A stretch of 64,000 nt of DNA from positions 2,542,001-2,606,000 of the forward strand of contig JAYWIR010000001.1 in the NCBI GenBank assembly GCA_036172245.1, in the 5' to 3' direction. Below the pieces are notes generated by a model. The model saw only the letters and a list, made by a program, of their open reading frames with translations, did no database searches and was not told the DNA's origin. The stretch comes from Raillietiella orientalis (Eukaryota). Positions 1 to 64,000 of this stretch are shown one piece after another. The number at the start of each line of letters is the position of its first letter. Position 1 is the first letter of the stretch. The translations under genes were made by a program, and so were the position numbers.

Positions 1-3000
1 TTCCACGTCCCGGAAGGGGACGAGACGGACGGAGAACTCTTCCTCCGTAGGGGGCTCTTCCCCGAGGCTATCTTCCAGGACGATGATGCACCGGAGCTGG
101 GGGAGCTGGGGCAGGAGCCTGCCTACGCGGACCAGGAAGCCGGCCGTGGTCAGCAGGTGCGTGGCCTGGCTTTCCTGAAGAATCTGGAGGATCCCCTTGT
201 CTTCCAGGACGCTGTACAGGGTGACCACTTCGCAGAGGGGGCGGGGACGCTCCTGGAAGGCTCCTGAGGCAGCGGGGACGCCGCATACCTGTGATGTTGT
301 GGAGGAAGCACGCGCAGGCGGTGAGGAACCATTCCATTCTCGTGTTAGCCAGGAATGCCAGCCGGCCCCGAGGCTCTAGCCCCATGGACCTCAGACCTTG
401 GCCTATGGCGTTGACCCTCCTGCGGAACTCCTTTCGGTCTACCCACTCGTAGCTGTCCGACAGCCGGAGCTGGAATGGGGAGAGTCCGCTGATGGTAAGC
501 AGGAACCAAGAGAGACACTCGAACCGACCCCCGATGGCACGGAGGGGGTTCCTGGACGACAGCGGGGAGTCGGGCAGGCCGCGTGTCCCCGGAGCGCCGT
601 CCCGCCGCCGTTTACGCCCCAATCCGACGGCAGAGGGGCGCGCGCCACTTCGCGCGAATGCGTGCCTGCCTGGTCTCCCCTCGAGACGGGGATATATCGG
701 GGCGCCGGCGTGACCAGCTCGGGGAAAGCGCGAGGCGACACGGGGGAGTCCCTCCAAAACCTGGGGATGACAACTCCCCCATCCCGGACTGAGCGCAACC
801 GAGCGCGAAGGAACTCGCGGGGGGGAACCTTCAGGGAGAGTCCTGAAGAATCTCCCGTCTCCACCCGGGTCTGCTGCTGCGGTTCGAGGGGGGGAGTCAC
901 CGCGGACTTTCTAGGGCGTCCACGACGCGTTCAAGGGCACTCGAGAAGTGGAAGGAGGAGTGAAAACCAAACGCAAAGGACGCTCTGCTCCGTACCCAAG
1001 ACAGGCGTTGAGGAGACTTGCGTGCGCTGCTGGTGCTTGGAGGATCTTCGTGGCACGGACGCTCCTCCGTCTTTCAAAGGGGACGCCGAAGAAGCTCGCA
1101 GATCGCCTCCCACCGCCTCGACAGATAACAAGCAGCTCGTATGAAAAGGGAATTACTAGGACTTTTTCGTCCTGCTTTGAAGAGACTTCCCTTCTCCCTT
1201 TCCAGGACGGCTTTTCCATGTAAGGGCCGTGGGAGCGGAAGGAAAAGGGGGTTCCCAAGATGCCAATCGGAAATGTGTTGCATCCGGCTGCAGATGAAGT
1301 TGGGCGGGCAGATCCAGAGAAGGTCGGGGATGGGCATTTCGAGAAGCGCTGAAGTCTTGGGCGGCTTCCGAAAGAGGGGGGGGGGGGACAGAGCTCAACC
1401 TCCGCACTGGAGAACGTTGGGGAAGTCAGGCCGCCAAGGAAGAATCGGTCTCATTCTCAGAACAGGGGAGGGTCCGGCTGCGTGCAGAGAGGAACTTCCG
1501 GGACCTCCAGAGTCTCCCATTTCCCTCGATCAACGACACTAGCCGTCTACCGTCACTCCTACCCCTCTGTTCTCAAGCACGAATGCCTTCCGCACCCCAC
1601 TCCCAGCGACTCCTCTTTCCTACAAGAGCCCCGTTTCGGCGGACGAAAAATCCTCGAGGAGCTCCGGGCTTGGGAGCTGAAAATCCCCTGCCATCATTGT
1701 TCCAGCGCGCGTGCGGAGAGGGAGCCAAACAAGCAGAGGAGATGGCCGATGAGGCGCGTTTGGAGCCAGAGGCGATGCGGAGATGGCGCATTTGGTGCTG
1801 GATGGTCCAGAGTCGGCAGGAGGCTGCTGCTACAAGCGCGGAGAGAGAAATGCGAGGGTCTCGTTTCGACGGTGACGGGAATCTCCCTGGGTTCTTCCCT
1901 GCTCCGCTGCTTTCCTTCCAGCTTTTTCTCTTTTCTCAGTTCGCAAGGAGTGCTGGATGACCGTTCGCATCTTAAGGGAGGGGGAAGGGTCGTGAAACCC
2001 TCTGACACAGTTTTCGACGCCACCTGGGGGCGCATGTTGGATCTTCAGGTTACACGGGGTACACGGGGAGAAAAACGGATTCATAGGGGAGGGATCCACC
2101 CTATGAATCCGTTTTTCTTGCTGTTGGGGAGGAGGGAACCTCGAAGAAAGCCTCTTCCTCATTTCTTCCTCGGAGGGAACCCGGAACTCCGGACTCCCTT
2201 AGGGTCCCTCCTCCCGAGGGGGGAGAAGACGGCTCGGTTTGAGCAACCGGAGGGGAACCGCTGCTGTCTCGCCGATGTTGTGAAAGGATCCCGGAAGGTC
2301 AACTCCCAATCCCGGCCACTCAACGGGGCATCCAGCTGCTTCCACCAGTGCTGCAGGCAGCATCCACCTTCACATCTGAACGTGGAACTCACAAAGTTGC
2401 TGCTGCTGCTGCTTCTCTGCTTATCTCTTCCGGTTTCCCACTCTCAGGAGCACGGTCCCGAGTCTGCGCGAATCAGCTTCATCCACCTTGCAGCATCCAC
2501 ATCTACCTTGCCTTCGCGTGACTGTTTCCCTCGAGCTGAGCGCCAATCACGTGGTTGCGATCTCCAGAGGTTCCTTCTCTGTGGAGATGGGCCCGAGAGC
2601 CGGACGCGGCAGCCAGTTGGCTTCCGCGGCGGCGACCTCTGCCCTCCAAACTCCTTGAAACCATGTAGTTTCGGAAATGGAGAGAGCCGGAGGAGGCAAG
2701 CCGCTTCAAATAGCCTCCGTCCGAGCCGCTTGTGCTCCAGGCGTTGCCCCTTCGCTGGCGTCTCCTTCCTCCTCCTTTCCCCCTCATTCCTCGATGCGAA
2801 CGGTCGTCGTCGTCAGTCGCAAATGCAGTCTGCACGCTTTTGGGGTGAGGGGTGGGGTGGGAGAGAAAAATTCCGAAGCGTCTGGATCGAATTTCGATCA
2901 CTCTGTGCAGGAGAACCGTCTGCTTCAGAAGGCATCGATCGATGGTCATCTCATTTTGATTTTTCTCCCTCCCCTTTCCTCCTCTCTTTTCCAAGAACGA

Positions 3001-6000
3001 ATTCCATTCTGCGCGTTCCCACCGCCGATCGTGCATTGTTGCGACCCCTTTCTGGAAGTTCCAGAAGTTCCTTTGCGGGACAAAGAATCCTCCATCCGGT
3101 GCGTGCGGGTGCTCCCATTGCCCGTGAATCCTTTCCGGTGGTAACGCAGTTCGTTCCTCTCCGCCGGAGTGCCTGCTGAAGACGAACACTCTTTTCAAGC
3201 CTCCTCGCGCCCGCACCTGTCTTCAGCAACGACATTCGCAAAAGGAAGCGGGGTGCTACTCTCGGTTTGCAGCCACCACCCTTTCGTAAGGGTGAGTTTT
3301 CAGAAGAGGGGGGTTTTCACGGAGAAATGTTGCATGGGGAAAAGAGTCCGCCAGCTTTACCTTGCGGGACGGACGCCCCCTCTCCTCCTCGACGACCGTG
3401 TCTACGACGCTTCTGTTCCCCAAACAAAACTGGTCTTCCGTAGTGCTTTCGAAGGTCTGCAGCAAAGCCTGGAGGATTCTCGCTGTTTCCTTGCGGGATG
3501 GCGCTGCATTCACCCACCTCGTACATGGTCCGAAAATTCCTCGACTTGTCTTTGCTAGGCAGCTGCCCTCTTCTGCGAAAGGTGAACTGGTGGTCATCAT
3601 GTTGCAGTATCTCTATCTGGAATGACATGACACGGGGGATGCAGGCGAGCTGCTTGGTGCATTCATTCCCCGAAAGCTGGCGCAGGTGCAGTCACGCCAG
3701 TCGCTTCCACAGCGCATAGATAGGAGAGCACCCGAGAGCCCCGAAAAGTCGAAGTGCTTTCAGTAGTGGTGAGAGTGCCTCTTCGCGAAGAGCGAACTCG
3801 GGAGTCCCTGCCACCACTTTCTTGGTCGCTTAAGCTGGAATGTCCTCCTTCAACAGTGCTGAGGAGCAGAGGAAGGGGAAAAGAATCTCTCTCTCGCTGT
3901 TTCTTGACGTAGAATTCCGTTTTTCTAATCCGAAAATCGGATTTCTACGCTGTCCATCAAGAGGGAACGCGAACTGAAGTTCCAGCGTTCCCGAGTCTGG
4001 CTCCTAGGACAGAAGAGCGACACCCGATAGCACCCTTGGAAACGAAACAGTGATTTCGTATTGCTGCTGGTTGCGGCGATCTGATGAAGAGCCGTTGATG
4101 AGTTGTGATGGCTTCTTTATTCTTCAAGAAAGAGTGTTTGGAAACGTCAATCAGGCCGTGGATACGAGGTGGCTTTCTTTGCAAGATCTTCTCGTTTCTT
4201 TTTTTTTTCCACGTGATGGAAGCAGAGGGCGTCTCCTGCCAATCACAGGCAGTCCTCGGAGTGCGCCCTTCGCTGGACTCGAACGGAGTCACCAACTTGC
4301 CCTCAGCTCGAATTCTGAGCCCAGCAAGTTGGCAGTGGTGGACTCTCCAGGGAAAGTGCACCGTCTATCCTTAGAGCAGCTACGCACGGCGCTCCGCAGC
4401 AGAAAGCCCAGAGGGACCAGGGAATAGCTATGTTCCGTGCTGAGTCGCACGCAATCTCTCTTGCTCCAGCGGGAGGTGCTCCTGGTTCTCGGGTCACACT
4501 GGTCCATTCGTCCGCATTCGTGGCTCGAGGTGCTCCCGGTCAGGAAGGGGAGGGGGACTTGCGTGCTGCAGGCGTGAGCGCAGCTGCAGAAGGTGCCAAA
4601 GGAGAAGTCGCGTCAGGCACCCGGCGATCGCCGTCTGCGGCACTCTCTCCTACGCGCCCGGCGGCACGGCGCCTTGATTTGAAGGCGCGGCTGAAGTGAT
4701 CTGAGATTCATTTTTCCTCTACAGTGAGCTCATCCCTGGGATGGGTTCTCCGTCAGCATCTGGTACTGCTCGAGAGAAGACGGATGGTCCCACCCTGACC
4801 TGCCTCTTAGGGGCTATCCCCGAAGCGCTCAAAAAAAAAAAAAAAATGCTCTAGGAAGAAAGCGCACATCTCCATGCCAATGAGGGATGTTGAGGTAGCC
4901 GTCCGAGCCTTAACAGTTGACCCCCTGTGACCCTGGAACCTCTAAAGTGAAAAGGCAACGCGGGAACTGGGGATCCCGTGGCTATATCTCGAGAAAACGG
5001 GCTTCCTTGCGACTGCCCGGAATGATTCACAGGTTAGGACCTATGCCCGATGGGTCAAACGGGCAGAGCACAGACGAGCTGATGCCATCCGGTACAGATA
5101 GGAACGGAGGTTTGGGAGAAGCAGTCTTACGCATGGAACAAGAGGATGGACCAAATGTGGACGCGAAGGTGAAGTTTGGTAATGATGGTGGAGAGCGCGA
5201 TGAATCGCCCCCCTTCCTTCCCTATTTTATTTGATCAATCAGTTCAATCAACAAAGGAGCTGGGAATCGGTAGAAGGAGCTCGTTCCATTCTGGGTTCTC
5301 CGGTTGTGAAATTGGAGTCGTCCTAAGGAAGTCCGAGGCTCCGGGTTCCCTTCAGGGGTCTCTCCTAAAAGCGTGACAGAAACGTGCTCCCCTCCCTCCG
5401 GATCCCTTCCTGGATGCACAGGATGGCATCCCTCCAGGGCCATTCCCTATAAATTGAAGAGTCTCACGCACCCTCGGGCGGCATGGAACCGTGTGAAAGA
5501 GACGAACAGTTCTTTAGCACTTGGAGAACTTCCATTCCCCCTCCCTCCTCAAAAAAAAAAAAAGTCTGAGAGGAGGAAAGCAGCGAAAACAGAAGGCCGG
5601 CCAGCCGTGATGCTCGTAAAACCACGGCGACGGGACGGAACGCAACTTTTTCTTCCAAACGTGGGGCTTCCCATTTCGCGAAGGCACGTGCAGCCAGGAT
5701 ACCGGGTTTCGGGAGCTGCCGAGACTCCATCGCGGCTGTGGGGAGCAGCAGCAGTGCAGCTGCCGCTGCCGCTGCTCAGCACACTCCTGGGGCTGCCCGA
5801 ATCCGAAAGGGCCGCGCAGCGGTTCGTCTTCCTACAAAGGCCTTCCCGCCCGGACGTTCTCCGTTCCCATCGCTTGACCACTCTAGGGTCACGCCAGCTC
5901 CCCACATGGTCCCTGGGAACTGTTCCGTGGCGCGAGAAATCACTCGGAGGAAGCGACCTTGGTTCCGAAAAGCGTCCTCGGCGAAGCCCTGCGCCTCCCA

Positions 6001-6752
6001 CTTTCGCTGCGAAGGAGAAGGAAAGCGTTCTATTTGGAGAACTCGGAACAGTCCGCGCTTCAAAATAGCAACCTCCCTCAAGGTGAAAGGAAAGCGCCCG
6101 TCGGGTCCACGTGACCTCAGCGGCAGCTGAGGAAGTCACCTGCGATACAGCTCACCAACGCGAAGGTGCGGCGGGCAGGCGCGCGCCAGCCGACCCGCAG
6201 CCGCGGAGGATGGCGGTTCCGATTCTCGGGGAGGAGTGTTTCGCGAGAGGGCCACGGGAAGGAGACGTTCGCTGCGCCCCTCCTGGAATAGACGACGACG
6301 ACGCACCGAGGCAGGAGAGCAGCAGCAACCGTCCATGTCCGCCTCCCCGCCACGGTTTTGCGACCGCTCGGACAGACCCGACTCATCGGAGAGGCACGCG
6401 CCATCTCTGGGCAGCGCGCGCAGGCTTCCTCACCTTCCCCCAAACCTGGTCATCCACCAACTGCACCGTGGGGCGCAGGATTGCATGCACTCCGAGCCCC
6501 AACGAGAGAGGGATACGAGGGGAAAACAGCGACCTTTCAGGGAAACCACCGAAAAGCAAAACGGGACGAGAAAGGGAGGGGAGGAGAAATGTACCCCCTT
6601 CCCCTTTCCGCGGCTCGCCTTACCTGCTCACAGCGTTCACGGAGGCGGTCCCGCGCGCGCTTCTCTTCCCACTTGCGGTACACCGGATACGTGACCCAGT
6701 CGAAGATCTTCGACACGAGCTCCAGTAGCGAGGAGACGAGTGACACGAGCAT
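1..6752 (-). CDS. Acsl: Long-chain fatty acyl-CoA synthetase, ACSL3/ACSL4 type; 5' part, continues beyond window start. Exons 6624-6752, 3518-3616, 3361-3468, 289-469, <1-227
   Basis: GT-AG exons join in frame without stops: MLVSLVSSLLELVSKIFDWVTYPVYRKWEEKRARDRLRERCEQ|IEILQHDDHQFTFRRRGQLPSKDKSRNFRTMYE|ALLQTFESTTEDQFCLGNRSVVDTVVEEERGRPSRK|LRLSDSYEWVDRKEFRRRVNAIGQGLRSMGLEPRGRLAFLANTRMEWFLTACACFLHNIT|VVTLYSVLEDKGILQILQESQATHLLTT...VRLVPFRDVE. The YxW, TRxEW and VVTLY motifs and the hydrophobic N-terminal anchor match the ACSL3/4 N-terminal region. Confidence 0.88.
1970..2260 (-). repeat. Unclassified dispersed repeat family A, copy 1 (in ACSL intron 3); contains a perfect 20-bp inverted repeat
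   Basis: Minus strand CCTAAGGGAGTCCGGAGTTCCGGGTTCCCTCC ... CCCCAGGTGGCGTCGAAAACTGTGTC aligns with copies at about 5320-5560 and 36580-36890. Confidence 0.6.
5320..5563 (+). repeat. Unclassified dispersed repeat family A, copy 2 (in ACSL intron 1), followed by an A-tract
   Basis: CCGGGTTCCCTTCA ... CCCTTCCTGGAT ... CCCTAT ... AAGAGT ... CACCCTCGGGCGGCATGGAACCGTGT, collinear with 36592-36850. Confidence 0.65.
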
Positions 6753-7029
6753 GGTCGCATCCAAAGCGAGCTCTTTCCCCTCTGGGACTGAGAGATCGCT
6801 GCGGAGTACGTCTTGCGTCGCCTTCGGCCCCAAGTGCGACGAATCCTTGCCTCCTAGACGGAGCTCCAGCTGCCAAGTCCCCTCGTGTGCTCACCCCGTG
6901 CAGCTTCCTTGCCCGCCCAAGGTCCCGTTCCCTCGGGAACCCCGAGATTTTGTTCCTTCTTCGAAGGAGAGTCCCGTTGCTGTCTTTATCGACAGGAACC
7001 CTCGTGGCAGCAGGTCGCCACTCGTCTTT

Positions 7030-7950
7030 GTCCGCCGCGAGCACTTATAGAACCATCGACCTTCACGGGAAACAGGAAGATCCTACGCCGGGACATGCGT
7101 CCTTTCTTGATTTAGTCCTGAAATAATGGAGCATCCCGATGCGCCCCAGTTTCTCCGCCCCCGCAGTCCTCCCTCCCTGGCATCGGCGGCATGCCTCTTT
7201 CCCCGAGCGAAGCTCACAGGAAACTTCATTCCGGAAAACGGGGAGGAACCGTGCGAAGCAGTTCGCGAGCGCAGCCCCTCGCCGCTAGGGCTGCCTTCGG
7301 GAACAAGTGTTCGAAGGGAACGGGATGCGCGGGGAAGCAGGGAGGAAGGAGACGCGCGCGCTTCGTGAACGAGGGGAGCGGAATTTCCCCGAGGCTGCAG
7401 GCTCTCTTTCCCTCGGGCGCGAAGACCAACCTGATCTTGGCCTCCGCGTCGCCGAGCTGCCGCCCCTGGAAGCAGTCCACATTCTCGGCCGGTCTCGGAG
7501 GGAAATGCCGGGGCGTCCGCGAAGCGGGAGGAGAGTCGATAGCCCGCCGTGAGGGAAAGGAGGCGAAACCTTCGTTTCCTGCCGACTGCGCGACCGGTGC
7601 CACCACCGCCGGCTGAGCGCAGGCGGTGGCAGCCCGGAGTGCACGCGGTTTCTCTGGGCGGCCCACGTGCTGAAGAGGGGAGGAGGAGGAGCCTCTCTGG
7701 AGCCGGCTGCGACGCCATTTGAAGGTTGGAGGAGGTGAGGGCGGAAGGCCCTGCCAGCGGCTGAGCTCGAGCGGAGCGCCGCCGCGCAGATGCGTTGTGT
7801 CGTCGGGGTGACGGTGCTGACGAGGCCTTCTTGCGCATCAGGAGTTCTCTTCTTTTCGTGAACTCGGTGGGAACGGAGATGCAGGCAGATGCACCTGCCG
7901 TGTCGGTCATGCGGCCCAGCCGGTTGCCATAGCGAACCCCCAGCTCCATA
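7030..7950. promoter_or_regulatory. CpG-rich region upstream of the ACSL start, with a possible TATA-like element (minus-strand TATAAG, 7044-7049)
   Basis: Position about 300 nt 5' of the ATG at 6752, high CpG density. Function is inferred only. Confidence 0.25.
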
Positions 7951-7999
7951 GCATGGATCCTTGTTGTTAGGTCGAGCCGCGTTGTATGGATGATCGTAA

Positions 8000-9170
8000 A
8001 AGGGGATCAGACAGCTCAAGGAGGAACGTGGAACATGGGAATCGGAACAGAATTCGCGGAGAGCAGGGAATTTCCAGTCTGGGGGGAACTCGCGGAGGAC
8101 GTGTCGACGAGAGGAGATCCGCGCGCGCACACTGCCTGGCCTCAGGAGTCCCGTCTTCGGGTGAAGGAAGATCCACGGCGCGTGCAAGGCGGGGCGTCAA
8201 CACTAGTATGTCGCTGGAGGAGATCGTCCTCACCTCGCAGAAGATGCGGTGGGCCTCCTTCTATCCCCCTTGCCCCAGTGCTGCCCTCCCTAAGGGACGC
8301 AAGGGACAGTGTCATCCTGTCCCTTGCTGCATAGCAGCAAAGACTAAACCTCTGGGAGCGTGGACAACTCTGGTGGTCACGGACTCTGAGACCCCTAGTG
8401 TCACACCCCACGGATTTCTACGCTGGGGAGAGCTGCTCGGCATCCCTCCGGAGGAGGTGAAGTGTCCCCCAGCGTGCTGAAATAGCGACGCCGTCCCCCT
8501 CAAGTGACGGGAGTCGGTGTTGCTGGTTGAGCTCAAGAGAATCCCGTGCAAAGCGCACCTTCGCCACTGGATACGAAGGAGCGTGGACGCTCGGTGCGAC
8601 AGATGCGGGAAGGAGACCCTCCCGCACCTGCTTTTGGACTGTGCTAACCTCTGACCCCTTTGGGATCGCCTCGCGGCGATCCTAGGATCCCCAGTGGACG
8701 GTCCTAGGTACATTTTCAGACGCCTCTTCGTGTATGGTGCCGCCAGCAGCGTCGCTTGAAGTTTTCTGCTTTTTTCGCAGGATCACGGCGGCTTGGAATG
8801 CCAGAAGAGGAGGTCGAAGTGGCAGGCAGGCACGCCATCCACTGGCACGGATCTTCCTGAAGACTACCTCGAGATGGCCTCCGCCTGAGCGAGACACAGA
8901 CGGAACTTACCAGCATCCTGGACAGGATGCAGAGGACGCCTAGCAGCGTACTGCGACCCCCTCCTCGTGTGGAACTTTCCTTCCCTATTTTGTCCTTTTT
9001 TTGCTTTTTGTCTTCCCTTTCCTGACGCTGCCGATGCGGACCTCGACGGTCTGCATGACGACGGATTGGGCCTTGGTGCAGTCTCGACCTCACCAAGACC
9101 CAATGGGGACGGTGCGCTCCTAATGTGTTTAGCACGTGGTTCCACCACGTATGCTATCACAAAAATGTAA
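8000..9170 (+). mobile_element. Decayed 3' end of a Tx1/L1-clade non-LTR retrotransposon (ORF2 C-terminal CCHC zf-RVT region)
   Basis: Frame through about 8495-8760 reads PLK*RESVLLVELKRIPCKAHLRHWIRRSVDARCDRCGKETLPHLLLDCANL*PLWDRLAAILG, the CxxC..ETxxHLLxxC..xxW motif, followed by AWNARR in another frame. Contains internal stops; the 5' boundary is approximate. Confidence 0.65.
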
Positions 9171-10200
9171 ATTTATTATTCTTTAATATAATGAATGCCT
9201 CGGCAAAACTGAGTGAAAACCCTGGTGATAGGGTTCTCCATCTGCCGCTTTCCTTGGAGGACCTCCCTAGGATCGCCCTGTAGGGCAGGGGAAGATCTCG
9301 AGTCCGGTCGAAGGATTTGCGTGCTCCGATTCGGGCTAGGGTCTTGGCCACCTCACGCTGGAGCGATCCCACCTAAGCGTCAGCTCCAGTTCAGAAGATC
9401 CTCCCTGGTGGCGAAGAAGTGGGCATCACATGGATGCGTCCTTGCACTCCCCCTCGCCAAGAGAGCAGCCAGCTGCCGAGGATTAGGACCGCCCCTCGTC
9501 GTCGGCCACCGGATTTCGTCCCAGTGTGGGCGTCACCTCCAGCAGGCGGCCGTCTCAGCGAAGTAGGGTGCCTAGATCTTTCGCCTCCATGAGAACTGTG
9601 GCGCCTGGTTTCAGGAAACAGCTCTCCCGTGGGGAAGGACGAACCTCGCCAGCACGGGGCAGAGGCATGGGTCTATGGCACCCCCAGAAATGCATGCTGC
9701 TGCACGTTAGAGGAGACGCTGGGAGGTGAAGAGAAGACCTAGAGGGTTTCGGGAGCACCCCTTGTCCGCAGCATTGCGTTCCTCATGACAGTGGCATGCA
9801 GCCCAGGTGGGAGGCGAATCGCAGTCCGAGGGTGAACGAAACTCCTCGCAGAGTGGTCGACGCGGGAACTCGGAGACGCTGCGACGACTGCCCAAGGGTC
9901 CCATCCGAAGAACCTGTACGCTAGGGTGAGCTGCTGATGGGAGCTCCCCGAGAAGATCCCATAAGACCCCCATCGCACTAGGACAAGCGCTCCCTCCCTA
10001 TCAAGAGGAAGGAGGTGGTTCTGCTGCTCTTGCATGGGGGGAATTCCAAGCAGAGCCCTCCTTCATCATTGGATCCGTAGAATTGCATCCTGCTCCGACT
10101 GTGGTGTCCTCTGACCCCTCTGGGTTCGTTTAGCGACAACCTTTCGAGTCCCGGCGGACAGCCCCAGAGACATCTCAAAACGCCTCTCCGTGCGTGCTGC
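9170..10200 (-). mobile_element. Decayed 3' end of an RNase H-bearing LINE (I/Nimb/Loa-like)
   Basis: Frameshifted remnants FYGSNDEGG (approx. YTDGSK..GG) and TWAACHCHEERNAADK (approx. WVPxHxGxxGNExAD). A-rich end AAAGAATAATAAA at about 9171-9184. Confidence 0.5.
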
Positions 10201-10339
10201 ACTGCCGCTAGCGGCGTACCTAACAGTTCCCCGCTGTCTTCGTGGGGGGTCTTTCCGACCTGAAAACGCCTCATAAAGAGGTCAGGACTGGTTCTGGAAG
10301 GTTCCTTGGTTCCTGGAAGTATCCCGGAGAACAGTCAAC

Positions 10340-10540
10340 GGAGCACATCAGGGAGTTTCCGGCCTCCACCAGTGCCGCATCCGAATGGATCAACCAGCGT
10401 CATCCTACTTGTAGGGAGGGAGATGGGGGGGACTCGAAACCCACGACTCATCCCTCCCATTTCTCGCATTAACTCTTCCCTAGGAGGAATTCGAACCCGC
10501 AACGCTGGGTGTCACGAGACCTCCCGTACGGGCTGCCTGG
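10340..10540 (-). mobile_element. tRNA-derived SINE-like repeat, copy 1
   Basis: Minus-strand B-box-like GTTGCGGGTTCGAATTCC at about 10486-10503. The body (plus strand GTTTCCGGCCTCCACC...CCAGCGTCATCCTAC...GGGACTCG) is shared with 11847-12004. Confidence 0.55.
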
Positions 10541-11839
10541 AAGCGGACAGGAATCCCTTCCTGAATCCTCCCTCGAAGAAGAAATAAAAAAAATTCGTAC
10601 ATTTTTCATTTATTTATTTTTCCTTTTTGTTTATCCCTTCCCCTCCCCTTGGCTTCCGAGAATGACCTCACCGGTCTGCGTATCGGTAGCTGGACAGGTT
10701 CCCTATTTGTCAGAACGTGAGTGAGACGGAGAGCCCTACCACAGATGTTTTTTATTATATTTTTTTTCTTTTTTTTTAATAAGAAACGAGAATGCAGAGA
10801 ATGTGGTGATGGGTCGTCAACGGAGTCGACACACGGCGAAGGGAGCGTCGCGAGCTTTTTCTCCTCCCTTTCTCCTCCAGTGGAGGCACTATCGGAATCG
10901 GCCGGGAGCTTCGGTGGCTTCGAGGTGCCCGGGGTTCCGGGAGCTGCAGGACGACAGAGGACTCGCAAGGGCGGAAAATTCGGGGCAGAGGGCGAGTGCG
11001 CCAACACACGGCGCAGCTGGGGGCGCAGGTTCAGTGCTGCTGCCGGGAATGGGTCGTGCCAGAGGGGTTCCGCGAGAGGAGTTCTCTCCTCTAGCGTCCG
11101 AGGTGTTCCAGGGTGGAGACCACACGCATCCACGGGATGCGTTTTCCCCGAAGGCCTCAGGGATTCGAGAGTCCGTCAACGGTGGAGCCGTTGCTCCTCC
11201 CCCTCAACACAAAGGCGTGACCCCCTTTGGTGGGAGCACGACTTTGTTCTGCAGCGGTCATGACAACAAGCAGGAAAGGCGGCACCGCCGGGTCGCTTCC
11301 CTGGCCATAGTGGAGCTGGCCCGCGCCTTCGGGGCGGGTGGTTCCACGAGAACTCCTTCGTGGCTCCTCGTGTGAAAGTCAAATGAAAGAGTTGTTCAGT
11401 TCGGGACTTGTACACCCAAGCCTACACTTCGGGGGTGTGGAGGACTGGCACTCCACAGGAAGTGTACTCTGCTTTTTTTTTTACACAGCCATCGGATCCA
11501 CACGGACTGGAGAAGAATCCCTTGGAGGCCTCTGCTTCCTCGTCCATTCAGGGGATCTCTGCTTCGCTGCAGATTGCAAAGGGAGACTACGCCAGCATCT
11601 TGAGCTTCCCGACAGCCTGTGCAATGCCGTCGGGCCAGCCACCAACTCAACAAGGCAACACTGTTTGCACTTTACCGCGGTTTCTCCCGGAAGTGACCCG
11701 AAAAACGTATTCAGGACAGGGGGAAGGCGAGACACTGCACTCCTGCGATCTAGAAAAGCATACGGGCATCAGAGAGATGACCAGTTGTCCCTAGGCTTAT
11801 ATCTTGCAGAGACATTCAAGCGCCGACAGCTAGACAAAG

Positions 11840-12030
11840 TGATCCGGTTTCCGGCTTCAACCGGGGCCGCTTCCGAAGCCAACCGAGGCCAGCCAGCGTC
11901 GTCCTACGAGGAAGGGAGAGAGAGAGGGGAAGGGACTCGGAAAGCATGACGCATACTCCATTTTTCGACGTCTATCCTCCATGTGAAGATTGGAACCCGC
12001 AACTCTTGGACCGCGGCCGCCAGAGAGGAA
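11840..12030 (-). mobile_element. tRNA-derived SINE-like repeat, copy 2
   Basis: GTTTCCGGCTTCAACC...CCAGCGTCGTCCTAC...GGGACTCG...GATTGGAACCCGCAAC, collinear with 10353-10504. Confidence 0.55.
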
Positions 12031-12479
12031 CGTTTCATGTCCTGTGCTCTCTCGATCGCAAAAGATGGATGCAGAGAGCGCCTTCTCTTTCCAGAGCTGC
12101 TGCGCTGAAAGAGAAGGTAACGGACTCGAGGTGTTTCAGAAGGCGTAGTTTCGTCTTCGCCAAAACCACTCTGTCAGTCAGCACACTAAGGCATGACCGA
12201 GATTGCCAAACAGAGCAGCTCGCAGAAGTTTGTGGGTTTGGGGGCGACGGAGCTTCCAGCCGACCGGTAGTGACAAGGTCATCCTTCGACGGCGGGGGAA
12301 CAAGGATCGCCGTTGAAATCTCACCATCGATGAACATGGCGAAGAAAATTCATCTCCGAGTCGTGCACGCTCCAACGCATGCAGAAATGGCGTTTTCTCA
12401 GAGTCAGCTTCTTCGACCAGGAGAAGGCCATGCCCTGAGCCAGTCAGCATTGCGTTTCCAGCCACCTTTTTTTCTTTTC

Positions 12480-13100
12480 TTTTCTTTTCTTTTAGAATGG
12501 AGATCAGTTTGATGGTCAGTTCAGGCATTGCGCGATGGGCATGATCCCGGGAGGAGCATCACGCGCGTACCCACTGCACGATCAACAGTGGCCTGATCAG
12601 CAAATGTCGTGACTATGAGCTCGCGGGCAATCTCAGAAGAACAGGGGCAGAGCACTAAGGATACTTTCATCCAGCCAGAGGAACCTGGCTTGGTGCCGCA
12701 GAGCAAAGAGTAAGCACTTGTGCCCCGGGCGGTCGCCTGCCCGTTCAAAAGGGGCAGCACCCAACAGCAGTCGAAGGATTGAGGCGTAAGAGAGTCCGGG
12801 TGAAGCTTGGAGTTGCCCTTCGCCTCCGAAGAAGTGCCCAGAGATCGGTACGTGCGATCTTGATGAAGCCTCATGGGAGCGTCGGCAGGCCGTTTCCGTT
12901 CGACGGAGTTGAGCATGGATGGTGTGGCTGCTTTCCCATGGTACAAACGGATGACGTCGAACCTGTTCATTTCTCTCCGCGTCACCTGTAATCTTCAACA
13001 GGTTATTCAAGCAGCTGTATCTAAGTGATTGACACTGAATAAGATGGAATGCGTGTCGTCATTGGACAGAGTGCTTTGGCACAGCTGACGGACTGCTCAG
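12480..13100 (-). mobile_element. Heavily decayed LINE reverse-transcriptase C-terminal fragment
   Basis: Remnants in the expected order but different frames: LSNDDT (approx. YADDT), CLNNLLK, TYRSLGTSSEAKGNSKLH (approx. KYLGxxxDxxLxFxxH), LLCGTKPG. Confidence 0.35.
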
Positions 13101-13346
13101 GAATAGATAGTTCTTATCTCAATGCCTATGATAAGCTAGTCCAGACGGGACTGCAGTTTTGCATGGAAGAATCTACCAACAGTATAGCATGCGAGTAATC
13201 GCCTGCATAATAGTAGCAGTAATCATTAATTTATTGACGAATCTGCATAAGTGTGTACTGTCAGAAGCTTTCATGAAAACGAGCCAAACTTCTAACAAAG
13301 CAGAATTCTCGTTGGACCTTGATCTGTAACCTAATTCTCAATTTTT

Positions 13347-13924
13347 ATGAATGTGTTCAGAATAAACACACCCGTAGAGATGGATACACTTCATGAGTTG
13401 GCCATCACGACCAAAGAGGATCTTGAACAGGAAGTGGAAGCCTTAAAGAGAATGCCAGCAGACAACTGGTGCTTGCCTCAACCATAAGAGGAGAGAATTT
13501 TTCACCATCATGGAAGCTAACAGCAGAATCGGCCTGTGATGAAGTGGCTCAGCATCTATTGGTTGCCCAAAAGTTGTCTGGTCGACTAGTTAAAATTGTT
13601 GCAGGTATGCAAAACGATGAGCGCCGTGAGCGAAGAGCGGATTTCCGGTGCAAGAAGCGAGCGAAACGCTGGAGAAATGCACGAAGAATGCAGCTTCGCA
13701 CAAGAATCGAAAACCTTGAAGGATGTTGTTCTCGTCTGGCCAACGGGACCTGCGCACACAGCTGTTGCAGTACTTGTTTAGAGCAATGGAACCATCAACC
13801 GTGCCCTGTTTGCCGAGAAGGAGATTGGGAGGATGTCCAGGAAGTTACTGAAGTACCGGAATCCAACGATATTATCCAAGAAGAGGGGGAAAAAATTAAA
13901 GAGAACAGCAGCAGGAGACAGTGA
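13347..13924 (+). pseudogene. Intronless, frameshifted RING-HC (C3HC4) finger ORF remnant
   Basis: C-terminal CAHSCCSTCLEQWNHQPCPVCR supplies RING ligands 3-8. Adding one base near 13697 gives ECSF(C)TR for ligands 1-2. An upstream ATG at 13347 (MNVFRINTPVEMDTLHEL...) is in another frame. Confidence 0.55.
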
Positions 13925-16148
13925 ACAGCAGCTAGGAACATCCTCTGTGTGAGCGGCTGGAGCGACCGTGGGAGAAGGCGAAAGAAGCCCCTCCTCCTCA
14001 CACCCCGGGCTTTCCCTCCTGTCCACTTTTCAAGCCGCATAAGAGACGGCCGGGTGACGGGAATGGTGGTCAACTCCCTCGAGCTTTGCCGATGAGAAGC
14101 TGTTGCTGGTGTAGGATCCGTTGGGAGATGACCTGTTCGATGACGAAGTGGTCAGTCCCTTGTCACCCGGGTGCGCCGGCGAGACGCCGGATCCTGCCAC
14201 GCTCCAGTGCACGAGGACCCGTCAGGACGCCTGAGGAACCTGCTGGGATGCAGAAAACCGCAGCATCAACAAGGGGGAGGGGAAGGGAAACGAAAATGGG
14301 GAGGTGAATGAAGAAAGAAAGAAACGGTTATGTGCTGATCGCTGTCCGAAGTGGTCAGTCGCAGCGGCGTTCGAGAGCAGCGGCTTCCTCCAGGGGGTCG
14401 AAGCAGGAAGCACGCATGTGCACGGAGTGCGCGCGCAACAGTAGCCTCGGTTCGACCTGATCCAGAATGCACGTTTGCTGAGCACCCGGGTCCAGGAAAA
14501 AGCGAGCTGCGTGCCGGTGGACAAAAAGAGAAACCCGTCCGGGAACAGCGAGGCACGGGAGAGAAAGGGGAGGAGGGGAGAGGTAAGGGAGGGCTCATTC
14601 CCTCTTTCTTCGGGTCAGCGTGATGCCGGCCAAGCTTCCTCCTTCCCACCGATCGACGGTCTTGGGGATCGTCTTCCCGTAACTTCCCCCCCCCCCCCCT
14701 TCCTCCGGGATGGGTGCGCGCTTCCGTTTTGGCGCAGCAGGAACTGCTGCAGGAGCCGTTGGGATAGAAAGTGGGCTTGCCTGGGTCGGTGCGCTTGCCC
14801 TTCGTCCGAAAGAAGCACGTCCACTCTGGGAAGTGACCTCTGTGAGACGACAGCTGGTGGAATTTTTCTTGCACGTTCCGTGCGCGCGCATTTTCTTTCG
14901 CTCCCCCTCACTTTCCAGCGAGTCGTGCCGTTTCGACACGGATTGCGGAATTTCTGAGTTCAGTATACAGCGGATAATGACAATAACATCAAAAAAGAGT
15001 TGGCCCCCTCTCCAGCTGCCACGATCCACTCTTATACGAAATGCCAGGACCTCTGCTTCTCGCCTGTCCTGTTACTCCTCCCTGGCGAATCGGAGCTCCA
15101 TTCCACTCTTTTTCTAAGGACCAAAGACCTAGCGGTGGACAGCAGGGCGAGCTGCAGGCACGGTGGTGACGGCGGCGGGACGCGCACGTGCGCGCGTTTT
15201 AGGGGTTTTCAGAAGTTGTCGGCACTTGGCTCGGCTGCGGACGTCACTCTTGGAAAGTTGTCCGCATCGTACAGAAACCGTTTGTGTTCCCTTCATGACG
15301 GGAACGCGACCCTGCGCGAGCCGACACGCGGGCTGCACGGGGGAAGGAAGCAGTCGAGCGGGTGCCGGGGCACAGAGAAGGCGCCATTCCCGGTAAGGTT
15401 CGGCTCTTGTCGGAAGGCTGAGCTTCCTCCGACAAGGGTGCCGCGTCCACCTCTCCTGGTGGACACGTGGGGGGCCACGTGACGCAGCGAGGCCTAGTAC
15501 GAACGCGCGCACGCGCTCGCAGGCTCCGCGCGGCAGCGGAAACGACGCAGACGGTCTTCTCCTTCTCCTCCTCTTCCACCCCCTCCTCCTCCTCCTCCTC
15601 GTCGTTGTCGCTGTCGACGATGCCTGATCTTCCTCGTGACGGCAGCTGCGGGATCTCTGTTGCGACCCTTCCGGGAGGATGCTGCGGTCAGTCGGTCGTT
15701 CCCTCCGGGGAACGCGGAAGAGGACAGCAGGTTTCTCTCTCAGTCTCAGGCTCGGACCACAGAGCTTCGTGTCGACGCTGCTGCTTTCCTGACTCTGCTT
15801 CTCTGGAGGCTGGAAAGGAGCCGGCAAGCGGCCAGCGACGTCACTGAAGACGAAGCCGCGGTCGGCGCGACTGACACGACTGAGCTACCTCTACGAGGGC
15901 ATCCCGGGAAGGCGAGAGGCAGAGTTCCTCTGGGATGAAAAAAATGACCGCCAGTCGATGTGGGATCGCGGGCGACCACAAGCTGGGTGGCTGCGCATCC
16001 TCCCCCGCCGGCTCATCTCTCGTGGCTCATTGCCCCCTCCCGCCTGCATTTGGGTTCCTCCGCAGCTGCCGATCTCCTTTTTATTGAGCTTGGACTTGGC
16101 CCTTCGCCCGCTCCGGCGGACGCGCCAGCGCGAGATCCGCTCTCTGAC

Positions 16149-19100
16149 CGGCATCAGTCCAGCTCGCCATCCTCTTCAGTCTCTTCCCCATGCGCTGGCG
16201 CAGCACCACGGTACGGACTGCCTGCACGAAGCGCTCCAGGGCTCGGAAGCGGACGAACCAAAGCTCGCACTCCATCTCGGAGAACGCGCCCGTGAGGTTT
16301 GGAGCCTGCAAAGAGCTGAGAAGATCAAGCGGGCAAGGCGAGCGCGCGGACTCAAGAAGGAGGAAAGGAGAGCCGCTTCCTGGGCAGGATTCCTTCCTCC
16401 CATTTCCTCCCCGAACGAGGAGGAGCGATGGAGTAAGGGAGGGGAGCTGAGAGAGGGCGGGAGGAGACTGGGAGAAAGGAAGGAACTGCTCTGTCGGGCA
16501 AGGGACGGGCTTTCGGGGCCTTGCCGCAGGCAGTGCAAGACAAGAAGCGCGTCTTCCCCCGCAAAGGGGGGATGCAGGCAGACCCCTCGTCAAGGATGGA
16601 CGGTGCTTTTTGGAGCAAAAGAGTAAACGAGGAGCAGATCTGCCGGGAAGGACTCTTCCGCTGCAGGGAGAATCGAGAGCGATGGACAAGGCGCGCGATA
16701 GCCGACGCACGCACCGACTGAGGTGGGGTGAGGGGTAGAGGGTGAGAACTCCCGGAGTGCCAGAGAGGTTTCTAGTTGGGCTGCTTCCTCAGAGGGACCA
16801 GAACTTTCTTTCTTTCCTCTCTTCTCCTCCTCCTCTTCCGTCGTCGTGCCTCATCCTCCTGGGACGTTTAGCTAATGCCGCTCCAAGGGACTACCCATCA
16901 TCGATCGGGTCCTCCACAGCTCATGACTGTGGGCCTCCAGTGAGACGTGATGGTGGATGCTGGAGAGATCAGTGCCCACTTCCTGGCACCCGAAGGATGC
17001 GCCTCCTGACGACGGGGGGGAAGGGGAGGCGACCCACATCGTGAGGGCAGCGGAACGACCGCCGCCGTCGGAAGTGAAGGAGAAAAAGAGGCGTCTCTGA
17101 AGGGGGAGGGGCAGCAGCGTGCGGACGAATCCCCGAGACCCTTAGCACGACGGAGGGCGGGAGGAACGGAGACGACCCAGCACGCACCGTGGGTTTCGGA
17201 GCGATGGAACGCTCATGCGGCGCGAACTGGAGTCCGCGGTCGCTGCCTGGAAAAAAGATCAGCTGCTGCCTTTGCAATGGTGTGGCGTGAAGAGGTCCTG
17301 GAGTCCTACGAAGAGGGCGGGGTGGCGGACGTCAGCACAAGAGAGAGAAACAGCCGTGCGGAACGGTGAGACTGCTGCGAGGACGGGCGTCGGAGAGGGC
17401 ACGATGCAGGAACTCCAGAAGATCCTGTTTCTGGGGTCCTCACGGGTGACCCTGGATGCATGGACGGCCTCCGGGAAAGAGGATTTTTTTTTGCACTCGT
17501 TGCCTGCTATCTCGAGTGCAGAGAAGAGAGAGAGAGGTGGGGGAAAGAAGAAGAAGCTGCAGCCGGAAGCTGGAAAGGCTTCCCAAAGAAAGAAGTGCCG
17601 ACAGTGCTGCTCTCCCGGATCTGCGATCTTCGCCTGTGGTGACCTCCGCTGCGGTGCGCGTCCTGTGCTTTCGCGTACAGGTTCTTTCCTCGCTCCTGCC
17701 TCCTCGCCGCGCGGGCGCGCGGACCGGGAACCGACGACGTGATCCACAGGACGTACGTACCTCCTTGGCATCTCTCAGGGTTCTCCGGTTCGCAGCCGTC
17801 CCTTCCGCGACGTCCCTCTTCCTCCTCTCCAGCTGAAACAGATGCTGGTTGCAGGGAAGGGAAGGAACCCGACCCGTGGCTCCCGCCCGCCGCGGCGGAA
17901 ACTCCTCCGGGCCTCCGCGCCCTGACCCCGCGAGCTCGGCGGACAATGCCCCAGGGAGCGAAGCTTCTCCGGCGAGTGCAGCCCGTTGAGGACGGCGCTC
18001 CCTGGAGGTCGTTCCCCGGGAAACCAGAGGGGCCTCCAAGGGCCAGACGAGGGGCACGTGGTCTCGTGCGAAGGACCGCGCAAGCTTGCGGGGCAGCTGA
18101 CGTGCATGACCCCTCGTCACTTTGTGGATTCCCTAGTGACCCGAGGACTGCTGGTGGGATCACACCGACCCGGTTCCGATGGGTTTTGCAAACAACACCC
18201 AGAGTCTGAGGGCCTAGCGGAGGTGACGTCAGGGAACCTCCTCCTGCCCGACAATCGAATGTGCGCGCTATGGAGTCGCAGTGGACTGCGTGGACCGAGA
18301 CGCCGGTGAGATGGCGAGCGGCAGCGGCGGCTACGCCCTCTAGGGATGGGCAGGGAGGCAGCGCTCTGAGGGAAGAGCAGGCCTTCAAGGTGGAAGGCGG
18401 CGCCTCGGTAGCGCGCACTTCTTCGAGGAACCGTCGAACCCGGTCCACCTCTTTGCGCGCAGAAGCCGATCAAGTAGATGAGCGAGAAGATCGAGAAGAT
18501 CTGCCACCCTGCTAGGCGGAGCGAACCGGGAACAGTGCGTGAGCGCACGAGCAGGAACCGCGCCGTGACCCAGAGCCCGTGAGAACTTCTGGAGGGTGAG
18601 AGGAGGATGGGTGGAAGAGGATGGGTCGCAGGAGCGAACAGTCGGCAGGAAAGATGGAAAATGTCCTCTCCGGAGAATGGCTCAAAGAGAGAGAGGTTCG
18701 CCCTACTGTTACAAGAGCTTTGAAGGAGGCGATTTCTTTCCTGGAATCAGTTTTGAGGGAAGTCGGAGCCGGTGCAGATGCAAGAGCACGAAGATACTGA
18801 CGCTTTCTCTTTACTCAAGTGTCGTCCAATTTGTTCAAAAGGAGAGAGCGCGAAGAACTTGGGCAGAACCATCGCGAAGAGTTCGAGTTGCAGCAGAGAT
18901 AGGAGGGTCATGACGATCGGCATGTACTTGGAGGTTGCTGCTGCTGATCTGGGGCATCTTTGCTGTAGAGTCACTCAAAGTCGAGCCTCAGAGCGGAAAG
19001 GCAAAGACGAGGAGAGAGGCAGCGTTCGCAACGCCGCCGAGGAGTGCTGAGACTGAAGCAAGGGATGCTGAAAGAAGGCTACTCAAAGAGCACTGAATTC

Positions 19101-20003
19101 TCATGCCCTCGAGGTCGCATGTCCAGGCAAAGGCAGAAACCGGAAGATCCGGGAACGGACATCCCTTTCGGACTCCCTCGCAGACATGCGTTTAGCAGCA
19201 TCTTTTTGCTCTCGAGGTCCAGAAAATTCGGGAAGGCCGGCAAGAAACCAATGAGGGGAGTTGGAAACCATGCTGGAAGCGGAAGAGATGCGCGTTCCGG
19301 ATGGGATTTCCGATCGCCTTCGATTGCTCTAACGTACCGGATCCGAGTTCGAACAAATTCCAAAGGATCACGTAAGAAGGAAAGGATGCTCGCTGTTGCA
19401 CCAGAAGGGAAGCCGCGAGCGAGGAGCTGACCGGAAACCTACAGAAGTCAAGCTGCTCACCTTTTCCTGTTGGACTGCCCTCTCTAATTCAACAGCGCGC
19501 TTCCTGGATCGGAGATCCTCTTCGGAATGCGTCTCTCCTCTACAAATCTGTTTCCTAGCGACGAGGTCCCGGACTTCTTTCATTTTGCCAAGTTTATCCA
19601 GGAATTGTTTCGTTAGCTGGCTTCTTTCCAGGGAGATTTCCAGACGCGACCTCCCGTAAATGTCTGGAACGTTTGAGATGTCAGCAAGGAATCAAAAGGT
19701 GTATAAAGGGTCCCTAAATGCTTCTTTGTCTTTTCCCTTCCCTTCTTCAAATGGAAAGGAAGACCCACCGAGGATTTCATCATCGAGTTTCGGAGCTTCC
19801 GTCTTCTGCATCAACAGCCTGGAGACGTCTTGAGGACACTTGATGTCTTTGACTACCAGCATTCTGTCTCTTGGCCGAATGGAAGAGTCCCTCTCTGGAC
19901 CGACACCTTTCCTCACCAACTCGCGGCCGGTGCAGCAGCTCATGCAGGGCACCAGCCAGTGCTTCACTCCCAAGCTTGGGTCCTGACCGTTCTCGGGCTG
20001 TGC
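16149..20003 (-). CDS. CFAP221: Divergent CFAP221 (PCDP1)-like cilia/flagella protein; core exons 19769-20003, 19461-19663, 17761-17832, 16149-16305; 5' and 3' exons unresolved
   Basis: Phase-consistent GT-AG exons give ...KDIKCPQDVSRLLMQ...RSQLTKQFLDKLGKMKEVRDLVARKQICRGE...QQEK|LERRKRDVAEGTAANRRTLRDAKE|APNLTGAFSEMECELWFVRFRALERFVQAVRTVVLRQRMGKRLKRM. This matches the recalled CFAP221 block RRTxR...P.F...LW..R.RAL.RF.QA.R.V..R.R...RL. Not verified by search. Confidence 0.55.
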
Positions 20004-20879
20004 CTGAGACAAAGAGAGAGAGAGGTTCTCATCAGTTTTCGCGTCCGCGAGGAGTCTATGAGACGCGCGCTCGCTTTGCTGAGGCGCGGGACGGAGGGAA
20101 AGCAGCGACCAACTTATGGTGTCTCCACCGGTCGGCGGAGGAAGAATTTACATTCGCTCTCCGGAAGCATGGGATCTTTTTTGCTGCATTCCTCCCAGGC
20201 TCTCTGCATCATGTCTAGAGGGGGAAAGGGGGGGGCAACAATGCCACAGAGGTTCACTCCCTCCCTTCCCCCCACTGCTGCTGCGAGTTTGACTTGGATG
20301 CTCTCTCCTTCCTTTCACATCGCGAGGTTTCCAAGAGGCCCTCGCGGCTTAGCAGCACTGAGTGCTTTCTGTTTCCTCTCACCAGTTCTCAGTAATGCGG
20401 GAGACAGAAAGATCAAGGGATGCGCACCAGAATGTGACGAGACCTTAAGAAAGTCAGGCCCTTGATGGACAATTTACACGAGGAAGGAAAGGAGCAAAAG
20501 GGATCTGTTTAGGGAGCGAGTGAAGCAGCTTCGGGGTGGGGTGTTCCCCAGCTTTCCGTTCGCCCGGTCTTCCCCATCCCCTCGCCCTTCGCCGGTTCGC
20601 TCGCTTCATTCTCCACCTGGTTGTTGCAGTTGTCAGGGAATTCGAAACGCCGATCGAACCGACCGAGACTATTGGCGGAGAGGGAGCTGCAGATGCAGGC
20701 AGGGGACTCGCTGGTCCTTTTCTTTCACTTCCTCCTGGCTCATTGAAAGATCTGCGGATTTCCTTTTTTTTTTTTATTTCCTCATTCGCCCAACTGATGC
20801 GGCGCTTTCTGCAGCTGGCGTCCCGTTTCTTCGTGTCGGATGCCACAGGAGGGGAAGGAGAGGGGCCTTCCCCATGGAT

Positions 20880-22800
20880 GGTACTCGGACTCCACATCGA
20901 TGGCTCCCTTCATGCTATTCTGCCATGTTGCGCCACCAAGTCCTGTTCATAGGCTGAGGAACGACACGCGCTTCTGTTGTATGAAAGAGCAACATCCGTA
21001 TCCCCCGAAATCGGAGTGAACCGATGGAAACCTCCCGTTTTGAACCAATGGGGTAGGTCGATTTGATGGGCTTGCTGGGGACCGTTGAGGAAGGGACGCA
21101 GACGATTCGGACAGAATCCACCGATTTTCCCCATTTGGAGTTTCGAATTTGTTTTCATGGAATGATGATGGAAGAATGTTGTTGGACTGAGGAATGGCTT
21201 CGAGATAAACAATAGTGACTGTCCGATAACAACAACAACAACACGGAACATCATCTTCATGTGCTTTGCCCGCCCACGGATGCAAGCAGTGCTTTTCTCT
21301 CTTTTATCATGCCGGAGACACTGCCGTCAACTGGTACGCGAAAACAGCATGGAAAGGTAGGGAGGGGAAGTAGCGACAGTGCCCTCGGGACATGGAGAAC
21401 ATCGATGATTTGCGCGCATCATGCAGGATTGTGAAAGCAGAGAGCTCCGTGAAGATCCTGACTTGGTTGGTTGCGGTAGAATCTGAACTGTCTCTGAGGT
21501 AGCTTGAATCTGCTATTGTTCAGGACCAAGATCCAGGAATCATTAGCCGGGACGGTTGCTTTCCTTTCTAGAGAGACAACTCTCTCTCTACAAAAGCTAC
21601 TCTGGAGCCACCATCGTCAACGAAACGCATGCAATCATTGCCATTTCGCAGCCTAGACAGTCTTCCAGCAACTCGGAAGACTTACCAGAAAACGAGCCAT
21701 CATCAATAAACGGCCATACTTTATCAACGGCCTGCCGAAAATCCATCCCTAATCGCAACCGTCGTTGCTCTGACTCCACCAGCCGTCGATGATCCCATCA
21801 CCCCATATTTATGCTTGCTAAACAGATGCGGCGTACCAGTTCCACTTAATTTTAGCATCATGCCCGGTACCATTGCATCGTCTGGGACGGCTGCGCTTAC
21901 CGATGCCTGCAGTAGAAGAGAAAGCTTTTCAGAAGCACTCGGAATCGCTAGTGAGCATGTTTTGGCAGCCGGAGTAGGCAGATTTTCTCTTCCTAGTGGT
22001 CATCTCGCAATGGTGCTAAATCGGAGCGTGCAAATTGGCAAGTCTTGATGGTTCAGACAAGTAAAGCAGTTCGCCTAGCAAGTTCTTCCAGGCCTTTGAA
22101 GGATTCAAGACTCCTTGGAAACCACCACCATCACTTAAAAGTAGATGCCGAAAATCCCCTTTACATTTTTCGCGTTCTTGTGAGGAGTTTACCACTCAAC
22201 TGTGTGCCTTCAGTGTTGCCTTTGAATCAGCCTTATGTTTAATAGGTCGCCTTCTTGCCTTAAAAATGATAGCAGCTCATATCTTTGGCTGCTGTTCTTT
22301 ATTCAGTTGCATTCGATACTTCCATCACAGTGAATCCCGTGCAATTCTTAGCGATAAGTTTGCACATGACTGGTAATCCTCTAGTGGCAGTCGCCCTGTG
22401 GAATCACACAGTCACCCTATTTTGGGACCAGCCCATCAAAGCGTCTGCTCTTTGTTGGTTCTTTTGATGTTCTGTTGATGGATCGCTTTACTCTGAGGCA
22501 TATATGATGTTTGGGTTTATGTAACCTCAGTAGTAACCTTTGTATTAGATTTCCCAGTCACTGTACTGCCATGGTTATCCGCTACCGTGAAATTAATACA
22601 AAAGCATCCAGAAGCATGAACTGTTGACATCTTTGCCTTCGCGTTTTGGTGATTTGATTCGCCAAAATGCAACCACACATCGAATGTTCATGTTGTTATG
22701 TTCTGTATTATTAGCATTGCATCGCTCAATCCTAATGCTTAAAGAACAAGAGAATGAGATGTCGAATCGCAGCTCTTGAGCGGTTTTTATAGATTGTACT
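20880..22800 (-). mobile_element. Heavily decayed Ty3/Gypsy gag-pol relic
   Basis: Ordered remnants: gag knuckle AKDMSCYH..GKK (about 22290-22250); protease end RLGMDF and linker LLEDCLGC (21597-21779); RT-like HEDDV (about 21255); RNase H-like HSDFGGYG (about 21000). No LTRs identified. Confidence 0.45.
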
Positions 22801-24989
22801 TCAGAAGGAGGGAGCAAATGCTTTTCATGCGTTTTCCAAGAATGCAGCTTTCACGTAGGTTTCATTTTTACTAAGGTCACCGAAACTACGAATCTTTCCT
22901 TGCACGCTTATTTGAGAGAGGAGGAATAACGAGTCGAACAGGGAAAGCATGATGAAGGCGCGCAGCCAACCACGGAGTGGAAAAACTTCGCGCGCTTCAA
23001 GAATTTTCATCTCGAATGACTGGAGGCAAGTATGGAGAGCAGTAAGAGCAAAATCCGGGTATTCCCTGATTCCTTCGTGCTCCCCTGCAACTTTGTAGCT
23101 ATTGGATTCGTCTAACCGTACCGGGATGTCTTATCGGAACATGCCAGTATCCAGGAGAAAACAAATTATCAGCCACCACCACCAGAAAAGTCATGCTGCG
23201 TTCCAACGGGCGCAGGTCCAGTCTCAAGAGAATGGGTAATTTCTTTCTTCTCTCGGAAAAATTGCTGAGGACAGTTGAATTTATTGAATAAACATTTAAT
23301 TGTATCCATTTCTGCTGCACTGTGCTGTTAAATTATCTGCATTTATTTTGTATCTTTTTCAACGTGGAACATCGACTTTTTCTTCTTTCCGAAAGCTTTA
23401 CATTTGGGCAAGATGCGAGAATTCTGACTGTCTGCAATAGAATAGATGAAGAAAGGTGTAGAAGTTCTGTTCAACGCCCAAAGACTTGGTCCAGAAAAAT
23501 CATCTTTATCTGGCTTCTGCGTGTCCAATTAATGGCATGCTATCAGTTCCCGGACTGTGCTGTGAAAATCCATAGAAGGGATTGGAAACCGATGAAGCAG
23601 CCCATTTCAGCTCAGTTTTGCAAGTTCCGTGAAAAACTGTATGGAGATTTCCATTACTTGATGAGTCACGGATCGTGTACACTAGTTTCTCGATAACTGT
23701 ATTACTTTTGGGGGGTCACTTATACCGTACCACTTTTATTATTTTTTATGATTACGCTTTTGCTCAAGTGCCTAACCTATGAACACGCCACAAGCATACT
23801 GATGTGTTCACTTTTTGCGTGTTAATCTCCAATCAAAACCTAAATTACTTGAAATTATTCGAAACGCATGCATCACATGCCACCATCGACCGAATTTCGA
23901 GGCGTTAGGAAACAAAACTGGCATAGGCAACCCAAGTGGTTAGAGAAAATAATCGGCACGGACTCGCAAGTACCCAGCATCACGGGTTTTCCGATCTGGA
24001 ACCACTCCTCCCAAATTCCAAACGCGCACGCTGAGGTCGAAATTCGAATGTACAGTCTGCGGTTTGGAACGAGGACGAGCTGTACGAAAGGAACCAGACT
24101 TTGTTCCTTCTATATTGGTCGGCTGAGACAGACGAAAATGCCATGACGCAAATGAGCATCCCGAGTTAATCGTGGTGGCCTTCTCACAAGGAGATGCGTC
24201 CCACGGCGGAGCACCATTTCAAAAGACGGACACACAATCAGTCACGAAGCGGAAGCTGGAGAGCTGCGCGCTTTGCAGCGAAATCAGTAAGTCATCAAGA
24301 TCATTCGGATCGCTCTGCTTCCTCACTTTGAAAAACGCCTCATAGAGGAACGAAAACGACACTCGCTTGGCACCACTGGAAAATAATGCGATAAAGTATG
24401 GGCTCTGAAAGACAGGACGCTGGATCTGTTAGTTCCGGGGGGAAAAACTCAGCACGCGAACTGTCGCTGCTTGCTCTCGTGAATGCAACACGGTTCCACT
24501 CCAGTTCCAGGAAGTGTTTCTGCTCCACTGACTCGATCATTCTCTTCATTCATCCAACTGGTTCATGGAAAAACTCCCCCTTCTTTGCGTCGAGAAAGAG
24601 TTTCCAGTGTGGTGCAAAAGAATGCAGCCAGTGTCTGCTTCATGATCTTTTCATTTGCTCAACTGGGCGTAGGTGCTGCGAATGGAATTCCAATAGAGTT
24701 CCCAACTACAGAAAGGAGAGTGGGTTCTCCTGTCCTCTCTTTAAAAATTCAGGAAAAATCAGAGAATCTGGTCAGCTGTGGACGGCATCTTTTACACATG
24801 CACTCATCACTGTCTGCTCACTCAGAGAGGAAATCTTGGCGAAATCCTGTGTGCCGAATCAAGGTAAACAGTCACGGAGAAAATCAGAAGCGTCACTTCA
24901 GTGCTTCAAAATAAAATAAAATAAACGTTTTCATTAGCATCAAGTTCAATACTGAACAAGAATGATTTGAAACCTAAAAGCAGGACTCC

Positions 24990-25480
24990 GTGGCATCATC
25001 ACAATCCTTTATGAGAGACCACTACTCTACCGAAAGGAACTTCCCTTCGAACGAATTGATAACTGGACTGGAGACTAATTTCCACGTGCGCTTCATCATC
25101 AAGAGACGTCTTGAGAGATGGTTCGAGAACGGTTGCAATGAGAGTTTTAATTCCTTGGTTTGCAAATGCGAAAAAGTAATAGAACTTCAAGTGGTGTTTC
25201 CTGTTTTGGGTGCACTCCATCCATCTCGCTTCATTAAGTATGGCCAGAGGTGAATGATGGCATGGGTGATGATGAAATGTCAAACAGCAGTTTGCACTGA
25301 GACCGCCTTGGGTAGTTTACGAATCGCTAATGGAAAGCACTCTGCGTACCATACACAAGCTGAATTTGAACTCCTTGAGGCAGTAATAAAGGCGAAAAGA
25401 CCTAAGAGAACTCAAAACAGGGGCACAGAGGTTTGGGAGAAACTTTACAGGCAAGTTGAACTGCATCCTTTTTCGTCTGA
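24990..25480 (+). mobile_element. Decayed C-terminal fragment of a Mutator-like DNA transposase
   Basis: RRLERWFENGCNESFNSLVCKCEK resembles the LLxRCxxGxTQNxNESxNS motif and is followed by a basic tail ending EKLYRQ; internal stop at 25253. Confidence 0.4.
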
Positions 25481-27699
25481 TGACTCAGCAACGGGATATC
25501 CGCGATGCTGATCTCAGCTCCACAGTGGTTGCGTGCTGAACAACGCAAGAGCTACTCATTTCAGCCTTTTTTTGTCTACTGCCCTGGCAGAAATGCCGAA
25601 TACGAGGGGAGTCCCTACTAGAGAGTGGGGGTTGAGGGCCGCACACTCTCGCCCAAGGATTAAGGAAAAGAACTGAGGCCGAGGAGCAATTCCAAAAGAG
25701 TTTGAAATAAAGAGAAATGAGTGAATCAAGTCCATTTTTGTTGTTCATTGGTGTGCTTTGTCATAATAATGAACTTCAGAGTTGCTAACAAACCAGAAGA
25801 TCAAAGAGCATTATGTTGACGACGAATAGAAATATTCAGCTGATTAATAAGCACCTCGGACTCCTGGAATCACCGACGCATGGTGCCACGCGCGGAGACC
25901 ACCGTAACCACACGGCCTCCGGGTCACCGAAGAGCTTACACGCTAATTTTTTGCCTGAGGTGACTTCTCGGAGGAAGATATAATTTCGCTCATAAAAATG
26001 ATTTCTAAATAGCTGCTTCTTGAGACTGATCGTTAATTTCCTTCACACATGAACGACACCAAATTCGAATTATGTTTTGTTTGAAGTCTGTATTCTGCTT
26101 TCGACTTTGTTTTGTGGATCGCATGCACGTTTTTAAGTTTGCATGCAGGGTTCGCAGCTAAATTAAACCCACCTTATTCCCTTTTTGCATCTTCCTATCT
26201 ACGTCTAAGTATTTCCCGGACGCTGTTCCGCACTGCGATCCCTTCAGCACGAGAACTTCGTTCTTCCTTTCAAGAATCCACTCTTTCTGCGGTTATCCTG
26301 GATGAGCTCCAGTGACAAAACATCAACCGCTGCTTATGGAACTTGAAAAAACACCACGGGCACGTGCGTTCTGTACAGTGACGACATGTGCTTCTCCTGG
26401 GATTTCATGCGCGTCACATAATTCAAGCGTCTCTTCCTCTCGCAGAAACCGCCAACGAATTTGGAAAAAGAAAAATCAGACTTCCGACTGAGGGTATCAT
26501 TGGCAAACCGGTGCCATGGACCCGTCTTGGGATTTCTGACGACTGTGATGTCTTCTTAGTGAGATAAGTCTATCAACAACGGCAAAAGTAATTCCTAACA
26601 CTTATCTCGAATGCCGAGCCGTGTCGTGTGTGCGTGCGTGCGTGCGCGCTTGGGTGTAGTTTCATAAAGTGTATGAAATCATCGTCCCACATTTCTTTCC
26701 TTGAGGAAAAGCTACACCAGTTAATTTCCTGGATTTCTGATCAGAAATCTCATAAATTCCGCTGGCGTTTGATGGAACAATGTTACCAGCTCCTTGCTGA
26801 TTCAATCGATTTCAGCAGACTCAGAAACTATTGCATATCTGTATGATCCTCTTTAACGACGACACCAACACACCCTTCGGCCAGTGAGCTGCAAATTCTT
26901 GGAATAACACGGAATGAATACAGAATCTATTGTAATCATGAGTGCTCAAACGCTTTCCAGTGTGCGTTTTCAACCGAAAGATCGAAGCTGGAAATTTAGA
27001 AATCAGGTGTGGTATCAAATCGAATTTCGGTATTAAGGATTAAGACAATGCATTGAAGGTGGTGTACATGATCAAAAAGGTCTCGAATGGCCAAGAGAAG
27101 CTGTGCAAACGAATGTATTTAGAGCATGCCAAGGACGAACGTGCTGTTAAGTAACACAGGCATAATCTATTCTGCTGGCTGTTGGGAAATATCGGAATTT
27201 CATTCGTGGTCATTGAAGTTTACGTTACAGATGGAAACTTGAAAACAGTCTCATGAGCACTTGTGATTTCTCGGAAAATTGATGCATACCCGGTAAAAAA
27301 ACTCCAATAGCTGATGGCTACGTTACAAAACACGGACAGCTAGGTGGTGGATGCACACGAAAGCACAGGGCACCCGGCAAGTTTTCATGCTTTTTAAAAT
27401 TTGCATTCAGAATTTGCTCTGCGGAGGGCGTCAGTTGGTGTGTGTGTGTGTGTGGCTCGCTTTAAAACCAAGCCAGAGTTTTGAGGTTTAGCCTCGATTA
27501 GTGTTGGGAGCCAGTAGAGGCGTGAGAGTAAACTTGCAAACACCACCATACATACATTCGTTGTTATGTAGAGTTAATCGCCACCCAGGCTAATCGTTTA
27601 TGATGGCACCAATCCCTTTATGATGGCACAGTCAATTTGTAGTCATTCTTGGTATAGGGATACAGTATCTCCAACACCTGAACGCTTTATCTTCAGATA

Positions 27700-29700
27700 G
27701 ATGTTGTCGATGCTATTGTAAATTAAAGTGTCGTCTTTCCCCACCAAATTCCTTCATACTACAACAAAGGCCCCACTCCTTGAAGAGACGGAAATCGTAC
27801 AAAACTGGTAATAAGTTCTTGAGACACTTCCTCTAACGTGGTTCTTAAAGAGTTCGAGACACTGTTGGAGACTTGTGTGCAAAGGCGACGGAGAATGCGT
27901 ACCATGGATACACATTACACATTTCTTGGTCAGCTGGCGTACAAAGCAATCTTAAAAAGCATGATAGTAATTTGCAATCCTGAAGGAATTTGCCAAGATG
28001 ATGACGTCCTGATGACGATGCCATTTGGAATTATCACCTTGCAACGGTTCACCAATAGCATTTATAATACGTCGAGTGATGTGAAAACAACATTACGATA
28101 AAAAGCGTAATAGTTGGAGAATTTTCATTTCTATGCAATTAAGTGCCATGTCTGGTTACAGCAACTGATAGCTGAAGAAAAGTCTGAGAAACCACGCACA
28201 TTTCCTACACGGAACTTCCTATGTGAACAATAAAATTAAGTGCGCTCCCATCTCAAAGCTCCTGGAGGGCAGTGAGATGTGACAACGGAAGGATATCAGA
28301 ATTTCTAATGATTGTGCAGACGTTACAAAGGGAAAAGCAAAGCTGCAGAATACATGTGATCAAAACCTAGATCTCAACCATCTTCTGTTTGTCCACTGTG
28401 AGGTTCTCATGGCAAACAGGCCTCGTTATTTCTTAATTAAACCTCCAAATTATGAGCCGGTAGGGCCAAGAGGATCAGATTACACTTTGCATGGTCAAAA
28501 AAAGAGTCATCAGTCATAAATTCCATCATGCATGGAGTTTATGACTGAAAATGAGCCCGATTATGATAGTGAGGTTTTATTAGCAAAAGAGCATAACCGA
28601 TACTCACAAGCTTTAGCCCGGTTATCCTTGAAATTAAACTTGGGGCAATTTGTATGAACGCTGACTTAATAAAAAGACAAACAAACCAGAAAACAAAAAC
28701 TTTGGGAAGGAAGGAATGAATCGGGGAGCCAAATCTCCTGGAACTTGGGGATGGCTTTACAAATCGGAAAGAATCTTCGCAGTCAATGGGCCACTTCGTG
28801 CAGCACAACAAAATACCAACAATCAACAAGTTCATGTCCTGGGTGCCAACGAGTGCAGAATTGTTGCGAAAACGGCAGCGCCAAAGTTGAAAGCTTGCTT
28901 GGCATCGAACACCGTTGGCAACCCTGCGATCACATTCGACTTGCGGACCGAAACACCTCTCGACTATCGTGACTCTTGACCACTTTTCCAGTAAACACAG
29001 CAGTAGAAAGCGACATACCACTTTTGCAAGCATGATCGGAACTGATGCTCATTCAATGTACGTAGTATTAACAAAACATTCATTTAACTTCGTGTTAAGA
29101 GCAATTAAGAGGTTACTCGTCCGGGTTAAAACTGTCTAGAAAACATTTCCAGGCTATTGAGATTTTTTTTTTTTTCCACATCTGCTGAACCGATGAAATG
29201 TTACCAAACTTGACCGATGAAATGTTACCAAACTTGTAGTCAGTGCTACGACATGTCGCTTCCTTCCTGAAATCCAACCAACAAGTCCTGACCAACACAA
29301 ACGGGAACCCCTAGCAGTGCAGTAGAGTTCTTGGTAGGCATCCGCGCATTTCTTTCACACGTGCCTTAAATATATTCAACTCTTGGAATTCTGCTGTATT
29401 ATGTTCCGAAAATTTGCAAAACTTACGCTAAAATTTCACATCATCGTGTTCTGCATTGACTGATCGATGCAAAAGTTTGTAAACAGTTTCCACCGTGGCT
29501 ATTTTGCTAACACGCTAAACTACAGTTTCAAACGACGAAGTTTCGTTGGAAATGCATGCTATGTAAGCTATTCCTCAGACGCAAAAGAAGGATCGATCAC
29601 TATAGGTCACAACAAACCATGGTCCAATACAACTCGAATCCTAAAGGTACAAATGAAATGGTGCTGAAAATTTTGAGCTCTTCGGCGTTAATTCAAACCG
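27700..29700 (+). mobile_element. Heavily decayed Ty3/Gypsy pol relic (RT to integrase)
   Basis: VLKEFETLLE and MPFGIITLQRF (RT, 27838-28101); MIGTDAHSMYVV (approx. integrase LIVVDAxSKW, about 29030-29070); KFVNSF (approx. ERFVQTF, about 29475). Confidence 0.45.
29189..29236 (+). repeat. Perfect tandem duplication, 24 bp x2
   Basis: ACCGATGAAATGTTACCAAACTTG occurs twice in succession. Confidence 0.95.
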
Positions 29701-30992
29701 AATTGTTCTTAAATATTAGCACGTCGTTTTTCTCTGCCAATTACAATTGTAGGAGCTTTTGCATTTGTAATCGAAACTGCCCTACTTCCCATCGTAACTT
29801 GAAAACCGAATATTTCTAACTCGACATGAATAATGTGGAGCAAAAATTATGTATCTCCTACTTCCAATATATGTAAGCATGTCCACCTACTACAAACTTT
29901 TTTCATTTCTCAACCTGGACTGTCAGTACGCATTTTTGATGTAATGAGCTTATCAGGTGAGCACTCTTAGCAGTTGCATTTGATTCTCAAGGGCGATAAG
30001 CTGGCACATGGAAACACATCCATGGAACCAGGACCAACAACACTGCAAGTTTACTGATGTTCACCAATGAAAAATTATTTAGTACTGAAAAACTCAACAA
30101 TTATTAACAATTGACCACTTGCTTAATGTTGTATTTCATCTTTATTTGGTGGTGCAAATAAACACAAGCAAATGAAACAAAATGCTCGGTTACCTTAGGT
30201 TGACAAGTTTAATTTCTAAAATGAGACATTTTATTCTGACCAGTCTTTAGCATTTATACTGAGATATGATGATGAAATTCAGCTCTTTTCAAATGCCATT
30301 TTTTGGAACAATGACATGCAATTGGACTGCAAATAAATGTCCTTCTATCAATATAAAATACCGGTCTTGTGACACCTACAGGCTTTCACGTACTCACTCT
30401 TCAGTGTTTTGTATGAACCTAAAATGACACATTACCATCAAAGGAAATATAACTGATTGCAGGGCTATTGCTTGACATCTCAATCATATATCAAATTCTT
30501 TTATATAACAGGAAGTCATGCTTTCGGTTATTCATACAAAAAGCTTTAAAATGCTTTAAAAGAACTCTAAAATTTCAGCAAATCAGATATGCCTGAGAAA
30601 GAAGACTTCAATGTAATCATGGGAACCTCATTTGCATAACCATATTAGCAGCCTCAACATTACCTCAAAAACTAAAACAATAAGAACCTACTTGATTTTA
30701 TAGTTAAAGACCAAGTGCTGATGTTTAAATAAAATGACACATTCTTACTCACTTATGAGAAGGTTAAAAAAAAATCAGTCCCAAAAGAACAAATCTGTTA
30801 TGCATCTGTGAAATTTTTGAAATCTTTGAATATAGATTTATCAACTTTCGAATTTGTTTGTAAAAAGACACTACAAAAATACATTCAACTGCAACCAAAT
30901 GGTAGTGTAATTTTTACTGAGGAATGGATTTGGATGGAAATCAGAGGTGGGTCTACTTGCAAACACAAGCACGTAGAGCAATGAAATGTAGC

Positions 30993-33423
30993 CTAGCTTA
31001 CAAAGCCTGATGATCCAAAATTTGAAACAGCAGGACTATAAGCTGAAAGAGATGATCCACCACTACTGGAAGATAGTGTGGGGCTCAATAAATCATCCAT
31101 GAGAACACCAAGATGATAGGATACCTGCAAGATTTGGACTCAAGTATGAACATCTTTTACCAACCTTCTTAAACTTAGCTGGTGTCCAGTCAGCAGTATG
31201 AAATTCCAACACTGACCTGAGCATGGAAAAGGCTGTGAAGAGAGCTAATTTTTGATCATGTTCGTCTTTTACTTTGCATTGTGACTGGGAAATAAGCATT
31301 CAATATATCAAAGCATGTTCTTAAAGACCTACTAGCATGTACAGTAGGCGGCCCAACAAGGAGATAGACAGAGACGCATTTTGTATTTCCTCTATTTTTT
31401 CTTTGTCACTTTCAGAGAGATTCAAAATTTCTTTAAGCTCTGCCCAGGGATCAAACTCTGATTCAAGATCATCCTTTGCTCCAAAATTGTGTGTGGTTTC
31501 TTGGATTGGCAACCTTTTCCCATCTTTACAATCATCTAAAGGATTGTTGCAATTCTGCATTATTTCTCGAGAAAGGTCCTCTGATCCTTGCTTATTATAT
31601 GATTCATAAAAGGGATGTTTCCCTTTTGCTGAACTATGTATAATTTCTATATCTTTACGATGATAGTTGGAATCATTACTGCAATGGGAATGATCTCGAA
31701 AATCACGATGACGATCTCTATAATTTTTATAGTCATCAGGGAAACTCCTTTTAGAAAATCGTCCACCACTTAAGTTTCCACCACCACCAGCACTTTAGAA
31801 TAAATCAGTAAATCACAATCACAATTACTTCAATTAAATTTGAATCATGAAAATCACCTCTTCATCCTGGAATTTTTTTGAAAATTTTTTTCCTTTGACC
31901 AGATCTCTTTCTGCATGGAAGCATCAGGTATTGATTCATGATCTATGATAGAACAAAATATATCTTTCAGTTATATGCTGGACCTCTTACTATAGGTAAC
32001 ACGAATATCACTGACATTACGTCCTTGTTTTTCCTCCAGATACTGTGCTTGCTGAAGGATTTTATGCTCTGGTAATGACAATCCAAAACCATTTTTCTAT
32101 AAAGGCCAACAAACATTACCAAAATATCATAAATTTCACCTTATAAAGAAACTACAATGTGCTCAATGAATTGAGTAATGCTTGAGAGCATTATTATTTC
32201 TAAATGAAGGGAATGATTTTATTAAAGTACGGAATATATTCTCATCATTTATGGGAGCATACCAATACTTTATCAATGTGTTCTAATCCTTCAATGTGAT
32301 GAATCATACTCTCTCCAAGTGATTCATAGTTACATAGAGAACACCTAAAATATGTTTCCCTCTTTGGATCTTCAAATCGAAATTCTTGGATGCACCAAAG
32401 GCCTAAAATCATTTTTGTTTGTGATATAATGAACAAGGAAGACTATAACATGTATTTATTTTAAAATACATTTGACACTTTGTGCTGTTTGCTAATCATC
32501 TATTCTTGAATATACCAATATTTGACCCATAAATCATGCACTATCCATTGGGTTTTCTTTGTTTTAATGGTAAATGAAAGTTATTTATAACTTGTCATTT
32601 CGCCCTTAGCACACTATGGCAAAGTGATTCTTTTACATACTACTACTCATTCTACAACAGGTATTTTCAATTCATGAAAAAATATGCTAATTCTCACACT
32701 TTCAGTCTACTTATTTTATTGTAAACAGCCATATAAACACAATACAAAAATTTTGGGGGAGAAGTCTGGAAAAAACAAAACGCTTGAATTTGTTTCGGTG
32801 TGGAGCAACACTTGCCAATATTACAAAAATTCCTCCATAAAATTCATGTTACGGAAAGCCATCTTTTATGTTATCTAACTGTAAACCAGAAGTTTGCAAT
32901 TCTTTACTGTTACTGGTATTTTGATGGGTCACGAAAAACACGCATTAATACAAAAAGTTTTCAACAATTAATGGTCTGTGTACAGCATAAACAAGGAGCT
33001 CGATACACATGAAAACAACCGCCATTAAGAAATTGCTGCTGAGAGCTCGAAAACTTTGGGGTTTTTGATAGCACATTTACTGATAACATTCGTTTTCTTT
33101 CAAATAATCAAGAATTTGGTTAGGAAACGTTAGAAACCTGCGTTTCGTTCGTGATTTAACGATTTAGGGATGCACACAACGGCAACCACAAACGCTCTAA
33201 AATCCGGAAAACTTTGAATGCATATTTCTTAGTCAAAAAGCATCCACTAGTGACATGGAATCGCGAATTTCTCGAAACCGTGACCACAAATTTACACATA
33301 TGCATTATTAGCACATAAAACTCCAACTAAATTACCAATCATGGGGGTTGTAGACTGTTTAACCCTCCGCTGAAATTCACCATTCTTAAAAGGTGCTCTT
33401 CTGCGATATGGAAAAGATGCCAT
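30993..33423 (-). CDS. Uncharacterised zinc-finger protein (U1/matrin-like C2H2; Drosophila CG7065-like). Exons 33336-33423, 32263-32402, 31991-32096, 31858-31942, 31333-31792, 31165-31284, 30993-31124 (last two junctions less certain)
   Basis: In-frame splice reconstruction: MASFPYRRRAPFKNGEFQRRVKQSTTPMIG|LWCIQEFRFEDPKRETYFRCSLCNYESLGESMIHHIEGLEHIDKVL|KNGFGLSLPEHKILQQAQYLEEKQGRN... The PxIGL..E..YxCxLC...H..G..H...AxxLExxxGR pattern is typical of the CG7065-type domain. Confidence 0.72.
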
Positions 33424-33699
33424 CAATGCAAAAAAACACGGAAAGTTCTAGTAGAATTTAAAACTCGAAGTCCACTTCCAAGAAGCTTTCTGCAATTCAG
33501 TATCTTCCTCATAAAAAAAAAAAAAAAACGTGCACACAACCTGGAACACAAAACATGTGAAATGGTGCATTGACGCGAAAACCGGGCGTAAATCGCACGA
33601 ACGCGTACAACACCTATCCAGGACTAACAACACCAATCTACAATTCCACGATGGAATCTGCTCCGAGCCGTCATACTGTTTTTTTGCCAAATTTCTCTG

Positions 33700-34170
33700 C
33701 TTCCCAGTTTTTCGAACACGTACACTGTGGTACCTACATCATCCGGGCACAGCTCCCATTACAGCCCAGCCTCGGTGCTGCTCCAATTAAGGCATTTGCC
33801 GATCGCCATTTCCGCACGGCTCGGCGAAGCGCACGGCGCGACTCGCACGCCGCCGCCGCCTCCTTTTCGCCAGGGCGCCGCAAGAAGGCTGCTTGCCCGA
33901 AGAACGGTGTTTTCCCGCGGGACGCTCGCGCTGGTGTTGCTGCTGCTGCTGCTGCTGCCGTGTGTACGTGTTTGCCGGTCGCCTTTGAGAGTGTTTTGCG
34001 TGATTCCGAGTGACGCGAAAGGCTCCCTCTGCCAGCTGGTCGCCCCAACCGTCCTTCCAAAACAAAACCTTCCACAGTGAGGGCCGATGTGCACTCGCCA
34101 GTTCGCCGGAGTGTCCTCTGTCGCCCCAGGCACCAAGAGTTCGTGGGAATTGTTTTTTGGCCAGCAGTCG
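33700..34170. promoter_or_regulatory. CpG island-like segment upstream of the zinc-finger gene
   Basis: Local GC/CpG-rich stretch with (GCC)n and (TGC)7 runs inside AT-rich DNA, 300-750 nt 5' of the ATG at 33423. Confidence 0.45.
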
Positions 34171-35499
34171 TCCCTTTTCAGCAATGCACCTTTTCATTTC
34201 AGTGCTCATTGAGAGATAGGCCGTGAACCCAAACTGTGTTTTCATTTTCTGTTTATATTCATTTTGGGGGGGGGGGACTTCCGGCGCTGCAAAAGACTTC
34301 CGGAAACGAAGCATTCTCTTTACGGGAGTCGCAGTGGTCCAAAGCGAAACGACGAATTCACTGAATACTTATTCAAATATTTTACTAGGAGGAAGAAAAA
34401 AAAAAAAAAAAAACAGCGCAAAACAAACATCTATTCGCCACTTCTATATAGTAGCTTGCCTTATGGTTGCATTATTTTGCACCACAATGGTCTTCGATAT
34501 CCAGTACGAAGTGCAAAACCACCCTATCGAATTCCGGGCGTATGAAAAGCACGGTTACCAATAGAAAAGAAACATTATAAATAACAAAATATCAAAAGAT
34601 TTCAAATGCAGAGAAAGAAAAATAAATAACAAAATGACTTAACCTAATCTAATAGTATATACTAGAGTAGAGAGTACATTGCACTTTGAAGCGCTTTGCC
34701 AAAATGCATTTTACAGCGTGGACAACAATTACATCACTTAAACTGCATCGGGCACCATACTTTCGAGTGCAATTCAGTTTTTCTTTGGTAATTCTAATTC
34801 TAAATTTGCGGATCCTACATTTCTGCAATGTTGTAGATGCTCCAATCCATTATCATAGTAGATGTAAATACAGGAATTAATTCAAATCTGCACTAAGCTC
34901 ATGAAAAGCTTCAGTCTCTCCCCTCTATGTGCAAGTATCTGATATGCTATCTTGCTTTTGTTTCCAGAGCTTTTGCAAAACAAAAGGCAAAACTCGCAGT
35001 CACATAACTTCGGACGTTGAGTACGATACTTCAGACTTCAATTTGGAGACATTATTTTGTCTTCAACAAATTTTATTCAGTGCTTTGTTTTTTTGATGTC
35101 CAGACATTTAGGCTTTACGATGCTGTATTATGTATGCATAAATCTAACCAAACATTTCATGTCATTCCTTGTCAATTCCATTTCTTCAATCGAACACGTA
35201 TTCATTTTAATTTTCCAATATGTGTGTATTATTCATCGCCTCAAGCATTAAGAACACGCATTCTCTTGTCACATAGAATTATAATCACATTCCTCTTCAT
35301 CAGAAGAACATAGCATGAGCTCATAACTTACTGTGAGACATTATTTACATTCCGTTGCCCTGCTTTTACTAGAGTGCCAGGCAGGGTATGTCAACTTTAA
35401 AAATCTCCTCCTTCAAGTGACAGAATGACTTGCACAAAGTCTTTATAAATTAATAACTTCACAAATTAGCACTGAAATTATGGCAAACATCATCCGTGG

Positions 35500-35850
35500 T
35501 TATCAGTTAGAATCCTGCAGCGATTTTCTCTACATTCTGAGCACTGATTCCAGCGTTTCGAAGGACAGAAAGAATCAGAGGAATACAGCATGCAACTTGT
35601 GTTGAGTCACACTTATGGGTGTACGCCCAGAAAAACTTGGACGAAGTCAACCAGTTTTTGTAGGGCATATCGAAGGATATTCGAAATGTGTATTCAGTGG
35701 CGACTGTTGTCGTCGTTACCAAGGTGATCCAGTATCTTCCCTTATTGTATTGATTGCCTTGGGCCGGGAAATCTGAATTCCCACTCCCATTTGATGATCG
35801 CTGCTCTCTCTTCTATACAGGTCATGTATTTACTGAAACGAAGAACACCC
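35500..35850 (-). mobile_element. Decayed LTR-retrotransposon RT fragment
   Basis: IREDT, then TEYTFRISFDM, then LSVLRNAGISAQNVEK (approx. VLxxLRxAGLxLNxEKC). Confidence 0.3.
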
Positions 35851-36579
35851 TTTCGTGTGCGTGTATGTACTCAAGCCACAACGATTTGACCAAATTCCAA
35901 TGGGAAGAATGAAAAGATGCATGATGTTGCTCCAGAATTCTGATGCTTCAGACAGTTCGTTAAGACTTTATGCTTTCCGAATTACGCTGTTTTGTGTTTC
36001 TGAAAACACGAGGTAGAGAACAATTTAGTGCTACGGATGGGAATAAAGAGAGAAAAAGTGTATTCCTCAATGAAACCACCTTCAGCTTGTTTTCACTTTT
36101 GATGAACTAGATTAATTTGGAGAGCATTCCCTTTTGACAACTAGTTACAAGGAGAAAACTTTATCCATTTAGCTAAATCGTTTGCACTGCTGACTGCATT
36201 TTTATACGTAGGTACATCAGATAGCTTATATACTGAAGCAATGCACAAATCAGACAACGCATACAAAAGAGATGCCCACTTACATAGGTAAGTGGGCTTT
36301 GATGAGAATTGTTCAGTTTGTGCACACATCATTAACATGCTGTGTACGCAAAATGAACAATTCTATGCACACTGCACTTGAATGATGTTGCTCTGTTGTT
36401 CTTTGGTTGAAGATCAGCCTTGTAAGTAGTCGATAAATGGATTAAAGCAATCACATGTTATTTGATGTAATAAACATGGGAACTGCCATTAGGAGATTCA
36501 AGAATTATGAGTTACAGTGTAGTATATTAAGAAGGTTAATTGAGGAATAAGAGATGGCTATAAAGGACGCGCGACGAAG

Positions 36580-36890
36580 CAGAGAGGATCCTTTCCGGGT
36601 TCCCTTCATAGAAGAAAAAAAAATGAAGCGGATTTCCCAGGGGGTCCTCCATAGGGAATAAGAAAGGAGATTCCCTTCGGGATTCCCCTTCAGAGACAAC
36701 CAGGGTGGAGGTGATCTCCATTACCGGGGATCCCTCCCTAGGCGTGAGAGGAACGGACTCCGAGCCCTTCCTGGATTGATAGGGAGGACCTCTCCCGGGG
36801 TACCCCCTATCTTTAAGAGTTACCCACCCTCGGGTGGCGTGGAACCGTGTCGAAGAACTGCGAAGACAGAAAAGAAAGAATTTCCATCAT
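36580..36890 (+). repeat. Unclassified dispersed repeat family A, copy 3
   Basis: GC-rich island in AT-rich DNA: TTCCGGGTTCCCTTCA ... CCCTTCCTGGAT ... CACCCTCGGGTGGCGTGGAACCGTGT, collinear with 5320-5500. Confidence 0.65.
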
Positions 36891-37719
36891 CCTATAAAAT
36901 ACATGATCAGCTGAGTAGACAAAATTAAAATTAATGGTCCAATTTTCTAAAATTCTAATAATCTGCAATATAAAGTAATAAACAAGAACTTTCAAAGATA
37001 CATCACACAGCCCATGGCTAAACTTCATTTGTGCCTAATCACCAATGTAATGTGTATTGAACTTAGCATGCGAATAAATTGCCTAAATTTCTGTTCTCCT
37101 TGGAATTAAGGAAAAAAAAAAAAGTTTCAGATGTGGATGAGTATGTTTGTGGTTACGCTTAATTAAAAAAAATTCAGCTATGCTTTCAAGGTTCGAAAAT
37201 CAAAGTGGATGCCTTATAAGAATAAAAATCGTGCGTCTGGAATGTAAACAGATTAACTGATAAGGTGAAGGATAACAATTTCAGGTTGAGAAGTAGAAGT
37301 TCGTGTAAGGAAGCAGCTTTATTTTCTTTTTAGCAACCATATTCTTGCTAGTAGCCAAAAAACAAAAAAAAAAAAAACGCAACATGGGTCACACTGCCCT
37401 TGTGTGGGCACACAGGGTGGCTTGATTAGCCTTCTCGTGGAAGTATTGGTGTACTATAGTGACAGTAAAGGATTTAATTCGGTAATTAGACTATAACATG
37501 GCCACATAATAATTTCTTGATGCAGAAGCAACTTCTGCCTTTCAGAAGTGAGCAACGACCTTGAAGAGGGATTCAAATCTGGAAATGTAGGTCAACAGGC
37601 CAAGACCAAACACTTCAGTAACGAAAAGGTAGAGCGAAATTACCAAGACATTAAGCTAAGGATGACATCAGAACCTCTTAGCATTAGGGATCATTGGAGA
37701 CGTGGAGGCACTTGAAAGG

Positions 37720-38450
37720 TCAGACCCCTCCCTGTAGCAGTGACATTAGACGCTTGGGAACACTCCCTGGACGAGTTCCTCGACAATCCTAGCTCTCCTA
37801 GGATTCAACGAGAAACCATTCAGAACTCTGTGGATTCCCTCCTGAATGGGTGGAAAGTGGAAGCTGGGAATTTTCTGTAGAGAAGAAAATAACCTACCCG
37901 ACCCGCAAAGATCACGAAGCCCATGGGGAAAATGCCTCGGCTGGGCGCGAAGCCAGCTCGCATGGAGTCCGCGAAGGTGAATCGAGACTCTGGAGTCCCG
38001 GTGGAAACTTCGAGATCCTGGTCTTCCCCACCGACGCCAGAGGTGCCTCCCTCTACGCTGCCAGGAAAACACCATGCTTCAGAATGCCCGCACCCCTCAG
38101 TGGGGAGAATCTTCAAGGAATTTAACTTCTGGGGGATAACAGAAACTCCACTGCAGGTGCCATTTGAATGTGAAGACCGGATCTGGGACAGAAGCGCGTC
38201 GGAGAACTAAGCTCGGCGGCGCTTCGTTCTCCGGTGGTGTACCCATTCAACGAAATGTCCACTTCTCCAGGTTTACCGGCTGCCTGCTCTCCGGAGATTC
38301 TCCTCCACGCGCGTGAAATGGAGGAAGGGCATGGCTGCAGTTCCAGAGAGCCGTTTGCTACCTTCATCGCTTGCATGCCAAGGACGGTGGAAAGGCCCAA
38401 TCCGACATGCCATTCGCTCATGGAACCTTCGTTCATGGAACCTGTTCATC
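37720..38450 (+). mobile_element. Decayed I/Nimb-type LINE RT C-terminal fragment
   Basis: Ordered, frameshifted remnants IQNSVDSLL, WEFSVEK, DSGVPVETSRSW (approx. LGVxxDxxLxW), WGITETPL, AALRSPV (approx. GAFRTSPV). Confidence 0.5.
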
Positions 38451-39274
38451 CCATTCCTCATTTATCTACCCATTTACTGGAACTTCCTCATTCTCCAATT
38501 ATCCCCAGTTCTGTCCCTAGTGAGGAGTATAGTCACTCCGAATTCGGGCTGGCAAATGTTGGTCTTCGATGTAAACATCTTATTTCTTCGCTTGAAATAA
38601 ATGGTTGGGTGATTCATGATAAAAGGACAGGGCGTTTATTTTAAAACTTCATTTATGAATTCGAATCTGTAGAAATAACTTAATTCTGCATTTCTCCAAA
38701 ATATTTTAGCAGAAACAAGCTGGCGTGCTGTCATCCCAAATGTCCTAAATCGTTGAAACTCACCAATTTTGCGAATGCGACTGACTTATCTTGCATTGTA
38801 TTTAGGTTTGAGCAATGAGATTCCTGAATGTAATGTAATAAAACAACCTCGAGGCAACAACTAGTGGACGATAGACACTCATTATGGTGCGCCTAGAGAG
38901 CTCATGCATGGAAAGCCCTAAATGTCACCTAAGATCAACTTACTCAGCCTCCTTCAGCCACTGTCATTTTTCATGCATAAATAAGCACATTCACGAAACC
39001 TCGACACATAAGTTCGCGCCCTCTAGTTATGTTGTGGCATATTGGTTGGTTTGCGATAATCTACAAAAATCCACTAGATAAAAGTCATTCACATTCGTGC
39101 TCGTTACTCCAGGATTGTGCACTCTTCGAGGACATTGAGAAAAGCCTAGTTTCTTCGGAGGATGTTGCAAATTAACTCAACTCTCCTTTCTTACTATCAG
39201 GCTGTCTTCAAAAAGTTAGCAGATTTCTGATTCTGTACATTAATGCAATTCGTGATATGTGAAAAATAATAATG

Positions 39275-39608
39275 CAGTGGTACCTCGGTACTCGTCGGTA
39301 ATTCGTTCCGGAACCCTTGACGAGTGCCGAAATTGACGATTACCGAACGAATTTTAATTCAACCATTTTAGGATCCATTATTAACGCTTAAGATGCACAG
39401 AAAGCACACAAAAAGGAACGATTCGGGAGGCACTCTAAGGAAATGTTCGGCACGATTCGCGAGCTACCATGAAACGAAAGCATTCACTTGTGAGAGTGGG
39501 ATGTAGAGTTCCGAGCATGCAACGAGTGTCGAAACATTTTTCTTGTGAAAATAAGACGAGAATTGAGTTTGACGAGTTCCGACACCGTCGAGTACCGAGG
39601 TATGGCTG
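39275..39608. mobile_element. pogo/Tigger-type (Tc1/mariner) MITE, 334 bp
   Basis: TIRs CAGTGGTACCTCGGTACTCGTCGGT versus reverse complement of the right end CAGCCATACCTCGGTACTCGACGGT; subterminal TTGACGAGTnCCGA repeats. The TA target duplication is degenerate (TG / TT). Confidence 0.75.
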
Positions 39609-39631
39609 TTTAGGGAAACGCTGTTTGTATC

Positions 39632-39661
39632 CTAGAAGCAAAGCAAAGCAATCTTTCTGCA
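39632..39661 (+). repeat. Identical 30-nt core of the direct repeat flanking the Utopia-like element (left copy)
   Basis: CTAGAAGCAAAGCAAAGCAATCTTTCTGCA is identical to 43751-43780. Confidence 0.95.
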
Positions 39662-39946
39662 CCACTTCCTTGGGCAGGCTGGATACGCAGACGTTCCTCT
39701 ACGTTCCTACTGGTCCCAGACACGTGCCAAACAAAAGGACAGACAAAGACAAGTGCAGCAATTAATCATAAAAACAATAAAAAGAGGAGAATACTGGTAG
39801 TGGTTTCCAAGAAGGACCCGTAGAGAAACCGTTTCACCAGTGGGGCCGCTCGTCCACTCCGTCGCAAGACACCAGAGCAAAAGCAACTTTATTGAAGCAA
39901 ATAACACTGCAAACACCGAAAGAACTGGAAAACACTGTAGGAAGCA

Positions 39947-39971
39947 CAGACATTAAGCTGAGAAGAACAGA
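39947..39971 (-). pseudogene. U2 snRNA fragment (approx. nt 39-63), the Utopia target sequence; not a complete gene
   Basis: Minus strand TCTGTTCTTCTCAGCTTAATGTCTG matches U2 TCTGTTCTTATCAG(C/T)TTAA(C/T)ATCTG at 22-23 of 25 positions and lies directly after the element's AATAAAAAA end. Confidence 0.75.
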
Positions 39972-42900
39972 TTTTTTATTTTGAGCAATCTTTACAGTTG
40001 CGTATAGATGAACATGGAAGCCTCTGCTTTATCTGCCTTCTCTTCCATACAAGGCCTCACTTTGTGACCACGCTCTTCAAGCGTGTTTATCCTTCTTCGG
40101 TCGGCGTGTCAAAGAGCCCTCTTTGGATAGCAGCATGTCCCAGCCGGTGATCCCAGTAGTGCGCCCTGCTATGCTGTATGCATGAGGCAACCATGTGGGG
40201 CCTCCTTTTTTCTGCACACTGCTTCAGGATACCTATTTCGCAAAGTGCTCCATCGTTCCGCGGATCCCAACTTCCAAAGAGGCCGATGGCGATGGCCCTC
40301 ACGCCAGCCTGAAGTTCTTTCCCTCGTAGCTGCAAGACAATCTCCTGTTACTTATTTTCTTGATCCGTCTTCACGAGGAGAAATACCTCCTTAGTATTTT
40401 CGAATGGACAGGAAGCATCCAGGATTAGTATCTTGCCTGTTTTTTGCAGTACAAGGTCGGGTCTTAGGCTGGAGTGGCACCCAGGTACCGTTTGATTCGC
40501 CGACATGACCTGCCATCCAGCGGTGTCGATTGCTGCTGCCTTCAATCTCTCCACGATATCATCGTGCCTCGCTGTGTACATACGTGAATGCCTCATACAA
40601 TGGTTTGGAGCACGAGGCAATGTCTCGTCCCAGATCACACAGCATAGACACGATCCTTTTCCTATGGGTCTTCTCTTAACGCCCCTTGCAGGCAGCGGAT
40701 TTTGCTTCGCCGCATTGATGAATCGATAGTCGCCGAAGCGCAGATAGTTTCCTGTTGTTAGGAAGTAGTGTAGCGAACGTTGGAGTCCTGAGAAACGCAT
40801 GGCTTTCCCTTGGTCAGGATGCTTTTTTGTAAGCTCCAGTCATGTTCTTTCTCGCTGCGGGTTGCGCACCATTGAGCTGAATTTCCTCCTCATTGATGCG
40901 TCCAGTGTCATCTCTGCTAACTGCAGCTTGACTTCACCTCCTTCAAAGTTTCAAAATGCAGACATGAGGTGGGATGCTTGCATTTCCGTGGTCCATATAC
41001 TTCCGTATACTCTTAATATCACCACACTTATCCGGGAAATTTCACCTTATGCTTCGCCAGATAGAAATCTTTTGTGATCGTCTTCCGTATGTGGCTGCAG
41101 AAGTTTTTTAACTACCACGAAGTGACCGGCTTACCAGAATCCCTAACTGAGACATCTGGAGATGTTTGGAGCTTGAAGCAGTTACCGATGATGAAGGTAT
41201 CCGCTTCGTTCGATAGCTGCATCAGTCCTGAGCAACCTTTCCTTCTGCCCCCGTGTAAGTACTGGTTAGCAACTCTTGCGAGCAGTGAAAGTGTGGACTT
41301 TACCATTTTCCTTATTTTTTTATCAGCGTACTTCCGGTTTCCCGACGGATGCGTGCATAGTCTCTGAAAGCGCACTAGGCTTGGAAAGAAAACAGTTTTC
41401 ATTGCATCCATCTTCTGCCAGGGAAATAGCCAGGATCACGGGATAGTTCCGACTTCCCCAACGATGTCTTCCTTGCTTGGGACGGGATTGAATACCTCTA
41501 TCCCGAACGTTTTCCCCAAATGTTCACAGGTTTTTGAGATTGTTTGGTTGTGTATCACTCCGCTGCTAACTTCCAATTTGATATTTCTCAAACCACGGGG
41601 TGTTTCTCAGCACTAGAATAATCCTGTGCATTATGAAGAACTGATGGTGAAAGCCCAGCTCGTGTTGCAAGATCTTTAAAGCAGCGTGGCTGCTGTTGTA
41701 AATCTTTCTCTTTATTAGCCAGTAAGATTAAATCAGCGTACGCCAGGAGAGATTCTGTGCCGTAGCTTTCCGCATAATTTGAATGAGTGGCTTCAGGGGA
41801 TTACAGAGAACTCAAGGGGCATCCTTGTTTTACTCCACTTTGAAAGATGAGCGGTATAGTGGCTGCTGATTGCAGATGAATGTAAGTGGAAATTGTTGGA
41901 ATAAAGTTCTTTAATTCATCTAAGAAAAGAGTCACCTACTCCTGCTTCTGTGAGAGTTCTTAAGAGCATTTCGCGACTCATGGAGTCAAATGCGTTTATT
42001 AGATCCACAAAGACTATTTCAATGCCATCTGCAGATCGTCTTGTATGGTCTAACTTCGTCTGCAGCACAAATTATGATCTCATACACCGTCAAAGGGTAG
42101 AAATCCCTTTTGTTGAGGGCAGATATGCTGTTCTCAAGGATCCAGTCCCTGATTCGTGTTGCTAGGCACTTGGCTTGCAACCTGTTTATGCTATTTTCGA
42201 TCGAAATCGATCTCCAATCGGCCATACTGCAAGATTCTGTGGATCCCACAGTAGGATGGTTCTTGTGGATTCCATGATGATAGACTCGGTTTTTCCTTTA
42301 ACAAGATATTAAAGATCATCGTTATAATCTTTGCTTCTGGATATACTGATCTCCACCAATTGTAGGTGATTTCATCTTGCCCCAGTGAATAGTTCCCTGC
42401 TTCCCGCAACCATCCGGCGACCACTTCCTCGGATAGGGAAGGAATAGGCTGAATTTCCTTGGAAAGTTCTTATGCTCAAAGAGATCTTCGAAATGCTCCT
42501 CAACCTATTGCTTTCAATAGGGCAACGTCTTTCTTGTTGCCCCAATATGACCAGAAAAGCTCGCTCCTGTTTTGTAGATAAAATCGCTGTATTTCCGATC
42601 TGTTCTGTGTGTCAATGGGATTCTCTTTCGCATATGCTCTCGGTATTTTAACATTCAACACGCTTCAAATTTTAGAGGTTAGTTCATCATATACCAGTTC
42701 AAACAGGTCCATAGTGTCTCTTCTCTAGAGGCCGTCAAGGTGTTTTCTCTCTTCTCGTCGTAAATTCTTCCGCAAGTTCAGACTGCCTCATTCTATTCCT
42801 TCTCGCCATCCTCCTCGGTTTGGGGATGTTTTCCTGGGGGGACGCCTCCTGGGTGGTTCATCTTCCAAGAAACGGCCATTGATGATGGAGTTTACTAGGA

Positions 42901-43720
42901 CTCCGGTCCTTTAAATCAATCGATTCCTCGAACAGGTGTTGGTATTTTCTAAGGGAGGAATTTTCTCTAATGAATCAGGTTCCAACTCTACAGGGACTAT
43001 ACCCGTAGAATATTCAGATGATGAAGGCATTCCTTCATTCTGTGGAACTTCTATTCGCCAATTGTTTTGGAATTCACTTATCAACTCATTTAAACTGACA
43101 TTTGGATTATCGATGAGAGCTCCATCGTCTTCTGCATCTGAGATGCCAACTTATGCTTCTCTAGGATTCTCAGCAGTCAATACTTCCGGATTCTTCTCAC
43201 TCAGTTCTCCCACCACGTTGACACTCATTTCCTCCTATGATGAGATTTTTACCATGTCACTCAGATTTCCCAAGAAGCTTTCTTCTGGCGGCGCTATCAT
43301 GCTGCCTGCATCTTCCGGCTGCCAGTGTTCTTGCGAAGATGACTTCCCTCTTCAAATCTCCAGGTCATGCTAGATCTGATGGTTTAATAAGCCCTCTCCT
43401 TGTTGAGAAGGCTAAATCACAGTCTGACTTGTTGCAGTTGAACCTCATTGCCGCATCTACAATGACTGGGCGGACGGTAGGTTCTCCTATACTGAGAAGC
43501 TGTTCGGAACAGACATGGTCGGGAGGTCTTCTAGACAATACAATTGTCTGGAATCTTCGACATCTGTATCTCATTTGCTCTACTTCAAGTTCGTGCATTG
43601 TCTAAGTTTGATAGATTGTACTTGGTAGTGGGTAGCAGCAGTTCTGCTCACGAAGTTGCATCCTAGCACGCCACACCACAGGATTGTCGCCAATGGAAAT
43701 AGTATGGTGACCAGGCAAGC
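39972..43720 (-). mobile_element. Utopia/NeSL-clade (R2-like, restriction-like endonuclease) non-LTR retrotransposon, near full length, inactivated
   Basis: N-terminal zinc fingers (CGVLGC; YRCRRF..RRPPDHVC; CNKSDCDLAFSTRRGL). RT motifs GQDEITY, WRSISI, DLINAFDS, GVKQGCPLS, LAYAD-L. Then PWQKMDAMKT, HPDQGKAM, FLTTGNYLRFGDYRFI, C..C...ETLP...NHC, and RLE motifs RHDDIV, RPDLV, ILDASCPFEN, GSWDPRN, SRAHYWDH. Stop at 40087, short 3' UTR, AATAAAAAA. Many frameshifts and stops. Confidence 0.92.
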
Positions 43721-43750
43721 CTGTTGTTTCTAGAATACACCGTTTACATT

Positions 43751-43780
43751 CTAGAAGCAAAGCAAAGCAATCTTTCTGCA
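43751..43780 (+). repeat. Identical 30-nt core of the direct repeat flanking the Utopia-like element (right copy)
   Basis: Identical to 39632-39661. Confidence 0.95.
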
Positions 43781-44639
43781 TCACTGTTCTGAAAGAGCAT
43801 GCACTATAAACAGTCAATTTCAGAGTTTACTGGTTTTAAATGCTTTCCTCCTGATCTGCAAAAAATCGTCATTACCTGATATACGGGAACGTGGTTTGGA
43901 AATCTTTCTTATGATACGAATGTGTTTCTGGATGAACTTTTGTAATTTGGAGACTGTTATTTCCATTTTTCTTCCCAGACACCAGGAAAACCGAATGTCA
44001 AATTGCGTTATAGCTTATCTGACTAATTATTTTCCAATAAATATCCAGAATTTGAATTAATAAAACATGGTTTTACCCATAAATCACTTCTTGCTAATAT
44101 CCTCCTAGGTACTCTGCAGATAAAGGCGACCAAATGAAAATCTTAAACACTACATTGTTCATTGTTCCATGACTAACAGAAGCACTGCTACACGGGGCAA
44201 TGAAATATGATGAATGATTAAACTTAAACATACATACACACACACAAGATAAATCTCATATAAGATTAATCCTGCATGAATATTGCAAGCATGAAAGAAT
44301 TTAGACATGCAATAGCGAAATGTGGGTGGCAAGCATTGATTTTGAGGAAGCATTCACAGCAATATCTAAGTAAATAATTCCAAAATGTAAACCATACCGT
44401 TGCAGAATTCCAAGATACGAAATTTCAGATCATTATTCACATATATCTCACGTGTAGTAAGGATGACTGGAGATGTGTAAAAAATCAAAAAATACAATGA
44501 AACTGGTTGATCAAGACAAGATCTCTTCGTCAGAGTGTTTGAAATTAACGCCCTCGTAAATTCGGTTTGTTTAGCTTTTCTCGGTCCCATGTGTTTGAAC
44601 ACCACCAGAACACATTTTCTGACAGTGGATAAGAATTCA

Positions 44640-44990
44640 TTTTCTTTATAAAGATTTGCTCTTCAGATTTTCAGCTTCTCAATCAAGGGGTCATACAGAA
44701 TTTTAATTTTACTTCAATAGATGTATAACAAATTAGTGTAATGTAACGGCTCATTGAATAGTTTTAATTCACGCAGTTCGGTACTTAGAATATGCAGTTC
44801 GACTTTCACTGTGGGCTTTTCTTGGCATAGTTCAAGGCGAAAGGAACTTTCAGGCAATGTTTGTTAACTGTTAAGAGACAGCTGAACCTTCCATTAATCC
44901 CTCTTGAAGACACATGAGAAAATGACTTTGAAGGATTTTGTAGGCTCCACAATCAGGTTCAGTAGACATGTTTTGAATGCTAGGTGGTTT
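44640..44990 (+). mobile_element. Decayed CR1/L2-like LINE 3' fragment
   Basis: VRYLEYAV (approx. VRPHLEYAV) at about 44777, VQG.R remnant, then LNLPLIPLE (approx. LxLxxLExRR). Confidence 0.35.
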
Positions 44991-47967
44991 GAATAGGGTG
45001 TTTGAATTTCACAAGAGTTTTCACCTTGTACATGAGAATAAGTGCATAGAGTAATGAATCTGAACATTACCTGAAAGTTTAACGTGACAAAAGTCTCATG
45101 TGATCACATCATAAGCAGTCATTTGAATTATCACCACAAACCCTCATTCCTGAAAGTGAGTGAGATGTGGAAAAAGGAAATAAACTCTGAAGAACTCTGT
45201 GGAAATGCTGAAGGCGTTGGCATGTTGACGGCTAGCTACTTTTATTATGGAAGAGGAGTTATACTGTATCAAAGCATGGAGAATATAATTTCCGTAACTC
45301 AAAAAGGGAAAAAAAACAAAGGAAACAGCGACGTAAACAGATATGGAAACGTTTCCAAAAAAACTGCGGCTTCCATGTCAACGGATTTAGACATCTCGAT
45401 CTCTGGAGGCCATCAAGAGTAAAGTTCCGAACCATGGAAATCGAACTGTTATACAACTGGGTATGCCTATAACTGAAAAAAGAAGTGTTTTGAATCAGCG
45501 TGCATGTTAATAGAATGTTGAGAATTTGCAATATATCAATGAAATTAATAATAATGATTTGGGTCATTGTCTATTTTTCAGATGATGATTTTCGAACTTT
45601 ACGTCTGGAGTTCACTAGAATGCATTCAGCATTATACGGTAAATTATCATAACCAATAGAAACGGCCACGTAGAACTTTTAAAGGTTAAATAGTCATGCT
45701 GAATGAATTTCTATAGAACTGGTGAGTTCCATAAAGACTAATTCAGGACTTAAGAAGGACTTTCAATCCTTTCAGGAGTTCATGGCTGCTCACAGTTTGG
45801 TCAATTATTATTCAAACTGAATTCAAAGTTAGACTTTCACTATAAGATGGATTCACTATTCTCACTATACGGGAGAGATGTACTATAAGTACATCTCTCT
45901 CGCATTCCAAGTTGTATTATTTTCAGTTTCACCAAACTTCCACGAAACTGGGAAAACGAAACTTTCACTTTAGGTGGGAACATTGTGTTCGTCTTTGTTC
46001 CGGGATTGAAAGTGTTCCCGTCTACTAGCACATAAGGTGGATTTTTAATAACTGCCTCTTCCTCTATGCATTAAGATCTTTGTGAAGCACGATCGTCAGG
46101 TTCTTCATTTGCCCCATTTCACGCTCTTTCATCAATCGAATTGGAGGTTCCAAGTTCTTTCGCCGCCTATGTGGCCGTGCTGATTATCAGAAGTTGATGG
46201 AGACATTTGAGTTTTCTTCCTCAGCATTTCTTGTACGTACTAAAAGTCACGTTGGACTAGGATAAATCCAAAAGTTACATTTTGCAATCAGTACCTTATA
46301 GTAGCCTTGGATTGAGTTTAACTCTTAGTAAAGATAAAGTACGTAGTTATCTGAGCAATTATTTCTTGATTGGTAAGCAAGGTGTTAATAGGAGTGCATC
46401 GGGTTCTGTATTGCTTTAGCAAGATTTATTTTTAAATGTTGCGACATTTCACACACATATAATAAAGTGCTGAAATCCTGATCGAAGTAAATTTTGATAG
46501 TTAAAAGATAGGTTTTCAAGAATGCCCAGTTCACACCTTGTTTTCATTATGCCTCAAATTGTTCTAGTTCATTTTCACTTCTTACTTTACCATTTCGACT
46601 ATTGCCACCATTTACATTCCAATAGTACTCACTACCGCACAAAATGAGATTTGTTATTATTAAAGGAATTCACTGTTCGATCAAGTTGTAATAAAATTGT
46701 TTTATTTTTTTGACAAAATGAGTCCCATCATTATCTGTAATGATGGTGCCATCAAAGTTGGCAGTAGAATCAACATTGGACAAACTGTTATTGGTAGTGA
46801 CTTGGGGTACTTCGTAATGTATTTGTTTCACAAGTTTTATTGATGTTGCATGCATGAATTGACTCAAAATTCACTTCTTTAAATTTTTAAAAAAAGTGAC
46901 AAAGAAATAAAGTGCTGCTTCCTGCAACATTTTATGCTTCATGTCAACAGCTGGATTTACTTTTGACAGGATAAGTGGCTAGTTTTATAGCAGGTGCTAT
47001 TTCTACATTAGCATATGCTAATGGAATGTGTCAGTTTCTTCTGTCCTTAATCAAAGTTGCCTTTAGCTCCATACTTTTACTAGAATTACGGAAATTAAGC
47101 ATTCATTCATGCATCAGAGGTCAGAAATTATTGATCTTGATAGTTCAGTAAATTTTAAAACTTTATTTTGGTTGTAGAGATAAATGTATAAGGACAGCAA
47201 AACCTTAATTCCTTGTGTAATTGTAAGAAGTACACAAAAGGAAAGACAATACTCAACAAAACTGCACAAAAGAGTAAAAACCTACTCAAAAGTTCAAGTT
47301 ACAAATAAGAGTTTGCTGTGATACAGATGCTGCAAGTTTGTGCTTGCATGTTAGGCAGCATGAAAAGCAAAATGCATCATCAGATTTACGAGTAAGCATG
47401 AAGGCTTCACAGAAAATGTGACTTTGATATAATGTAAGAGGTTACTCAATGAATCATTAAAGGAATTCTAAAGCTTTCATTTGTTGATATTGTAGTAAAA
47501 ATGCCAAATAATAGGAAAAAAATTAACTAAAGGAAAAATACGAATGTTATATTTCAGGCAATGTTTAATCCCGTATTTTCAAAAAATCATTGTAAAATTC
47601 CTGTGCAAAAAAGTAAAGCTACTGACAAGTCAACAAGTACTATAACAGATATAAATCTGTGATGTAGTGACATCATAGTACATAAATAATAGTTCATTAG
47701 CATCATTTACACTATTTTATAAATTCACAGATTCAGATTTAACAATGTTATTTCAACATTCACTAACTGGAGGAGGGGTGATCACTTTGTGAAGTTATTG
47801 TTCCAATACTTTTCGAAATTAGTACAAACGCTTTTGTACACCAAACAATCACCATCAGTCATCAAAAAACATGAACTTAAACTCATAACTGACTGTTGAA
47901 GACAGTATCAATGTCTATAATCTTGATATTCTATGTATTTGCAAAATTAAAACTTAGTATTGCAGGC

Positions 47968-63873
<15,906 letters not shown>

Positions 63874-64000
63874 CTAAAAATCACATAACATTAATTGTCT
63901 GAACCCAAAGCTTTATTAAATATTTATTGAGTGAAAAGCTTAAAGATCACTTCCTTAGAATGCATGAAAAAATATCCATAAAAAACTTAAATCAGCTACC

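What the first reader, a model, noticed from the sequence alone, without database searches (positions are those of the whole stretch)
39947..43720. U2-targeting (Utopia-type) retrotransposon carrying only a 25-nt orphan piece of its U2 target
Seen: the element ends AATAAAAAA and is followed at once by TCTGTTCTTCTCAGCTTAATGTCTG. The U2 match then stops: there is no Sm site or downstream U2 at the right spacing, and no U2 nt 1-38 at the 5' junction, where the ORF runs up to about 43720. Established: Utopia elements insert after about nt 38 of U2 snRNA genes, so their 3' junction reads TCTGTTCTT. Inference: this copy either came from a read-through transcript that carried a short piece of target to a non-U2 locus, or inserted into a pre-existing U2 fragment. 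The first route would let a site-specific element escape its target and seed new mini-targets. The family may be undescribed in this species.
Basis: partly seen in the sequence, partly recalled or inferred. Interest (0 to 1): 0.7.

Follow-up and report, generated by a model that had tools for sequence, protein, structure and literature searches.

The report
Displaced tandem Utopia retrotransposon junction
A dead jumping gene that normally lands inside U2 spliceosomal RNA genes sits here in ordinary DNA, and its short "orphan" piece of U2 is really the seam joining it to the front end of a second such element, the pair having apparently been copied out of a U2 locus together as one 4-kb block.

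Summary
In detail: a decayed RLE-type non-LTR element (minus strand, 39972-43750) ends AATAAAAAA and meets U2 at nt 39; the match (23/25 to this genome's U2) then stops and no other U2 lies nearby. But the stub is not the end of the insertion. The next 290 nt are the 5' end of a second Utopia (0 of 1000 shuffles reach the score against a full-length copy elsewhere), and full-length Utopias here begin right after U2 nt 58. So the stub is a tandem junction, like the 14-bp spacers of R1 arrays. The 4089-bp block (element A, stub, head of B) lies between 30-bp exact (49-bp, 88%) repeats with no U2 head, promoter or tail, so it came from elsewhere, most likely as a tailless copy of a read-through RNA. 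Genome-wide, 76 junctions carry U2 tails of about 16 to over 400 nt; only 1 of 76 has a same-strand U2 promoter and few show flanking duplications. Read-through carriage is thus plausible, target seeding unshown. Known family and known kinds of event; the arthropod 20-nt 5' segment is a modest twist. The scan noted U2-capped Utopia retrocopies in this genome before.

The parts
43751..43780 (.). Left copy of the 30-bp exact direct repeat (49 bp at 88% when extended, 43737-43785); probable target-site duplication, host DNA
   Evidence: longest exact repeat in 200 shuffles: 15; single-copy apart from its partner; A's homology to other Utopias starts at its edge
39972..43750 (-). Utopia element A, decayed, 5'-truncated at about codon 2-3 of the ORF: N-terminal zinc-finger region (~43750-43380), RT (~42450-41650, YAD motif ~41740), C-terminal zinc knuckle and restriction-like endonuclease (~40660-40350, RPDLV ~40464), stop ~40087, 3' UTR ending AATAAAAAA
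39952..39971 (-). U2 snRNA nt 39-58 (19 of 20 identical to own U2): junction between A's 3' end and B's 5' end; a 4-of-5 match runs on to 39947
39662..39951 (-). First 290 nt (5' untranslated region) of a second Utopia element B, cut off exactly at the right repeat, no poly(A)
   Evidence: score 60 against the downstream element of L080; 0 of 1000 dinucleotide shuffles; alignment ends at the repeat; best of 670 control segments 41
39632..39661 (.). Right copy of the 30-bp direct repeat (extended 39618-39666)

Best explanation
At a U2 gene locus two Utopia elements stood head to tail, A upstream of B, separated by U2 nt 39-58, the 20-nt segment that full-length Utopias of this genome keep at their 5' junction (shown as a pattern; whether it arises by staggered nicking or rides on the element's RNA as a leader is inferred, the latter slightly favoured). 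A most likely inserted into the site regenerated in front of B, as R1 does (inferred). An RNA running through A, across the 20 nt and into B was then reverse-transcribed from a point 290 nt inside B, without a poly(A) tail, into a staggered break at a non-U2 site; synthesis stopped at the start of A's ORF and repair left a 30-49-bp duplication (block structure shown; RNA route inferred). The copy has been dead and decaying since. Step confidences: stub is a two-element seam 0.9; block moved as a unit 0.8; through RNA 0.6-0.7 given that it moved.
For: B homology and its end at the repeat. L080 has the same order: Utopia 3' end, exactly 20 nt of U2, then a full-length second Utopia with zinc finger at +907, RT and RLE; its two elements are 57% identical, so hetero-tandems form. 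L097 repeats the order with a decayed stub. Two more full-length 5' junctions (L146, L148) end their U2 match at nt 58. 10 of 76 junctions end the U2 match at 19-21 nt. Flank duplication at the window scores 68 against a null maximum of 30 in 2998 mismatched pairs. Other dispersed units have duplications at their edges: L070 11 bp, L105 16 bp, L071 12 bp, L119 ~39 bp; in L070, L105 and L119 the U2 end overlaps the duplication, as priming by annealing predicts. U2 tails range from about 16 to over 400 nt, past the mature U2 end, on 36 contigs; U2 promoter sequence was found only in L112/L011, L084 and L157 among loci L001-L179. R1 precedent: PMC2718515 passages.
Against: No source copy or sibling of A or B was found (best 66-76%), so the donor array is not seen. 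About 70 of 76 junction loci show no significant flanking duplication (exact repeats >=12 bp in 4 of 76 against 2 of 600 null pairs; p=0.002), and L099's long duplication may be a host repeat. A perfect 30-bp core is younger-looking than A's decay; the 49-bp, 88% reading fits the decay but overlaps 14 nt that also resemble Utopia (9 of 14 to host; about 7 of 14 to L149). No uninterrupted U2 1-58 in front of a full-length element was found (7 hits across the cut site, control 3), which a simple staggered-nick duplication predicts. Of the 10 junctions with 19-21-nt stubs only L080 (coding evidence), L075 and L091 (alignment; T-rich, so weaker) are followed by a recognisable Utopia head; L079, L092, L103, L126 and L129 are not explained. 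The junction pattern needs ~15 nt of U2, so shorter stubs were not sampled. No empty allele could be checked.
Confidence: 0.55

Rival explanations
1. Permuted single element moved as DNA: a full-length Utopia flanked by two copies of U2 39-58 looped out by recombination, and the circle was broken, lost about 550 nt of its 5' region and was captured at a staggered double-strand break. A and B are then one element.
For: The order ORF-3' end-stub-5' end is exactly a circular permutation; A lacks about 860 nt of 5' region relative to L080's full-length element and B supplies the first 290. No poly(A); long duplications suit break repair.
Against: B's nearest known 5' region is that of L080's second element, while A's nearest relatives are others (N-terminus L149 70% against 64% for L145; endonuclease L139, L099, L133 66-71% against 59%). 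Hetero-tandems exist in this genome (L080, L097). Both points are indirect.
Confidence: 0.2
2. Built in place: B and then A inserted into a dispersed U2 gene or fragment at this locus; later deletions removed the U2 head, A's 5' UTR and most of B, and the repeat arose by a separate event.
For: Uninterrupted U2 fragments that span the cut site exist outside genes (L038, L039, L215-L219); the region is old and rearranged (MITE 8 nt from the extended repeat, siblings at most 81% identical).
Against: Both Utopia boundaries coincide with the repeat copies; no U2 head, promoter or tail within the fetched flanks; such empty fragments are few (7 hits, control 3) against 77 junctions.
Confidence: 0.13
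3. One reading: the insertion ends with a 25-nt carried U2 piece (or a pre-existing 25-nt fragment) followed by host DNA.
For: The match does run to 25 nt (23 of 25); such stub-then-host units exist elsewhere (L105, L119, L087).
Against: The following 290 nt align to a Utopia 5' region and the duplication lies beyond them.
Confidence: 0.07

Closest known systems
Utopia, U2 snRNA gene-targeting RLE non-LTR retrotransposons of the NeSL clade (Kojima and Jurka 2015, PMC4640811)
   Same: Zinc fingers, RT, zinc knuckle and RLE in one ORF; 3' junction at U2 nt 39; 3' end AATAAAAAA as in Utopia-1_IS of Ixodes (S1 Fig). Tandem insertion (Nasonia), 20-bp duplications (reptiles) and off-target copies with short U2-like flanks (turtles, crocodilians) are all in that paper. 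Its S1 Fig shows 20-nt stubs in pea aphid and one bark beetle copy.
   Different: The text says arthropod Utopias make no duplication; here full-length elements keep U2 up to nt 58 at their 5' junction. The text reads off-target U2-like flanks as weakened target specificity and, in the parts read, does not discuss carriage of long U2 tails or of a two-element seam to non-U2 sites.
Tandem R1 arrays and non-28S R1 copies of Drosophila (Stage and Eickbush 2009, PMC2718515)
   Same: Copies separated by exactly the target duplication, formed by insertion into the duplication at the 5' end of a resident element; some copies outside rDNA carry upstream or up to 14 nt of downstream 28S.
   Different: R1 uses an APE endonuclease (own knowledge) and the 28S gene; the spacer is 14 bp; carried flanks are short, and a moved two-element seam was not in the passages seen.
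Tailless retropseudogenes (Noll et al. 2015, PMC5322556)
   Same: RNA copied from an internal point without an oligo(A) tail, primed by 2-18 nt of complementarity to the target, flanked by duplications; U2 is a known source.
   Different: Described for L1 in therian mammals and for small RNAs, not for a 4-kb Utopia read-through RNA in an arthropod.

Membership tests
Utopia | Non-LTR element with RT and a C-terminal restriction-like (PD-D/ExK) endonuclease, no APE domain | tested here: met
   RT and RLE motifs read in the frames; homology over RT to RLE with other RLE elements. Pfam gave no hit on the window's own fragments; RVT_1 hit the relative L080 at 6.8e-18.
Utopia | 3' end joined to U2 snRNA at nt 39 | tested here: met
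   Window junction; same junction at 77 pattern hits, control 0; relatives sit behind U2 promoter and head at L112 and L157.
Utopia | One to three N-terminal zinc fingers, no Myb domain (criterion used in PMC13188248) | tested here: inconclusive
   N-terminal zinc-finger region present and shared with U2-joined copies. Absence of Myb was not scanned on the decayed N-terminal region.
Utopia | RT groups with Repbase Utopia/NeSL in a tree | not testable with these tools
   No named Utopia, NeSL or R4 sequences were on hand. In a rough tree of 30 rows A grouped with five copies from this genome's U2-linked loci (support 83), apart from the L175/L176 group (L176 lies beside 28S-like sequence), sponge R2-like proteins and APE LINEs; L084b, also from a U2 locus, fell with L175/L176. 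A has a long branch and two rows were dropped for short coverage.
Keno (Tx1 clade, same U2 site) | APE-type endonuclease | tested here: not met
   The element carries an RLE; definition from PMC4640811.
R2 | Insertion at the 28S rRNA site | tested here: not met
   No rRNA in the window; junction is U2. R2 proteins are only the nearest solved relatives of the L080 RT.
Intact or in-situ disrupted U2 gene | Promoter and nt 1-38 upstream, Sm site and 3' stem-loops downstream | tested here: not met

The most novel reading that the evidence does not exclude
In this arthropod Utopia acts as a pump that scatters U2 locus RNA over the genome: read-through RNAs from Utopia-filled U2 loci (single elements or tandem arrays) are copied tailless into unrelated sites, which explains the 70-odd promoterless U2 3' halves of variable length; full-length elements carry U2 nt 39-58 as an RNA leader that rebuilds a target in front of themselves; and the roughly 500 U2 nt 1-37 fragments, which end at the Utopia cut site, come from the same enzyme. 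A site-specific element would then keep making its own targets outside U2 genes.
Probability: 0.25. Interest if true: 0.62.

Novelty: new variant of a known kind. Interest (0 to 1): 0.4.

Why it matters
The locus itself is a dead fossil. It matters as a correction and a lead: short U2 stubs behind Utopia copies, also visible in published alignments, can be seams of tandem arrays rather than signs of relaxed targeting, and a piece of such an array can leave the U2 locus whole. If read-through carriage is the main source of the dispersed copies, it bears on how elements that target a low-copy gene persist (the open question posed in PMC4640811) and on off-target risks of RLE retrotransposons used for gene insertion.

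Tried and rejected
Decayed full U2 downstream of the stub: no Rfam hit and no credible alignment to 30 U2 loci; rejected. U2 head upstream: none. A extending upstream of the left repeat: best z 4.3 against mononucleotide shuffles in T-rich DNA, not collinear, 1 of 12 comparisons; not accepted, although about 15 nt at the repeat's outer edge resemble the start-codon region of L150. B continuing beyond the MITE: no match in 12 comparisons. Self-cleaving ribozyme at Utopia 5' ends: no Rfam family in 4 loci or in B. Protein search with A's endonuclease fragment: 0 of 422 candidates. Sequencing runs for an empty allele: none was listed, which is no evidence. Bacterial promoter scan: not applicable, nothing found. 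Empty-site paralogue: left flank is single-copy. L175/L176 were fetched as possible intact Utopias but appear to be another, at least partly rDNA-linked group. Literature searches for Utopia tandem or read-through carriage returned only the papers cited; the library lacks most subscription journals and Repbase Reports.

Full report
Observation. On the minus strand AATAAAAAA (39980-39972) is followed by the 25-mer at 39971-39947. It matches the U2 3' part of this genome at 23 of 25 positions: 19 of the first 20, a mismatch, then 4 matches. Rfam finds no U2 in the window, and the 6 kb upstream hold no U2 nt 1-38 (score 19, null maximum 25). Upstream lies a decayed non-LTR element with N-terminal zinc-finger region, RT, zinc knuckle and restriction-like endonuclease, broken by many stops and frame changes. 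Its coding homology starts at about codon 2-3, near 43750.

A direct repeat brackets more than the element: 30 bp exact (43751-43780 and 39632-39661), 49 bp at 88% when extended (longest exact repeat in 200 shuffles was 15). Between the cores lie 4089 bp: element A (3779 bp), the stub and 290 further bases. These 290 bases have no close copy in the genome but align to the 5' region of a full-length Utopia in locus L080 (score 60; 0 of 1000 dinucleotide shuffles), better than to any of 670 control segments (best 41), and the alignment ends at the repeat. So they are the head of a second element, B.

The stub as a seam. A 20-nt junction pattern has 77 hits on 36 contigs, control 0. I examined 76 (75 fetched, plus the window; one hit with an intact left side was treated apart as L038). 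The U2 match runs from about 16 to over 400 nt, in the long cases past the mature U2 end into gene flank; ungapped it ends at 19-21 nt in 10 of 76. L080 reads Utopia 3' end, exactly 20 nt of U2, then a full-length Utopia of another family (57% identical to the first). L097 shows the same order with a decayed stub, and L075, L091 and L122 are followed by sequence like Utopia 5' regions (z 9.7, 7.9, 15; T-rich, so weaker). Of 30 loci fetched from 48 hits for the N-terminal region, most show no U2 in the 1.5 kb upstream, but L146 and L148, besides L145 (= L080) and L150 (= L097), end a U2 match at nt 58 just before the T-rich 5' UTR. U2 39-58 is therefore the usual 5' junction of full-length elements here. 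In L146 and L148 the U2 sequence is disturbed between about nt 32 and 43, and no unbroken U2 1-58 stands before a full-length element; this slightly favours a U2 leader on the RNA over a staggered nick (inference). Five of the ten 19-21-nt stubs (L079, L092, L103, L126, L129) remain unexplained; L119 is closed by a duplication and L114 by a MITE. The pattern cannot see stubs under about 15 nt.

Did the block move? There is no U2 head, promoter or tail at the window. U2 promoter sequence, taken from L112, matched only L112/L011, L084 and L157 among loci L001-L179; among the 76 junctions only L112 has it on the same strand. Eight of 76 have a U2 head at the 5' junction, seven without promoter. 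Flank duplications: the window scores 68, L099 115, L119 41, against a null maximum of 30 in 2998 pairs; L070, L105 and L071 are weaker (p 0.002-0.011). Exact repeats of 12 bp or more occur in 4 of 76 loci against 2 of 600 null pairs (p 0.002). In L070, L105 and L119 the U2 end overlaps the duplication. Against this: about 70 of 76 loci show no significant duplication, L099 may be a host repeat, boundaries were set automatically, no donor or sibling of A or B was found, and no sequencing run was listed for an empty-allele test.

Mechanism. Shown: block structure, seam identity, hetero-tandems elsewhere in the genome. Inferred: A entered the target kept in front of B at a U2 locus; a read-through RNA was copied from an internal point in B, tailless, into a staggered break elsewhere, and stopped at A's ORF start. 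The main rival is a permuted DNA circle of one element; A's nearest relatives differ from B's, which favours two elements only indirectly. In-place assembly with later deletions needs both ends to fall on the repeat by chance. The stub lacks nt 1-38, so this copy did not seed a whole target; unbroken dispersed fragments across the cut site are few (7 hits, control 3) and all seven are partial.

Membership. RLE plus the nt 39 junction meet the working definition of Utopia; Keno (APE) and R2 (28S) are excluded. No named Utopia or NeSL sequences were on hand. In a rough RT tree A grouped with five copies from U2-linked loci (support 83), on a long branch; two rows were dropped for short coverage and one copy from a U2 locus fell elsewhere. 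The best named relative of the L080 RT is a spider protein at 38%; an arthropod host is inferred from this and from the Ixodes-like 3' end. Whether the families are catalogued for this species could not be tested.

Literature. PMC4640811: I read parts 1-4 of 5 of the text, S1 Table, parts 1, 4 and 6 of 8 of S1 Fig and search passages; figures (including the 5' junctions of Fig 1C) and S2-S6 Figs were not seen and may bear on the 20-nt segment. It reports tandem Utopia in Nasonia, 20-bp duplications in reptiles, none in arthropods, and off-target copies with short U2-like flanks; S1 Fig shows 20-nt stubs in aphid and beetle copies, without comment in the text read. PMC2718515 (passages) describes R1 tandem arrays spaced by the target duplication and non-28S copies with carried flanks. 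PMC5322556 (passages) describes tailless retropseudogenes including U2. PMC13188248 (passages) gives the no-Myb criterion. Other papers were seen as listings only. Searches found no account of a displaced Utopia tandem seam or of long U2 tail carriage; the library is partial.

Earlier notes of the scan describe U2-capped Utopia copies outside U2 genes and a stacked insert in this genome; they agree with what I had already found and are not counted as support.

Verdict. A real, dead Utopia fossil; the stub is a tandem seam, and the block was probably copied out of a U2 locus. Each ingredient has a precedent in Utopia or R1; the combination and the arthropod 20-nt 5' segment make it a variant. 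Interest 0.4.

Noticed in passing
G000 genome-wide; L180-L214: A 21-nt pattern from the U2 5' end has 527 hits, control 0. All 35 sampled are short U2 5' fragments, nearly all nt 1-6 to about 32-37, ending at or just before the Utopia cut site; none matched Utopia coding sequence in the next ~470 nt; 6 of 35 have adjacent repeats of 7-15 bp against 10 of 1190 null pairs. They look like tailless U2 retropseudogenes; which enzyme made them is unknown.
   Followed up: partly
G000 genome-wide; C30 near 2.72 Mb (L084, L157) and C389 (L112): No intact U2 gene was found: the top 30 of 46 Rfam hits all lack nt 1-38 and the 7 hits across the cut site are partial. The three promoter-bearing U2 heads found are all cut off at nt 33-38, two with Utopia sequence directly behind. 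Working genes are probably in an unassembled or withheld array.
   Followed up: partly
L101 (C30:1093286-1093636), L120 (C5:3130044-3130332), also L121, L130, L098: Tail-to-tail pairs of U2 3' halves, each with a Utopia 3' end in L101 and L120; several long tails contain a decayed inverted U2 piece about 190 nt downstream, hinting at a tail-to-tail U2 gene pair as donor.
   Followed up: no
window 39277-39610: MITE with terminal inverted repeats, 8 nt from the extended right repeat; at least 40 matches in the genome, best sibling 81%. A copy of the same MITE sits directly after the U2 stub in L114.
   Followed up: partly
L122 (C9:2537790 +): After a 22-nt stub come several scrambled pieces of the U2 5' end and then a Utopia-like 5' UTR, suggesting repeated template jumps at a 5' junction.
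   Followed up: partly
L147/L029, L074, L102 (C30:2676598, C3:6216562, C30:2227371): Related short Utopia copies; L147 has the zinc-finger start only about 1.4 kb from the U2 junction, so it lacks most of the RT: a possible internally deleted, non-autonomous group.
   Followed up: no
L175 (C81:72000-78500), L176 (C72:174000-179500): Tandem RLE elements with long open frames (1231 and 821 aa, open-ended, in L175); L176 runs into 28S rRNA-like sequence (recognised by eye); a separate group from the U2-joined copies.
   Followed up: partly
L096 (C18:2696338 -): A near full-length Utopia body lies inverted directly upstream of a short Utopia 3' end and 46-nt U2 stub, like a 5' inversion.
   Followed up: no
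window 1-64000: GC falls from about 0.6 (1-20 kb) to about 0.3 (47-64 kb); an exon resembling a long-chain acyl-CoA ligase (recalled likeness, untested) lies near 300-500 on the minus strand.
   Followed up: no
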